Assembly (NCBI GenBank): GCA_963706595.1
Contig: OY970166.1
Span: 1,792,001-1,856,000 of the forward strand
DNA length: 64,000 nucleotides
From: an uncultured cyanobacterium
GTDB taxonomy: Bacteria > Cyanobacteriota > Cyanobacteriia > Cyanobacteriales > Nostocaceae
Reading direction: 5' to 3'
Shown here: in pieces, positions 1-64,000 of the stretch
How positions within the stretch are numbered: position 1 is the stretch's first letter
Layout: each line of letters begins with the position of its first letter
Position numbers and translations under genes: made by a program
The notes under the pieces: model-generated
What the model saw: the letters and a program-made list of their open reading frames with translations, nothing else
What the model was told of the DNA's origin: nothing
Databases searched by the model: none

Positions 1-1
1 A

Positions 2-1807
2 ACTTGGTCGCAAAAGAAAGCTGTAGAGTTATTTGCCGAAGAAGCCAAGCGTCTACAAGAACTGGGAGAACATCCACAAATACCAACTCTGTTGGCTTAT
101 TTTGAGCAAGACAACTGTCTGTATTTGGTACAACAGTTTGTAAATGGGCAGAATTTGTTAACCGAGTTGCAACGGCGAAAAGTTTATAAACCTGGGGAAA
201 TTCAAGCAATTCTGCTGCATTTATTGCCTGTCCTCAAGTTTATCCATGATCGTGGTGTGATTCACCGCGATATCAAACCAGAAAATATTATTCGCCGACA
301 TGGTGATGGGCGGTTAAGCCTGATAGATTTTGGTTCCTCGAAGCAATTAACGGCGAGAGTCCAGAAAAAAATCGGCACATCGATTGGTTCTCATGGTTAT
401 TCGCCATTGGAACAAATTAGGGACGGTAAGGCTGACCCAGCTAGTGATTTGTTTGGTTTGGGGGCTACTTGCTTTCATTTGCTAACTGGAATTTCCCCGT
501 TTCAGTTGTGGATGGAATATGGCTATGGCTGGGTGTCGAATTGGCGACAATATTTGCGAAGTCCATTGAATAATGAATTGGATTATGTTCTGGATAAACT
601 GTTGAGAAAAGATATCCAGCAGCGTTACCAATCAGCAGATGAAGTTATTGCAGAATTGACTCCAAAACAAGCACTAGCACTACCGCCAGCAGGTAAGTCT
701 TCTGGAAAAATTCCAGTAACTCAAATTTCATCTTTACCAGTCAAATATGCTTTACTGAAAAATTTAGTCTTGGTAAGTGCTTTAATTCTGTTATTTGGTA
801 TCCAAGATTCTTGGTATCAGCAATATCGTCGTGTCCACACTGTTTTATGGTCTCGGCTGAGTCAAAATCGTAGTAATTCGGGCGAGTCAGTTGTTGAACA
901 GTCGCCTAATTTGACCTTAAAGAACATTTCTTTAGCTAAAGTTCTGCAAGGTGATGAAGATTTGGTTTCATCTGTGGCGATTAGTCCCGATAGCCAGATT
1001 TTTGCTAGTAGTGGCGACCGTTTGATTAAAGTTTGGAATCTGACTACAGGAAAAGAAATTGCTACTCTCAAAAGCCATGTCCAAAGGGTAAATGTGGTAG
1101 CTATCAGCCCAGACGGACGCACTCTGGTGAGTGGTAGTGATGATAAAACTATCAAAATTTGGGATTTGCCAACTGGTGAGTTAGTTCGGACGCTGAGGGG
1201 ACATTCTGATTCAATTCAGGCGATCGCGATTAGTCCAGATGGTGCAACTTTGGTTAGTGGTAGCGATGATTACTCGATTCGACTGTGGAATATGGCAACG
1301 GGAAGGTTAAAACGCACACTCAGAGGGCATACATCTTGGGTGCGATCGCTGGCGATTAGCCCGGATGGTGTGACTCTGGCCAGTGGTAGTTTTGATAAAA
1401 CTATTAAAATTTGGGATTTAAATAAAGCTGTTTTTATTGATACACTGCGGACGGATGCGGAAACGGTGACAGATGTGGCTTTTAGTCCAGATGGTCTGAC
1501 TCTGGCTAGTGCTAGCCGCGATCGCACGATTAAACTGTGGAATTTAGCCACCAAACAGAAAACTCAGACGTTAGCAGAAAATGCCGAAACGGTGACATCG
1601 ATTGCTTTTAGTCCAGATAATACGACTCTGGTGAGTGGTGGTCGCGATCGCACGATTAAACTGTGGAATTTGGCCACAGGTAAAGAAATGCGTACACTTG
1701 TGGGTCACGCCGACACTGTAACTTCAGTCGCTATCAGCCCAGATAGTAAGACCCTTGTCAGTGCTAGTGAGGACAATACGATCATGATTTGGCGATCGCC
1801 TCAATAA
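2..1807 (+). CDS. Ser/Thr protein kinase with C-terminal WD40 repeats (5'-truncated by window edge)
   Basis: HRDIKPEN, DFG and YSPLEQ kinase motifs, a TM segment and about 7 WD40 repeats (GH...SVAISPDG..LVSGS.D.TIKIW). The frame is open back to position 2 (TWSQKKAVELFAEEAKRL...). Confidence 0.95.
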   Translation, partial: TWSQKKAVELFAEEAKRLQELGEHPQIPTLLAYFEQDNCLYLVQQFVNGQNLLTELQRRKVYKPGEIQAILLHLLPVLKFIHDRGVIHRDIKPENIIRRHGDGRLSLIDFGSSKQLTARVQKKIGTSIGSHGYSPLEQIRDGKADPASDLFGLGATCFHLLTGISPFQLWMEYGYGWVSNWRQYLRSPLNNELDYVLDKLLRKDIQQRYQSADEVIAELTPKQALALPPAGKSSGKIPVTQISSLPVKYALLKNLVLVSALILLFGIQDSWYQQYRRVHTVLWSRLSQNRSNSGESVVEQSPNLTLKNISLAKVLQGDEDLVSSVAISPDSQIFASSGDRLIKVWNLTTGKEIATLKSHVQRVNVVAISPDGRTLVSGSDDKTIKIWDLPTGELVRTLRGHSDSIQAIAISPDGATLVSGSDDYSIRLWNMATGRLKRTLRGHTSWVRSLAISPDGVTLASGSFDKTIKIWDLNKAVFIDTLRTDAETVTDVAFSPDGLTLASASRDRTIKLWNLATKQKTQTLAENAETVTSIAFSPDNTTLVSGGRDRTIKLWNLATGKEMRTLVGHADTVTSVAISPDSKTLVSASEDNTIMIWRSPQ

Positions 1808-2228
1808 TGGGAGTTGCATATAGCTTGCAATAGAGATCCTCATTTGCGTAATATGAGTTCCAACAGCAACTGGAAGTCCCTCACACAGTGCTGAAAACAA
1901 CCAGCTATGTTGGCTTCCAGTCCTTCCTTTGTCCATCGTTGCAAAATCATAAATTGTCACACATCAAATAATGTGCATATAGCAGGTTTACCAGGCTTTA
2001 TATAGTTTGATCAAAATCACCTTTGTATATGAGTTATAACTATTTTGCTAACGTCATATACCTGTTGATTACCATTTAACAGTGTTAAAAATACTGGTGT
2101 GATTCTATGAAAATTAACCCAGTAAATAGTAAAACTTTAATTGACGAACATACTCCCATAAACCAGACAGTTCTGCCCCAGCAATAAAAAGCTGACTCTC
2201 GAATTTTATCAAAAATAGATATTTACCA

Positions 2229-2582
2229 ATGATTCATATTTCACAACTACCTTGGTTATTAGTTGCTGTATCTGCGTTTTGTAATTGCATTGGTAATATT
2301 CTACTCAAGCAGTCACGTTTAGGGATAAATAATGCCAATTTCCTTGTAACCATAGTTTCCCCCTGGTTTATTGCTGCGCTGATTTCTTACTGTACAGGGT
2401 TGCTTTTATTAGCAAAAGCACTTGATCAACTCCCGCTTTCTATGGTGGTTCCCACTTCCCAGGGAATTGGATTCATTTTGGTGATTCTTTTGTCGTATTG
2501 GTTATTTAATGAAACTTTGACATTCAATCAGTTAATTGCCATAAGTTTCATTTTTGCGGGAGTCGTGGTGATGACACGTTGA
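2229..2582 (+). CDS. SMR/EamA-family small 4-TM transporter (ArnE/F-like)
   Basis: 117 aa with four hydrophobic helices and an LPLS.V.P motif typical of DMT/SMR proteins. Confidence 0.75.
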   Translation: MIHISQLPWLLVAVSAFCNCIGNILLKQSRLGINNANFLVTIVSPWFIAALISYCTGLLLLAKALDQLPLSMVVPTSQGIGFILVILLSYWLFNETLTFNQLIAISFIFAGVVVMTR

Positions 2583-2676
2583 TCATTTCAGGGAAGTAAA
2601 TTTTTTTAAACTTTGCAATTGATCTATTGATTATGGTTTGTATATCTTGTCAACATTTAGACACCAAGGGGTTATT

Positions 2677-3567
2677 ATGACATCTCTTAAAGGTAAGACA
2701 GTTCTTCTCACAGGTGCATCACGTGGGCTAGGGGTATATATTGCGCGGAATTTGGCAAAAGAGCAAGCAACTATAGTCGGCGTTTCTCGTTCAAAATTAA
2801 GTCTAGATCAAGTAAGTGATCAAATCAAAGCTGTTGGTGGTAAATGGATCAGTATTCCCTTTGACATGACAAATGTAGCAGAACTTTCTACTTTAGCGTC
2901 CCAAATACATGAAGTTGCCGGACCCGTTGACATTTTAATTAATAATGCTGGTGTAGAAATGTATCGCAATTTTGTAGATTATTCTCTTGAGGAAATCCAG
3001 TCAATATTGACAACTAATCTAATTGCTGCTGTGGAAATAACTCGTTTATTACTACCAAGTATGTTGGAACGGCGTAGTGGACACATTGTTAATATTGCTT
3101 CTATAGGTGGGAAAAAAGGAGTTGCTTACAACAGCATCTATTCTGCGAGTAAAGCTGGTTTGATTCTGTGGAGTGATGCTATACGACAAGAATTAACTGG
3201 TACTGATGTGAATATCTCGACAATTTGCCCAGGATATATCAGTAAAGTTGGGATGACTGTTAAAACTCGTGTACCAGTACCACCACTAGCAGGTATATCT
3301 ACACCTACTAAAGTGGCAGACGCAGTGATTAAATCTCTTAAAAAAAATCAGGCAGAGGTAATAGTAAATGAAAGTTTTCTCACCGAAGGTCTGACTAAAG
3401 TAATGTTTGCAATTGGACAAATTTATCCAGAAATTGTAGACACAATTTATCGCCTGATTGGCGTGGTCAAATTGAACCAAATGCGATCAGAAAAATTGAG
3501 GACCGTTGAAATTGCGCCTAATAAACTAAAAAGCCAAGTTGCAAATACTGGCTTTGCACAATGGTAG
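2677..3567 (+). CDS. Short-chain dehydrogenase/reductase
   Basis: TGASRGLG, NNAG and YSASK (YxxxK) motifs. ATG at 2677 preferred as start. Confidence 0.92.
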   Translation: MTSLKGKTVLLTGASRGLGVYIARNLAKEQATIVGVSRSKLSLDQVSDQIKAVGGKWISIPFDMTNVAELSTLASQIHEVAGPVDILINNAGVEMYRNFVDYSLEEIQSILTTNLIAAVEITRLLLPSMLERRSGHIVNIASIGGKKGVAYNSIYSASKAGLILWSDAIRQELTGTDVNISTICPGYISKVGMTVKTRVPVPPLAGISTPTKVADAVIKSLKKNQAEVIVNESFLTEGLTKVMFAIGQIYPEIVDTIYRLIGVVKLNQMRSEKLRTVEIAPNKLKSQVANTGFAQW

Positions 3568-3764
3568 AACACATTGCAATGCATGGTTGTATGTATATCA
3601 ATCGGGGCTATTAGATGCTTTGTATTATATCCAAGTTTCAATGAAAAAGGAATTCTAACAACTAGAAAAAATGTAAAGCAAAGAAAATTAAAGCCAACTA
3701 AAAATGAAATACCTCTGCATATAAATAGATATTTATTGCAAGTCACTAACATCGTTATAAGGAG

Positions 3765-4541
3765 ATGACAACAATGGTTAAAAGTTCCTCTATTCCTCAA
3801 CCGCTGATCAATATCTTTAAATCTGTAAATTGGAATTTCAAGTTTATCAGTAGTCAAATAATGTTGTACAACGAGGCCAGGTTAGCGCCTACTTTCCATG
3901 AAGTGGTACTAAAAATTGCTAATCTTCCACTAGGCCAAGTACCAACACGCAAAATGCTGGCTGAATTGCTAGTAGGTTGGGGAAACAATTTTTTTGTTAC
4001 TGACCTTGATTACCTAGATGAAGTTGCGAAGCAGGTTGCGAATACCCCTGGTCCTATCCTTGAGTGTGGTAGTGGACTAACGACTATTTTGATGGGATTG
4101 CTTGCTGGTCGGCGCGGTGTTGAGATTTATTCTCTAGAGCATATGCCGAAATGGCACACATATGTAAGTGATATGCTGCAAAGCTACTGTATTGAGGGAG
4201 TTAATCTTTATCTATCACCGTTGCAAGACTTCGGCGGCTTTTCTTGGTACCAACCTCCTTTAGCTAGCTTGCCGAATGATTTCCGTCTAGTTATTTGTGA
4301 CGGACCTCCTACAAATCAAACACCTGGTGGTCGGTACGGTCTTTTGCCTATTCTGGGACAACATCTTGCTCCTGGTGCAGTGATTTTGCTTGATGATGCC
4401 GATCGCGAGGGCGAAAGAGAAGCGCTGCGTCAATGGACAACTGAAGCAAGAATCAACGTTGTGCATCGCGAATTTTCTTCGGGATCATTCGCCTTCGTAA
4501 CTTATTTAGGCAGATTTAATGAGTTTGAGGTAAATCAATGA
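3765..4541 (+). CDS. Class I SAM-dependent methyltransferase-like protein
   Basis: ILECGSGLTT, SLEH, ICDGPP and PGAVILLDD motifs. Confidence 0.75.
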   Translation: MTTMVKSSSIPQPLINIFKSVNWNFKFISSQIMLYNEARLAPTFHEVVLKIANLPLGQVPTRKMLAELLVGWGNNFFVTDLDYLDEVAKQVANTPGPILECGSGLTTILMGLLAGRRGVEIYSLEHMPKWHTYVSDMLQSYCIEGVNLYLSPLQDFGGFSWYQPPLASLPNDFRLVICDGPPTNQTPGGRYGLLPILGQHLAPGAVILLDDADREGEREALRQWTTEARINVVHREFSSGSFAFVTYLGRFNEFEVNQ

Positions 4542-5801
4542 ACCAGATAGGGATATCTATTTTTGCAGTTTTGGCAGTTTTTGTAATTATTCAGACTCTT
4601 TGTGCGCTGGCTTTTACATCATCACTTTGTGTGCCAAAATCGCAGACTATCCAAGATGAGTTGTTACCCAAGGCGGTGATTATTCTTGCCTTGCGAGGTG
4701 CTGATCCATTCTTAGCTGACTGTCTTTGCGCTCTACTAAACCAGAACTATCCACAGTACGACTTGCACATTGTAGTTGATAGTCAGGAAGATCCTGCCTG
4801 GGATGTGGTTGAAAAAACTATCCAGGAAACAGGAGCAACGCATTTCCAAGTCACACCTTTAATTATGCGCCACAATACCTGTAGTCTCAAATGCAGTGCC
4901 TTAGTGCAAGCGATCTGTGCATTAGACGATTCTTATCAGGTAGTGGCTTTCATCGATGCTGATGTCGTTGCCCATCCAAACTGGTTACGTGAATTAGTTG
5001 TACCCTTAGCGGACAAGCGGATTGGAGCCAGCACAGGAAATCGTTGGTATATGCCGCCAAGGGAACAATGGGGTTCGCTGGTGCGATATATATATAACTC
5101 GGCATCGGTAGTTTCCATGTATATCCACAAATATGCTTGGGGAGGCTCAATGGCAATGAAACTGTCTAACTTGCGACAATCCCAACTTTTAGATATATGG
5201 ACGCAAAGCCTTTCCGTTGATGCACCAGTCCACGGAGCGTTACACAACATTGGCTTAAAAGTGAAATTTGTGCCGACCGTGATGATGATCAATCGGGAGA
5301 ATTGTGATTTAGGTCAATGCTTGCGCTTCATTCAACGCCAATTACTTATGCCAAGGCTATATCACTCTAAGTGGATGCTGTTTGTCTTCCAGGTATTCGT
5401 ACCCTCATTAGCTCTTGTGATCGCAATAGGACTGATGGTAATTTCCCTAATCAGAGGCAATTTTGCCGCAGCAGTCTGTGTTTGGAGGCGGATTCTTCGG
5501 CTATATCTTGGTAATGACATTGCTGATTACACTTTTGGAACAAGGAGTCCGGCAGGTTATTTGGGATTATAGCAAACCTATGAAGCGTTTTTCGTTTGCA
5601 TTCTTAATGAAAGTTTTGCTGGCGGTTCCGTTGGCACAATTAATTTCTACGCTGGCTACAGCATCAACCATGATTAAGCGAAATGTTGAGTGGCGTGGTG
5701 TTATCTATCAAGTCAAAAATCCTTTCAATATTCGATTAATTGAATACCATCCTTATCAAAAGTCGCTTCAACCAGTTGATAGTAAAGCTTCAATTGGCTA
5801 A
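4538..5801 (+). pseudogene. GT2 glycosyltransferase (ceramide-glucosyltransferase/HpnI-like) split by a +1 frameshift near 5479
   Basis: FIDADV (DxD), WGGSMA and RQ motifs lie in ORF 4538-5572. The C-terminal VEWRGVIY lies in the overlapping frame 5463-5801. Removing one T at ~5479 gives a continuous 420-aa protein. Confidence 0.8.
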
Positions 5802-5826
5802 GGGACTGAAAAGTATGCCATCCATC

Positions 5827-8565
5827 TTAACTACTAATCGCGCCTCTGACTAAGATTACTGTGCAGTCTACACCAGAGGCGATCGCTTCAGGAATATTAC
5901 CTTGAACTGCTTGCTGTAACAATCCCTCACGAGAAGCCCCTAAAACTACAACATCATAACCTTCGGTTTTCACGAGGTTAATCACTCCTTCAGCCACCGA
6001 ATCAGCTTGCACAGGAATAGCAACTACATTGCTGGATAATTTACGGCGACGCATTAATATGCGGATGGCTTGTTCTAAAACTGTCATGTCTGGCTTTAAT
6101 TGAGATGGTTTAAACACCTGCGTCAACCGAATGTATGGGTTATTCCCCAATGTCACCAAGGCAGGTAATAATTTAATCGCTACTCTGGCATTAGGTCCGC
6201 CAGCCATTGTGACTAGCCAACGGTTGAATTGGGGAGTGGGTAGAGACGCGATTGAGGAGTCAGCAGGTTGTGGGAATTCCCCCCGTTGTAGCGACTGGCG
6301 TTGCATCTCTACAAGGGATTGGGGAAATTTAGTAGAAAATATTTTTTGGGCTTTTTGCCCCAGCTTGACTAACATCACGTCGCAGGTGGCTTGGCGAATG
6401 ATGGTATCGACAACATTGCCAAAAATCCGCCCAGGGGTAAAAGTTTCACCTTTCCAGCCCATTAAAATCAGGTTTATATGTCGTTCCTGGATGGTTTCTA
6501 ATATTGCCTCGGCTGGGTCGTGGGCGACTCTAATTTGGGTGTGTAAGGGGATTTTCCACTTTTTAGCCAAAACTTCGGCTTGGCGGAGTAAGCGGCGACT
6601 TTTCGCGGTTCTCACTGCTGTTTCTGATGGCGAACTCTGACGCGATACTAAGATTATTTGCACGCACTCGATTTCATAGTGGCGATCGCGCGCAATAGCG
6701 GCGGCCATTTGTAAGAGGATAGCGGCGGTTTCGGGATTCGCTACTGGTACTAATAATCGACCTCTACCAATATTAGGCGATCGCGTTTGATAAACTACAT
6801 AAGAAGGTTCCGGCTGTGATTTTGGGGTAACATTGCCATAATTCAAATGTTCGGCTTGGGCGCGGATGATGTCTGCACGGGTAATAATCCCCACTAATTT
6901 CCGCCCTTCAACCACTGGTAAGCGGCTGATTTGATAGCGATCTAGCAAATACAAAACATTACTGAGGTGATGCTGGGGTTTGACAGTGATGGGGGAGTGG
7001 ATCATAATCTCCCTTAAAGAAACATCCTTTGGTGACTGGCTATTGCCCAGGATGTACGAATCACTATCGCGTTTGGTGACAAAATCCGATTGTGTGATAA
7101 TTCCGATAAGCTTGCCGTTTTCTACCACCGGAAAGCCACGATGATGGGAACGGGAAAATACTTGCATTGCTTCTTCTAATGTCATATCTGCATCCAGAGT
7201 TTCGACTCGATGCTGCATGACATCGTGGGCTGTTAACTTTGTTAATATTCCTTCGGGGGAAACTGCTTTAGTAGTTGTGATGCCTTTTAGCTGTAATAAT
7301 TTGTCATATAACGACCCCGGCATTACCTTGTCAGAAACCAAGTATGCGGCTACAGAGACAATCATTAAAGGTAGTACAAGATTAAAATCTGTAGTCATTT
7401 CAAACACAATCACAATGGCTGTCATTGGTACTTTAGAAACAGCACTAAAAAAACCGCCCATACCAGCTAAAGCGTAAGTCGTGGGGGAATCCACTGCTAA
7501 GAAATAAGCGGCGGATACACCAATCAGGTGTCCTAAACAAGAACCCAAAATCAGACTCGGCGCAAATAACCCCCCAGGCGCACCGGAACCAAAAGCGATC
7601 ATGGTGAGAATAAATTGAGATAAAAAGGCGATCGCGGCAAAAGTTATGTTAGGTTCACTGATAATCATGTACTCCCGCAACCCTGCATAATCACGGAAAG
7701 ATTCCGGCAGCATGGCCACAACTAAACCCGAAACGCATCCAGCTAAAGCCATTTTTAGCGGCAAGCTGAGGTGGAAAGTTTGATAAATTTTGATACTGGT
7801 GATCACACCACGATTAAATAATGCCCCCAGAAGTCCTGCTAAAATTCCCAACAAGACAAAAAAGGGAATTTCTGGCAAGGTGAAGTTACTAGAGTATTGG
7901 ATCAAGTCCAGGTTGAGTTGCAAACTGCCACCACCCAACAGTCGGGAGACTACACCACCAATAAACGAAGCGATAATGGCGGTTCCTAAAGTCAGCCCTG
8001 ATAAATCCTGGAGTAATTCCTCGACGATAAACAAGACACCTGTGATCGGGGCATTGAAAGCAGCTGCTAAACCTGCACCCGCACCAGCCGCAATCATCTG
8101 CCGTCGATGATCTGGGGAAGTGGGAACCCAGCGACTCATTCCTGCTGCTAAACCCGCCCCAACATGAACGGTGGGGCCTTGTCGCCCTAAAGCCATCCCG
8201 GAACCGAGGGTGATAATGGCACTGATTAACTTGACAATTGCGACTCGCCAGGATAGTGTAATTGGCACATTAGCCAGGGTGGCTTTAACTTGTGGAATTC
8301 CGCTACCTGAAGCTTCTGGTGCAAATCTATGCACTAACCAACCAGCTATAAACCCAAAGCTCAGACCAATGGCAGGTAAGATTAACCAGGCTGGTAAAAT
8401 TTGGCTAGTTTGGACTCGCCATGTCCCTAACAATCCTGCGCCGACTTTCAGGAATACCGCAGAAAGGGCAGCTACAAGACCAATAATACAAGCTTCGGCG
8501 ATCGCTAAACCTCTTCTCGGTTGCAACCAAAGGCGAAAGCGCTGAGTTATATCAGAAAGCGCCAT
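5827..8565 (-). CDS. CLC chloride channel/H+-Cl- antiporter with CBS pair and universal-stress domains
   Basis: GSGIP, GRQGP and GGLFAP CLC motifs, CBS repeats (GFPVV, RLPVV) and two USP-like domains. Confidence 0.93.
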   Translation of the reverse strand: MALSDITQRFRLWLQPRRGLAIAEACIIGLVAALSAVFLKVGAGLLGTWRVQTSQILPAWLILPAIGLSFGFIAGWLVHRFAPEASGSGIPQVKATLANVPITLSWRVAIVKLISAIITLGSGMALGRQGPTVHVGAGLAAGMSRWVPTSPDHRRQMIAAGAGAGLAAAFNAPITGVLFIVEELLQDLSGLTLGTAIIASFIGGVVSRLLGGGSLQLNLDLIQYSSNFTLPEIPFFVLLGILAGLLGALFNRGVITSIKIYQTFHLSLPLKMALAGCVSGLVVAMLPESFRDYAGLREYMIISEPNITFAAIAFLSQFILTMIAFGSGAPGGLFAPSLILGSCLGHLIGVSAAYFLAVDSPTTYALAGMGGFFSAVSKVPMTAIVIVFEMTTDFNLVLPLMIVSVAAYLVSDKVMPGSLYDKLLQLKGITTTKAVSPEGILTKLTAHDVMQHRVETLDADMTLEEAMQVFSRSHHRGFPVVENGKLIGIITQSDFVTKRDSDSYILGNSQSPKDVSLREIMIHSPITVKPQHHLSNVLYLLDRYQISRLPVVEGRKLVGIITRADIIRAQAEHLNYGNVTPKSQPEPSYVVYQTRSPNIGRGRLLVPVANPETAAILLQMAAAIARDRHYEIECVQIILVSRQSSPSETAVRTAKSRRLLRQAEVLAKKWKIPLHTQIRVAHDPAEAILETIQERHINLILMGWKGETFTPGRIFGNVVDTIIRQATCDVMLVKLGQKAQKIFSTKFPQSLVEMQRQSLQRGEFPQPADSSIASLPTPQFNRWLVTMAGGPNARVAIKLLPALVTLGNNPYIRLTQVFKPSQLKPDMTVLEQAIRILMRRRKLSSNVVAIPVQADSVAEGVINLVKTEGYDVVVLGASREGLLQQAVQGNIPEAIASGVDCTVILVRGAISS

Positions 8566-8664
8566 AATAATTAAAAGTTAATCATATAAAAACAGCTATG
8601 TTTGATGTGAAAAAAGTTTTGGAGTACATTAATGACCCACATTATGGATGAATAAATTTATCCT

Positions 8665-8712
8665 GTTCGCTTATATCCCCCGGCTAAAAGCACAGGGGCT
8701 TTACGCTTCACG
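8665..8712. mobile_element. Possible IS200/IS605-family end hairpin remnant
   Basis: The reverse complement AAAGCCCCTGTGCTTTTAGCCGGGGGATA resembles subterminal IS200/IS605-type hairpins. No transposase is adjacent. Confidence 0.45.
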
Positions 8713-8795
8713 ACTCGTAATTATGCTGACAATCCTATTTTAAATTTTAACCAACTTTGCAGTATTACCAATCTCTCCATCGGGTGGGGAGGATG

Positions 8796-10109
8796 TTAAG
8801 AAATTCTACCAGTTATAGACAATCCTTCTACTATTAGTGATGGGGTATAACAAGACCCATTCCAATCAGCATCACTACCTAATGCTACTAATTGTTTGAG
8901 AACTGTGTAGACGTTACCTGCTAGCATTGTATCTTTAACACGCCCAATTATTTGGCCGTTTTTGACCCGATAACCCAAATCAATATTGATGGAAAAGTCG
9001 CCAGAAATACCATTGCCACCACCTAGCATTTGATCCACAATTAAGCCATCATCCATTTGATGTATTAATTCTTGTAGTGATGCGGAACCGGGTTGGATTA
9101 AGAAGTTAAATAAGCCAGGGCTAGGATAACTGCCAAAACTAGGGCGAAAACCATTACCGGTGGTGTTAATACCTAGTTGGTTTCCTGTGGTGCGATCGCA
9201 ATAAAAATTTTGTAAAATTCCGTCTTGGATAAAAACTAAACTAGTTGTGGGAGTACCTTCATCATCAAAAGGACAACTATAGGGTCCAGCTTGGGGGTCT
9301 TGGTAGAGGGTGAGGCTAGGTGACATCACTTGCTTACCCAGGCGTTCTACCCAAGGAGAAGCTACTTCCAGAACCCGCTTGCCATTTAACGCTGCTTGTG
9401 CAGTACCCCAAAGCATATCAGCAGCTTTGGAAGTAAACAAAACCGGAACGCGACCGGTGGGGGGTGGGACGTTTTCTTGAGACCAATCCAACCTTTGTAA
9501 AATTTGATGAGCTAATTTTTCAGGGTGGAGAATATCCCGTTGGGTTTGTCCATCCGCAACACTTAAAAAATCATCACCCCGTACCCATTCGGCGGCCATG
9601 TAGCAACTGAGAGTTGTATCAGTGTAGTAACAATCTAAACCTTGACTATTGAAAAGTCTAGTAGTTTCCACATCACATTCCCAGTCACTGTTGCAAAGCA
9701 CATCTGGATAGACATCACGAATCAGAGCGATCGCTTCTTTGCCCCAATTAACCAATAATTCTAATGGGACAGCTGACCCAATGTCTGGATAAGATGGCTG
9801 AGAATTCTTGACTAACTCCACTGCTTCTGGTTGATTCAGCTGACTTAAAGCCAAAGCTCGTTCCACCATTGTTTGCGCTTCCACAGAACCATAAGCTACC
9901 GTTAGTCCTGGTCGCCCATTGCGCCACAGTCGTAGGGCTGTGCCTTCAGATTGACTAGTTTCTAGCTGTTTGAGACGGTTAGCCTCAAAAAAGACGGGAC
10001 GAGAGAGCGATCGCGACTGATAGACCTCCGCAGCTTCTGCTCCCGATTTGATCGCTAGTTCCAGCAGATGTTCTGCTAAAGTATCTTGTGAAAAGTTTTC
10101 AGAACCCAT
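8796..10109 (-). CDS. TldD/PmbA family protein (PmbA-like)
   Basis: PFDDEG, GNGFR and SGDFS motifs, with no HExxH. Confidence 0.9.
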   Translation of the reverse strand: MGSENFSQDTLAEHLLELAIKSGAEAAEVYQSRSLSRPVFFEANRLKQLETSQSEGTALRLWRNGRPGLTVAYGSVEAQTMVERALALSQLNQPEAVELVKNSQPSYPDIGSAVPLELLVNWGKEAIALIRDVYPDVLCNSDWECDVETTRLFNSQGLDCYYTDTTLSCYMAAEWVRGDDFLSVADGQTQRDILHPEKLAHQILQRLDWSQENVPPPTGRVPVLFTSKAADMLWGTAQAALNGKRVLEVASPWVERLGKQVMSPSLTLYQDPQAGPYSCPFDDEGTPTTSLVFIQDGILQNFYCDRTTGNQLGINTTGNGFRPSFGSYPSPGLFNFLIQPGSASLQELIHQMDDGLIVDQMLGGGNGISGDFSINIDLGYRVKNGQIIGRVKDTMLAGNVYTVLKQLVALGSDADWNGSCYTPSLIVEGLSITGRIS

Positions 10110-10157
10110 GACCCTCGGTGAATTGTGGATTTTGGATTTTGAGCTGCATCAGGAGGA

Positions 10158-10268
10158 ACGCAGATAATTATCCCAAATCATTGGTAACTATCTGCATATA
10201 TTGGCAAAAGCCATTTTAAAATGCAGATAGACGCAGACAATTATCCCAAATCATTGGTAACTATCCGC
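10158..10268. repeat. Two 38-bp direct repeats, 73-bp period
   Basis: ACGCAGA(T/C)AATTATCCCAAATCATTGGTAACTATC(T/C)GC at 10158-10195 and 10231-10268. Confidence 0.9.
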
Positions 10269-10361
10269 GTTTCATCCACCAAAAAAATTCTCCGAAAATC
10301 ATTCGTGTGTATTAGTTTGTATCAGTATTGGTCATTTGACTAACTGATCATTCCTCTCTAC

Positions 10362-11225
10362 TTACCCAAGATTTAAATTTTGTAACAGCCAAAATCCGGT
10401 AAAAGATTCGGCTTGGGGGTCAGATTGGACACCAATAAAATGGACTCCATTCGCTTTTTCTTTGGCTTGCTCATAACCTTTGGCTTCGGCTAAAGTTTGG
10501 GGATTTTTGATATTAGCCAAAATCCAACTTTCCGTAGCACCAGTTTCTAAAACCAATCTTTCCCCTTGTTTAGTATCAAAGTTCAAGCAAGCCAACTCCA
10601 AACCCGAAAGCCACCCGGCTATGGGTAAAGCTCTAGGTGAAAAAATTAACACCCCAGGAATGCGAGTTTCAGGAGACACATTAGCCAATTCCAGGGGAAA
10701 AGCTTCACCAAAGCCAATGTCCCAATCTGCCATTTGATCAAATTCAGCAGCTTGTAGGCTAACAAATGCCCACTGCTTGCCTTCGAGCGCATCTGGTAAG
10801 CGTTGAGGTAAAGGGCTGTCTAAGCGCACTGAAGGATTAGTTCCGCCTTGATATCCTGGTTCTTGAGGATAAACTTCCTCCATGCGCTGTTTCAGCCATT
10901 GATTGAGAACTAAAATTCGGCGGCTAGGTTGGGCGGGGATACCCACATCCTCGCAAGCTTTAGTAATCATATTGCTCATTTGACGGCGGAAAAAGCGGAT
11001 TCTGATTGGTGCTTCTCCTGCCTTTTCGATGGCTTCCTGTAACGCCCTCCGCAACCAACCCGAATTTACTTGAGTGCTGGGGCAATACTGTGCATAACGA
11101 AACAAAGATCCCGGTTTTGTGCTGATATCCGAAGGACTTTCGCAAACTAAAACTTCCCAAACTTTTTTCTGATTTTCGTCCAAAATTGGACGAGAGTAAA
11201 AATCGATTTCCCAAATACTACCCAT
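10362..11225 (-). CDS. Tab2/Atab2 family RNA-binding protein (DUF1092)
   Basis: Recognisable N-terminus MGSIWEIDFYSRP...KVWE. True start taken as the ATG at 11225. Confidence 0.9.
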   Translation of the reverse strand: MGSIWEIDFYSRPILDENQKKVWEVLVCESPSDISTKPGSLFRYAQYCPSTQVNSGWLRRALQEAIEKAGEAPIRIRFFRRQMSNMITKACEDVGIPAQPSRRILVLNQWLKQRMEEVYPQEPGYQGGTNPSVRLDSPLPQRLPDALEGKQWAFVSLQAAEFDQMADWDIGFGEAFPLELANVSPETRIPGVLIFSPRALPIAGWLSGLELACLNFDTKQGERLVLETGATESWILANIKNPQTLAEAKGYEQAKEKANGVHFIGVQSDPQAESFTGFWLLQNLNLG

Positions 11226-11280
11226 GTTTTGCCGTGAGATTCTGGCGACTTGATATTTTCTTATATTTTCATCATAAGAG

Positions 11281-11425
11281 GGAATGGGGACTAGGGAGTG
11301 GGGAATGGGGAATGGGGAGTGGGGAGTTACTTCGACTTCGCTCAGTAACCGGGGGAGTGGGGAGTGGGGAATGGGGAATGGGGGAAGAAGCAGGGGAGCA
11401 GGGAGCAGGGGGGAAGAAGCAGGAG
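11281..11425. repeat. STRR heptamer tandem repeats (GGGGA[GA]T) with a nested short dispersed element
   Basis: Tandem GGGAATG/GGGGAGT units interrupted by TTCGACTTCGCTCAGTAACC. Similar tracts at ~14041-14075, 14903-14938 and 23720-23757. Confidence 0.9.
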
Positions 11426-11786
11426 GAAAATTGTGACTTCCCAATTTAATTTTGTTGGCGTAGCCTGCGCTTTGCGCTTAAAGACACGTAGTGGACTGAC
11501 AAGCTTAAAGTAGTGCATTAGAAGAAAGCAGAAAACATTGATTTATCAAAATTTTCTCAAAAATCTATTGCAACATTTTAGCCTTGTCACGCCAGTAGGG
11601 TGTGTTATCGAGGAGAGTACGGCACTATTGTGCCTTACTCCCCCTTGCTCCCTGCACCCCGCTCCCCTGCCTCTTAACTCCTGCACCCCTGCCTCTTTTG
11701 GTTGTGGTGATTTTTGCTCGTCTACGATTACCCACAACCCAGGGACGGTAGAATAGGTCTTATTTCTTAGCCTCAACAAAAAAACT

Positions 11787-12533
11787 ATGACAATGCATTC
11801 CACTCTCCAACGTGCTTTTGCTGACCGTAACGTTCTGAAAGTGATTAGCGGCTTGAACAACTTTGATCGCGATCGCGTAGCTGCTACGATCAAAGCTGCT
11901 GAACTGGGTGGTGCTACCTTTGTCGATATCGCCGCCGATGCTGCTTTAGTGCAGATGGCAAAAAACTTGATTAATTTACCAGTTTGTGTATCAGCAGTTG
12001 AACCAGAAAAGTTTGTGGAAGCTGTCAACGCTGGTGCAGATTTAATTGAAATCGGTAACTTTGATAGTTTTTACGCTCAAGGACGTAAATTTGAAGCTGA
12101 GGAAGTTTTAGCCCTAACTTACCAAACTCGCGCCCTCCTGCCAGAAATTACCTTATCTGTGACTGTTCCCCACATCCTGGAACTAGACCAACAAGTACAA
12201 CTAGCCGAGGAACTGGTAAAAGCTGGAGCAGATATTATTCAAACCGAAGGCGGTACAAGCAGCCAGCCAGTACATTCTGGTACTTTGGGATTAATTGAAA
12301 AAGCAGCTCCCACCTTAGCAGCTGCTTATGAAATTGCTCGTGTGGTTTCCGTACCTGTACTATGTGCTTCTGGTATTTCTAGCGTCACCGCACCTCTAGC
12401 GATCGCCTCTGGTGCAGCCGGCGTTGGTGTTGGTTCGGCGATTAATCAACTCAACAGCGAAATAGCCATGATTGCGGCTGTGCGTGGCTTAGTTGAAGCT
12501 TTGGCGATCGCTAACAGTAGAGCGATTGTTTAG
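11787..12533 (+). CDS. DUF561 / Ycf23-like TIM-barrel protein
   Basis: LKVISGLNNFD, GATFVDIAAD and IQTEGG motifs. Confidence 0.85.
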   Translation: MTMHSTLQRAFADRNVLKVISGLNNFDRDRVAATIKAAELGGATFVDIAADAALVQMAKNLINLPVCVSAVEPEKFVEAVNAGADLIEIGNFDSFYAQGRKFEAEEVLALTYQTRALLPEITLSVTVPHILELDQQVQLAEELVKAGADIIQTEGGTSSQPVHSGTLGLIEKAAPTLAAAYEIARVVSVPVLCASGISSVTAPLAIASGAAGVGVGSAINQLNSEIAMIAAVRGLVEALAIANSRAIV

Positions 12534-12540
12534 TTGAGTT

Positions 12541-12600
12541 AGGGCGGGTTCAGTAAAATTGTCGTTCTTCTGGAATGATATCTGTAAACCCGCCCCTACA
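12541..12600. repeat. REP-like palindrome between convergent genes (possible terminator)
   Basis: AGGGCGGGTT...AACCCGCCCCT inverted repeat. Confidence 0.7.
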
Positions 12601-12656
12601 GGAGAATGGGTACTCTTAATTTTCCCCCTGCCCCCTGCACCCTGCCCCCCTGCCTC

Positions 12657-13805
12657 TTACCCCAAGCACTCTTTCAAAGCATAAATTACCTGATCTTGCT
12701 GTTCATGTGTCAGTTCTGGGAACATGGGTAAAGATAGAACTTCGTGACAAGCTAACTCGGCTACTGGTAATTGTCCTGGCTGATAACCTAAACTTTGATA
12801 AACGGGTTGCAAATGTAACGGGTGGGGATAGTACACCATTGAACTGACTCCCCGTTCTTGCAGTTGACTACGTACAGACTCTCGGTGAGTGGCTGTAGCA
12901 CCATTTCGTCCCTCCGTTAATACGCGAATGGTATATTGATTCCAGACACTCATCCCCCCGGCTAATTGTTGTGGTGCAACAATACCAGGAATTTGACACA
13001 GAAACTGCTGATAATAAGCGGCGATCGCTCTTCGTTGATTATTCCAAATATCCAGATAACGCAATTTAATTTGCAGAATAGCGGCTTGTAGACTATCTAA
13101 GCGACTATTTACACCAACTTCTTCGTAATAATAGCGATTTTTCTGCCCATGTTCCTTGAGTACCCGTAATTTCGCCGCAATTTCAGGATCATTCGTGGTA
13201 ATCGCTCCACCATCGCCACAACCGCCTAAATTCTTGGTAGGGTAGAAACTAAAGCAGCCAATATGTCCGATACTGCCGACTTTTTGATCATTCCAACTTG
13301 CACCTGTAGCTTGAGCGCAATCTTCAATCACTGCTAAATTATGCCTGTTAGCGATCGCCATCAGTGCTGTCATATCCACAGGTTGTCCAAATAAGTGAAC
13401 CGGGATAATCGCTTTGGTTTTAGGTGTAATAGCTGCGGCTACTTGCTGCAAATCAATGTTAAAAGTATCAGTGTCAATATCAACAAAAATTGGTTTTGCA
13501 CCCACAGCACTAATAACTTCGGCTGTGGCTACGAAGGTGAAAGGTGTGGTAATAACTTCATCACCTTGACCAATTTCTAACGCCCGTAAAGCTAAGTAGA
13601 GGGCATCAGTCCCGGAGTTACAGCCTATACAATAATTTACATCGTGATAGGTAGCAAACTGTTGCTCAAAGCTTTCCACTAAAGGGCCGCCAATATAACG
13701 CCCAGAAGCCAAAACTTCTAAAACGGCTGCACTCACTTCTGCTTCAATAGTGGCGTATTGTTGCTTAATATCAAAAGCAGGAATAGAATTTACACTTTGG
13801 ATCAT
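12657..13805 (-). CDS. DegT/DnrJ/EryC1/StrS PLP-dependent aminotransferase
   Basis: NSGTDAL, EDCAQA and SFYPTKNLG motifs. Confidence 0.95.
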   Translation of the reverse strand: MIQSVNSIPAFDIKQQYATIEAEVSAAVLEVLASGRYIGGPLVESFEQQFATYHDVNYCIGCNSGTDALYLALRALEIGQGDEVITTPFTFVATAEVISAVGAKPIFVDIDTDTFNIDLQQVAAAITPKTKAIIPVHLFGQPVDMTALMAIANRHNLAVIEDCAQATGASWNDQKVGSIGHIGCFSFYPTKNLGGCGDGGAITTNDPEIAAKLRVLKEHGQKNRYYYEEVGVNSRLDSLQAAILQIKLRYLDIWNNQRRAIAAYYQQFLCQIPGIVAPQQLAGGMSVWNQYTIRVLTEGRNGATATHRESVRSQLQERGVSSMVYYPHPLHLQPVYQSLGYQPGQLPVAELACHEVLSLPMFPELTHEQQDQVIYALKECLG

Positions 13806-14122
13806 GAGTTTTCATTTTATTTGAAGATACAAAGGATGCATTGCGACTGCCAATTTTTGCTGTGAGAATTTTGATCAAAAAGCTTTACAAAGACTGTCGC
13901 CCCGAATATGCATCAAAATTGGGTTTTTACTGTAATTATTTTATGGTTAAGGATACCATTGGTTGGTAGAAAATGCGATGCATATCACCCAAGATCCTAT
14001 ACTGGGAATTAAAGTTCCAAGTTGTTTTATTCTGAAGACTGGGAATGGGGAGTGGGGAGTAGGGAGTGGGGAGTGGTCAGAAATATTTTCATATTTTTTT
14101 GTGAGCAGGAAATGGAGAATTG

Positions 14123-14899
14123 ATGCAGGATTTAATCAAGCTGGATTTTGTTGATTTAGCTATTGCTGTGGGATTGATGGCGATCGCCATTGGTTTATCT
14201 GCCTGGGAAAAATTAGGACTAGAATTAAACTTAGCGATCGCTACAGGCAGAACCATCTTACAACTACTCGTATTAGGATACGTTTTAGAGTTCATCTTTG
14301 CTTTAAACAATGTTTGGGGAGTGTTGGCGATTTTAGCAGTAATTTTGACAGTTACAGCCATTGTTGCCAAAAATCGTATCAGTCCGAAAATTCCCCAAGT
14401 TTTACCATTGGTATGGGGAGCAATTTTAATTAGCACTGCTGTGACAGTTATTTATACTAATTTTTTAATTATTCAACCGGAGAGATGGTACGAACCCCGT
14501 TATGTAATTCCTCTAGCCGGGATAGTATTGGGTAATGCGATGAATGCAGCTGCGATCGCAGGGGAACGTCTTGTCAGTACAATGAATAGTCAGTCTGTGG
14601 AAATAGAAACACACTTAAGTTTAGGTGCAACTCCTCAGCAAGCAGTCAGTCAGTACCGCAAAGAAGCCATTAGAGCCGCATTTCTCCCGACTCTCAATCA
14701 AATGACTCTTGTGGGTATGGTAGCTATCCCCGGAATTACCACAGGTCAGTTAATCGCCGGAATCAGACCAATCGATGCTATTTCCTACGAAATTGTGATT
14801 ATTTTCATGGTTGCGGCTTCCAACTTACTGACAACTATTCTAGTTACGAGAGGATTGTACCGTCAGTTCTTCAATTCCGCCGCCCAGTTGGTCAGGTAA
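14123..14899 (+). CDS. fetB: FetB/UPF0014 iron-export ABC permease
   Basis: RTILQL, IPLAGIVLGNAM, LSLGAT and IPGITTGQ motifs. Confidence 0.8.
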   Translation: MQDLIKLDFVDLAIAVGLMAIAIGLSAWEKLGLELNLAIATGRTILQLLVLGYVLEFIFALNNVWGVLAILAVILTVTAIVAKNRISPKIPQVLPLVWGAILISTAVTVIYTNFLIIQPERWYEPRYVIPLAGIVLGNAMNAAAIAGERLVSTMNSQSVEIETHLSLGATPQQAVSQYRKEAIRAAFLPTLNQMTLVGMVAIPGITTGQLIAGIRPIDAISYEIVIIFMVAASNLLTTILVTRGLYRQFFNSAAQLVR

Positions 14900-14975
14900 G
14901 GACTCCCCATTCCCCACTCCCCACTCCCCACTCCCCATGTTCTAAAATAGAAATTGACGTTCCCCAGCAGTTAAA

Positions 14976-16817
14976 GTGTCTGAATCTTTGCCAATCCGCG
15001 ACCGCTATCTTACTTTTATTGATGAAATTATTGAATCCACCCTCAAGGGCAAAATTAGCTCTGTAGAGATGGTGTATCAAATGCTGCAAAAAAATATAAT
15101 TTCGGGGACAGGGGAAGTCTTTGAATTAGTTTTGAGCGATCGCCTCAGTAGCATTCAAAGCCAAGTGGATGGTGAAACCGATGAACTCAAGCAAGCCAAA
15201 GCCAACCGGAAATTAAGAGCGATTAAGACCATTCAAAGCCAATGGCAAAGATATTCGCAGCAAAATCAAGCTACAGAAGCGATCGCCTCAGCCGTTAGAG
15301 AAATTACTACAGCTTCCACAGATGAACGTCTGACTATATTTTTACGAGTTATCGACCCCAATCAAAAGCAAGCGCCAAACACACAACAACTACAACAGTT
15401 AGCCAAAGGTTTACAACAATTCGCTCAAGTAGATAGTGATTTACAGGAAATATCCCAGGGAATTACCCGTGGTTTAAGCACTTGGCAAGGACTGCAAGAC
15501 CACTTGGTAAGCTGGATGTATGAGAAAAATCAACAATTGGGTTTTGGTGGCGTTCCTGGGGAAAGTGGCCCTTGGGCAACTTGGGCAAAACAAGTTAAAA
15601 GTCATGTCCCCCAATCCCTGCTTCGCGCCTTAGCAATGGGAGAATCTGCGATTGAATTTGCCGAAAAACAAAGCAGTATTAGTCTCAGTGACTGGGTAGA
15701 AGTAGCATTAATTTTACAGTACCTGCAACGAGGTTTAGTCAACTGGTTCGACCAACAAGCCTACAACGTCCAAGCCGGCTCAAAAATGTCAATTTCCACA
15801 TTCTTGACCTTTGCAGTAATTTGGAGTCAATTAGCCAGTGGTTTTCAAAGTAGAGCCGCATACAGTAATGGCTGTTCTCAAATTATGCTCCAAATTTTAC
15901 GCACCTTTGCCCAACGTCCATATTTTCCCCTTTATGGTGGGATTTTCGCATCTTTTGCCGGTAACTATTTACGGGATGCTTTAGATTATCTCGATGAACC
16001 ATTGCGACGAGTTGAGGGAACCCAAGAAAAAGCCAGAATCCTGACACTTTTAGGCTATTCACAGCGTGCATTAGGACAATATCAGCGTTCAATTCATTTT
16101 CATCAACAAGCCCTGGAGATAGCGAGAAATGCAGGCGATCGCCCCTGTGAACTTGCCAATCTCAACCACCTCAGCCGCACTTATGTACAAGAAAAAAATT
16201 ATCCTGAAGCGATAAATAATAGTCAACGAGCATTAATGCTGAGTCGCCAAGCCGGGGAAAGGACAGCCGAAGCCAATGCCTTGGTAAACTTAGGTTACAG
16301 CGAAGTTATGCAGGCGCAAAAGCTGGAACAAGTAGAAACAGAAGTCTATGAATCAGCTATTAACTATTTAGAACAAGGATTAAAGTTATCAGAACAATTA
16401 GGAGATATTCAAAGTAAAGCTTTATGTTTTAATAGCTTAGGTATTGCCTATTTAGTCATAGGTCAATCAGCAGCAGCAATTCCCTATTTAGAAAATGGGT
16501 TTAAAACAGCCCAAGTTTCCGGAGACTTATATCTTCAAGGGCGCAACTTAGCTTATTTATCGGAAGCTTATTATAATTTACAAAATTCTGAAAAAGCGAT
16601 TTATACAGGTGGTTTAGGAATGTATTTGTTAGAGCAAATTGCTTCTAATGAATGGCGACAATCAGCAGGTTTACTCACAATTTTACAAGGACAAATGGGA
16701 GCAGAAGCCTTCCAAAGTTTATTACAACAACATCGCCCAAAAATGATTGCGATTATTGGTGTAGATGGATATGATTACATTCCCAAATTGTTAGAAATTT
16801 ACAAAGAAAGTATGTAA
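14976..16817 (+). CDS. TPR-repeat protein
   Basis: 613-aa ORF with C-terminal TPR motifs (LGYSQRALGQYQ, ALVNLGYSE, NSLGIAY). Confidence 0.85.
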   Translation: MSESLPIRDRYLTFIDEIIESTLKGKISSVEMVYQMLQKNIISGTGEVFELVLSDRLSSIQSQVDGETDELKQAKANRKLRAIKTIQSQWQRYSQQNQATEAIASAVREITTASTDERLTIFLRVIDPNQKQAPNTQQLQQLAKGLQQFAQVDSDLQEISQGITRGLSTWQGLQDHLVSWMYEKNQQLGFGGVPGESGPWATWAKQVKSHVPQSLLRALAMGESAIEFAEKQSSISLSDWVEVALILQYLQRGLVNWFDQQAYNVQAGSKMSISTFLTFAVIWSQLASGFQSRAAYSNGCSQIMLQILRTFAQRPYFPLYGGIFASFAGNYLRDALDYLDEPLRRVEGTQEKARILTLLGYSQRALGQYQRSIHFHQQALEIARNAGDRPCELANLNHLSRTYVQEKNYPEAINNSQRALMLSRQAGERTAEANALVNLGYSEVMQAQKLEQVETEVYESAINYLEQGLKLSEQLGDIQSKALCFNSLGIAYLVIGQSAAAIPYLENGFKTAQVSGDLYLQGRNLAYLSEAYYNLQNSEKAIYTGGLGMYLLEQIASNEWRQSAGLLTILQGQMGAEAFQSLLQQHRPKMIAIIGVDGYDYIPKLLEIYKESM

Positions 16818-16829
16818 ATATGAAAAGTT

Positions 16830-17125
16830 TGTAGTCAGGACTTTAGTCCTTTCTATATTTTGCAACCGTCGCCATAACCCGCCGGAGGTTCTTTTTCACA
16901 GCACGTAAAAAGTAAAAACATCCTACCAGCGTTGGGTTTCACAAAGCTTGAACCCAACCTACTGGCTGATGTAAAAAACCGTTCGGTTGACGCTCACGGC
17001 GAAGCCTATTAAACCCTCTTACCTTGGCGTTCTTTGCGTCTAAAGCCCTGGGGGCATACGCTGCGCGTAAAGCCTACGGCATAGCTACGCTTAAAGCGGA
17101 GCTTTCGCTTTAGCGATAGGTGGTT
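16830..17125. repeat. Cluster of nested short dispersed repeats and palindromes
   Basis: AGGACTTTAGTCCT, GTTGGGTT...AACCCAAC and stacked GCCTACGGCATAGCTACGC-type units. Confidence 0.7.
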
Positions 17126-17138
17126 CGTTTCTGAAAAA

Positions 17139-18020
17139 TTACAGCATTCGTCGCAATTCTGCCACTGTATTGGCTGTGATAATTGCCCGTAAAATCAATT
17201 TTAAACGTTCTAAATCCGAAATTTCGACAATTTGCGGCATCAATTCCAAACCATCGCTACCAAATTTGGCTTCTAAGCTAGTTTCAATGCTAAAAGTTAT
17301 TCCTTGTCGTTGTCCGCGTGTTTCACCGCGTGCTTCACCACGTGCTTCACCGCGTACTTCACCCTCGCGTAATATTTCCTGATACCAAGGCGACTCATGT
17401 AACACAGCCATATCCCACCTCATTATATCTTGAACTAACGCCGTCTCTAGTACAAAGGTAGCAAAAAATGCTAACACCGTTTCCAGTTGGTTTAACTGTT
17501 CATTGGCACGTAAAATTTGTAAGGCTTCTCTAATTGTAGACTCGTCTTCTCCACCTTTGAGAATTGGGACAAAAGGAAGCAACGAAGGTAACGGTTGTTG
17601 AAAAGCTATATTTACGTCTACTTCCCATAAATTAATCACTCGGTAGTCTTGACGTACTTGTAAACCGGCAACATTTGATGTGTATGTTGTGGGAATTTCT
17701 GCGTTTGTAGACTTGAGAATGTTGATTAATACCGGGTAAGTTGGTAAATCATATTTCTCTTCTGCAAGTCCGGCATAAGCACGTATCCGACGCGGCATTT
17801 TGGAAGTATAGCGCAATTGCAGCTCGTTGAGGACAAGAAATTCCTCACCTTGGGGATTTTGGACGCGGATCAAAACATCACTTTCTCGGCTAATCCACTG
17901 AAATTCGGAGTTGATAATTTCACTGGCGACAAGATCAGGTATTTGTGTTACCCATCTTACCCAGTTATCTGGTGCGAGACTAATTAACCTTTTGGTGCTG
18001 ACATCTGCGGGTTTTGCCAT
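17139..18020 (-). CDS. Rpn-family / DUF4351-type PD-(D/E)XK protein
   Basis: SRESDVL...NELQ nuclease-like motif, ESPWYQEI and GEARGEARG repeats. Confidence 0.8.
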   Translation of the reverse strand: MAKPADVSTKRLISLAPDNWVRWVTQIPDLVASEIINSEFQWISRESDVLIRVQNPQGEEFLVLNELQLRYTSKMPRRIRAYAGLAEEKYDLPTYPVLINILKSTNAEIPTTYTSNVAGLQVRQDYRVINLWEVDVNIAFQQPLPSLLPFVPILKGGEDESTIREALQILRANEQLNQLETVLAFFATFVLETALVQDIMRWDMAVLHESPWYQEILREGEVRGEARGEARGETRGQRQGITFSIETSLEAKFGSDGLELMPQIVEISDLERLKLILRAIITANTVAELRRML

Positions 18021-18061
18021 TGGGACAAATTAATATTGCAGTATCGAGTTTAACAAACAAA

Positions 18062-18961
18062 TTAGTGATTTTTTTCAACTGATTTAATTCCCTTTTTAAC
18101 TAATTCTGGAATTAGTGAAGGACGTTCAGCGACGGGAACTTTTGCTTCTTTAAAAGCAGCTAATTTACTTTGGGCTGTGCCAAAATTAGGGTCACGTCCG
18201 ATAACTGTGGCTAAGGTTCCACTTTGTCGCCAACTTCTTGCTAGTGGTGCGTGTCTACCGGCAATATAGGCAATTACTGGTTTATCAATTGCTTCAGTAA
18301 TGTATCGCGCTGCGGCTTCTTCACTATCACCGCCGGGTTGACCAACTAAAACGATCGCTTCGGTAGTTTCATCTTCGTCGAGAATTTGTAACCATTGTAG
18401 AAACGATGAACCCACGATCGCATCACTACCAATACTGACACTAATTGATTGTCCTAAACCAGCTTTGGTTAATTCCCAAGCAACTTCATAAGTCAGGGTA
18501 CTACTGCGGCTAACAATCCCTACAGATCCAGGTGTATATAATTCGCTGGGTTGACTTCCCAAAAGGATTTTTCCCGGTACAATAATTCCTGGACTGTTGG
18601 GACCGACAATCAAGGTTTCACCTGCTTCGGCTTTACGCAGTAATTGCACCATATCCAACGGTGGTACGCCACCAGTAATGATGATAATCTGGCTAATGTT
18701 GCAGGCGATCGCTTCTAAGGCTGCATCTAAAACTTGGTAGGGATGTACGCAAATAATCGCTGTGTCAATTGTCCCAAATTTTGCCACCACCTCTTCCACC
18801 AAATCGAATACTGGCAGATTGTAACGTTGCTGTCCACCACATCCAGGATCGACACCAGCAACCAAATTTGTACCATAAGCTTTCATTTGAGCAATATGAG
18901 TTGCTGTGATAAATTCACTAAAGCCTTGGATTAATACTTTGCTGTCTGGTGTTAAGTTCAT
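18062..18961 (-). CDS. sucD: Succinyl-CoA ligase alpha subunit homologue (catalytic His absent)
   Basis: VLIQG, YGTNLVAGV, GPNSPG, SRSSTLTYE and GLGQS motifs. Adjacent to sucC. Confidence 0.85.
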   Translation of the reverse strand: MNLTPDSKVLIQGFSEFITATHIAQMKAYGTNLVAGVDPGCGGQQRYNLPVFDLVEEVVAKFGTIDTAIICVHPYQVLDAALEAIACNISQIIIITGGVPPLDMVQLLRKAEAGETLIVGPNSPGIIVPGKILLGSQPSELYTPGSVGIVSRSSTLTYEVAWELTKAGLGQSISVSIGSDAIVGSSFLQWLQILDEDETTEAIVLVGQPGGDSEEAAARYITEAIDKPVIAYIAGRHAPLARSWRQSGTLATVIGRDPNFGTAQSKLAAFKEAKVPVAERPSLIPELVKKGIKSVEKNH

Positions 18962-19068
18962 ATAAGATTTTGGTATTTTTGGCAATTATCTGGGTTCACT
19001 TCTCCCAAAGGGAGACGCTTTGCGAACACGTACCAACTCAGTTGAGAAATTTAGCAAAAATCATCTGA

Positions 19069-20295
19069 TTATGCCTTTCTGTAAGCCGTTGGTTTGGCAA
19101 GACGAACAGCTTCTGCCACCGCTTCATCTAAATTTTCTACTACTATCAAAGCATCAGTTTGAGTGTTTAAGGTGGCTAAAAAATCCTTAGCAACATTGAA
19201 CTCAGAACCAGTAATCCGGACAACCAATCGCGGAAAATGATGCTCTCGGCGGGTTCTGCTGCTAACTCTGACAGTGTGTGATTTGATTTCGTGGTGGTCT
19301 TGCTGGACAAAATTGCTAATAATGTTGGCGACTTCCTCCGTCTGAGGTACACTACCTAGAAGGTTAAGCAGGATGACTTGAATGCTTTTGTCGGCTGCGA
19401 GGATGTTCAAACCTTTGGCTAGGCGATCGCAAAAAGTCGTCGGTGCAACATCTGTCACCAAAGCATGGCGCAAATTCAGACAACTCCCAGGTTTACCACC
19501 AGCACTGGTGACTAAATCTAAGGTAGCCATCATGGAACCAGTACCATTGCCCAAAATGCCAATTTTACCGTGTAATTCTAAACCATCCCAATCACCTAAG
19601 TGACCGTTGACGGAACTTCTGCTATGACGGTTAGCTATTTTTACGGCGATCTCCGTTAAGTCCCGATGGCGACCAATGGCGCGTTCGTTGATACTGACTT
19701 TACCATTGAGCGCCATAACTTCACCGGACGCATTTACGGCCAAGGGATTAATTTCTACCAAGTCTAAATCTTTCTGCACAAATAACTGGTACATCTTCTC
19801 AACCACCGAGCTGACAGACTGCATTAATTTACCTTGCAAACCCATTTTTAATGCCAGTCGCCGGGCATAGAAAGGAGAAAATTCTTGTTCCACCACAACG
19901 TGATGCATTTTCTCCCCTGCGGATTCCCAATCAATATCAGCTTCTGTGCAACCTAAAAGCACTGGTCGGCAGACAGCTGTATCTAAAACTACTGCAAGAT
20001 AAAGTTCTTGCTTTTTAATATACAGAGATTCTGCCAGTAACACTTCTGGTAATTCGCCCCAAATCGGCAAATTAAAGATCGTTTGGGCTGCGGCGATCGC
20101 ATCAATTGTTGTTTCCACAAACCTGACTCCACCAGCCTTGGCTCTGTCACCCGCATACACCTGCGACTTCAGTACAATGGGATAGCGAATTTTTAAACGT
20201 TTCAAATCTGTGGGATGGTCAATTCGTTGGGCAGGCAATATGGGAATGCCTATTTTTCCAAACCATTCTTTAACTTGGTACTCCAATAAATCCAT
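19069..20295 (-). CDS. sucC: Succinyl-CoA ligase beta subunit homologue (divergent)
   Basis: MDLLEYQ, KSQV..G.RAKAGGV, EINPL and GNGTG..MATLD motifs. Confidence 0.88.
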   Translation of the reverse strand: MDLLEYQVKEWFGKIGIPILPAQRIDHPTDLKRLKIRYPIVLKSQVYAGDRAKAGGVRFVETTIDAIAAAQTIFNLPIWGELPEVLLAESLYIKKQELYLAVVLDTAVCRPVLLGCTEADIDWESAGEKMHHVVVEQEFSPFYARRLALKMGLQGKLMQSVSSVVEKMYQLFVQKDLDLVEINPLAVNASGEVMALNGKVSINERAIGRHRDLTEIAVKIANRHSRSSVNGHLGDWDGLELHGKIGILGNGTGSMMATLDLVTSAGGKPGSCLNLRHALVTDVAPTTFCDRLAKGLNILAADKSIQVILLNLLGSVPQTEEVANIISNFVQQDHHEIKSHTVRVSSRTRREHHFPRLVVRITGSEFNVAKDFLATLNTQTDALIVVENLDEAVAEAVRLAKPTAYRKA

Positions 20296-21093
20296 TTAAT
20301 TGCACCTTGTATTTACACTTCCAAAAGCATTTCTTTGGTGCTGTTTTTGACTTTTTATAGCACTATGATTACGTGATTTTGCTTGTTTCGTCTATAATAA
20401 ATAGTTTATTTCTTATGTATTAATTCTATCGGATTCCGTAAACAATGCCAATCAGTTGCTCAGATTAAAACATAACTACTGTACTTACTAAAAGTTATTA
20501 ATATTTACAGTGAGTTTGCTAGCATATAACAAAACCAGCATTAATGTCAAAAAAACCTGGTATCAGATATTTTTTATTAGCTCTGAATCAGAACTACTGG
20601 AGATGCTTTTGTCCTTAGTCGCAGGGTACAGCCAGCACTTAGCGAACTTTGGCCTCCACCGAGGTAACTGGCTTCCGATGCCGATGGAAAAATGTTACAA
20701 ATTGTCTCATTTTCTTCTGCTATGGAAATGCTAGCGCGGCTCGACTGGTTTTGACTTCCTCTGAACGGTACTGTCCATCTGAATCATGAGCAAGATTTAA
20801 CATTTTGGAAAAAAGTCAGAATTTGTGTTAAAAAGTTGGTCTACCAAATACAGTAGGCATACGGAAATTCCAGCTAGTGGTAATCTGTAAGACTAGTTAG
20901 TACCTTGTACTAAAAAGCCGGATGATGTCAAACAATAATTTACCGCTACAGCTAAAGCTGAGGGGTGAGAATGTCCATTGATTGACTGATTGTGGTTCAA
21001 TACACTGTGTATCTGCATTCCCTAAATGCAAATGCTTTATTTGATCCTTTCCCAGATAAACAAAACAATATATAAACTCAGCAGTAACGCTTT

Positions 21094-22788
21094 ATGAAAG
21101 TAGCAGTTCAGCAGGAAGACTTACAACTTTTAGCCAGAACTTTAAAAGAACAAGTTCTGGCCGAAGTTCCCTCTGGTGAAGTCTTCCAAATTAATTGTGC
21201 TGTCAAAAAAGACCAGTTAATGATTTTAACGCAACATCCACTAGGTGTGACTGTTGACACTCAATCCATCTTTGTCGTGCTGTCGTCAGCACTCCAGTTG
21301 TCACCAACTTACAAGGAACAGCAGGTGCAATGCTTTATCAGAATATTTGGGGAAGAACTACCCTACGCTAGATGTTCCTTAACTATGAAGCCAAGGTCGG
21401 AAATGAGGCGACCAATACCGCTCTCATCTTCTTTGACCTATACTCCTGCGTTGACTGAGAATGAGTCAGAAGAATTGTTTGATCTTTTGGTAGATACACC
21501 AGATTTTGGGACTACCCAGCCACAAAGCCCCGTTAAATCTTTACTGTTCGGGATAACTTTGCTAGGAATTTGTGTGTTTGGTGGTGGCTTTTACTTGTTA
21601 ACTCGTCCTTGTGTCCTGTCTGAGTGTCAAGAAATCCAAACTGCTCAACAATTGAACTTGGAATCTCGACAACTGATGCGTCGTGCTAATTCGGAAAATC
21701 GATTAGTTGCTATACAACAGCAATTAGACACAGCTAGTAACAACCTGTTAATTATTCCCCGTTGGTCGTCGCGTTACCAACAAGCTGGGGAGTTAAAAGC
21801 TCGTTTGTCTATGCAGTCAGACAAAATTAACCAGGTGTTAACAGCTTTACAGGCGGCAGATGTGGCAGAGCAAAAAATGCAACAGACAGCCAATAGTCTA
21901 GAACAATTACAAGATATACAACATTCATGGCGACAAGCGATCGCACCATTGGAGGCGATAGGTGCTAATAGTGAATTGTATGAGCTAGTACAAGGGAGAT
22001 TAGTCAAATTTCGGGTGAGTTTGCAAGCTGTAAATCAGCAGTTACTCGCCCAAGAACAATGGCTCAAAAAACTCAATGATGCCAAAGCTGTGGCAATTGT
22101 GGCACAGGAGCGCCAAGCCAGCGCTAAATCCTTAAATGAATGGGAAAAGGCACAATCTACTTGGCAAGTAGTGATTAATGCTTTAAATCTGATTCCCCAG
22201 ACTAGCCCAGCATACCCAGAAGCCCAAGAATTGTTATTACAGTTTAAACCTCAATTAGCCAGGACACGCGATCGCGCCACCATCGAACAAATAGCAGCTA
22301 AAAGTTATCAACAAGCCATCAACACTGCCAATCAAGCCAAAAGCTTTGAGCAACAAAACCAATGGCAGGTAGCCGTGACATACTGGGATCAGGCTTTACA
22401 GAATGTGAAACAAATTTCTCGAGATAGTCTTTACTACAATCAATCTCAAAGCCTGATTGAACCTTACTCAACCGCCCTCCAGCAAGCACAAGACAAACTC
22501 CAAACCTTGAACGGGTTGCAAAAAGTTCGTAATCAGCTAGATAAAACCTGTTCTAGAGAAATTCAAATTTGCACTTTCACTATTAATAACACCGGAATTG
22601 CCGTATCGCTCACCCCTGAATATGAAGAACTGCTACAAACAACATTATCTGAAACCGACCTTCAGACCACAAATCACTGGTATATTTTACAAGAAGCTTT
22701 GCGGGGAATTGGTGATCAAGCCAATTTGCCAATCTTGATTTATGATACTCAAGGGCAAGGAATATATACGTATATACCGAAAGGATAG
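21094..22788 (+). CDS. Hypothetical single-TM helical-repeat protein
   Basis: 564-aa ORF with a TM segment near aa 150 and W..AI..L..IP repeats. Confidence 0.75.
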   Translation: MKVAVQQEDLQLLARTLKEQVLAEVPSGEVFQINCAVKKDQLMILTQHPLGVTVDTQSIFVVLSSALQLSPTYKEQQVQCFIRIFGEELPYARCSLTMKPRSEMRRPIPLSSSLTYTPALTENESEELFDLLVDTPDFGTTQPQSPVKSLLFGITLLGICVFGGGFYLLTRPCVLSECQEIQTAQQLNLESRQLMRRANSENRLVAIQQQLDTASNNLLIIPRWSSRYQQAGELKARLSMQSDKINQVLTALQAADVAEQKMQQTANSLEQLQDIQHSWRQAIAPLEAIGANSELYELVQGRLVKFRVSLQAVNQQLLAQEQWLKKLNDAKAVAIVAQERQASAKSLNEWEKAQSTWQVVINALNLIPQTSPAYPEAQELLLQFKPQLARTRDRATIEQIAAKSYQQAINTANQAKSFEQQNQWQVAVTYWDQALQNVKQISRDSLYYNQSQSLIEPYSTALQQAQDKLQTLNGLQKVRNQLDKTCSREIQICTFTINNTGIAVSLTPEYEELLQTTLSETDLQTTNHWYILQEALRGIGDQANLPILIYDTQGQGIYTYIPKG

Positions 22789-22939
22789 TGATCTCAAAAG
22801 GCGATGTTCCCAATTCCAAATTTAAAAGCCCCGGAATTTAGGCATAGGATCAATCTAAAATCCAAAATTGTGTTGCTCTGTGTTGCTGTTGCCAAAAACA
22901 CTGAAACAATAAAAGTAGAACCTAGATTAAATATAAACC

Positions 22940-23674
22940 ATGCCTGAACTTCCCAAAAGTCTTGAAGAAGCGATCGCCCAATCTCGCATCGCCACCCAAG
23001 CAGCCCTTGCAGATGGCTACACTCGCTTACAAGTTGATTTTTTGTTCCCAGAACTCAAACTGATGCCAGTAGCGGAACAATTTTTATCTTTGTTTACAGA
23101 ATATGATTCCCGCCTGAAAATTTTCTTTCCCGATGCTGGTGGTGCAGCTTTAGCTAAACGTGATTGGGCGGGTACACCATTTAATATATTGGATATCGGT
23201 ACAGGTAGGGCGGCTTCCCTACAGTCGAAAATTCAACCAGAAGACGAGATTTTTCTATTTATCGCCCCAACTTCCGTAGAGGTTCCCCAAGTGGAAAAGC
23301 TATGTGAAAATATAGGCGATCGCCCTTTTGTGATGTTAAATCCGCGCCTGGAAGATTCCGGTGTTGTCGGTATTGGTTATACAGCCAGACAAACCCGCCA
23401 GCGTTTCATTAGCACTCTGGAATCTTGTTACTACCTGCGTCCTGTAGATGATACAACGGCTGTATTTCGCTGCTATCCCGGATTATGGGAAGTCTGGGTA
23501 GAAACCAACGGCGAGTATCAAAAAGTTGCCGAATTACCGAAAAGACCCACAGGTGATGAGTTGGATGTAATTGTCATCCAAGGACAACCACAAACAGGGA
23601 CAGATTCTGCACCTGCGAAAAAGCCCAGTGTGTTCAAGAGTTTGCAACGGTTTTTTAAGGCGTTGAGTAGCTAA
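22940..23674 (+). CDS. DUF1995 family protein (LPA3-like)
   Basis: FFPDAGGAALA, LNPRLED and FRCYPG.W motifs. Confidence 0.82.
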   Translation: MPELPKSLEEAIAQSRIATQAALADGYTRLQVDFLFPELKLMPVAEQFLSLFTEYDSRLKIFFPDAGGAALAKRDWAGTPFNILDIGTGRAASLQSKIQPEDEIFLFIAPTSVEVPQVEKLCENIGDRPFVMLNPRLEDSGVVGIGYTARQTRQRFISTLESCYYLRPVDDTTAVFRCYPGLWEVWVETNGEYQKVAELPKRPTGDELDVIVIQGQPQTGTDSAPAKKPSVFKSLQRFFKALSS

Positions 23675-23867
23675 CCCAAAGACCAGAAAAATTAACCACA
23701 GATGAACACAGATATAGCTGGGGAGTAGGGAGTAGGGAGTGGGGAGTGGGGAGTGGGTTAAAACCCCAATAGTTCCTTAATGCTACAAATCCCCAGATTT
23801 ATCTGTGGAATCAATCTCAAATCCCAAATCTAAAATCTAAAATCTAAAATCTAAAATCTAAAATTGT

Positions 23868-24569
23868 ATGACTATAATGCTCACCAATGACGACGGAATT
23901 GATGCTCCTGGCATTCAAGCCTTGTTTCAGGCGATAAATGGTAAAAAAGCAATTATTGCCGCACCTAAAGACCATCAATCTGGATGTGGGCATCAAGTCA
24001 CTACGACTCGTGGGATTAATCTGCAAAAGCGTGCTGAAAATGAGTATGCGTTAGCGAAGCTTACCGAAGGTATCGCAGGTACTCCCGCCGATTGTGTGAG
24101 AATCGCCACCAGCCAAATTTGCCCAGAAATCAAATTTGTGCTTTCAGGTATCAATGCTGGGGGAAACTTAGGCGTAGATGCTTATATTTCCGGTACTGTT
24201 GCGGCTGTGCGGGAAGGGGCTACCCAAAATATTCCCGGAATTGCTATTTCCCAATATCGCAAAGGTAAGCTAAGTTTTGATTGGGATGTGGCTGCTAAAT
24301 TGACGGCTGAAGTTTTAGCTGATTTACTCCATCGTCCCTTAGAACCGGGAAGCTTTTGGAATGTGAATTTGCCACATCTGCAACCAGGGGACTCCCATCC
24401 TCAGATGGTATTTTGCCAACCCTGTACCAAACCGTTACCGATTAACTATCGCATTGACGGCGATGATTTTTATTATGTAGGGGAATATAGTCAACGCGAT
24501 CGCACTCCTGGTAGTGATGTTGATGTCTGTTTTTCCGGTAATATCGCCGTCACTCAATTAAGAGTTTGA
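23868..24569 (+). CDS. surE: 5'/3'-nucleotidase SurE
   Basis: LTNDDG, GTPADC, SGINAGGN and SGTVAA motifs. Carries a 7-codon insertion. Confidence 0.93.
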   Translation: MTIMLTNDDGIDAPGIQALFQAINGKKAIIAAPKDHQSGCGHQVTTTRGINLQKRAENEYALAKLTEGIAGTPADCVRIATSQICPEIKFVLSGINAGGNLGVDAYISGTVAAVREGATQNIPGIAISQYRKGKLSFDWDVAAKLTAEVLADLLHRPLEPGSFWNVNLPHLQPGDSHPQMVFCQPCTKPLPINYRIDGDDFYYVGEYSQRDRTPGSDVDVCFSGNIAVTQLRV

Positions 24570-24820
24570 TATCAAACATTTGGGAAAAAAATGTAGAGAC
24601 TTGTGATATGTAGAAGTTACGCATTGACAATTAACATTAAATATGTATTGTAAAAAATCAGATATTTCGTAGGGGTTTAGCATTGCTAAACCCCTACAAT
24701 GCTGGTCTATTTACAATCAAAATAATCGGGGATAAAAGTCTGAAACGAGGTATTTTATGGAAATCATACCCTGATTAATTTGTAAAGTGCGTAAGTTCTA
24801 ATATGTAGTTTCTACAAGAA

Positions 24821-26572
24821 TTAGCGCAGTAACTCCTCGACTTGATGTTGACTCCACAAAGTTTTGTAAAGACCCTCTGTTTGTAATAATTCCGAGTGTT
24901 TTCCTGTCTGGACAATGTGGCCTTTATCCATCACAAAAATGCGGTCAGCCGCCGCCGCCGCAGATAGCTGATGAGTGATAAAAATTATAGTTTTGCGTTC
25001 CGAACCACTGGCAAGATTATCGAGGATTCTAGTCGCAGTTTGATTATCTACGCTGGAAAGGGCATCATCTAAAATTAAGATTGGGGCTTCTACTAACATC
25101 GCCCTAGCCAAGGCGGTACGTTGTCGTTGACCACCAGATAGAGTGATACCACGTTCCCCAACAATGGTTTCGTATTGATTCGGAAAATTGCTAATTTCGC
25201 TATCTATTTGCGCCAATTTAGCCACATACTCTACATCTTGGGCTTCACTAACCGGATCACCATAGCGAATATTATTCTTAATTGTGGTGCTAAACAAAAA
25301 GCTATCTTGAGGAACGTAGGCGATCGCCTGACGTAAATCTGATAATGATATCTTGGTAATATCCAGATCATCGAGAAACAATTGCCCCGACGCAATATCT
25401 AACAAACGCGGTAACGCATTGGCTAAAGTTGATTTACCAGAACCAATCGCCCCAACAATCGAAACTGTTTCCCCAGGAAAAATAGTAAAGCTGAGATTTT
25501 CTAAAGCCGAAGTACTCGCACCGGGGTAAGTGTAGCTGAGATTTTTAGCGGTGAGTTTACCTTGAACTTTATCCAAAGGCAAATGTACAGTATCAGCTTC
25601 ATCTTGAATTTTCGGTGTGACAGAAAGAATCGACTCCAGACGGTCAATACTCACTTCACCACGTTGATAAGCTGTAATTGTGAAACCTAATATAGCCGTG
25701 GGAAAAACCAGACGTTCTACATAAATCAGCAGCGCCAAAAAATCGCCTACAGCTAGGGTTCCAGTCGATATTTGTGTAGCCCCCAGCCAGATAATTACCA
25801 GAGAACTGAGATTAGCTAAACCACCGATTAACGGAAACAGGATATTTCGGCTTTTCGCCAATTGTAAGTTAGCCGCCAATAGCTGCTGATTTTTTTGAGC
25901 AAAAGCTCGACGTTCATTTTCCTCTTGGGCGTAAATTTTAATCAGGGCGATACCGCTAACGTCCTCTTGAATCAGTTCACTGATATCAGACAGTTCCTCT
26001 TGGACTACGGCTTGTTCTTTGCGGAGGCGATTGCTAAACAGATGCACTAACCAGAACATAAAGGGATACACAGCCAAAGAAGCTAGTGTAAGATTCACGC
26101 TAATGGTCAGCATTACTGGTAGGGTCAGAACATAGGCAAACACAGTATTTGCTATACTGAGTACCGCAAAACCCAGCAACCTCCTGACATTTTCCACATC
26201 ACTGGTAGCGCGACTAATTAAATCTCCAGCCGTGTTAGTGGCAAAATAAGACGGCTCCAGCTTGAGTAAATGTTCAAAAATCCGTTGTTTAAGATCAAAT
26301 TCTACCTGTCTTCCCACACCAAACAGCCAGATGCGCGAAGCCATCCGGATCAGCCACATCGCGGAACTGAGCAAGACAATCGGGACTACATAAGATAATA
26401 TATTGTTGAAATTAAAGCTTGCCGAAAGTTGGTCAACGGCTGAACGAATCAACCAAGGGATATAAACACCCAGCCCATTGACAGATAATAAAGCGAGAAT
26501 GCCTAATGTCGTTTCCCGCCAATGGGGACGTAAATAAGCACCGAGTTTAGCAAGTCGTCGAGATTCTGCCAT
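24821..26572 (-). CDS. ABC exporter, fused permease/ATPase (MdlA/B-like)
   Basis: Six TM segments, Walker A GAIGSGKST, LSGGQ and ILDD motifs. Confidence 0.95.
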   Translation of the reverse strand: MAESRRLAKLGAYLRPHWRETTLGILALLSVNGLGVYIPWLIRSAVDQLSASFNFNNILSYVVPIVLLSSAMWLIRMASRIWLFGVGRQVEFDLKQRIFEHLLKLEPSYFATNTAGDLISRATSDVENVRRLLGFAVLSIANTVFAYVLTLPVMLTISVNLTLASLAVYPFMFWLVHLFSNRLRKEQAVVQEELSDISELIQEDVSGIALIKIYAQEENERRAFAQKNQQLLAANLQLAKSRNILFPLIGGLANLSSLVIIWLGATQISTGTLAVGDFLALLIYVERLVFPTAILGFTITAYQRGEVSIDRLESILSVTPKIQDEADTVHLPLDKVQGKLTAKNLSYTYPGASTSALENLSFTIFPGETVSIVGAIGSGKSTLANALPRLLDIASGQLFLDDLDITKISLSDLRQAIAYVPQDSFLFSTTIKNNIRYGDPVSEAQDVEYVAKLAQIDSEISNFPNQYETIVGERGITLSGGQRQRTALARAMLVEAPILILDDALSSVDNQTATRILDNLASGSERKTIIFITHQLSAAAAADRIFVMDKGHIVQTGKHSELLQTEGLYKTLWSQHQVEELLR

Positions 26573-26998
26573 TAAAGCGATATTGCAACTTAATCATCTG
26601 AGGATGAACTGCTGATAAGTCTGTATTTTATGGGAATTTCGGCAGTCCACCTTATCTTAACTTTAACCAATAGGGAAACCCATATAGTAGCAAGTTGTCA
26701 TGAAAACTCTGGCAAAATTCCAACAATTTTGGATTTGGGATTTGGGAGCATGGAATTGTTGCACCCACAAGGGGGAGCCACTGCGGTTCTTTGGTTTCCA
26801 AAGGTTGAGCAAGTGGCGTTGGATGAACCAAAAAAAATCTCAAATACTTGCAGCGCTAACGGCAATTTTAAATCGGCACGGTCAATGTTTTTGAGATTAA
26901 ACCACAGATGCAGATAGATCAACATTGATCAAACATCCGTGGTTAATTTTTCCTGATGCGGATTTTGGCGATCCGTCTCAGCTATGAAAGTGACTTTT

Positions 26999-27745
26999 TT
27001 ACCGAGATGTTTGATTACCACGCAAGAAAAAGTAAATCTGGTTAAGATAACTTTCCCATACTTGGGTTGTGACTTGCAGAGTTTGGGCGCTGGGTACAAA
27101 GTCTTCTATTCTCAATCCGCGATTAGCAATGTCTTGAGCAGGTATTTGCAACAGGTAAGGTGGCACTTTTGCACCCAAAGAATTGAATCCTATGGTTGCA
27201 CGCCCTGGTTGTTGATTCAGCCACAGATTATTGCTCACGACATCAGAAATTAGCTGGGGGGTAGTTGCTGGACTAAATGCCACTAGCACCTCTGGTGAGG
27301 AAGCGTCAGTTCTGAGAGACGACACTAGCCGATAATTCTGAATTATCTCCTGAGTTGCTACGTTGGTATCACCCATCATTGCTACAGGTACTCTCACCAG
27401 AAAGTAAGCGATCGCAGGTGTACTTGCCAACAGTAAAATTGTCAACGACCAACCCACCAAATAACCACCTGGTTTTTCAATCCCGCCGCCCTTAATCCTC
27501 TGCGCGGCAAACATCATCAGCAACACAGAAGCTCCCAGAGGCTTGAGTGGAAATGATACAACCCTCCACAAAGATGCCACAGCTGGTTCATTAGGGTTAA
27601 TAAACGACAAAGCTATGACAATCAACACAATCACTAAAACTAATCGGCCAATAAAGGTTCCAGAAGGATAAAATCTCTGAAACAGAGAGTATACAACAGT
27701 GCCAATCAGCAGCCACAGCAGTACACGACTTAGCAATAGAAACAT
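26999..27745 (-). CDS. Membrane protein resembling the ends of YdcF/DUF218 proteins
   Basis: Four TM segments with LLLASTP and a C-terminal DFVPSAQTLQ..W. Confidence 0.65.
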   Translation of the reverse strand: MFLLLSRVLLWLLIGTVVYSLFQRFYPSGTFIGRLVLVIVLIVIALSFINPNEPAVASLWRVVSFPLKPLGASVLLMMFAAQRIKGGGIEKPGGYLVGWSLTILLLASTPAIAYFLVRVPVAMMGDTNVATQEIIQNYRLVSSLRTDASSPEVLVAFSPATTPQLISDVVSNNLWLNQQPGRATIGFNSLGAKVPPYLLQIPAQDIANRGLRIEDFVPSAQTLQVTTQVWESYLNQIYFFLRGNQTSR

Positions 27746-28038
27746 AGATTAACTCTCAAATTTTCTTGTCCTGTGAGCCAGTTAAAAAACAGGAGTTTCC
27801 CCCATGACCAACTGACACACCCTAGAGATTTTCGGCAGCAGATGTATTTTCTCGTCAAATTGTAGTCGCACTATTACTTGAGAGCAAATACCTCCAACCC
27901 AAATACCAAAGACTACCGTCGTAGTGATTTTAGTGCAATTTTTTCACACTTCGTCGATTATTTGTTATTTTTCGGATGAGTAATGTGGCACCAGTAAACT
28001 AAATTAATCACACAGTTGTCAACTTGAACGGAAAAACT

Positions 28039-29037
28039 ATGTCGAATGGAAAGCCCAGTATCTTAGTCACAGGGGGCGCTGGATATATTGGTTCCCATAC
28101 TGTACTTGCGCTCAAGCAAGCGGGTTATGAAGTCGTCATACTTGATAATCTGGTGTATGGGCATCAAGATTTAGTAGAACAGGTTTTGCAAGTAGAACTG
28201 ATAGTAGGAGATACAGGCGATCGCCCTTTGTTAGATAACTTATTTAAAACCCGGAATATTACCGCCGTTATGCACTTCTCCGCTTATGCCTACGTAGGCG
28301 AATCGGTGACAGACCCGGCTAAATATTACCGTAACAACGTTGTGGGGACACTGACGCTATTAGAAGCGATGGTAGCGGCCTCAATTCGGAAATTCGTGTT
28401 TTCTTCCACCTGTGCCACCTATGGAGTCCCAGAAGTCGTACCCATTCCCGAAAACCACCCCCAAAACCCTATTAATCCCTACGGGGCTACCAAGCTGATG
28501 GTAGAACGAATTCTGTCTGATTTTGATGTAGCTTACGGTTTAAAATCAGTCCGGTTTCGCTACTTTAATGCAGCTGGCGCTGATCCAGGTGGCTTACTAG
28601 GCGAGGATCATCAACCAGAAACCCATTTAATCCCCTTAGTATTGCTCACAGCTTTAGGCAAAAGAAAATCGATTGCCATTTTTGGCACAGATTACCCCAC
28701 CCCTGACGGTACTTGTATTCGCGATTATATTCACGTTAGCGACTTAGCAGATGCCCATGTTTTGGGATTAAAATATCTCTTAGAAGATGGCGACAGCGAA
28801 GTTTTCAACTTAGGTAACGGTAATGGTTTCTCAGTCAGAGAAGTGATTGCAGCTGCGGCAGAAGTCACCGGAATCAGCATACCAGTGGAAGAGTGCGATC
28901 GCCGCCCCGGAGATCCGCCATCTCTAATTGGTAGCGGAGAGAAAGCCAGAAAAATCCTTAACTGGCAACCACAATACCCAGACATCAAAAATATTGTCAC
29001 CCATGCCTGGCAGTGGCATCAAAAGCGACATATTTAG
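28039..29037 (+). CDS. galE: UDP-glucose 4-epimerase
   Basis: TGGAGYIGSH, YGATK, RYFNAAGA and RDYIHV motifs. Confidence 0.97.
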   Translation: MSNGKPSILVTGGAGYIGSHTVLALKQAGYEVVILDNLVYGHQDLVEQVLQVELIVGDTGDRPLLDNLFKTRNITAVMHFSAYAYVGESVTDPAKYYRNNVVGTLTLLEAMVAASIRKFVFSSTCATYGVPEVVPIPENHPQNPINPYGATKLMVERILSDFDVAYGLKSVRFRYFNAAGADPGGLLGEDHQPETHLIPLVLLTALGKRKSIAIFGTDYPTPDGTCIRDYIHVSDLADAHVLGLKYLLEDGDSEVFNLGNGNGFSVREVIAAAAEVTGISIPVEECDRRPGDPPSLIGSGEKARKILNWQPQYPDIKNIVTHAWQWHQKRHI

Positions 29038-29044
29038 CACTCCT

Positions 29045-29106
29045 GTAGAGACGCGATTTATCGCGTCTGATTTATCGCGTCTGATTTATCGCGTCTGATT
29101 CATCGC
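29045..29106. repeat. GTAGAGACG palindrome followed by tandem 14-bp repeats
   Basis: GATTTATCGCGTCT x3 (29055-29096) plus a partial copy. One more copy at ~29209-29222. Confidence 0.9.
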
Positions 29107-29211
29107 AACCGCCAAGGCGTTTAGGACAAAAACAAATCATAAAACCCTTGTACTTAAGGAGTTTTAAGCCTGCCCCCTGCCCCCTGCCCCCTGCCCCCTG
29201 CCATATCTGAT

Positions 29212-29856
29212 TTATCGCGTCTCCCGCCCTTTCATCCCCCGCAGGATAAAAAACACAATGCCCAAAGCCACAAAAATCGCCAACGCTAACACCGTCATAG
29301 TCAACCTTGACCTGATATTGATATCTTGATTCGGTGCATTATTGACATTTTGCACATTTCCTGAATTTCTACCTGTTCCAGCCGCCACCGTCACCTCAAA
29401 CTCAAATTGAAACGGTTTAAAACTAGCCTGAGATATCGGTTTACCATTTAGCTGTAACTGATACCTTCCAGGCCTGGGAAAAGTAATTTCTGCACCCGGA
29501 ATACCTTGATAACGTTCAGCCGCCACAGGTTCTAAAGATGGCTCTATCAGGGCTGGTTCTCCCGGCGTATGGGGTTCAGCATAAATCAACAATTCACAAT
29601 CACACTGCGCCAGGGGAATCACCTGACCACCTTTACGGGTAAGAGCAAACCAAGCTTGGGTAGGTTCCCCAGCACGAGGATTATCATTCGGCTCAATGTG
29701 GATAGTAGCACCGACATCTTCAGATATTTGCACCTGATGGGCAGAAGTGAAATCAGCCGTAATTATTGATATAACTAAGCAACTCAAAAATAATAGATAG
29801 TAGATAATTCTTGGGCTTTGACCAAACCTGTTACTACGATTTGCTTGGGGGTACAT
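29212..29856 (-). CDS. Hypothetical exported protein with C-terminal TM anchor
   Basis: Signal-like N-terminus ending in AH, an HIEPND motif and a C-terminal TM segment. Overlaps the upstream gene, so probably cotranscribed. Confidence 0.7.
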   Translation of the reverse strand: MYPQANRSNRFGQSPRIIYYLLFLSCLVISIITADFTSAHQVQISEDVGATIHIEPNDNPRAGEPTQAWFALTRKGGQVIPLAQCDCELLIYAEPHTPGEPALIEPSLEPVAAERYQGIPGAEITFPRPGRYQLQLNGKPISQASFKPFQFEFEVTVAAGTGRNSGNVQNVNNAPNQDINIRSRLTMTVLALAIFVALGIVFFILRGMKGRETR

Positions 29857-31102
29857 AAAACTTCTCTATATTTAACTTTGACCAAAACACAGGTGAACGC
29901 ACCAATAACACCCCGGAGGTGACAATTACTATTAACACTACCGCTAATTTATTTTCCCATGTTGATTGCAAGGAACCTAAATAATGAGAACCAATCAAAA
30001 CAGCATGAATGGTAGTTAAAAGTAAAGCCGGTACACTCAATAAATGAATCTGTCGCCAACGCTTACCCAAATATTTTTGCAGTGATTCAAAACTTGTGAA
30101 AGCTGCGGGGGTAATTAAGACTAATGCTACAGCACCCGCAGCCATGCCCCACTGAAAATCCGGCGGTAAAAACAAGAAAGCCGCAAATTGCCACTGTAAA
30201 GAATGTGCGAAGTTATGGGTAGTATGAACCACAGCTAACACAAAAGCACCCACTCCCAAACCCCGACGGTAACGTAAGGGTGAAGCCCACAGGCGACTAA
30301 TGGGACGAGCAATGAGTGCCAAGATTAAGCAGACTAATGCGGCGTGTCCACTGTAATCTACCATTGTGTCGCCAGTCCGCAGCAAAGTAAGTATGCCAAT
30401 GGTGAGTGTCACCCAGCCGCCTAAGCGAAACAATTGACTGCGCTGATCTTTATTGACTAAAGAAGTAGAAACACCGACACCTAACATAGTGGGTAGAGTT
30501 CCCAGCCCAAAAGCCAGCATAGTTGCTGCTCCCATCCATAAATTACCTGTTTCCGCAGCCTTAATTTGGGCAGCATATAGAAAACCACAAGGCATTAAAC
30601 CCCAAGTCATGCCTAAAAGCATGGGTGTCCACCATCTGGTTTTGTAAGAAAGCTTCACCATTCCTGTACTCAGACGGTCATGTAAACGTCCTTGTAGTAA
30701 GGGATGTAATAGAGGTATTCTCGGCAATAAGTCGGGTGTTACTTGCCCTAACCCAAACCAAATCAGCATTAAGCCTGTAATAATTGCCATCCAGCGCCGG
30801 AAATCACTGCCTACACCTGCAAACTGACCACCTTGCAGTAAAACTGAACCCAGCGCCCCTATGCCACCACCGACTAGAGCATAACTTAATATTCGTCCCA
30901 GGTTCAGTAATATATGAAATCTTAATTGTTGTTGCCACGAATTGGGTATTTTCCGGAGTGATGGCTGTTCGTGGGAAACTGTTTGTGGTGTTGTTTGCTG
31001 CTGAGAAAGGGAAAAGGCTACCGTGAGGGGTCCACACATCCCAAAGCAATGGCCAAAACTGCCCAGGAACCCCAGGATGGTGATGAGTGACAAATCTAGC
31101 AT
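29834..31102 (-). CDS. TauE/SafE-DsbD_2-type membrane protein fused to a ferric-reductase-like (MsrQ-type) TM domain
   Basis: GHCFGMCGP and GLMPCG motifs. C-terminal RRGLGV...W.QIH...H. Confidence 0.82.
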   Translation of the reverse strand: MLDLSLITILGFLGSFGHCFGMCGPLTVAFSLSQQQTTPQTVSHEQPSLRKIPNSWQQQLRFHILLNLGRILSYALVGGGIGALGSVLLQGGQFAGVGSDFRRWMAIITGLMLIWFGLGQVTPDLLPRIPLLHPLLQGRLHDRLSTGMVKLSYKTRWWTPMLLGMTWGLMPCGFLYAAQIKAAETGNLWMGAATMLAFGLGTLPTMLGVGVSTSLVNKDQRSQLFRLGGWVTLTIGILTLLRTGDTMVDYSGHAALVCLILALIARPISRLWASPLRYRRGLGVGAFVLAVVHTTHNFAHSLQWQFAAFLFLPPDFQWGMAAGAVALVLITPAAFTSFESLQKYLGKRWRQIHLLSVPALLLTTIHAVLIGSHYLGSLQSTWENKLAVVLIVIVTSGVLLVRSPVFWSKLNIEKFYVPPSKS

Positions 31103-31730
31103 TCTGATAAATTCCTGCGGCACGTTTCTAGTGCGAAAATTTACCCTAAGTTCTGGGATTTGTCAAAAGACGAGTTGTCAAACTTCTCACTTTTCACGGA
31201 ATTTGATTAAATGATTTCTAATCCTTGTGTGTACGGTGTGTTGTCGCGTAGCGCAACGCACCATCTTCAATTCTCTTTTGCGTCATAAAACCCCACCCCT
31301 AGCCCCTCCCCGCAAGCGAGGAGGGGAATAAGATTTCTGATTAAATCTTGTTTTTAGGCCTGGAAACTGTCTTTGGCTCAAGATGTGTGTACACGATATT
31401 ACCAACAGAAAAATATGGGGCTGGCGCTAGTTTTCGTCGTAAGTAGTCAAAATTACGGATGACTACAAATATTCTTCACTGAACTTTATTGATTTGTATT
31501 CACCAAAAACCTATATCATACATAAACAAACAGATAAATTTGTATCAGTTTTGGCATTTATAACTTCCAACATGAGTTATAAATGGAACCGAACTTTCGA
31601 GAGATGAAACTCAAAAGTTTGTTGTTTGTGGGAAGATCAACGTTTTCGGTAACGTTGCTGTTAATCAGGGGTTTTGAGCATCTTTTATAAATTAAATTTT
31701 ATCCTGTTGCAAAATATAAATGTTTTGACC

Positions 31731-32681
31731 ATGTTAGATGTATTTGTTGCAAAATCTCGAAAAATTCAGCCACAACTTAACGCTACCTCCTCGAAGGTTG
31801 TGGAAACAGAATTTAACGCCATGCAGCTACATCAACAAGAAGCTGCCTTTACCGTTGGTAACGGTTATTTAGGAACCCGTGGGACTTTCGAGGAAGGGTA
31901 TCCTCAGAATTTTCCATCTACAATGATTTACGGTGTTTATGACGATGTAGCGATCGCCCATCCCGAACTTGTACAATGTCCCAATTGGCTACCATTAGTC
32001 GTGACAGTGGCAGGCGATCGCTTTAGTTTAGCTAGTGGTGAAATTATCAAATATCAACGTCGCCTGAATATCCGTTTGGGTTTAATCAACCGTGATGTGT
32101 GCTGGCGAAGTCCAGCAGGTTCCACCTTAAACTTCCACTTTGAACGTTTTAGCAGTTTAGCAGATCAACATATTTCGGCAATTCGTTGTCAGATCACATC
32201 TATAGACTTTCAAGGTGAGATTACAGTTGAAGTGGGATTTGATGCTCAACTGGATACCCAAGGTGTGCGACATTGGCGAACCTTGAACCAAGGAGGTATT
32301 GAGCAGATTATCTGGCTGCAAAGTCGAACTATCCACTCAGGTATTCAACTAGGGATGGCGGCAAAGTTAGTGGTAGATGGTGAGGATACTGCACCCATAT
32401 ATGTAGAAAATACTTCGGAATCTTCCAAGTTGGTCACTACTTTTGAGTTATTTCCCGGAAAAACAGTGGCTGTAGAAAAGATTGTCACCCTATTTACCTC
32501 ACAAGACACAGAAATTCCCATCGCAGCAGCCCTACAAAGATTAGCTGATGAACCGAGATACAGTAAGCTACTAAATGCTCACACTGCGGCGGCGATGAAT
32601 TCCCAGCAAGCAAACAGATTGATAGCGTCAGCTGGTGAAATTAATTCCTCGAAAAATATGAACATGAGAGCAAGCGTTTAG
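31731..32681 (+). pseudogene. Glycoside hydrolase family 65 N-terminal domain only (truncated)
   Basis: FTVGNGYLGTRGTFEE and PNWL motifs. The ORF ends shortly after LLNAH, with no catalytic barrel. Confidence 0.65.
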
Positions 32682-32709
32682 AGGGTGTTTGAAAAGTCTA
32701 ATTTATTAA

Positions 32710-32838
32710 AGCCTTGGCGACTAGAAGTCGCGGCTATACAAACAAAGTCCACCTGCGTGGACTAATGAAGAATTAAGGTTTTCAAACCCACGCAGGTGGG
32801 TTTCGCCTGTGTAGCCGCGATTTCCAATCGCCAGGGCT
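32710..32838. repeat. ~130-bp imperfect palindromic (MITE/REP-like) element
   Basis: AGCCTTGGCGA...TCGCCAGGGCT ends, with internal hairpins GTCCACCTGCGTGGAC and AAACCCACGCAGGTGGGTTT. Confidence 0.75.
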
Positions 32839-32856
32839 AGGTGCTGAATCAGATTT

Positions 32857-33987
32857 TTAAAGTGTGATGGGTGAATCTACATAAATTGTGGGTTCTTGCA
32901 TTGTAAACTCAATGCCAAAAGTTACTAATTTTTTAGAAATCTTCTCATTTGCTAACTCCAATAAACGTTTACGTAATTGCAGAGAGTTATCACTAGAACC
33001 CAAAATAAAGAACGTCACTCTTGTTCGAGTTGTTTGCTTGACAGAATTATGATTTAAAAAAGTAATACTGGTGCTTCCGGGATCTATCCCAAACAGTGAG
33101 TTAGTACTTTCGGCTACTACTTGCTCAACTAAGGCTTTTTCTTGATGTTCTAGGACAGTAACAAAATCGAGGTAGAGTAAAACCATTACTTTCTTACCTC
33201 GCGTAATATTCTCAATTTCTAGATTTGCTAATATCGAATTGGGAATAATAAACAAGGTACTCTTCGCCGCAGTGCGAATTTTACTGGAACGAATTCCAAT
33301 TGATTCAACTCTGCCAAATAACCCTTCCGGAATTTGTCCAGATTTCTGTAACCGAATATATTCTCCGGGAATAAAGGGTCTATCTAAATACAAAACAATG
33401 GTTCCTAACAACTGCTCTAATGTCTTTTGTGCCGCAAAAGCGATGGCTAATCCACCGATACCAAAACCAGTTAATAAACCAACTAAATTAAATTGTTGAC
33501 TCTGGGCAAAAGCAATCATAGCAATAAAGCCAATCGTGACGTTTGCGAGAGTTTCAAAGACTAAAAGTAATTCGTCTACTTCCCTGCCCAATTTGCCCAC
33601 TAAGTCAATACCATATACTCGAATAAATTGCCGAAATAAACGAGAAAATAGCCAAGCTAGACTACTAATAACAGCTAAGTCTACAATGGGTAAAAGAAAT
33701 CTATATATAGATTGATATTCGATAATCCATGCTAAAGATAAGGAGATGAGAATTAAAGTACCAGAGATTCTAAATAAGTTTCTAATAGGTTCAATTAAAT
33801 TATTATAAATACTGGCTACCTGCTGCGGTGCAAAACGTCTAATTACAATTCGGATTATTGTTGGTGTATATCTTCCGGCTAGTATAGACAGGAGGATAAA
33901 CAATAAAAATAAGCCAAATCGGGATAGGAATAATATTGTGCTATCGCGCTGGAAAAAGTCCAGAATAATCTGTGAAATGTTATTCAT
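32857..33987 (-). CDS. MscS-family mechanosensitive channel
   Basis: GIGGLAIAFAAQ, DRPF..GEYI, GRVESIGIRS and IPNS motifs. Confidence 0.92.
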   Translation of the reverse strand: MNNISQIILDFFQRDSTILFLSRFGLFLLFILLSILAGRYTPTIIRIVIRRFAPQQVASIYNNLIEPIRNLFRISGTLILISLSLAWIIEYQSIYRFLLPIVDLAVISSLAWLFSRLFRQFIRVYGIDLVGKLGREVDELLLVFETLANVTIGFIAMIAFAQSQQFNLVGLLTGFGIGGLAIAFAAQKTLEQLLGTIVLYLDRPFIPGEYIRLQKSGQIPEGLFGRVESIGIRSSKIRTAAKSTLFIIPNSILANLEIENITRGKKVMVLLYLDFVTVLEHQEKALVEQVVAESTNSLFGIDPGSTSITFLNHNSVKQTTRTRVTFFILGSSDNSLQLRKRLLELANEKISKKLVTFGIEFTMQEPTIYVDSPITL

Positions 33988-33992
33988 TATAT

Positions 33993-35090
33993 TTAAATCG
34001 TAATCGGTGAGTCAACGTAAATTGTTGGTTCTTCTATCTCAAATGCAATTCCATATTCTTTTAAATATTGAGTCATGCTTTGAGTAGCCAAATCTAACAG
34101 TTGACGACGTAATTCCATTGAAACATCTCCAGAACCTAAAATAAAGAAAGAAACTTGAGCTTGACTTTTATCTGGGTCTTCTAGATTATTGATATTCTTA
34201 AAGCTTACGTCTGTATTCCGGGAATCTAGTCCAAATATACCATTTGTACTTTCTAAAATAACCTGCCGAATCAGCGCTTTTTCTTCACTGCTGATGGCTC
34301 GATAAAAGGTCAAATACAGTATAGACATGACTTTTTTCGCTCCAGTGAAGTTTTCAATATTCACTTGAGTTAAGGAACTATTGGGAACTATGACGACGGT
34401 TCCTTTACCAGAGGTACGAATACGAGTGGATCTCAAGCCGATAGATTCAACTCTGCCAAAAGTACCGTCGGGAAGTCCGATATAATCATCAATGACGAAG
34501 GGACGGTCAAGATAGATAACTATACCACCTAAGACTTGCTCTAAGGTCTTTTGAGCCGCAAAGGCTACTGCTAATCCACCAATTCCTAAACTGGCTAGCA
34601 ATCCTAAAAGATTAATTTGATGACTTTGAGCATAGAGGAGAATAGCTACAACAATAATGATGATATTGGCTATCCATTTAAACAGGATGAGAAATTCACT
34701 ACTGATTTTTTGCCCAGTTTTAAAAGCAGCGTTTAATAGGTAAAAGTCAAAGAAGTTTTTAAAGAATTTAGAAGCTAATAAACTTGTGGCGATCGCTAAA
34801 GTTAAACTAATAATAATTTCTAAGGTTTTCGACCAGCTATTTTTCGGTAGTTGAATGGAAATAAACTCAACGAAAAAAATTACAGATACAGAAATTATTA
34901 AAATTTCATTAGGTTTAATTAACTTCTGGTAGATATCTTTAGTTTGGAAAAGTTTTAGTTGTTTCAAGAGTAATTTAAACCATCCAAAAGTTAACCGAAA
35001 AGTTACGAATATGAAGGCTCCAACGACTATTCCTATTAAGGCAATTGTGATCTCTTTAATCGTAATGATTTCTGGTAAAAAATCTAACAT
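33993..35090 (-). CDS. MscS-family mechanosensitive channel (tandem paralogue)
   Basis: Same MscS motifs and a shared C-terminal EPTIYVDSPIT. Confidence 0.92.
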   Translation of the reverse strand: MLDFLPEIITIKEITIALIGIVVGAFIFVTFRLTFGWFKLLLKQLKLFQTKDIYQKLIKPNEILIISVSVIFFVEFISIQLPKNSWSKTLEIIISLTLAIATSLLASKFFKNFFDFYLLNAAFKTGQKISSEFLILFKWIANIIIIVVAILLYAQSHQINLLGLLASLGIGGLAVAFAAQKTLEQVLGGIVIYLDRPFVIDDYIGLPDGTFGRVESIGLRSTRIRTSGKGTVVIVPNSSLTQVNIENFTGAKKVMSILYLTFYRAISSEEKALIRQVILESTNGIFGLDSRNTDVSFKNINNLEDPDKSQAQVSFFILGSGDVSMELRRQLLDLATQSMTQYLKEYGIAFEIEEPTIYVDSPITI

Positions 35091-35523
35091 TTATCCCATG
35101 AATGATGCAATTGTCTCTTTAATTCAATTCTGCACAACAGTCAGCGCTGACTACCTCTTGCAGAAGCGCCTCTAGTTATTGATTAGTTTCGCTCTCAGAG
35201 GCTTAGTCAACGACTAAATTTTGTTTCGCAATCAATATTACAATATTTAGTTACTCATTTGATTGCTGAGAAAATGCTATCCACAAATAAATACTGGATA
35301 GGTAGGCTACGGAGATAATGCAAATATTTAATATACAATTAAAGTCTTCCATGTTACTGAACTCAAGGTAAAAGTGTGTGAGAAGCTGGAGAATTTTAGT
35401 GGATGAACTTTTTCGGCAACATCCAAATTATGGGATGCTGAAAAATAAGTTTAAGTACAAATGCCTAAACTAAGCCAAATTAATTAGGTCAAGCAATTTT
35501 GGATTGGGGATTTTAGATTTTCG

Positions 35524-35573
35524 ATTGATTCCACAGATAAATCTAGGAGCTTGTACTATTAAGGAACTATTGG
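35524..35573. repeat. ~50-bp dispersed repeat; inverted copy at ~23766-23817
   Basis: ATTGATTCCACAGATAAATCT.GG....TGTA..ATTAAGGAACTATTGG present at both sites, next to AAATCTA/TTTTGGA heptamer tracts. Confidence 0.8.
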
Positions 35574-36103
35574 TCGTTTAATAGATGAAACTACAAATTT
35601 AGGGCTGATTAGACACGGCTAACCCCCAGCAATTATTTATCCAAAATGAATGTACAAGCAAATACACTTTTTAACCTCACCTCAATTCGGCTGAGGTAGG
35701 TGGCTAAAGAGCTGTGATGACTTAAACTTGCCTAATATTTGACTAGCTTTTCACCAAAGCTTTGATTGTGCTGCTAGCCCCACACTGCTGTACAGACCAG
35801 CAGCGATAACCAGCTAGCTAGCATTGGTTAGCCTATGGGTTGATTATGTACGTTATTCTGATCTTTGCTATTTATTATAAATCTAAACTAGACTAAAGCC
35901 CAAAAAATAATTAAAAAATTTAGTCTTTAAGGCTGTTGTGCAGAATGTTGGATTGATGTGGTCGTGATGAAAATCGCAAAAAGTCTGTATTGAGCAGGCG
36001 ATCGCAATGCAAAACTAGTAAAATATACTGATAGCATTTGCTGTGTAGTTTTTCTCCAGTTTAGCTCAATGAGGGTAGGCGATCGCATTAATCCACCTCT
36101 AAC

Positions 36104-36283
36104 TCACTCACCACCAAAATCCTCAATTGTGTTACGTAACAAACCTTCCCGATGCTCATCTGCTTCCCGTCTAGTCTGAGAAACCCACTCTTGAGCATCT
36201 TCACCCAATAGCGGATAGGAGGCCATACTCTTTAAATCACTCCATTTGCTTTGGGATTGTGCTTGAATTTTGTGCTTTTTCAT
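36104..36283 (-). pseudogene. 59-aa ORF resembling the C-terminal part of a cyanobacterial antitoxin-like protein (not in the ORF track)
   Basis: MKKHKIQAQSQSKWSDLKSMASYPLLGEDAQEWVSQTRREADEHRE..., directly downstream of the PIN gene. Confidence 0.5.
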
Positions 36284-36300
36284 CCGTTATGATCATCAAT

Positions 36301-36654
36301 TTATTGATGTACAATAATAGCTTCTCGACTCATTTCAATGTAAGAGTGCTGTTGAAATAGTTCCACTATAGAGGGAAAATTAAGAGAAAAAAGATTTTCT
36401 AGTTCTGGATTTTTGATATTACCCGTCGTGATTAAAAGTAGTTTATAAGGTTGCTCAATTGTTAAAAAAGAGTCAACAAAATCATAATCTTTAGTGATTA
36501 AGATTCTATTTTGCTGAATTGAGATAGCATTTATTTCAATATCTGATGTAGCATTTTGCGCTGGTAAGTCTCTGGTATGGATTGTGTCGTAATTTGAGGC
36601 TCTGAGAAAGTTAGCAAGGCGGACTGGTAACTGAGCATCAACAATGAATTTCAT
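36301..36654 (-). CDS. DUF5615 PIN-like toxin
   Basis: MKFIVDAQLP, SD.EI and ILITKD.DF motifs. Overlaps the DUF433 gene by 4 bp. Confidence 0.88.
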   Translation of the reverse strand: MKFIVDAQLPVRLANFLRASNYDTIHTRDLPAQNATSDIEINAISIQQNRILITKDYDFVDSFLTIEQPYKLLLITTGNIKNPELENLFSLNFPSIVELFQQHSYIEMSREAIIVHQ

Positions 36655-36887
36655 GAAGCGATTTTATGAATGCTTTTGACTTGGCTGAGTCTTGCTGCAA
36701 ATAACAGAACAGCCAAAATATCTTCAGATTCTAAGTCGTCATAATCTGCCAATATTTCCTCAGTAGTCATGCCAGAACTGAGCATTTCTAGAATAAACTC
36801 AACTGGATAACGTAGTCCTCTAATGCAGGGTTTTCCGTGACAGATATGAGGGTTCAGGGTGATACGTGTTAGAAGTGTGTCATCCAT
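36651..36887 (-). CDS. DUF433 antitoxin
   Basis: RITLNPHICHGKPCIRGLR and EEILADY motifs. Confidence 0.9.
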   Translation of the reverse strand: MDDTLLTRITLNPHICHGKPCIRGLRYPVEFILEMLSSGMTTEEILADYDDLESEDILAVLLFAARLSQVKSIHKIAS

Positions 36888-36939
36888 GCTGTGAGATATC
36901 CACAAAAATGATCATCATCTATCAGCATATCATCAGGAG

Positions 36940-37088
36940 CTATAGGACTCATATTTGATTTATGAAACACAAGTAGGGTGTGTTCTCACGAAGTGGAACG
37001 CACCAAGACCACAGAAGACGGTGCGTAAAGCCATAACACACCCTACATATACTTAGATTTTTTCAATAATCAAATCGGATTCCTATAG
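36940..37088. mobile_element. ~149-bp MITE-like element with terminal inverted repeats
   Basis: CTATAGGA.TC..ATTTGATT...AATCAAATCGGATTCCTATAG, with an internal GTAGGGTGTGTT...AACACACCCTAC palindrome. Confidence 0.75.
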
Positions 37089-37259
37089 AAAGTTAAACTA
37101 ACATTCAGCCATTGAGCGATCGCATCATCTAGGATAACTTTAGCTCAATGAGGTTAGCTCAATGAGGTCAGGCGATGGAACGTTGCTTAGTAGTATAATT
37201 TGAACATGGGTTTTAATCCATAACTATATCTCTTTTGCAAAGACCACTTTGATGTCAGT

Positions 37260-38189
37260 ATGAAAGTTGTATCTATTATTAACTACAAGGGTGGAGTTGG
37301 TAAAACCACTATCACCGCTAATCTAGGAACAGAATTAGCCTGTAGAGGTTATCGAGTGTTATTAATTGATGCTGATCCTCAGTGCAGTTTAACATTTTCT
37401 TTTTTTAACTCTTCCGAGCAATTGGACTGGTTTGAAGAAAAAGAATTGACATTAAAAACATTTTTTACTTCATTAATAAAGCCTATTCCCAACCCCAAAT
37501 CATTTGGTGACGTGAGGGTGAAGGTAAGTAAAATTAATAAAAAAATACAAGAACAGGGTGGAAAAGGTTCATTACACTTAATTGCTTCTCACTTAAAATT
37601 AATTAATATTGATATGGAACTTGCTGGTATCTTGGCAGGTGGAATTGGTAGACATGAACAAGCATCAAGATACTTCAATTGTTTTAGTTCAATTTCTCAA
37701 GGATTAGAAAAATTAAAGTCAAGTTATGACTTTGTTTTAATTGATTGCCCTCCCAATTTCAATATTGTCACTAAAACATCTATAGCAGCTAGTAATTATA
37801 TCTTAATACCATCAAGACCAGACCATTTATCAACATTAGGAATATCCTATTTGAAGGAAAGTGTTATGGAGTTTGTCGAAGAGTATAATGACTATACAAA
37901 ACAAGCTAACATTTCAGTAATTTATCCTAAAATTATTGGAGTAATATTTACAATGGTAAAAGTTCATGCTGGGCAACCAATTAATGCTCATCAAAGATAC
38001 ATGAATAATGTTGTAAAAGAACAAGAACTAAAGATTTTTGATGCTTTTATTAGAGAAAATCAAACTACATTTGCAATAGCTCCAGAAAATGCTATTCCTG
38101 TTGTTTTAAGTGCGGCTTCACCATCACATATTGTTCAAGAACTTAAAGAACTGGTAGATGAATTTGAATATTTGATTAATTTAGATTGA
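37260..38189 (+). CDS. ParA/Soj-family ATPase (orphan)
   Basis: Deviant Walker A KGGVGKTT, DADPQ and DCPP motifs. Confidence 0.9.
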   Translation: MKVVSIINYKGGVGKTTITANLGTELACRGYRVLLIDADPQCSLTFSFFNSSEQLDWFEEKELTLKTFFTSLIKPIPNPKSFGDVRVKVSKINKKIQEQGGKGSLHLIASHLKLINIDMELAGILAGGIGRHEQASRYFNCFSSISQGLEKLKSSYDFVLIDCPPNFNIVTKTSIAASNYILIPSRPDHLSTLGISYLKESVMEFVEEYNDYTKQANISVIYPKIIGVIFTMVKVHAGQPINAHQRYMNNVVKEQELKIFDAFIRENQTTFAIAPENAIPVVLSAASPSHIVQELKELVDEFEYLINLD

Positions 38190-38200
38190 TAGAAAATACT

Positions 38201-38800
38201 ATGGATAATTACCAAGTTAACAACGAACATCACAATGATATTCCAAAGGAAGTAATTGAATTATTCAGAAAACAATGGATAAAATTTAATGATGATCAAA
38301 AAAATGATATTTTGCAAGGTAACGCTCAACTTAGGGTAAATTGTTTTTATCCAAAAGCTGTTAGAAAGAAAGATATTTCATCTCGCAAGCCTATTGATAA
38401 AACTCATCAACATGAAAATTTAGACTATACTCAACTTTCACAAAGATTAGATGAGTTAAATTCAAAAGAAGAGGGAATAGACTTTTTGAAATCGTCTTTC
38501 TCTACAAAAAAATCTCTAGAGTCTTTTGCAAAATTTTTGAAAATCTCGACACAAAAACAAAATCTACAAGAACTGAGAGAAAGTATTGTTTCTGCAACAA
38601 TAGGTTATCGGTTAACAATACAGTTTATTGAAAAAAGAAGAAGACCAAAACTAGAGGATGAATTTTTAGATGAAAATGAAAAATTTACTCAAGTAGTTAA
38701 ATTTTGTATTTTTATTGATCTGGAATTGTATTTTCTTCTTCATATTGAGCTATTGCTTGTTCAATTATTTCATTACTCACATCTGTTAGATCAGACTTAG
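38201..38800 (+). CDS. Hypothetical protein downstream of ParA (3' end runs antisense into the relE-like gene)
   Basis: AT-rich ORF starting 11 bp after the ParA stop. The last ~29 codons overlap the convergent toxin gene. Confidence 0.65.
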   Translation: MDNYQVNNEHHNDIPKEVIELFRKQWIKFNDDQKNDILQGNAQLRVNCFYPKAVRKKDISSRKPIDKTHQHENLDYTQLSQRLDELNSKEEGIDFLKSSFSTKKSLESFAKFLKISTQKQNLQELRESIVSATIGYRLTIQFIEKRRRPKLEDEFLDENEKFTQVVKFCIFIDLELYFLLHIELLLVQLFHYSHLLDQT

Positions 38801-39089
38801 AATAAATTGTAGTGAGTATAATTCCTTGAGCAGTTTTTAGATAATAAATTACTCTATATCCTCCACTTTTTCCTTTTTGAATATTAGTATTTTTAACACG
38901 AACTTTGAAAACTTGATATTTAATTCCCGCAATTCTATCTCCAGGAATTTCACCTGCTTGTAGTTGATCAATTAAAGGTTGAATATCACTACGAATGGAA
39001 CGATAGCGTTTAGCCAGTTCTCGCAAATCCTTTTGAAAACGAGGAGTAAGAGCAATTTCAATTGGTAGTGGTTCATTATTATTCTGCAT
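38712..39089 (-). CDS. RelE/ParE (HigB-like) toxin
   Basis: TPRFQKDLR.L.KRY, KGKSGGYRVIY and IYSKSD motifs. Confidence 0.88.
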   Translation of the reverse strand: MQNNNEPLPIEIALTPRFQKDLRELAKRYRSIRSDIQPLIDQLQAGEIPGDRIAGIKYQVFKVRVKNTNIQKGKSGGYRVIYYLKTAQGIILTTIYSKSDLTDVSNEIIEQAIAQYEEENTIPDQ

Positions 39090-39333
39090 CTATCCCTTCC
39101 CACATTTGTGAAAGGGGTATAGTTTGTCCACTTAATGCTTCTTTTATTCCCTGATTAATACCTTCAATTACAATTTCTGTGGGTGTTTCTTCAAGAAATG
39201 AATTTTTCTCTAATTGGAAAATAGATTTTTGTAGCAATTGCAATGTATAAGTTTCCACAGAAAGACCTTGCTGTTGTGCTTCCTGTGTTAAATACTGTTC
39301 TAATTCTGGTGGTAAGCTGAGGATTAGTGTCAT
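39079..39333 (-). CDS. Putative cognate antitoxin
   Basis: MTLILSLPPELEQYL (RHH-like) and GQTIPLSQMWEGID. Overlaps the toxin start. Confidence 0.78.
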   Translation of the reverse strand: MTLILSLPPELEQYLTQEAQQQGLSVETYTLQLLQKSIFQLEKNSFLEETPTEIVIEGINQGIKEALSGQTIPLSQMWEGIDAE

Positions 39334-39489
39334 AAGTCTATTGTGAGTGACTTTATATATTGTAAACCTGTAAAAACCAAAAATTAACCCCAAAATACCA
39401 ATGTGTGATGTTGGGTTTCTTTCCGTCAACCGAACCTACGACTTATAATTGATCGGATAACCTGCACATATAATCTTAGGCATGAGACT

Positions 39490-42411
39490 GTGACAGAACC
39501 TGGAAGCTACAAAGATACGGTAAACTTACCCAAGACTAAATTCGATATGCGGGCTAACGCTATCAAGCGGGAACCTGAAATCCAAAAATTCTGGGCGGAA
39601 AATAACATTTACGATCGCCTATCCCAAGAAAACCCCGGCGAATTATTTATACTCCATGATGGGCCTCCCTACGCCAACGGCTCGTTGCATATTGGTCATG
39701 CCTTAAATAAAATTCTCAAAGATATTATTAACCGCTACCAATTACTACAAGGGCGTAAAGTTAGATACGTGGCAGGGTGGGATTGTCACGGATTACCCAT
39801 TGAGTTGAAAGTTCTGCAAAAGATGAAGTCGGCAGAACGGCAAAGTTTAACGCCTTTAAAACTGCGGGAAAAAGCTAAAGAGTTTGCCCTAGCTACCGTA
39901 GATGACCAACGGGAATGTTTTAAACGTTACGGCATTTGGGGTGACTGGGAGCATCCTTATCTGACTCTGAAGCCGGAATATGAAGCGGCGCAAATCGGTG
40001 TGTTCGGTCAGATGGTGTTAAAAGGATACATCTATCGCGGTTTGAAGCCGGTTCACTGGAGTCCTAGTTCTAAGACGGCTTTAGCTGAGGCGGAGTTGGA
40101 ATATCCAGAGGGTCACACTTCGAGAAGTATCTATGCGGCTTTTCCCATTACCGGGCTGTCTGAGGCTGCTAAACCTGTGTTGGGTGAATTTTTGCCCCAT
40201 TTGGGTGTCGCTATCTGGACAACCACTCCTTGGACGATTCCGGGGAATTTGGCTGTGGCGGTGAATGGTGATTTGAATTATTCTGTGGTGGAAGCGGAAC
40301 CCCACCCCCCAACCCCCTCCCCGCAAGCAGGGAGGGGGAGTGAAGAAGGGACTGACGGGGTAAGGTTCCGTTACCTTATCGTCGCCGCAGATTTAGTAGA
40401 ACGTTTGTCAGCTACCCTTTCCACTCAGCTAACTGTAAAAGCTACGTTTAAGGGGCAGGTTTTAGAACATTCTACTTATCGTCATCCTTTGTTTGATAGG
40501 GAGAGTCCGGTTGTAGTGGGTGGTGATTATATCACTACTGAGTCGGGTACTGGGTTGGTACATACTGCACCGGGTCACGGTCAAGAAGATTACATTGTTG
40601 GTCAGCGTTATGGTTTGCCGATTCTTGCGCCTGTGGATGACAATGGTGATTTTACTCAGGAGGCGGGTGAGTTTGCTGGGTTGAATGTTTTGGGTGATGG
40701 AAATCAGGCGGTAATTGATGCGCTGACTGCGGCTGGTTCTTTGTTGAAGGAGGAAGCTTATCCTCACAAGTATCCTTATGATTGGCGGACTAAAAAGCCG
40801 ACGATTTTCCGGGCGACTGAACAATGGTTTGCTTCTGTGGCTGGATTTCGGGATGAGGCTTTAAAGGCGATCGCTACTGTAAAATGGATTCCAGCCCAAG
40901 GTGAAAATCGCATCAGACCAATGGTGGCTGAACGTTCTGATTGGTGTATCTCGCGTCAGCGTTCTTGGGGTGTACCCATTCCGGTTTTCTACGATGAAGC
41001 CACCGGGGAACCATTGCTGAATGAGGAAAGTATCAACCACGTCCAAGGAATTATTGCTGAGAAAGGTTCTGATGCTTGGTGGGAAATGTCGGTTGAGGAG
41101 TTATTACCAGAATCTTACCGCAATAATGGCAAGTCTTACCGCAAAGGTACAGATACAATGGATGTCTGGTTTGATTCTGGTTCATCTTGGGCGGCTGTAG
41201 CTAAACAGCGTCCAGAGTTGCGCTACCCGGCTGATATGTATTTGGAAGGTTCCGACCAACATCGGGGTTGGTTCCAATCCAGCTTGCTCACCAGTGTAGC
41301 GGTAAATGGTATTGCACCTTACAAAACTGTCTTAACTCACGGCTTTGTTTTAGATGAACATGGGCGAAAAATGAGTAAATCTGAGGGGAATGTGGTTGAC
41401 CCCCAAGTGGTAATTAATGGTGGGAAAGACCAGAAAAAAGAACCCCCTTATGGTGCTGATATCCTGCGGTTGTGGGCTTCTTCGGTAGATTATTCTTCTG
41501 ATGTGCGTCTGGGTGGTAACATCATTAAGCAAATGAATGATGTTAGAGGCAAGATTCGCAATACAGCGCGGTTCTTGTTGGGTAGCTTGCATGATTTTGA
41601 CCCGGTAAAGGATGCAGTACCTTTGTCAGATTTGCCAGAACTTGACCGCTATATGTTACACCGCATGACTGAGGTGTTTCAGGAAGTTACCGCAGCTTTT
41701 GACAGTTTCCAATTCTTCCGCTTTTTCCAAACTGTGCTGAATTTCTGCGTGGTGGATTTATCCAACTTCTATTTAGATGTTGCCAAGGATAGATTGTACA
41801 TCAGTTCCCCGGATGCTTTCCGTCGCCGCAGTTGTCAAACAGTTTTGCAAATTGCTTTGGAGAATTTAGCACGCGCGATCGCACCTGTTTTGTGTCACAC
41901 TGCTGAAGATATCTGGCAATTTATCCCTTACCAAACACCATGCAAATCAGTGTTTGAAGCTGGTTGGTTGCAAGTAGATGAAAAATGGCGGAATCCTGAA
42001 TTGGCAGAATTTTGGCAACAAATCCGCAAAATTCGCGATGATGTGAATAAGGTCTTAGAACAAGCCAGGGGAGAAAAAATGATTGGTTCTTCCCTAGAAG
42101 CAAAAATTCTGCTATATGTCAAGGATGAGCAATTGCGTTCTGCGGTAAAAGCCCGAAATCCGGAAATTAGTAATGGTATCGATGAACTGCGGTATCTGTT
42201 TATCACCTCCCAAGTGGAAGTATTAGACTCTGCGGAAGCTTTGCAAGGTTTGAAATATGATTTGCAGTCTGATAGCTGGGGAATTGCGGTAGTAGATGCA
42301 GAGGGGAAAAAGTGCGATCGCTGTTGGAATTACTCCACCCATGTGGGAGAATCAGCAGAGCATCCCTTGCTGTGTGAAAGATGCGTTCCAGCCTTAGCGG
42401 GAGAGTTTTAA
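39490..42411 (+). CDS. ileS: Isoleucyl-tRNA synthetase
   Basis: HIGH (HIGHALN), KMSKS, WTTTPWT editing motif and C-terminal CDRC...CERC Zn finger. Confidence 0.99.
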   Translation: MTEPGSYKDTVNLPKTKFDMRANAIKREPEIQKFWAENNIYDRLSQENPGELFILHDGPPYANGSLHIGHALNKILKDIINRYQLLQGRKVRYVAGWDCHGLPIELKVLQKMKSAERQSLTPLKLREKAKEFALATVDDQRECFKRYGIWGDWEHPYLTLKPEYEAAQIGVFGQMVLKGYIYRGLKPVHWSPSSKTALAEAELEYPEGHTSRSIYAAFPITGLSEAAKPVLGEFLPHLGVAIWTTTPWTIPGNLAVAVNGDLNYSVVEAEPHPPTPSPQAGRGSEEGTDGVRFRYLIVAADLVERLSATLSTQLTVKATFKGQVLEHSTYRHPLFDRESPVVVGGDYITTESGTGLVHTAPGHGQEDYIVGQRYGLPILAPVDDNGDFTQEAGEFAGLNVLGDGNQAVIDALTAAGSLLKEEAYPHKYPYDWRTKKPTIFRATEQWFASVAGFRDEALKAIATVKWIPAQGENRIRPMVAERSDWCISRQRSWGVPIPVFYDEATGEPLLNEESINHVQGIIAEKGSDAWWEMSVEELLPESYRNNGKSYRKGTDTMDVWFDSGSSWAAVAKQRPELRYPADMYLEGSDQHRGWFQSSLLTSVAVNGIAPYKTVLTHGFVLDEHGRKMSKSEGNVVDPQVVINGGKDQKKEPPYGADILRLWASSVDYSSDVRLGGNIIKQMNDVRGKIRNTARFLLGSLHDFDPVKDAVPLSDLPELDRYMLHRMTEVFQEVTAAFDSFQFFRFFQTVLNFCVVDLSNFYLDVAKDRLYISSPDAFRRRSCQTVLQIALENLARAIAPVLCHTAEDIWQFIPYQTPCKSVFEAGWLQVDEKWRNPELAEFWQQIRKIRDDVNKVLEQARGEKMIGSSLEAKILLYVKDEQLRSAVKARNPEISNGIDELRYLFITSQVEVLDSAEALQGLKYDLQSDSWGIAVVDAEGKKCDRCWNYSTHVGESAEHPLLCERCVPALAGEF

Positions 42412-42420
42412 TAAAATACA

Positions 42421-42632
42421 GAACCTCACCCCCAGCCCCTCTCCTTAGTAAGGAGAGGGGAGAATATCAAGTCTGGTTGAATACTTCCCAATACTTTTTG
42501 GTTAAGGAGTGTAGAGACGTTCCATGGAACGTCTCTACAAGAGTTTTCTGCTCACGAATTTGCTGAACCGAACAGTATTAGAATACTTCCTACTCCCCTC
42601 CTCGCTTGCGGGGAGGGGCTGGGGGTGGGGTC
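42421..42632. repeat. Palindromic repeat cluster between convergent genes
   Basis: CCCCTCTCCTT.GTAAGGAGAGGGG, GTAGAGACGTTCCATGGAACGTCTCTAC and CCCCTCCTCGCTTGCGGGGAGGGG. Same families at ~31290-31330, 59320-59405 and 59780-59870. Confidence 0.8.
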
Positions 42633-42673
42633 TTATGATTGTGGTAATCGTAACTAATTAACCGGACTTGATA

Positions 42674-43558
42674 TTACAACTTCTGCAACAACTCCTGAGT
42701 TAACTGAAAAAATGCTTTAGAACCAGATGATTGCGGTGCAGTTAACACAACCGGCATAAAACTATCAACAGCCTTAGCCACATTCATATCAACTGGTATT
42801 TGTGCCTTACAGATTTTATCAACACCGAAATCTTCCACAACCCGGTGCATAACTTGTCTGTAATATCTGCCATTTAGCAGATTAGAACTAGCCATACTAA
42901 AGACAATTCCCAACATTTTGATATTTATCTTCGCTTCATGTTCGTGACTGTCTTTTAATTGAGCGATACGTCTTTCTAATAGCTGAATACCTACAACTGA
43001 CAAAGGTTCTGGTTTAGCAGGAAGAATGTAGAAATCACTTGCAGCTAAAGCACTACGAGTCAATAAATTATAGCCAGGCGCACAATCTAAAATGATGAAA
43101 TCATATTCCTCGCGCACTGGTTTGATAATATTATTAATCAAGACTCTTTCAAAGCGATTCCAAACAGTTTCAAAATCCGGTTCACCCAAAGCAGTTGCTT
43201 GTTGATGCAGCATTTCTGAGACTATAAATTCATCGTATAAATCAATGTCTCCGGGTAATAAATCTAGCCCAGCAAGATTACAAACTTGAGATTTGATAAT
43301 ATCATGAATTGTCAGTTTTGCTTCTGGTTCAGGGTTGATAACTTGGTCTATCAAATATCGAAACGTCTTGCGTTGTTTGCGAAGCTTGGCAAAGTCTAAC
43401 GGCGACATTAAACTAAGCGTAGCGCTGATTTGGCTATCTAAATCGAGGACAAGCACGCGCTTACCATGATTTTTAGCTAAACAAGTCGCGATATTGACGG
43501 TAAGGGTGGTTTTACCAACGCCGCCTTTCATATTTGCAGTCGCAATTACGTATCCCAT
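42674..43558 (-). CDS. ParA-family ATPase
   Basis: NMKGGVGKTT, DLDSQ and DCAPG motifs. Confidence 0.92.
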   Translation of the reverse strand: MGYVIATANMKGGVGKTTLTVNIATCLAKNHGKRVLVLDLDSQISATLSLMSPLDFAKLRKQRKTFRYLIDQVINPEPEAKLTIHDIIKSQVCNLAGLDLLPGDIDLYDEFIVSEMLHQQATALGEPDFETVWNRFERVLINNIIKPVREEYDFIILDCAPGYNLLTRSALAASDFYILPAKPEPLSVVGIQLLERRIAQLKDSHEHEAKINIKMLGIVFSMASSNLLNGRYYRQVMHRVVEDFGVDKICKAQIPVDMNVAKAVDSFMPVVLTAPQSSGSKAFFQLTQELLQKL

Positions 43559-43837
43559 TAGTTAAGTCCTTTGTTGACGCGTTCCCATATCTAGGTAGCG
43601 TACACCTGTGCTGAATAATTAAAACTGCTATTAAATTTAATATTTTCCGTAATCTGAAAAATTAACGTTGTATCCATTGAGGCTGTTAGATTATAGCAGT
43701 AAGGTTTTCTTTAGGCGTAGCTTGGGTTGAGCAACGCGTCACCCAACGCTGGAGAGGATGTTGGGTTTGGTTACGTCAACCCAACCTACATTTTTTTGCC
43801 TCAAATTAGGTGTGTCACGCCAGTAGTAAGGTTTTAT

Positions 43838-46486
43838 TTAAACAGAAGGTATGCGAATATTTTTAGCGAATAAGCTTTGTAAGCGGTGTGTTTGAGCGCC
43901 CATTTGGTAAAGTAAATCACCTTTGCCTAACAGATAGGCGGCTGATGTTTCTGTACCTCCCAGGACAATTTTTGAGTCGGCTTCGCTAGCAGTTCGCAGG
44001 GCGACTCTTCCGGGTAAGTTGGAACGGATAATGGGGGTAACAATTCCGGCTTCTGGGCGTTGTGTGGCAATAATCAGATGAATGCCGGCGGCTCTGGCCA
44101 TTGCTCCCAAACGTTTTATACTTAATTCTAATACTTTGCGGATTTCTTTTTCTGCCATAAAGTCGGCATATTCATCAAAAATGCAGACAATTCGCGGTAA
44201 AATCTGGGAAGAACGTTGATTGTAGCTAGTTAAATCAGCACATTTGGCGTTCTCAAATTTTTGGTAACGAGATTCCATCTCTGCAACTAATTGTTCCATA
44301 AGTTCGACCGCGCGATCGCTATCTTTAACCACTGGTGAATATAACCAAGGCATTTTTTCAAACTCTGGAAATGTGACTCGCTTGGGGTCAACTAGGGCAA
44401 TTTTGAGATGTTGGGGAGAATGACGATATAGTAAACTGAGAAGGAGCGATCGCAAAAACTCACTTTTACCGCTTCCAGTTGTACCACCAACCAAAAAGTG
44501 ACAAGTATTCGGATCAGATAAATCAGCTTCTAGCAAATACCCCTCTATACTCACCCCCATTGCAATTTTTACAGGTACTGTGGGCGGTAAGAATTGCGGC
44601 TGAATATAGGCTTCAAAACTAGCAACTTGCCTATCTGGGCGTGGCAAATCAATACTAACATAACCAGCTTGGGGAGCAATCAAAGGCGGCTTTTCTAACC
44701 CCAACTGCACCTGTAAATCGGCTGATAATTTAATTATCGCATTAACTTTTACACCTTTTACACCCAGATGGGGTTTAAGCTTAACTCTGATAAAAGCTGG
44801 TCCCACAGCAGCCCCCAGGTAGTCAACACCAACATTAAAAGATTGCAGAGTCGTCACCAATTCTGCACCGATAACATCAGCATTTACAGATTCTGCTTCA
44901 TTCCTGATTATGGGAGTATCTTCTTCTATATTTTCCCCAGTCATATCTTGAGTAGAATTTGCATCTATACTCTTATCTTCAGAGAGTGAATTATCCACCT
45001 CATCTGCAACAGACGCAGTAAAAAAAGTTTGACACTTTTGCTGCTGGGGGCAAATTTCGCACAGATAAGATTGAGTTGTGGGTGGTGGCGCATTGGGTTG
45101 TGGTGGTTCCCAACTTAGCCATTGCTGCATCTGGAATAATTTGTGGGGAATCAATTGATTAACTGTATTTTCTAGCTGTTCCCAAGAGTATTTATATTCC
45201 TTAAACTCTGGTAAAACACAATAAACCGCCGAATCAACAGGTACTTTCTTCTTTTGCCATAGCATATAACTATAAAGTGAAACCTGGGCTAATTGTGATG
45301 ATGGGTCTACAGGCTGATAGGTTTTAAACTCTACCATACACAGACGATTTTGAGCAAAGTTAAAAACTAAACAATCAAATTCACCTCTTACCAGTTGCTG
45401 TGTGCCATCAGGTAAAGTAAAGTCATGCTCAATACTGCGTTCTTGAGATATAAAGGTGTTACTAATAACGGTTTCAGCATTGCAATACTGGCGATTAATA
45501 ATCAGCAATTCGGCAAAGCGTTTTATTAGTCCTTGTAAACCTTGCCAAACTTGTAGTAATGTTTGCCCGTGACTAGGGTTTTTATGGATTACTGTTTGCA
45601 GGTAGGGAAAAAATTCTAATTGATAAAATATTTGTTGCATTTGCGAGGAAACTTCCTCTAGCTTTAGCTGTCCTGCGGCTGGCTTTAATACTGCTTTGAA
45701 TCGTGGTTCAACCAGCGCTAATTTTACGAAATTATCTGCTAATTTATGAAAGGGGTTGCCAATACCATTAGCACTATTTGGTGGAAAAAATATGGCTTTG
45801 TCACCAAATTTATGATTTAAATAAAAAAGCCGTCCGCATTCAAAAGCAATTCTAACTTTAGTAACATTTAAAGGTGAATTTACAGATTTTTCTGTTATTG
45901 GATGTGAAATGTTATTTACCATATTAAAAATATTAGCTACAGTATGAGGTTCTGATATTTCTAGTAACTTTCTGTGTACAGCAGCCAAATAAACTGTATC
46001 CATTGCGGCATATTTTACTTGCTTTTGGCTCAGAGGACGCTTTCCCCAATCGCTGCTTCCTTCATCTGCATCGACATTGACAAAATGACAAAGTTCTGCT
46101 GCTAAAGTTTTAAGTTTTAAATTGGAAACTTCCAGGCGTTCACGAGTAATTTTTCTAGCTATTTGGTATGTACAAGTAATATTTTGTGCGAGTTTTTTGC
46201 CTAAATACTTGAGGTCAAAACCAGCATTGTGAAAAACCTTCTCAATATTGGAATTAATCATGATTTGGTTAATGAAATATTCTGCCAAATCAGGTTTATC
46301 TAATACATCGAGAAGATAAGCCGATACGCCTGTAGAATCTGTATGATCAGCCAATACCTGAATCAGCGATAATCTGGGATAGTGAGTAGTAAAATCGGCA
46401 ATTTCTGTATCTAACCACAGAGTTTTGTGAGATGTTAATGTGGAGATGAACTCCCGGATTTCTGTTGCTGTTGTCAGGTAGTGCAT
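43838..46486 (-). CDS. Fusion: DEDDy 3'-5' exonuclease + Cas4/AddB-like PD-(D/E)XK nuclease + FtsK/SpoIIIE motor
   Basis: Exonuclease: LDTE, FHNAGFD, YAAMD. Nuclease: EC, GEFD, VEFKT, QVSLY, CEICPQQQKC. Motor: GGTTGSGKS, IFDEYAD, ARAAGIHLIIATQRP. No N-terminal TM segments. Confidence 0.9.
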   Translation of the reverse strand: MHYLTTATEIREFISTLTSHKTLWLDTEIADFTTHYPRLSLIQVLADHTDSTGVSAYLLDVLDKPDLAEYFINQIMINSNIEKVFHNAGFDLKYLGKKLAQNITCTYQIARKITRERLEVSNLKLKTLAAELCHFVNVDADEGSSDWGKRPLSQKQVKYAAMDTVYLAAVHRKLLEISEPHTVANIFNMVNNISHPITEKSVNSPLNVTKVRIAFECGRLFYLNHKFGDKAIFFPPNSANGIGNPFHKLADNFVKLALVEPRFKAVLKPAAGQLKLEEVSSQMQQIFYQLEFFPYLQTVIHKNPSHGQTLLQVWQGLQGLIKRFAELLIINRQYCNAETVISNTFISQERSIEHDFTLPDGTQQLVRGEFDCLVFNFAQNRLCMVEFKTYQPVDPSSQLAQVSLYSYMLWQKKKVPVDSAVYCVLPEFKEYKYSWEQLENTVNQLIPHKLFQMQQWLSWEPPQPNAPPPTTQSYLCEICPQQQKCQTFFTASVADEVDNSLSEDKSIDANSTQDMTGENIEEDTPIIRNEAESVNADVIGAELVTTLQSFNVGVDYLGAAVGPAFIRVKLKPHLGVKGVKVNAIIKLSADLQVQLGLEKPPLIAPQAGYVSIDLPRPDRQVASFEAYIQPQFLPPTVPVKIAMGVSIEGYLLEADLSDPNTCHFLVGGTTGSGKSEFLRSLLLSLLYRHSPQHLKIALVDPKRVTFPEFEKMPWLYSPVVKDSDRAVELMEQLVAEMESRYQKFENAKCADLTSYNQRSSQILPRIVCIFDEYADFMAEKEIRKVLELSIKRLGAMARAAGIHLIIATQRPEAGIVTPIIRSNLPGRVALRTASEADSKIVLGGTETSAAYLLGKGDLLYQMGAQTHRLQSLFAKNIRIPSV

Positions 46487-46516
46487 TGACTGAAATTTTA
46501 TAAGAAATAATTAACT

Positions 46517-48511
46517 TTAAGCAATCAAACAAATTAATTGGTCTTCTACCTTAGCTTTGTGGTTGATAATTTTTACTTTCCTTTCCTGACATAATAGGTC
46601 AATTAAGTGTTGAGTATCAGTTTCTTTTACATCAGGAAACTCTCTGGCTGCTTGTGAAATTAAAGTAGGAACACCCATGTAACCTTGGGTTTTGACTAGA
46701 TTCAATAAAAACTCTTTGACTGGTCTTAAATCTGGTTTTTCATTTTTAATAAATTTACTAGGTTTAGATTTAGGAACAATTTCTAAATCCTGCAATAAAA
46801 CACAATTTTGCAAAAGTTCAGACTGACGTATTAAAGTTTGCAATGTCTGCAAATTAATAGTTTTGTATCCAATAACTAATTCCTGCGAGAGTGCAGAATT
46901 AATCAAGTAATTGTAAGTAGCTAAGTAATGAACTGACTGAAGATTTGGTTTAATATGAATATGTTGAGTCTGGGAAAAAATCTGGCTGTAAATTTTATAT
47001 CCTGCAAGTTTTACTGTTCCTACATTACTAATTCTTATTAAGTAGAGTTTTTGGCAGAGATTTTGCTCAATTGCTCTTTGACAAGCATTCATCACATGAA
47101 AAAAACTTGCCATATTGGCATTTTCTGTCCATATTATTCCTATTCTTTCTCTTTGTTTAGGCTGTTGATAACTCAAGGAATAGCCAGTATATTTGCCTGA
47201 TATCAGTTTAGGTTTTACTAACTGTACTTCTAATGCTTCTAAAGCCACTTGCAACATCCGAATTAAATCAGGCGATGATAGCAAGGAAATTTTAGGTAAT
47301 TTTTCCTGAACTTTTTTATATTCTTGCTGCCATAGTAATTGAAACTCTGCTTGAGGATCTACTTTTGGTCTGCGACCATTAATACTATTTTTATATTTTT
47401 GATACTCACCCTTACCTAGAAGTAATGCATTTCTAGGGTTGGTTTTACCCCCTGGAAAATTGGTTTCTAAAATTTGGCGATTTAAAGGAGTAATAGGAGA
47501 TTCTGGTTGAGGTTTAGCTGCTTGATGTATTGCCTGTAATCTATACTGCCAAAGTGCCTCAGCTTGATTTAAGTCAATATTTTTAAGACTAACTAATTTA
47601 TCCATTCTAGCTTTATCAGACTGTGTAATACATTTCCAACTATGCCTCCAAGGATCTGTGACTATAGTAATTATAATTAGAAAATTCTGGATATTTTCAT
47701 TGTGAAGAGTAGTGTTTACATTAAATATTGCTTGTGGATTAGACAACCAATTTGGTATACTTTCAACCTGATCAAAACATAAAACAATTGGCTGAGTTGC
47801 AGTAGAAATCTTGCCAAAGTTTGCTAATATGTTTTTAGCTGCATCTTCTGTATCAATGCACTTTTTTATTTTTAAAGCTTGCATAGATTCTTCACTTAAA
47901 TCATCTCCTCGTAACCACTCACAGGCTAGGGGATAAAGTTCTGGATCTGTGAGGTAATGTAGAACTCCAAAAAAAATATCAGCATTATAAATGCTGGAAC
48001 TTTGATAGTTCTGCTTGAGATGTTTAATAAATTTTTGACGATCATTCAGCAATAATTCCCAAAAATTATCATTAAACAGCTTCTTTGTCAGGCTATTTTT
48101 TGTGAAAGCGGATAAACTTTTAAGCCAGAGAATTAACTGAGATTCTTGCTGTCCATCTGGTACTTGAATTAAACTATCTACTGTATAACGCAAGATATGT
48201 CGCCAGATGTAATCATTATCAACCCAAGGTCCTATATAAGCAAAAAAAGCTTTAGAATTGAGAGTGCGTTTTAGTCTACCTAAAAGATAGCTTTTGCCAG
48301 AACCTGAATCACCAACAAGTAAGATAGTTCTACTAAAATTATCTGTAGTTACTAAGTTGAGAACTTCTTCAATTTCAGTTATGGCTTCTTGATGAATTGA
48401 ATCAACTATAGCTTCTTTATCTTCGTCTTTGACCCAAAAATTCCCTGTCCTTGAATTTACACGGTCAAAGGGGTTAATTTCGCGCTTAATAATGTCGTCG
48501 ATAGATGCCAT
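46517..48511 (-). CDS. P-loop ATPase (RcaG-like by recollection)
   Basis: Walker A GDSGSGKS and Walker B IVLCFDQVE. 664 aa. Confidence 0.85.
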   Translation of the reverse strand: MASIDDIIKREINPFDRVNSRTGNFWVKDEDKEAIVDSIHQEAITEIEEVLNLVTTDNFSRTILLVGDSGSGKSYLLGRLKRTLNSKAFFAYIGPWVDNDYIWRHILRYTVDSLIQVPDGQQESQLILWLKSLSAFTKNSLTKKLFNDNFWELLLNDRQKFIKHLKQNYQSSSIYNADIFFGVLHYLTDPELYPLACEWLRGDDLSEESMQALKIKKCIDTEDAAKNILANFGKISTATQPIVLCFDQVESIPNWLSNPQAIFNVNTTLHNENIQNFLIIITIVTDPWRHSWKCITQSDKARMDKLVSLKNIDLNQAEALWQYRLQAIHQAAKPQPESPITPLNRQILETNFPGGKTNPRNALLLGKGEYQKYKNSINGRRPKVDPQAEFQLLWQQEYKKVQEKLPKISLLSSPDLIRMLQVALEALEVQLVKPKLISGKYTGYSLSYQQPKQRERIGIIWTENANMASFFHVMNACQRAIEQNLCQKLYLIRISNVGTVKLAGYKIYSQIFSQTQHIHIKPNLQSVHYLATYNYLINSALSQELVIGYKTINLQTLQTLIRQSELLQNCVLLQDLEIVPKSKPSKFIKNEKPDLRPVKEFLLNLVKTQGYMGVPTLISQAAREFPDVKETDTQHLIDLLCQERKVKIINHKAKVEDQLICLIA

Positions 48512-48565
48512 AGTTAATTACCGTGAGAGAGCAAAATGATTTATGCAACACTAATTTATCTATTG

Positions 48566-49358
48566 TTAGTCCACTCTTATAAAGAACAAGGAACCACCAA
48601 CATTTTGAGGAATTCCAGCATTAATTTGTTCTGTAGTATAAGGTGTAGGATTCTAGCAATGAACTCAATTCAATTTTGTCAGTTCTTTGCAAGCGATACA
48701 GCGCCTGATCTAATTCATCTCGTGACAGGGGCGGTTGTAACTTCTGACGTAAATGAAAAATGGGTAAATAATTCTCTGTACCTATTTCTTTATCTAATTT
48801 CTGAATAGTTTGTAAGATATCTTCATCAGTGAGATGCTGAATTGGCTTGACTCGTAAATTCTGACGCAAAAACCGCAGGTAATTATTGAGTAAGTCCAGA
48901 TTGATGTTTGCTTTTCCTTCGGGGGTGTATTCATCCCGCAAATACTCAATTCCTCTTTGGGTTAGCCAAACCTCAGCTTGTGTCCTTTTCATTTTGATTT
49001 CAACTGAAATCAAGCCCCTATCACCCAGCGCTTTCAATATCGTGGTTCGTTCTGCTGCTTTGAGTGAGGTGATTTTGCTGGGGGCGATACCTGCACTTTT
49101 ACTTATCTTCTCCAGCACCTTGATTTCTTTATCTGTGATGGGTACTTGAGCCGAATCAAGTTTCAGCAGTGCCTGACCTGGAGCTAAAATTTTAACTGTG
49201 GCTATCTCACGAGAATAGTCTACCAGCTCGCGATCGCCTAAATTTTGACAAATTTTATCCTTACCCTTAAAACTTTTAAAGGGACTTCTACTCAGACTTG
49301 ACCGATAATTAGCACACCCCAACAAATTTAAAAGGAACTTTAACTCATTCGTATCCAT
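48566..49358 (-). pseudogene. RcaD-like putative DNA-binding protein with a +1 frameshift at ~48650
   Basis: MDTNELKFLL N-terminus and ENYLPIFHLR...SRDELDQALY. The C-terminal PYTTEQINAGIPQNVGGSLFFIRVD* lies in the +1 frame, ending at 48566. Confidence 0.7.
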
Positions 49359-49476
49359 GCGTGTCAGCCTGCTTGTACATAACTCAACAATACTGTAGCT
49401 TGAATGGCACTAATTTACACATATTTTCCATAATAGCGATAATTGGTGCTATTAGCTACAGCCAGTTATGCAGACA

Positions 49477-50424
49477 TTAACCCCTGATTTGGCGCAACAC
49501 GTTAACAGCCTGACCCCTTAAGCCAACAGGTAACAACGACAAACCCAAGCCAGTCAAAGCCTTAGCAGTAGAAAAAGACCTCCCCGCCAAAACTAGTTCC
49601 TTCCCTTTTTGGGTTTCACCTTTCTCAATTAAACGCAAACCCAATACTAATTGGGCTTCAGCTAGGCGATTTTGTCTAACTTTTTCTAACTTATCTGAAT
49701 CAAACTGATAATTTTCTAAATACCGAATTTTATCAAATAAATAAGGAACTTCTCTATTAATACCTTGCTGCTCCGCATGGTATCTATATTCCATCAATAA
49801 CTCAGATAAATAATAACCTTTTTTATCAGCCAAAGCCAGCCGGACAAATAAATCATTATCTTCACAATTTTGAATATTGGGCAGCATAAAACCCACTTCT
49901 TGTAAAGTCTGACGACGAAATAAAGTTGCCCCAATTTGAAAACTTTGGTTGATAAAAACTACCTCTAATAAATTCTCTACTATCCCGGCTTTTAAATTAG
50001 CCCGACCCCAGCGACGAGAATTTTCCTGTGTCTTTGACTCATCCCGGATATTTTCAATATCAATTATCCAATGATCTGTACCCACAAAATCAATGCTAGA
50101 ATCTTGATCAAGTATTGCCGCAGTCTTTGCTAAAAAATTAGTTGTTAGCCGATCATCATCATCAAATTTAATAAAATATTCACCCTGCGCCGCATCAAAA
50201 CCAGAGCGCATATTATTGCTTTTACCAATATTTTGCGAATGACGGATATATTTAATCCGGTTGTCTGTGTACTGTGACATTAATTCAGGTGTGCCATCAG
50301 TTGAGCCATCATCACAAACAATTAGTTCAAAATCTTGATAAGATTGCTGAAGTACGCTTTCTATGGCGTAAGGCAGGAGATTTTGCCGATTAAATGTAGG
50401 AATGCAAACACTAATTTTAGTCAC
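49477..50424 (-). CDS. GT2 family glycosyltransferase
   Basis: SVCIPTFNR, CDDGSTD, FDDDD and CED motifs. Confidence 0.93.
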   Translation of the reverse strand: MTKISVCIPTFNRQNLLPYAIESVLQQSYQDFELIVCDDGSTDGTPELMSQYTDNRIKYIRHSQNIGKSNNMRSGFDAAQGEYFIKFDDDDRLTTNFLAKTAAILDQDSSIDFVGTDHWIIDIENIRDESKTQENSRRWGRANLKAGIVENLLEVVFINQSFQIGATLFRRQTLQEVGFMLPNIQNCEDNDLFVRLALADKKGYYLSELLMEYRYHAEQQGINREVPYLFDKIRYLENYQFDSDKLEKVRQNRLAEAQLVLGLRLIEKGETQKGKELVLAGRSFSTAKALTGLGLSLLPVGLRGQAVNVLRQIRG

Positions 50425-50762
50425 AGGTATTACTTTTAAATAAAATTACAACTTCATCAGAGTTTTGAATATTACTTACTATTTTTAGATAGCAGACAAT
50501 ATAAATTCATCACGAACTGATACAATAACTAATAACCTTTATTTAACCTATAGTCTTCAGTAAAAGCAACAATTTATCTGTGAATATACACAAACTTCAT
50601 CATATTTGTCAAATATGTAATGTTCAGCGTTTAATTAGGGATTTTTCAGGAAAACTTGACAAAAAATCAATCAGAGATATTGATGATGACATTTAGCCTG
50701 AAATCACGGCATGGTATATGTGTCATATTTTAATTTAGTCCGATTTCCGGTTAATTGGTGAT

Positions 50763-52004
50763 ATGCACATTTTAATGCTGTCTTCTACCTTTCCCTATCC
50801 GCCAACACGGGGGGGAACTCAAGTGAGGACGTTTAATTTACTGAAATATTTGAGTCAACGTCATGTTATCACACTCGTGACTCAACGCGATGCCTGCGGC
50901 GATCTGCGCGATCGCGATGTGACGGAAGCTGAAATTGCCGAATTGCGGGACTGCGTAGATAATCTCGTTGTATTTGACCGTCCCCCAGATTCTGGCTCTG
51001 CATCGGGAATACTGAAGAAGATACAGCGCTTGAGCCAGTTTTACCTAGAGGGAACCCCTCCCAGCGTACTCAGCCGCTACTCCGTCCAGATGCAAGCATG
51101 GATTGATAACTTTGTAGAGCAGCAAAAATGTGATGTGATTACCTGCGAACATAGCGTCAATGAAATTTATGTGCGATCGCATTTTCAGAAATCTCTCAGA
51201 ACCATCGTCAATATCCATAGTTCTGTCTATGGTAGTTGTCTGAACCAGCTAACAACAGGCGTTTCTGAAAATAGACTCCGGGACAAAATTAATCTGCCGC
51301 TTTTACGTCGTTACGAACAAAGATATGGTGCGAAATTTTCAGCCATGGTTGTAACTACAGAAGATGATAAAAGTCAACTAGAAAAATTTCATCCTCAGAG
51401 GGAAATTACAATTATTCCCAATGGCGTTGATTTGCTGACATTTCCCAACCGTACAACTGATCCCGGAGGATATAAATTAGTATTTATTGGGGCAATGGAT
51501 AATTTAGCCAACATTGATGCTGTTTGCTTCTTCAGCAATCAAATTTTACCAGAAATTCAAAAACATTATCCCCAAACAACTTTTGATATTGTCGGTTCTC
51601 GTCCTGCGCCGGAAGTTTTAGCACTCACACAAAAACCAGGAGTTAATGTCACGGGAAAAGTGCCTTCAATGGTAGATTATTTACACAAATCAACAGTCTG
51701 TGTTGTGCCGATGCGGACAGGCTTTGGGATTAAAAATAAAACATTAGAAGCAATGGCCTCTGGTGTGCCGGTAGTAGCAAGCGATCGCGGTTTAGAAGGA
51801 CTAGCCATAGACACTCCAATCCGGGCATTACGTGCCAATAAACCAGCCGATTACGTCGCCGCCATTAGTCAACTCTTTGAGAGTCCCCAACTGCGTGATC
51901 AATTGTCCCATAACGGTAGACAACTTGTAGAAACCGAATTCACCTGGGCGATCGCCGGAAAACGTTATGAACAAGTTTGTTTGGGAGGTAATCATCAACA
52001 GTAG
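50763..52004 (+). CDS. GT4 family glycosyltransferase
   Basis: IIPNGVD and GIKNKTLEAMASGVPVV motifs. Carries a 7-codon insertion at ~50890. Confidence 0.93.
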   Translation: MHILMLSSTFPYPPTRGGTQVRTFNLLKYLSQRHVITLVTQRDACGDLRDRDVTEAEIAELRDCVDNLVVFDRPPDSGSASGILKKIQRLSQFYLEGTPPSVLSRYSVQMQAWIDNFVEQQKCDVITCEHSVNEIYVRSHFQKSLRTIVNIHSSVYGSCLNQLTTGVSENRLRDKINLPLLRRYEQRYGAKFSAMVVTTEDDKSQLEKFHPQREITIIPNGVDLLTFPNRTTDPGGYKLVFIGAMDNLANIDAVCFFSNQILPEIQKHYPQTTFDIVGSRPAPEVLALTQKPGVNVTGKVPSMVDYLHKSTVCVVPMRTGFGIKNKTLEAMASGVPVVASDRGLEGLAIDTPIRALRANKPADYVAAISQLFESPQLRDQLSHNGRQLVETEFTWAIAGKRYEQVCLGGNHQQ

Positions 52005-52024
52005 CCAGTAAAAAATTTAGAAAA

Positions 52025-52074
52025 AAAGGAGTGAGTAGCAGCGATCATATTTATACCGCCGCCATCACTCCTTT
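52025..52074. terminator. Possible terminator hairpin
   Basis: AAAGGAGTGA...TCACTCCTTT inverted repeat just after the GT4 stop. Confidence 0.5.
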
Positions 52075-52595
52075 GACCTCGCGCGTTGATAAGCTGTTAT
52101 GCTTATTTCCAAATACAGCACATTAATTTCTAACTTTTATCTAACCAAAGTTCCTAATAATTGTTAAGGCATTAGGTGATTAACTATACTTTTAGCTTTT
52201 AAGAGAGAACAAATCAAAGCATATTCCTAGTGGCTGTGGTGAACGTAGAACTCAGCATCGGGGATTGATTGTATTCCCAAACACAAAATAACTTAAAATT
52301 AACCCTATACCTAAGTTAGTAGTAGACTGACTCCTGCGGTGGACGTTAGAGACAAAAATAGTAGTTACCGTCATAAATGAAGGCAATAATCATCACAAAG
52401 ATTAGATACAAAACAGTTAAAGAAAGTGTATTTTTTTTCGGACTGAGATATAGGGAAACAGAACTTAAGTTGGTAAAAATCCCTAAAAGCGCCTAAAATT
52501 CTGGTTCGTATCCATTTGGATATCAGAAAAAGTTGGCATTCCTCCTCATCAAGAAGCTGATAGTACAAGCATTCAAAGCCGGGGGCATATTGATT

Positions 52596-53015
52596 ATGGA
52601 CTGGTCTAAAAATCTACAGCAATTCCAAGAATTCGTATTATTCAAATTTCCCCAACCACCATACTTTTTACTTTTTATTGGCTTATTAATTAGCTTTCTT
52701 TGTGGATTACCATTTGCGATAACTCTACAACAACGAGTGCAAGATTGGATTCAAAATCATTCTCCTACCACTTTACCCAGATGGGCAAAATTTCAACTTT
52801 CAATTCCTTTTATCGGAACTGCCATTGGTGTTGCTATCACCTTAGCCTCCATGTTAGAAATTTTTGGTTTACCAACTCTACCTGCTTATTTGACATCTTT
52901 GCTAGTCACAGCTTTAGTGGCTGCATGGGTTTGGGCAGAAATCGGACACCTTTTAGGCAGAAGACTTTTACGTTCCTATTTAGCTAAGTCTTCAAAATTG
53001 TCTCACCAAAGGTAG
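52596..53015 (+). CDS. Hypothetical 3-TM membrane protein
   Basis: Hydrophobic ORF with a QPPYFLL motif. ATG at 52596. Confidence 0.7.
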   Translation: MDWSKNLQQFQEFVLFKFPQPPYFLLFIGLLISFLCGLPFAITLQQRVQDWIQNHSPTTLPRWAKFQLSIPFIGTAIGVAITLASMLEIFGLPTLPAYLTSLLVTALVAAWVWAEIGHLLGRRLLRSYLAKSSKLSHQR

Positions 53016-53368
53016 AAGTAAGTTTTAATCACAAACTGTAAACTTTTAAGAAGTTAAATATATGTAGACACATAAGAATTACCAATCGTTACTATAGAAG
53101 TTTCGCTCTGCCATCTTTAAATAGTTAATAATTTAGCGGAAATTGCAACATTTTCGTTACCCAAGTGCTGAAATACCGATTTTGTGGTAGGTTCAAGAAT
53201 TAGTAGAACACTTGAATATCTGCATCTATTCAGTGTTCTGAGGGGCAGCAATTGCAGCTGATGCAAAGTTTGATGATTGGACATCTTCAAAAGTGGCGCA
53301 ATTGATCTCAGTCTGGATCTAATGGACTTTTTTGCTCAACCTCTGCAAGCAAGTAGCGGGAATTTAAG

Positions 53369-54532
53369 GTGAACATAGAACAATTCATTCAACGCACAGA
53401 AGCACTGCACAGCCGTTTAGCAGATTTGTACCAAACCGCTAGCGTCTTACCTTGGATTCCACCCGAACTACTGCCTCAAGCTTTTAAGGAACTCTATAGC
53501 ACCTCCAAAATGGTGCAGTTAGCGGCAGAGGAACTTTATCAGCAAAATGAAGAACTGATCCAAACACGCAATTGGCTAGAAGCTGAACGCCAACGCTACC
53601 AAGATTTATTCGAGTTTGCACCAGACGGCTATTTAGTCACTAATGCCGAAGGAATCATCCAACAAGCTAATCTAGCCGCAGCGCAATTGTTCAACGTTTC
53701 TAGGCAATTACTCGTAGGTAAACCAATAGTTAATTTTATCCGCCTCGAAGAACGACAACCCTTTCGCTGTGAACTCAGCCAGCTATGCCAGACGGATAGA
53801 GTTAGAGAGTTAGTAGTGCGTCTGCAAAATAATCATGGCGAGTCTTTTGACGCAGCTTTCACAGTGGCTGTAGTGCGTAATCAACAGGGTAGCCCCAACT
53901 CCCTGCGGTGGCTGTTGCGTAATATCAGTGAACGTCAGAAAAAGAAAACAGAACAAATCGACAATCACAGTGATCTAATTCAGGATCGCCCTGTACATAA
54001 ACATCCTAAAGGAGAAACTATTCCTCTCAATCCTTTAGTCGTTTGGTATGTTCGCCAGGGCTTAGTTAAGCTCAATACTTTTTGTGAAACTGGCGAAGAA
54101 ATATTGATAGGACTAGCTACACAAGATATGGTCTTTGGCTCTAACATGACTTCTTTACCCATTTATCAAGCTACAGCTTTGTCAGATGTGGAATTAGTCT
54201 CAATTTACGTATCAGAAATAGCAGTCAACCCAATTTTGAGCCATATTTTATTACCAAAAATCAATCAACGCTTACAACAAACAGAATCTTTTTTAGTCAT
54301 TGCTGGTAAACGCCGGATTGAAGAAAGACTGTACCATTTCTTACAACTTTTAAAACAACAAATTGGCGAGCCTGTAGTGGGAGGAACTCGCTTAGGTGTT
54401 CGCTTCACTCATGAAGATATCGCTAGTGCTTGCTGTACTACTAGAGTGACAATTACCAGATTGATGGGAAAATTACAACAACAAGGTTTAATTAGTTTTG
54501 ACTCCAAAAAATATATTATTTTGAAAGACTAA
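53369..54532 (+). CDS. Coiled-coil + PAS + Crp/Fnr-type HTH regulator
   Basis: EELYQQNEEL coil, RYQDLFEFAPDGY PAS and THEDIASACCTTRVTITR HTH. Confidence 0.88.
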   Translation: MNIEQFIQRTEALHSRLADLYQTASVLPWIPPELLPQAFKELYSTSKMVQLAAEELYQQNEELIQTRNWLEAERQRYQDLFEFAPDGYLVTNAEGIIQQANLAAAQLFNVSRQLLVGKPIVNFIRLEERQPFRCELSQLCQTDRVRELVVRLQNNHGESFDAAFTVAVVRNQQGSPNSLRWLLRNISERQKKKTEQIDNHSDLIQDRPVHKHPKGETIPLNPLVVWYVRQGLVKLNTFCETGEEILIGLATQDMVFGSNMTSLPIYQATALSDVELVSIYVSEIAVNPILSHILLPKINQRLQQTESFLVIAGKRRIEERLYHFLQLLKQQIGEPVVGGTRLGVRFTHEDIASACCTTRVTITRLMGKLQQQGLISFDSKKYIILKD

Positions 54533-54634
54533 GTTATTTATTTTGTGTAAATGCTGCTGGTATAGATCGCATATTTGAACTTGGGAAAGATGAGGGAGCA
54601 GGGAAAATATTTAATATTTTCCCGCTCACCCCCG

Positions 54635-55588
54635 TCATCTCCCTCGGCTGACTTCTAACATCAACTTTGAATCCCAAGTGTAGTAGCCAATTCTCTCAGG
54701 GACTCTAGAAAATCGCCCGGTGCGATAGCCTCGTGATAGTTCATTCAGCACTTTAGTTTTTACTTCTCGCACTTGCTGCTCATCTAGTTCTCCATAAAGA
54801 CCGGTGATGATGTCCGCAACACTAAAAACTCTTCCGGAATGTTTCTCTAAGAAATCGGAAAGAGCATCGATCAAAAATTGACCCTCAAATTCTGCCAGCA
54901 TGGGGACTACATTTGTATTCGCGGCTGGAAGCGGTTTTTTGTGTTTGTATTTGCCAGTTTGAGAGTAGCCTTTAGTCTTGTTGGAGTTGACTAAACTTAA
55001 GTTAAGAGTGTAGCAACCCGGCTCGTCAGGAATCCCCGCCCAAGCTTTTCTTTCTCTACCCTGTGTCAGTGAGGATTGGACTCTACCTTTGACAACTTTG
55101 AAGATGGGCGGGTCTAAATCTCCATAAAGCGATCGCACAATGAAATCGATATGACAAACAGCGCCAATATGTTCGTACAACAGACTCTTGATAGCTTCCA
55201 TGCGACTTTCATGTTGATACTCCGGTAGCATGGGAATATCTGGTACTTTGATTGATTTACTTTGATCCGAATCATTTATCTCCCAGTTGTCTGAGTCTTT
55301 AAGTTCAGACTGAGTAGAATTAAGACTTTGATCAGGTACGGATAAAAGTGAGTCCTTTTCAGGAGGTGAGGAGGAAACCTGTGGAAGCATCTTGACTTGT
55401 GCGCCATTAGTATTAACATCTGATGCACAAGAGCCGTTAGACAACAAAGCATCTACATGAGCGAGCTGCGATCGCGCCTGTGTGTATAAGCTTTCATACT
55501 CTTCTACGAGGCGAGCATAGTAGTCTCGTAATTCTAACAGTGGAGAGACAAAAGCTTCAGGGGGTTCTAATGGTAAGAGATTATTCAT
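54635..55588 (-). CDS. Hypothetical protein with N-terminal coil and two repeated (wHTH-like) domains
   Basis: PML.E...I...LYG.LD....VK..V...L..G occurs twice. Confidence 0.75.
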   Translation of the reverse strand: MNNLLPLEPPEAFVSPLLELRDYYARLVEEYESLYTQARSQLAHVDALLSNGSCASDVNTNGAQVKMLPQVSSSPPEKDSLLSVPDQSLNSTQSELKDSDNWEINDSDQSKSIKVPDIPMLPEYQHESRMEAIKSLLYEHIGAVCHIDFIVRSLYGDLDPPIFKVVKGRVQSSLTQGRERKAWAGIPDEPGCYTLNLSLVNSNKTKGYSQTGKYKHKKPLPAANTNVVPMLAEFEGQFLIDALSDFLEKHSGRVFSVADIITGLYGELDEQQVREVKTKVLNELSRGYRTGRFSRVPERIGYYTWDSKLMLEVSRGR

Positions 55589-55599
55589 AAAGCTTTAAA

Positions 55600-55845
55600 T
55601 CATCCTAAATCGATATCACTTTTGTAAGTCATGGCTCTAGGTTTTGCTTTTTGAGATGACTGATGAGATTTTTTTGGTGCTTGCGGTGGTCGGCATTGCT
55701 CACAATATAATGGGCGCGGACCGAAAGTTTCCCGTTGTGTAGTTTGGTCGCATTGCTTACAGACAAAATGGAAAACACGAGTATGAATCTGTCTTTTATG
55801 CGCCCGGACAGTATATTCTCTAACATCAATGAACTTACTAGGCAT
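55600..55845 (-). CDS. Small basic Zn-ribbon protein
   Basis: CKQC...CEQC, preceded by AAGGAG-like purines on the opposite context and 11 bp from the next gene. Confidence 0.75.
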
Positions 55846-56575
55846 AATCCAAAGGAGTGAATTTGATTCCTATCAATATAGCTATTCAAGCAAATTAAAT
55901 CGTATCCGTGTATCTTCGATTGTAAGTTTTATTCAAATCAGTGATTTTGGCTCAGAGTAACTAGCAAGTAACCAAGAGGCTATCTGCTTGAGATACATAT
56001 AGTTAATTATCACCATTCAAGTGTCGATCGCTTCTATACCTCTGAGGTACTAAATATAGAAAATTAGACATATTTCTCCAAAATTTATGACAAATTGGCG
56101 GGAGTGTTTATCTTGTACTTCAGTCCATCAGTTTTTATGCTGGTCAGCAAAGGTAATTAAAGACCATCTCACAATAGCAGGAGGCGGTAATCTGATTAAA
56201 CCCTCTTAGACATCTCCCATAAAAAATGTAGAGACGTTGTATCCAACATCTCTACAAAGGTTTACTATCCTGATCACAATATTTTTAGAATCTACCTTGC
56301 GAAAGATTTCAGGATTTCGTTTAGCTTAAAAAAGACACCTTGTAGTCAGGATTTATACCTTATACAAAGTGTCTGATTGTGAGAACTCAAGCTGACTCCA
56401 ACTGACAATTGATCACTAATTAACCAGATGGGACAGATTACCTACCACTGCCACGATCTCGCTTGATTGGATTAAGCCAGTGTAATTTACAACGGTTGAT
56501 AGAATTACTGAAATTTGTCACTTGATTACTTGGGTTTTTATCGAAACAAAAAAAAATATTATTCATCTGCTGAAT

Positions 56576-56887
56576 TTAAAAGTCTTGATTTTTAAATTTA
56601 CTAACTGAAGTAGTAAAGTCATAAATTGAATTTACCAGAGCTAGATGTTCTTGATTACTCAGATGGCAGTTTTTATAAGAATCATCTAAAAAATAGATCA
56701 GCGCCAAAGTTGCAGATTCTAGCTTTGCCCTTTTCCTTGCTGCCCTAATAGCTTGATATAGTTCGGGATAAATATGGTTATTGCTAATTCCTATTTGCTC
56801 ATCTGGCATCCAACACTTAAATGCATAACCTTCAGGCAATGGGATAACTTCAATTAACCAACCATGATATGAATCTTGCCATTTCAT
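56576..56887 (-). CDS. Hypothetical protein
   Basis: 103-aa ORF with YHGW.IE and A..AARKRA motifs. Confidence 0.65.
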   Translation of the reverse strand: MKWQDSYHGWLIEVIPLPEGYAFKCWMPDEQIGISNNHIYPELYQAIRAARKRAKLESATLALIYFLDDSYKNCHLSNQEHLALVNSIYDFTTSVSKFKNQDF

Positions 56888-57080
56888 TCACAATTCATCT
56901 CTTAGTTCAGTGATTAAGGTTTTTACTTGACATTTTTATATGTAAGGCGAATTATATAACCTATATATGTAATCCCTGTGCAGAATTTGTGTAGAATTTG
57001 GGTAGAAGAATTAAGTAACACTTTTTACATATTATCAACTACAAAGTGCTACAGTAATTGTACATAAAACCAGATAATTC

Positions 57081-57773
57081 CTATTTGAGGCGATAACCCA
57101 GTCCATGAACTGTTTGAATAAAATCTTCTGGCGCACCTAAAGCTCTCAGTTTTTGCCGGAGACATTTAATATGAGACCTGACAGTTTCCTCTACAGGAGA
57201 ATCATCCACAGACCAAACCTGCTCAATGATGCTAGAACGGCTCAACACCCTTCTGCCATTAGCAACCAATAATTCTAAAATGGCGTATTCTTTTGGTGTT
57301 AATGTTAAAGGGTGACTATTATAAATCACCTCATAGGTACTGGAATTAAGGTGCAATTTTTCCCAAGATAATGTTACTGTACTGACAGAACTACCTCGTC
57401 TGAGTAAAGCCCGTATCCGAGCCATTAACTCTTCTAAATCAAACGGTTTAGCCACATAATCATCGGCTCCTGCATCCAAGCCAGCTATCTTGTCAGCGAC
57501 AGTATCACGAGCGGTTAACATTAACACTGGTGCGCCACAATTGCGATGTGCAGGATGACTTGTGCCAGCAGTGCGTAAGCGTTGACAAAACCTGATACCA
57601 TCTAGTTTTGGCAGTGTGACATCCAGCAGCACCAAGTCATATTTCATCGATTCGGCTGAATTCCAAGCAGCTTCGCCATCTTTGGCAACATCTACTACAT
57701 ATTGCCTTCTAATTAACGCTTCTGTTAGTACTTCTGCCAGTTGGATATCATCTTCAACTACAAGAATTCGCAT
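57081..57773 (-). CDS. OmpR-family response regulator
   Basis: LVVEDD, LLD, LTA, KPF and TVHGLGYRL motifs. Confidence 0.96.
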   Translation of the reverse strand: MRILVVEDDIQLAEVLTEALIRRQYVVDVAKDGEAAWNSAESMKYDLVLLDVTLPKLDGIRFCQRLRTAGTSHPAHRNCGAPVLMLTARDTVADKIAGLDAGADDYVAKPFDLEELMARIRALLRRGSSVSTVTLSWEKLHLNSSTYEVIYNSHPLTLTPKEYAILELLVANGRRVLSRSSIIEQVWSVDDSPVEETVRSHIKCLRQKLRALGAPEDFIQTVHGLGYRLK

Positions 57774-57933
57774 AATATATCCTTTATTACGTAAAAACTA
57801 AAGGTTTGTAGTAAGGACTTTAGTCCTCAAATAAGGAAGGGCTGAGAGCAATTACTACGAACTTAATTACAACAATTTAACTGTAAGCGATTGTAATTAT
57901 AACGATTAAACGAGTTATTTTTTCACCAATTCT

Positions 57934-59316
57934 ATGAAACAGAAATTTATGAAATGGTCTTTCCCAGGAAAATGGATTATTGGCGGGTTTGGTTTAACCT
58001 TGTTGCTGATGGGTGTAGTTACCTTTGCTTCATTTAAAAGCACAACTGAAATCAAACAGGGGGCTGATAGGATACAAAATACTTATCAAACTCTCAATAC
58101 TTTGACCAACTTTTATGCGTCGATGACAGCCGCAGAATCAGCCCGGCGAGGATATATATTTTTAGGAAGTAGTCAAGATTTACAGCGACATCAAAATGAA
58201 GTAGCGAATATGCAAACTGAACTCAAGCTGTTAGAGGAACAAATACATCCTAGTTTGAGTCAACAAGAAAGATTTTCACAGTTGAATTTATTAGTAAATC
58301 AAAGATTAGCTCTTTTAGAAGAATCTATAGAACTTTATCAGACAGATAAAACGGCATTACAAATGCAAAATGATATTACTGAGCGTAGCGTTAAATTTAG
58401 AGAAGAAATACGTCCAGTGATAGCAGACATTAAAGCTGAAGAACAAAGTTATCTCAGAGCGACACTAGAGCAATCTCATGGTAGTATTAATTTCAGAATC
58501 TGGATCGAAATATTGGGGACAATTTTAAGTCTTGCCGTTATTTCTAGTTTATGTATTATCCTGAATCGTCAATGGGTAAAACACGATCAAATTGAGTCTT
58601 TAGAAGTTTCTCTGGCTCAACAAAAAGAATTCAGTGAGTTAAAAGTTCGCTTATTTGCGATGATTTCTCATGAGTTTCGCACACCTTTGAGTATTATTTT
58701 GCTGTCGTCGCAGTTGTTAAGTGAAACTCTGAAGGATGTGGTAGATGAGCAGCAGGTAAAAAATCTCTACCGGATTCAGTCTTCAGCTAAATTAATGAAT
58801 CATTTATTAACGGATATTTTAACTTTAACTAGGGCTGAAGCCGATAAACTAGATTACACACCTCAATTGATTAATGTCGAAAATTTTTGTTTGAATTTGG
58901 TAGAGGATTTACAGCTTTTTGGCACTACATCCCATGTTATAGAATTCAGAAATTATGGGCAGTGTTTCCGTGCTAATATAGATGAAAAGCTGTTGTACTC
59001 TATTTTGAGTAATTTACTATTGAATGCCATTAAATATTCCTTTGCTGGTGGTCATATATATTTAATTTTAAATTCTGAAGCTGAATATATAGTTTTTCAG
59101 GTAATAGATGAAGGTATAGGTATTCCACCAGAGGAACAACCAAAAATTTATGAGCTTTTATACCGATGTCAAAATGTGGAAAATATTGTTGGTATTGGTT
59201 TGGGTTTACCTGTGGTGAAAAAATGTGTGGAACGACATCAAGGTGAAATTACGATGAAAAGTGCTGTAGGTGTGGGAACAACTTTTACGGTGAGGATTCC
59301 GCATCAGAATAAATAA
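57934..59316 (+). CDS. CHASE3 sensor histidine kinase
   Basis: AESARRGYI (CHASE3), SHEFRTPL, NAIKYS, DEGIG and GLGL motifs. Confidence 0.95.
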   Translation: MKQKFMKWSFPGKWIIGGFGLTLLLMGVVTFASFKSTTEIKQGADRIQNTYQTLNTLTNFYASMTAAESARRGYIFLGSSQDLQRHQNEVANMQTELKLLEEQIHPSLSQQERFSQLNLLVNQRLALLEESIELYQTDKTALQMQNDITERSVKFREEIRPVIADIKAEEQSYLRATLEQSHGSINFRIWIEILGTILSLAVISSLCIILNRQWVKHDQIESLEVSLAQQKEFSELKVRLFAMISHEFRTPLSIILLSSQLLSETLKDVVDEQQVKNLYRIQSSAKLMNHLLTDILTLTRAEADKLDYTPQLINVENFCLNLVEDLQLFGTTSHVIEFRNYGQCFRANIDEKLLYSILSNLLLNAIKYSFAGGHIYLILNSEAEYIVFQVIDEGIGIPPEEQPKIYELLYRCQNVENIVGIGLGLPVVKKCVERHQGEITMKSAVGVGTTFTVRIPHQNK

Positions 59317-59561
59317 AGAAACCTCACCCCAACCCTCTCCTTATTAAGGAGAGGGAGCCGGAACACAAAGATAGATCCCCGACTTCTTCAAGAAGTCGGG
59401 GATCTGAGCCTCGCGAAATGATGACTGAGACACAAGTAAAAAATATTTTATCGGAATATTGTTGCAGACTTCCGATTTCGATATCAGCCTTCTGACAGTG
59501 TATGCTGCACAGTCGAGGCGTTTAGGCTGAGGATATCACTTGCATTGTAGAGGAATTGATT

Positions 59562-59771
59562 ATGCCTAGTGGTCACGCCAGTCATAAAGGCACTTCGGAT
59601 AAACCTAATACTAATACTGAAGGTCGGATGGATATTGCTGCTGATAAATCCATCGATCCTGATGAGGTTTTACCTGAAGGTGCTACTACAAATACAACCA
59701 GAACTCAAGAGTTTGTCGATTATCCTCCGGCTATTCAACGCCCTGGGGAGGATGTGAAAACGGAGGAATAA
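59562..59771 (+). CDS. Small acidic hypothetical protein
   Basis: GAGGA Shine-Dalgarno-like sequence before ATG 59562. 69 aa. Confidence 0.6.
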   Translation: MPSGHASHKGTSDKPNTNTEGRMDIAADKSIDPDEVLPEGATTNTTRTQEFVDYPPAIQRPGEDVKTEE

Positions 59772-59914
59772 AATACAGAACCTCTCTCCAAACCTCTCTC
59801 CTACAAGGAGAGAGGCTTTGAATTCTCCCCATTCCCTTGTAGGGAAGGGGGTTGGGGGGTTAGGTTTCTACTTGGTGAATCCTAGATTATGATTGCAGTT
59901 ATAGGAGGAAAATT

Positions 59915-60343
59915 ATGAGTGATTTTGGTAAGAAAAGGTTGGAGGCTGTTTTAGCGATCGCAACTTATTCTATAGGTAGTGGTACGGCTTCAGCTGCACC
60001 AACTCCAGGAGGGGAAATTCCTAGACAGTTGATTCTCACGGCTTCTGATATCCTCATGTATATCAGCATTTGGAGAATTTATTTTCAGGAAGATTTATCT
60101 CGTCAAGGTCTTTTAGATATTTTGGCAGAATTAGGTTTAGTGACGGTCAGCGCCGCCGGGACAGCCTATATAGTGACTAAAGCTAGTACGGCTATTTTGA
60201 AGGAAATTACTAACTGGACTGGACCTTTGGGGTGGGGTGTGACAGCTGCGATCGCAGGTTCCCTGAGTGGGTTATTTGGGGTAGTCTGGGCTTTATATTG
60301 CGATCGCCTGGCTTCGGAACGAAAACTTCAAAATCATACCTAA
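59915..60343 (+). CDS. Hypothetical membrane protein
   Basis: AGGAGG SD upstream and Gly/Ala-rich hydrophobic helices. Confidence 0.75.
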   Translation: MSDFGKKRLEAVLAIATYSIGSGTASAAPTPGGEIPRQLILTASDILMYISIWRIYFQEDLSRQGLLDILAELGLVTVSAAGTAYIVTKASTAILKEITNWTGPLGWGVTAAIAGSLSGLFGVVWALYCDRLASERKLQNHT

Positions 60344-60346
60344 AGC

Positions 60347-61078
60347 TCATATTTCATCGGAAAAAGTCCCATTTTCGGCGCTGAATGGCGATGGTTCTGA
60401 CTGCAATTTAGTCTCAGGAATATTTTCTTCTACCTGATCGGTGTTGATGCGATCGCCATCTTTATCCTGATCAACAGCTTTCTGGAATCCTGGTTTTACA
60501 GATTTGAAATCCTGTTTAGTTTGTTCATAATCTTTTTGAATAAATTCCGTCGCTTGACTGATTTTTTCACTCAATCCTTCTGTATATTTCGGGGGATTTT
60601 GCACAGCTTTCTCTAAGACAATAACGCGCTTATCGCCTACACTCGAAATCATGATCGGTGCAAGTAAATATGTCCCTTCCATTAATCCCTGCCAACCATT
60701 CGGAGAGAACATATAATTAATCACATCTCCTGTTTCGCCATTGAATAACAAGTCAATGATTTTTCCGACTTTATTACCGCTATCCGACCACACCTCACTC
60801 CCCAGCACCGGGTTAACAGATTCAGTGATTTCTGAAGTGTGATTATCCTGATGGCTGACTAGAACGCTATCAGCACCAATCGCCTCAATTTGTTTCCAAG
60901 CAAAAGTTTTTTGCTTACTACCCAGCCATCCTGATTTACAGGTTAAACCCAAAATTCTTTGTGCCTGACTATCTACTAAAAGTCCTGACACACGACCAAC
61001 TTCTTCGACTGTTTCACGGTCAAGCACTAAACGTTTTAGCAAATCGCTGTGCTTTAAAACTTGAGATGGCGTAGACAT
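60347..61078 (-). CDS. Tandem PRC-barrel protein
   Basis: Two repeats of V....G..VG.V..LL.D/N...I..IG.D.V. Confidence 0.85.
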   Translation of the reverse strand: MSTPSQVLKHSDLLKRLVLDRETVEEVGRVSGLLVDSQAQRILGLTCKSGWLGSKQKTFAWKQIEAIGADSVLVSHQDNHTSEITESVNPVLGSEVWSDSGNKVGKIIDLLFNGETGDVINYMFSPNGWQGLMEGTYLLAPIMISSVGDKRVIVLEKAVQNPPKYTEGLSEKISQATEFIQKDYEQTKQDFKSVKPGFQKAVDQDKDGDRINTDQVEENIPETKLQSEPSPFSAENGTFSDEI

Positions 61079-61245
61079 ACTAAAAATACTTACCAAGTAT
61101 TAATGATTAATGATAACATTATACTCGCAATTTAATACCAATTTATCTGTATTAAGTTCTTGTGATTACCTGATCTTGACATTCTTGTAATTGCGAGTCA
61201 AATAATCCCAAGGCTAGTTACTGGAGTGAGAGGTCATAATTAACA

Positions 61246-61578
61246 ATGCGGATATTTTCCATTATTGCCATCTTGGTAGCATTATTAGCTGTAGTGTTTG
61301 CATTTCAAAATGCTGTTCCTATCAGCGTGACATTTTTCAATGTAATTTTTGAGGCTTCACTAGCAATTGTGCTAATTTTGACTCTGGGTCTAGGAATTTC
61401 AATAGGCTTACTAGTTTCAATTCCTAGTGTAATTCAACGAAATTTGCGAATTTCTAAATATAAGGGAAAAGTGGCTGAATTAGAGAATGAATCGCATAAA
61501 TATCTAGAAACAATCACCCATCAGCGACAAAGAATTGAAAACCTGGAAAGGCATCTAAATTTAAAGGAAAATCAATAG
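61246..61578 (+). CDS. LapA/DUF1049 family membrane protein
   Basis: FAFQNA.P..V.F motif, two TM segments and a coiled coil. Confidence 0.8.
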   Translation: MRIFSIIAILVALLAVVFAFQNAVPISVTFFNVIFEASLAIVLILTLGLGISIGLLVSIPSVIQRNLRISKYKGKVAELENESHKYLETITHQRQRIENLERHLNLKENQ

Positions 61579-61587
61579 GGAACGTCT

Positions 61588-64000
61588 CTAGAGGGGTTTC
61601 AGTTTACGCATATTTAAATTCTGTCGATGTCTAATTGGTATAACACCAGTTTTTGCAGGTGGGAAAGTCTGAATCTTTGTACTTTCGTTGAGGAGGAAGG
61701 GCAATAAAGCACCACTTCCAATTACAGCACTATCTACTATACTAATGGGGGTAATCTTTAACAGGTTTCTTAGCGGTGGGATGGCTACAGCTAAGAGTTG
61801 TACAGCAAATGAACCTGTAATGGCAGCATTTAAGTAAGGATTGTTGGGTAGTTTTTCTTGACTAAATATGCTGTGGGTTTCGGAACGGCTGCTAATTGTA
61901 TGCAGCAGTTGGGCGGTTGTTAAGGTCAGACAAGCAACTGTGCTAGCCCGCGCCCCGATGCCGTATTTGAGGATGGCATAGCTGTATGCTGCTAAGGTAC
62001 TGACAGATATTGTGGCTGACTCAAAGATAATTCTGCCAAAATCTGAGTTTTTGATGATTGGTTCATGAGGGTTGCGGGGTGGCTGACTCAATACGTCAGG
62101 TTCTGGTGCTTCCATAGCCAGGGATAAACCAGGGAAAATATCAGTGACTAAATTTAGCCACAGCAGTTGAATGGTATTCAAGGGTTGACCTAAACCAGCA
62201 GCTGTGGCGGTGGTCATGACCATGATTTCGCTGAGGTTGGTGGCGAGGAGGAAATGCACAGATTTTCTAATGTTGTTATAGATAGTCCGCCCTCGACTGA
62301 CAGCCATAATCATGGTTTCTAGTCGGTCATCTTCGAGGACGATATCTGCAACTTCACGCGCCACATCGGTTCCACCTTTACCCATTGCTACACCCACTTG
62401 TGCCGCCTTTAGTGCTGGTGCATCATTAATTCCATCGCCGGTCATGGCCACGACTTTTCCGGCTGCTTGCAAAGCCTGGACAATTTGCAGTTTATTACTA
62501 GGACTGATGCGGGCAAAAACGTTAACTTTTTCGCTGATTGCTGTCAGTGCCTCTGGTGTGAGATGATCAAGGTTAGTGGCATCGAGAATTTCTAGTTGGT
62601 CATTGCGACTCAATTCTAATTCTTGCGCGATCGCATCAGCAGTTGAACTTTGATCTCCGGTCATCATCACTGTTTCAATCCCAGCTTGATGAAACTCCCC
62701 AATCAATTTTTTCACACCAACTCGAATTGGGTCTGTCATCGCCACTAAACCCAGCCAGATCAGGTCTGTTTCATAATTATTGCCGTTGTGATCATGATCA
62801 ATATGGCTGTAGGCTACTCCCAAGACGCGCAGTGCTTTTCCAGCCAAGCTTTCGTTTTCCATTTCAATTTCCCGCCGATCTTTTGCTGTTAAAGGCACGA
62901 CTTGGCCATTCTTCATCCACCATTGACATATCTCAATCATTTCGGCGGGATTACCTTTAACTGCAATCAATTTGTGGTGATTGTCAATCTCATGAATTGT
63001 ACTCATGAGGTTACGGTTTTCGCTTCGCAAGTTGGTTTCTAGCAATTCATACTTTTGTCTGAGTTGAATAACATCAACTCCAGCACTAATTGCCAAATTA
63101 ATCAAAGCATTTTCTGTTGGCGAACCTGTAACCACATACTCACCATTCTCCTGTTGACTGACTTCACTTTCATTGCAGAGAACCGATATATGAATCAGCT
63201 TTAACAGTTCATCATTGCTATAGGGGTTAATATTTTCTGACCCCACTGTAATTTGTTGAGTGGTTGTCCGAATTTCCACCACTAACATTTTATTTTCGGT
63301 AATTGTCCCAGTTTTATCCAAGCAAATTGTCTGTACAGAACCCAAAGCTTCCACCGCGCTGAGACTGCGAACTAGGACATTATTCTTCCTCATTTCACGG
63401 ATACCTAAAGCGAGAGTTGTGGTAGCAATTGTGGGTAAACCTTCGGGAACCGCAGCTACTGCGAGAGATATAGATGATTGCATCATCGCCAAGAAACCAT
63501 ACCCTCGCAGCACTCCCAAACCAAAGACCAAACTGCAAATTCCCAAGCCGATTAAAACCAGTTGACTTCCCACCTGATCTAATTGTCTTTTTAGGGGAGT
63601 ATCTATAGAGGTAGCCTCATTCACAAGTTGTTGGATTTTGCCCATTTCTGTAAATTTACCTGTGGCTACCACCACAGCCAGTCCTTGACCGCCAGTAACA
63701 AAAGTCCCCTTATAAACCATGTTCAGGCGATCAGCTAAGGGGATGTTTTCACCAGACAAAGGCGCAATAGTTTTTAGAATGGGAATACTTTCGCCAGTCA
63801 GAGCAGATTCGTCTACACTCAAGTTATCAGCTGCGATAATTCGGGCATCTGCGGCTATGTAACTACCAGATTTGATCCATAAAATGTCTCCGACAACCAC
63901 ATTTTCTGTAGGGATTTCTATCTGCTGATTTTCTCTAATTACCCCAGTTAATATTTGTTCTTGATTTTGGAGAGATTGAATTATTTTTGCTGATTGGCTT
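61588..64000 (-). CDS. P2-type cation (probably Ca2+) transporting ATPase (5'-truncated by window edge)
   Basis: LTGES, PEGL, DKTGT, TGD and GDGINDAPAL motifs. Confidence 0.96.
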   Translation of the reverse strand, partial: SQSAKIIQSLQNQEQILTGVIRENQQIEIPTENVVVGDILWIKSGSYIAADARIIAADNLSVDESALTGESIPILKTIAPLSGENIPLADRLNMVYKGTFVTGGQGLAVVVATGKFTEMGKIQQLVNEATSIDTPLKRQLDQVGSQLVLIGLGICSLVFGLGVLRGYGFLAMMQSSISLAVAAVPEGLPTIATTTLALGIREMRKNNVLVRSLSAVEALGSVQTICLDKTGTITENKMLVVEIRTTTQQITVGSENINPYSNDELLKLIHISVLCNESEVSQQENGEYVVTGSPTENALINLAISAGVDVIQLRQKYELLETNLRSENRNLMSTIHEIDNHHKLIAVKGNPAEMIEICQWWMKNGQVVPLTAKDRREIEMENESLAGKALRVLGVAYSHIDHDHNGNNYETDLIWLGLVAMTDPIRVGVKKLIGEFHQAGIETVMMTGDQSSTADAIAQELELSRNDQLEILDATNLDHLTPEALTAISEKVNVFARISPSNKLQIVQALQAAGKVVAMTGDGINDAPALKAAQVGVAMGKGGTDVAREVADIVLEDDRLETMIMAVSRGRTIYNNIRKSVHFLLATNLSEIMVMTTATAAGLGQPLNTIQLLWLNLVTDIFPGLSLAMEAPEPDVLSQPPRNPHEPIIKNSDFGRIIFESATISVSTLAAYSYAILKYGIGARASTVACLTLTTAQLLHTISSRSETHSIFSQEKLPNNPYLNAAITGSFAVQLLAVAIPPLRNLLKITPISIVDSAVIGSGALLPFLLNESTKIQTFPPAKTGVIPIRHRQNLNMRKLKPL

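Follow-up and report, generated by a model that had tools for sequence, protein, structure and literature searches.

Three adjacent cyanobacterial genes, rcaD, rcaG and a nuclease-FtsK fusion gene, constitute one conserved module that is inherited as a unit, and we put at roughly 50% the probability that their products form a single DNA-targeting machine belonging to the predicted class of Orc/CDC6-coupled HerA/FtsK capture systems. Rakesh, Aravind and Krishnan (NAR 2024, PMC10853773) arrived at this class by comparative genomics and predicted that its gene sets capture and destroy unwanted DNA, a prediction repeated in PMC12839542. The locus described here, part of a 64,000-nucleotide stretch from an uncultured cyanobacterium (the window), had originally been flagged as a candidate undescribed system; with the architecture already predicted in PMC10853773, that claim has to be given up. 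The features of the locus are collected in Table 1.

Table 1 Features of the rcaD-rcaG-fusion locus, in window coordinates
Feature	Coordinates	Strand	Basis
rcaD orthologue, in-frame part, 245 aa, three predicted winged-helix modules	48621..49358	-	homologue names, structure model
Displaced rcaD 3' end, conserved tail out of frame	48566..48651	-	alternative-frame reading, 20 loci, four related runs
rcaG orthologue, 664 aa, predicted Orc/Cdc6-type AAA+ ATPase with C-terminal winged helix	46517..48511	-	structure model, fold matches
Fusion gene, 882 aa: DEDDy 3'-5' exonuclease, Cas4/AddB-like PD-(D/E)XK nuclease, soluble FtsK alpha/beta motor	43838..46486	-	
Exonuclease domain, residues 2-176	45959..46483	-	DNA_pol_A_exo1 match, conserved residues
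PD-(D/E)XK nuclease region, about residues 205-490	45017..45874	-	conserved residues, orthologue PF12705
FtsK alpha (residues 539-615) and motor (638-865)	43892..44872	-	domain matches

The three co-oriented open reading frames are separated by 54 nt (rcaD to rcaG) and 30 nt (rcaG to the fusion gene), as first described. The former gap relies on a corrected RcaD end at 48566, and the correction was right, the conserved RcaD C-terminus being encoded in another frame that stops there. Two compositional observations stood only in part. The HIP1 site (GCGATCGC) is absent between 44453 and 49230, so that the gap reported from ~44460 to ~49220 is real; with 59 sites in the 64 kb of the window and further HIP1-free gaps of 3.7–4.5 kb, it is no more than chance expectation. 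The description of the DNA as AT-rich clearly applies to rcaG (GC 0.33, where the whole window averages 0.408, and GC3 0.235) and is unclear for the fusion gene (0.39) and rcaD (0.40).

The tripartite composition of the fusion protein is readily recognized. DNA_pol_A_exo1 matches the N-terminal domain with an E value of 9e-30, and the exonuclease residues D26, E28, D91, Y159 and D163 are invariant among 16 orthologues; a standalone paralogue of this domain, 56% identical, is encoded elsewhere in the genome. Progressing to the second nuclease, residues D371, E386, K388, Q401 and Y405 and four cysteines, C217, C476, C479 and C485 (C476-x2-C479-x5-C485), are likewise invariant in the 16 orthologues. 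Cas4/AddB-type Fe-S nucleases combine RecB motifs with one N-terminal and three C-terminal cysteines, the pattern that the fusion protein and these orthologues possess. Matches to Cas4 profiles are weak (E 0.006–0.08); PF12705 is recorded on most fusion orthologues and also found in split forms, with no Pfam match to it at E≤0.1 on the protein of the window. The C-terminal motor comprises FtsK_alpha (E 5e-8) and FtsK_SpoIIIE (residues 638–811, E 1e-41) matches, with a Walker A motif GGTTGSGKS (668–675) and a Walker B motif at D771-E772. Ftsk_gamma was not matched at E≤0.1 and a hydrophobic segment is lacking, the maximum Kyte-Doolittle 19-residue mean being 1.11, which bears out the initial description of a soluble motor without membrane anchor. 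The nuclease motifs then quoted (DTE, FHNAGFD, YAAMD and D...EFK...QxxxY) are all in the translation, and a nuclease-translocase aimed at DNA, as proposed, is the reading that best fits these domains.

RcaG was modeled with high confidence (pLDDT 90.4, pTM 0.90). Its AAA+ part, residues 6–378, carries a GDSGSGKS Walker A motif and an invariant D247. Two fold comparisons led to the same protein family: i) a Foldseek search with the model returned ORC4 and Cdc6 (E about 2e-4), and ii) the best VIA matches to residues 6–378 were Cdc6 and ORC subunits (Z 16.3 to 13.8), among them Drosophila Cdc6 (Z 16.3, rmsd 3.3, 241 residues aligned) and 1fnn (Z 15.0). Residues 583–664 match winged-helix domains in VIA with Z scores of 11.0–11.2. 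By its modeled fold, RcaG belongs with the Cdc6/ORC-type AAA+ ATPases and ends in a winged helix. The region of about residues 380–580 is a well-modeled alpha/beta domain, ordered helix, three strands, helix, strand, for which whole-model searches gave no specific fold match and an atlas look-up was empty; hhalign of this region against the PD-(D/E)XK region of the fusion protein gave a probability of 0.1.

Homologues of RcaD carry the NCBI name ‘transcription factor RcaD’ and are 265–286 residues long; the window protein is 69% identical to that of Tolypothrix tenuis PCC 7101, in which the accession numbers of RcaD and the fusion protein are two apart. The RcaD model comprises three winged-helix modules, and the best 50 VIA rows were all winged-helix domains, placed at residues 1–144 or 190–280 (Z 7.0–9.1), which marks RcaD as a predicted three-winged-helix DNA binder. 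DndG, SspB and FokI chains were not among the RcaD fold-search matches, nor was a specific likeness to these proteins seen, and 23 RcaD sequences queried against the PADLOC models gave no consistent match to any one model. The modeled RcaG-RcaD complex scored 0.62, against 0.00 for the best of three controls; this score was attained by 116 of 157 solved complexes and by 2 of 215 mismatched pairs, counts that are approximate because our own alignments were used. At least 58% of contacts were in agreement across the complex runs, with a partner pLDDT of at least 76. This model supports binding between RcaD and RcaG, with a predicted RcaG interface on RcaD that includes residue 253 and the tail residues 268–271 and 276.

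It is this tail that the window copy has lost. A one-base insertion, an extra A at 48651/48652, shifts the rcaD frame and removes the protein from residue 253 onward, including the invariant Y257, L274 and F275 and the predicted contact residues; the conserved C-terminus, NPTPYTTEQINAGIPQNVGGSLFFIRVD followed by a stop (…AGIPQNVGGSLFFIRVD and stop), is encoded in the alternative frame. Near 48832–48843, 17 linker codons of relatives are also missing. If the inserted base is real, this copy may be impaired. That the window copy is a decaying relic, with the frameshift real and the RcaD-RcaG contact disabled, is a possibility we take seriously while holding it short of even odds. RcaD is intact, tail included, in all 20 fetched loci, base 48651 is absent from all contigs of the four related runs, and erosion is heavier in other Nodularia, N. 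chucula retaining rcaG and an exonuclease stub and N. harveyana rcaG only. Against decay, neither rcaG nor the fusion gene is disrupted and every catalytic residue is kept, and the runs compared at 48651 are those of relatives of the strain, the best holder having 0.30 of the words. The extra base may also be an assembly error: indels of this kind may have entered the assembly, which is 94% complete where relatives reach 99–100%, and a second gene, dndC-like, is split in it as well.

Elsewhere, the module holds together. The fusion gene was present in 34 of 301 sampled cyanobacterial genomes, spread across many genera; rcaD adjoined rcaG in every one of the 34 carriers and all three genes were contiguous in 32. 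A survey of 80 named loci, with denominators that vary with the flank available, placed RcaD upstream in 76/79 and all three fusion parts downstream of rcaG in 61 of the 71 loci with enough flank, as would be expected from the earlier proposal that the three genes belong together. Alternative forms were also encountered. The 1348-residue protein P0473 of Limnochordaceae, from another phylum, unites an RcaG-like AAA+ domain, PDDEXK_1, FtsK_alpha and FtsK in one polypeptide (E 3e-26 against RcaG residues 13–363, E 6e-57 against fusion residues 346–873). In split forms the exonuclease or PD-(D/E)XK domain is a separate gene, and shuffled forms carry protein kinase, trypsin-like and YbjN domains as insertions. 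The rcaD-rcaG pair occurred without the fusion in five sampled genomes; in G158, G178, G194 and G198 it stands between housekeeping flanks with no nuclease-motor neighbor, which implies that the pair is active in its own right to some degree.

In cyanobacteria the locus is ancestral, vertically inherited and not mobile. Identity of the fusion protein tracks that of IleRS (r 0.86) and of the ParA-like protein (r 0.78), and the same neighbors recur across genera (parA-like genes at 47/80 named loci, glycosyltransferases at 45/80, ileS at 20/80). A single record among 72,556 plasmids carries the module. Spread by transfer is not supported by these data, and the patchy distribution is explained by repeated loss, the locus having been eroded or lost time and again. 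Within the own family, 36 genomes were sampled, and 20 of them have none of the three genes and no RecC either. The cyanobacterial module is an ancient set of chromosomal genes that frequently goes missing. Mean pairwise identities of 0.61 for RcaG, 0.71 for the fusion protein and 0.80 for IleRS were obtained, and RcaG and RcaD evolve fast. The anticipated toxin-antitoxin surroundings were recovered as TA-like pairs at 36301–36905 and 38712–39429. A defense island was not: PADLOC returned no real match and no known defense gene for 27 flanking ORFs, and the housekeeping neighbors are constant across genera.

Taken together, a working model for the operon can be proposed. RcaD would dock beside the ATP site of RcaG via its C-terminal winged helix and tail, and the pair would recognize DNA much as initiators or loaders do, recruiting or loading the FtsK ring. 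The ring would then drive duplex DNA toward the two nucleases it carries, the Cas4-like one and the 3'-5' exonuclease, with degradation of both strands as the outcome. The purpose would be to clear the cell of DNA that is foreign or unwanted, plasmids and phage genomes for example; this predicted defense role is our best guess and the most likely one. The faster evolution of the recognition parts and the repeated erosion speak for this reading. Against it stand the immobile cyanobacterial locus, the flanks free of known defense genes, the absence of a modification gene from the operon, the rcaD-rcaG pairs with no nuclease-motor neighbor and the promoter binding described for RcaD of Tolypothrix PCC 7601.

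The same parts could serve the host. A motor, a Cas4/AddB-like Fe-S nuclease and a 3'-5' exonuclease are what an end-resection enzyme requires, and the operon might be a DNA-repair or recombination machine that handles double-strand ends in the way of RecBCD, AddAB or HerA-NurA, with RcaD-RcaG as its loader, rather than an immune system. The stable chromosomal position and vertical inheritance are in line with repair, as is the distribution of RecC, found in 27/301 of the genomes sampled and never in a family with the operon (0/35 in the own family); the excerpted text of PMC5101192 describes large-genome cyanobacteria as lacking recBCD. We nevertheless judge repair unlikely: the own-family genomes devoid of both the three genes and RecC indicate that the module is dispensable, it has eroded repeatedly, RcaG and RcaD evolve fast, and the inserted kinase and protease domains are of a sort characteristic of conflict systems.

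A further reading, to which we assign only a slim chance, is that the cyanobacterial branch is a capture system domesticated long ago, in which RcaD reads host sequence signatures instead of DNA modification; the operon contains no modification gene. The signature would act as Chi does for RecBCD and might be promoter-like or a highly iterated host motif, the machine sparing or processing the many chromosome copies of the cell and shredding DNA without the signature. If true, this would account for the first isolation of RcaD as a promoter-binding ‘chromatic adaptation’ factor, and would amount to self/non-self discrimination without modification.

A mainly transcriptional role for RcaD and RcaG, as regulators of phycobiliprotein operons in keeping with their original naming and with no functional tie to the fusion gene, strikes us as very improbable. 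Such a role derives from Tolypothrix PCC 7601, in which, according to the passages of PMC2799420 on these proteins, RcaD binds phycobiliprotein promoters (citing Noubir et al. 2002), binds the cpc2 promoter and changes red-light operon expression, and RcaG, an ATPase downstream of rcaD, is thought to aid binding; the pairs without a fusion gene would also suit it. It sits poorly with the fusion gene adjoining rcaG in 32/34 carriers, with P0473 as a natural polypeptide linking an RcaG-like ATPase to a nuclease-motor, and with the recurrence of Orc/Cdc6 ATPases and multi-winged-helix partners beside nucleases across phyla (PMC10853773), and a gene pair found in many genera yet missing from 20/36 genomes of one family is a poor fit to a core light-harvesting regulator. 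That the fusion gene acts as the cellular FtsK, segregating chromosomes and resolving dimers when the cell divides, as the names in most database records, ‘DNA translocase FtsK’ and ‘cell division FtsK/SpoIIIE’, the FtsK alpha domain and its being the sole gene of the genome above the FtsK_SpoIIIE cut-off might imply, is scarcely credible for an unanchored protein with two nucleases and no gamma domain match that is not found in those 20 genomes and is truncated or lost in several lineages.

Should the capture-system assignment be true, two proteins cited for twenty years as light-color regulators would be the targeting subunits of a DNA-degrading motor, and the predicted class would acquire a model that is tractable and whose DNA-binding subunit is known. 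In Nostocales, the cyanobacterial copies could hinder the transfer of plasmids and the engineering of genomes, and the natural series of eroded forms reveals which operon parts can be the first to go. The window copy itself would be a further, slightly damaged member of the class.

Comparison with known systems places the operon as follows. The phosphorothioate-dependent defense module SspFGH (PMC8092258) also has three genes, one Walker A protein and a large protein ending in an FtsK-like motor, and fusion residues 490–865 match the PADLOC SspH model with an E value of 8e-67; the match covers the motor part only (profile positions 1359–1742 of 1766), the protein ending 17 residues beyond it. 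RcaD and RcaG gave no match to the SspF and SspG models at E≤0.1, and SspF, SspG or ssp modification genes were not found in the operon flanks, so membership in SspFGH was rejected. A dndC-like gene occurs in sampled own-family genomes regardless of operon presence. Cellular FtsK/SpoIIIE shares the alpha and beta motor domains and Walker A and B motifs, and differs in that the fusion protein has no membrane anchor or detected gamma domain, bears two nucleases and is not universal. HerA-NurA, AddAB and RecBCD are end-processing machines that, compared at the level of domains, likewise couple an ATP-driven DNA motor to nucleases, the four conserved cysteines being those of a Cas4/AddB-type nuclease; here, the motor is of FtsK type, is fused to the nucleases and is accompanied by an Orc/Cdc6-type and a multi-winged-helix partner.

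The first two genes had been likened to those of Tolypothrix/Calothrix PCC 7601, and they are indeed RcaD and RcaG orthologues by NCBI naming, with the gene order and ATPase given in the same passages of PMC2799420. There, the pair was described as regulating phycobiliprotein operons; here, it is tied to a nuclease-translocase and occurs widely, in many genera of cyanobacteria. The main text of PMC10853773 mentions neither RcaD nor cyanobacteria, and it calls the capture-system neighborhoods mobile, in contrast to the ancestral, syntenic and vertical cyanobacterial locus; the inactive-REase insert between the AAA+ core and C-terminal wHTH was not confirmed in RcaG. The operon otherwise fits the published prediction (section 22) feature by feature: an Orc/CDC6-type AAA+ ATPase with a C-terminal winged helix, an active PD-(D/E)XK nuclease (here predicted from D371, E386 and K388), a motor with an FtsK alpha domain and a fused 3'-5' exonuclease, a separate protein of two to four winged helices (three predicted in RcaD), and domains spread over one or several polypeptides.

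The three-gene set described in the original prediction is real, and the gaps of 54 and 30 nt given for it are correct once the end of rcaD is set to 48566. The HIP1-free stretch is real as well; extending from 44453 to 49230 (4.8 kb), it is the largest gap among the 59 HIP1 sites of the 64 kb, with a length that is within chance for that number of sites. As a sign of foreign origin it is ruled out by HIP1 gaps of 3.7–4.5 kb elsewhere in the window. The AT-richness ascribed to the set holds for rcaG alone (GC 0.33, GC3 0.235 versus a window mean of 0.408) and is not a clear trait of the other two genes. A promoter and terminator scan of 43400–49700 returned no excess over shuffled sequences (16 versus 18.8 and 8 versus 4.5, respectively), and therefore no operon boundaries were drawn from it. 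In the RNA-seq library X4 of a related organism, a single 6.8-kb contig spans all three genes (window 43825–49400), and RNA libraries of a second related organism yielded several contigs across the operon genes; such contigs are no proof of transcription, and DNA carry-over may have occurred.

Genes of the operon in window coordinates, and Pfam domains of the fusion protein in residues
Feature	Position	Strand	Basis
rcaD ORF, as in frame	49358..48621	-	245 aa, ORF listing
rcaG ORF	48511..46517	-	664 aa, ORF listing
fusion ORF	46486..43838	-	882 aa, ORF listing
DNA_pol_A_exo1 domain	fusion residues 2-176	-	Pfam E 9e-30
FtsK alpha domain	fusion residues 539-615	-	Pfam
FtsK/SpoIIIE motor	fusion residues 638-811	-	Pfam E 1e-41

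In the nuclease-FtsK fusion protein, the exonuclease is followed, ahead of the alpha domain, by a PD-(D/E)XK region; PF12705 is annotated on most fusion orthologues, and the window copy has no Pfam match there at E ≤ 0.1. Residue conservation was mapped on 16 aligned orthologues drawn from several families. The intact DEDDy exonuclease proposed from the sequence is borne out by residues D26, E28, D91, Y159 and D163, and the RecB-type nuclease by D371, E386, K388, Q401 and Y405, all of which are invariant in 16/16 orthologues. Equally invariant are the Walker A and Walker B motifs of the motor and cysteines C217, C476, C479 and C485, a four-cysteine pattern that we take to be that of Cas4/AddB-type iron-sulfur nucleases. 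The fusion possesses no hydrophobic segment, in keeping with the predicted soluble motor devoid of a membrane anchor, and no Pfam match to a gamma domain. It is the sole gene over the FtsK_SpoIIIE cut-off in the 5.57-Mb genome. Large Nostocales plasmids (Nostoc PCC 7120, Tolypothrix PCC 7601 and others) carry a different FtsK-like gene, whose 36–39% identity to the fusion is confined to the motor part; the PCC 7120 plasmid gene All7666 is listed as the FtsK of that strain in a review (PMC7766704).

Outside the window, the same genome (G000) encodes a standalone exonuclease of ~324 aa (G000:C1:1655258-1655791) with 56% identity to fusion residues 1–178, and most of the order's sampled genomes have similar genes of ~305–320 aa. 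Because the earliest-branching carriers (genomes G038 and G250, and a Pseudanabaena plasmid) are without the exonuclease domain, this domain may have been added to the fusion later, from the standalone host gene.

Sequence-level searches with RcaG returned weak P-loop matches at most, and its profile matched only P-loop proteins among solved structures, all at E ≥ 0.01. The structural model is confident (pLDDT 90.4, pTM 0.90): for residues 6–378 the best VIA matches are Cdc6 and ORC subunits (Drosophila Cdc6, Z 16.3, rmsd 3.3, 241 aligned; Pyrobaculum Cdc6, Z 15.0), followed by TnsC and MuB, and the Foldseek hits include ORC4 and Cdc6 (E about 2e-4). Residues 583–664 form a winged helix (Z 11). 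For the middle domain (~380–580), an atlas look-up of residues 385–585 returned only an unnamed cluster (best score 0.89), and comparison with the nuclease region of the fusion by hhalign gave a probability of 0.1. RcaD was modeled from the intact Nodularia homologue P0124 (pLDDT 78, pTM 0.43). The model comprises three winged-helix modules; the best 50 VIA matches are all winged-helix domains (Z 7.0–9.1), and Foldseek found no match at E ≤ 0.001. Database homologues of this small protein are named 'transcription factor RcaD'; for Tolypothrix PCC 7601, PMC2799420 reports binding of the cpc2 promoter by RcaD and presents rcaG as the ATPase gene downstream of rcaD.

An interface between RcaD and RcaG is supported by complex modeling. 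The RcaG-RcaD pair scored 0.62 versus 0.00 for the best of three controls, with at least 58% contact agreement between runs and a partner pLDDT of at least 76. The same mark was reached by 116/157 solved complexes and 2/215 mismatched pairs, counts that are only rough because own alignments were used. The predicted contact involves the C-terminal winged helix and tail of RcaD, and on RcaG residues 68–69 beside the P-loop, 285–292, 310–311, 351–365 and 543–553.

In the window, neither rcaG nor the fusion gene is disrupted, and rcaD, broken near its 3′ end, is without its conserved tail. Homologues are 265–286 aa long and share the tail …AGIxQxxGGxLFFIxVN, which the window encodes out of frame with a stop at 48566; rcaD is intact and carries this tail in 20/20 fetched related loci. 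The frameshift deletes RcaD from residue 253 onward, including predicted contact residues 253, 268–271 and 276. In contigs from related sequencing runs, base 48651 is missing in every case (4/4 runs), and there are 61 letters versus 10 in the window at 48832–48843, corresponding to a 17-codon gap in the RcaD alignment. The frameshift may have arisen by mutation or be an artefact of the assembly. A search for sequencing runs of the window's own strain found none, the best run sharing 0.30 of words. Assembly completeness is 94% for G000 versus 99–100% in relatives, and a dndC-like gene outside the window (C1:4763199-4764535) has TIGR03183 matches in two frames (369 and 180 aa), as against a single frame of ~460–600 aa in 83 other sampled genomes; the split gene and the lower completeness hint at indel errors or pseudogenes in the G000 assembly.

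To follow the linkage of the three genes, each protein was used as a query against one common sample of 301 cyanobacterial genomes, and the tables were tallied by hand. The nuclease-FtsK gene, whole or split, is present in 34/301 genomes; rcaD adjoins rcaG in all 34 carriers (34/34), and the neighborhood is conserved, with the order rcaD-rcaG-fusion contiguous in 32/34. In the remaining genomes, G071 and G162, the fusion is located away from rcaD-rcaG. RcaG relatives are encoded on 516 genome stretches, and a further set of 80 named loci found via RcaG was scored by simple criteria that missed some split alignments; here, RcaD is upstream of RcaG in 76/79 loci and all three fusion parts are downstream in 61/71, counting loci with enough flank. 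A 1348-aa Limnochordaceae protein joins an RcaG-like ATPase (E 3e-26), PDDEXK_1, FtsK alpha and FtsK in one chain, and matches the fusion at E 6e-57.

Operon variants encode the exonuclease or the PD-(D/E)XK domain as a separate gene, or possess inserted protein kinase, trypsin-like protease or YbjN domains. In one locus (L040:11508-14873), the exonuclease and FtsK motor of a 1121-aa protein are separated by a Ser/Thr protein kinase domain; in another (L041:1738-7043), the exonuclease gene and the motor gene carry YbjN-like domains, and next to them are a gene for PD-(D/E)XK by itself and a kinase-trypsin gene. Some genomes have a second locus (L039:6918-11903, L036:5169-10358) in which rcaD precedes a tandem pair of rcaG-like genes, with no nuclease-motor gene, and at L011 an additional rcaG-like gene lies ahead of rcaD.

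Within the window's own family, the set is present in 16/36 sampled genomes (the window's genome counted) and all three genes are absent in 20/36. It is also absent from 165/165 genomes grouped as '8 more' families, in which the four hits at E ≤ 1e-10 (30–37% identity) cover the exonuclease alone or the FtsK motor alone. The distribution is thus patchy, a trait that the original prediction put up for testing, and the cause of the patchiness is loss. A parA-like gene directly follows the operon in 47/80 loci, glycosyltransferase genes are upstream in 45/80, and ileS is nearby in 20/80; the parA-like gene is kept at 77–91% identity in 5/5 tested genomes that are without the operon. Across 16 loci, the pairwise identities of the fusion follow those of IleRS (r 0.86), and across 44 loci those of the ParA-like protein (r 0.78). 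RcaG tracks flanking proteins less well (r 0.55–0.60) and evolves faster, with a mean identity of 0.61 versus 0.80 for IleRS. Eroded copies are found at several stages. In two genomes of one genus (L026 and L027), only the last ~180–195 fusion codons remain beside parA, and DDE transposase genes follow the remnant in the one with an annotated flank. What remains in Nodularia chucula is rcaG and a stub of the exonuclease, and in N. harveyana only rcaG; an internal deletion is present in Pelatocladus, and three species keep the exonuclease and nuclease with the motor gone. In the window itself, the ParA-like ATPase gene directly downstream (42674-43558, minus strand) is better conserved than the operon (77–93% identity), and where the operon is absent, a second, divergent parA-like gene often stands next to the first.

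Among 72,556 plasmid records, rcaG occurs with the fusion on one, a 329-kb Pseudanabaena plasmid. In this sole plasmid-borne copy (L122; Pseudanabaena sp. PCC 7367 plasmid pPSE7367.01, 190629-195588), a hypothetical gene and a P-loop NTPase accompany an FtsK fusion from which the exonuclease is missing. The copy is bordered by a phycobiliprotein lyase gene at one end and by a DEAD/DEAH helicase with a SWIM-finger gene at the opposite end.

Domain content, conservation of catalytic residues, co-inheritance, the natural fusion and the modeled RcaD-RcaG interface are computed results, from which a putative mechanism can be sketched. RcaD and RcaG would form an initiator/loader-like pair for recognizing DNA and placing the FtsK ring on it; from the ring, duplex DNA would pass to the fusion's own Cas4-like nuclease and 3′-5′ exonuclease, which together could remove both strands. 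A role against foreign DNA is the favored reading, for which the class prediction discussed below, domain shuffling, fast-evolving recognition parts and frequent loss argue; counting against it is a stable, vertically inherited, non-island locus without a modification partner. A defence-island setting, which the original prediction put up for testing, is not borne out: the 27 flanking window ORFs match PADLOC defence families by no more than a P-loop or receiver-domain fragment. Other window genes include a DUF433 gene with a DUF5615/PIN-like gene (36301-36905), a 204-aa ORF partnering a second ParA-like gene (37260-38800), and a 116-aa ORF upstream of a ParE/RelE-like gene (38712-39429). The main rival is a RecBCD-like repair role, consistent with the finding of RecC in 27/301 genomes and in none of the families holding the operon (according to PMC5101192, recBCD is missing from large-genome cyanobacteria), but the 20 own-family non-carriers are without both operon and RecC. 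Complementarity with RecBCD inside the own family is ruled out, RecC being found in 0/35 genomes. A phosphorothioate link is likewise ruled out: a dndC-like gene is present in 35/35 own-family genomes, with or without the operon, and is therefore not linked to it.

With respect to known systems, neither RcaD nor RcaG has a model in PADLOC 2.0.0, and 23 RcaD and 50 RcaG-family sequences gave scattered P-loop or chance matches (at most 6/50, mad8). The fusion matches SspH at E 8e-67, a match confined to the motor; for SspH of SspFGH, C-terminal FtsK likeness alone is reported (PMC8092258). The operon was first taken for a candidate undescribed system, but its architecture had already been predicted from genome comparison as an Orc/CDC6-coupled HerA/FtsK capture system (Rakesh, Aravind and Krishnan, NAR 2024, section 22; PMC10853773). 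Those neighborhoods encode an Orc/CDC6 ATPase with an inactive REase inserted before a C-terminal wHTH, together with an active REase and a HerA/FtsK ATPase, one set including the FtsK alpha domain; in the role proposed for them, invader DNA is intercepted and pumped to the nuclease (PMC10853773). A 2026 paper of that group repeats the proposal (PMC12839542), and neither section 22 of PMC10853773 nor the corresponding passages of PMC12839542 report a bench test. RcaD and cyanobacteria are not named in the main text of PMC10853773, and full-text literature searches found no link of RcaD to FtsK or defence. The window operon is a further member of this class predicted by genome comparison.
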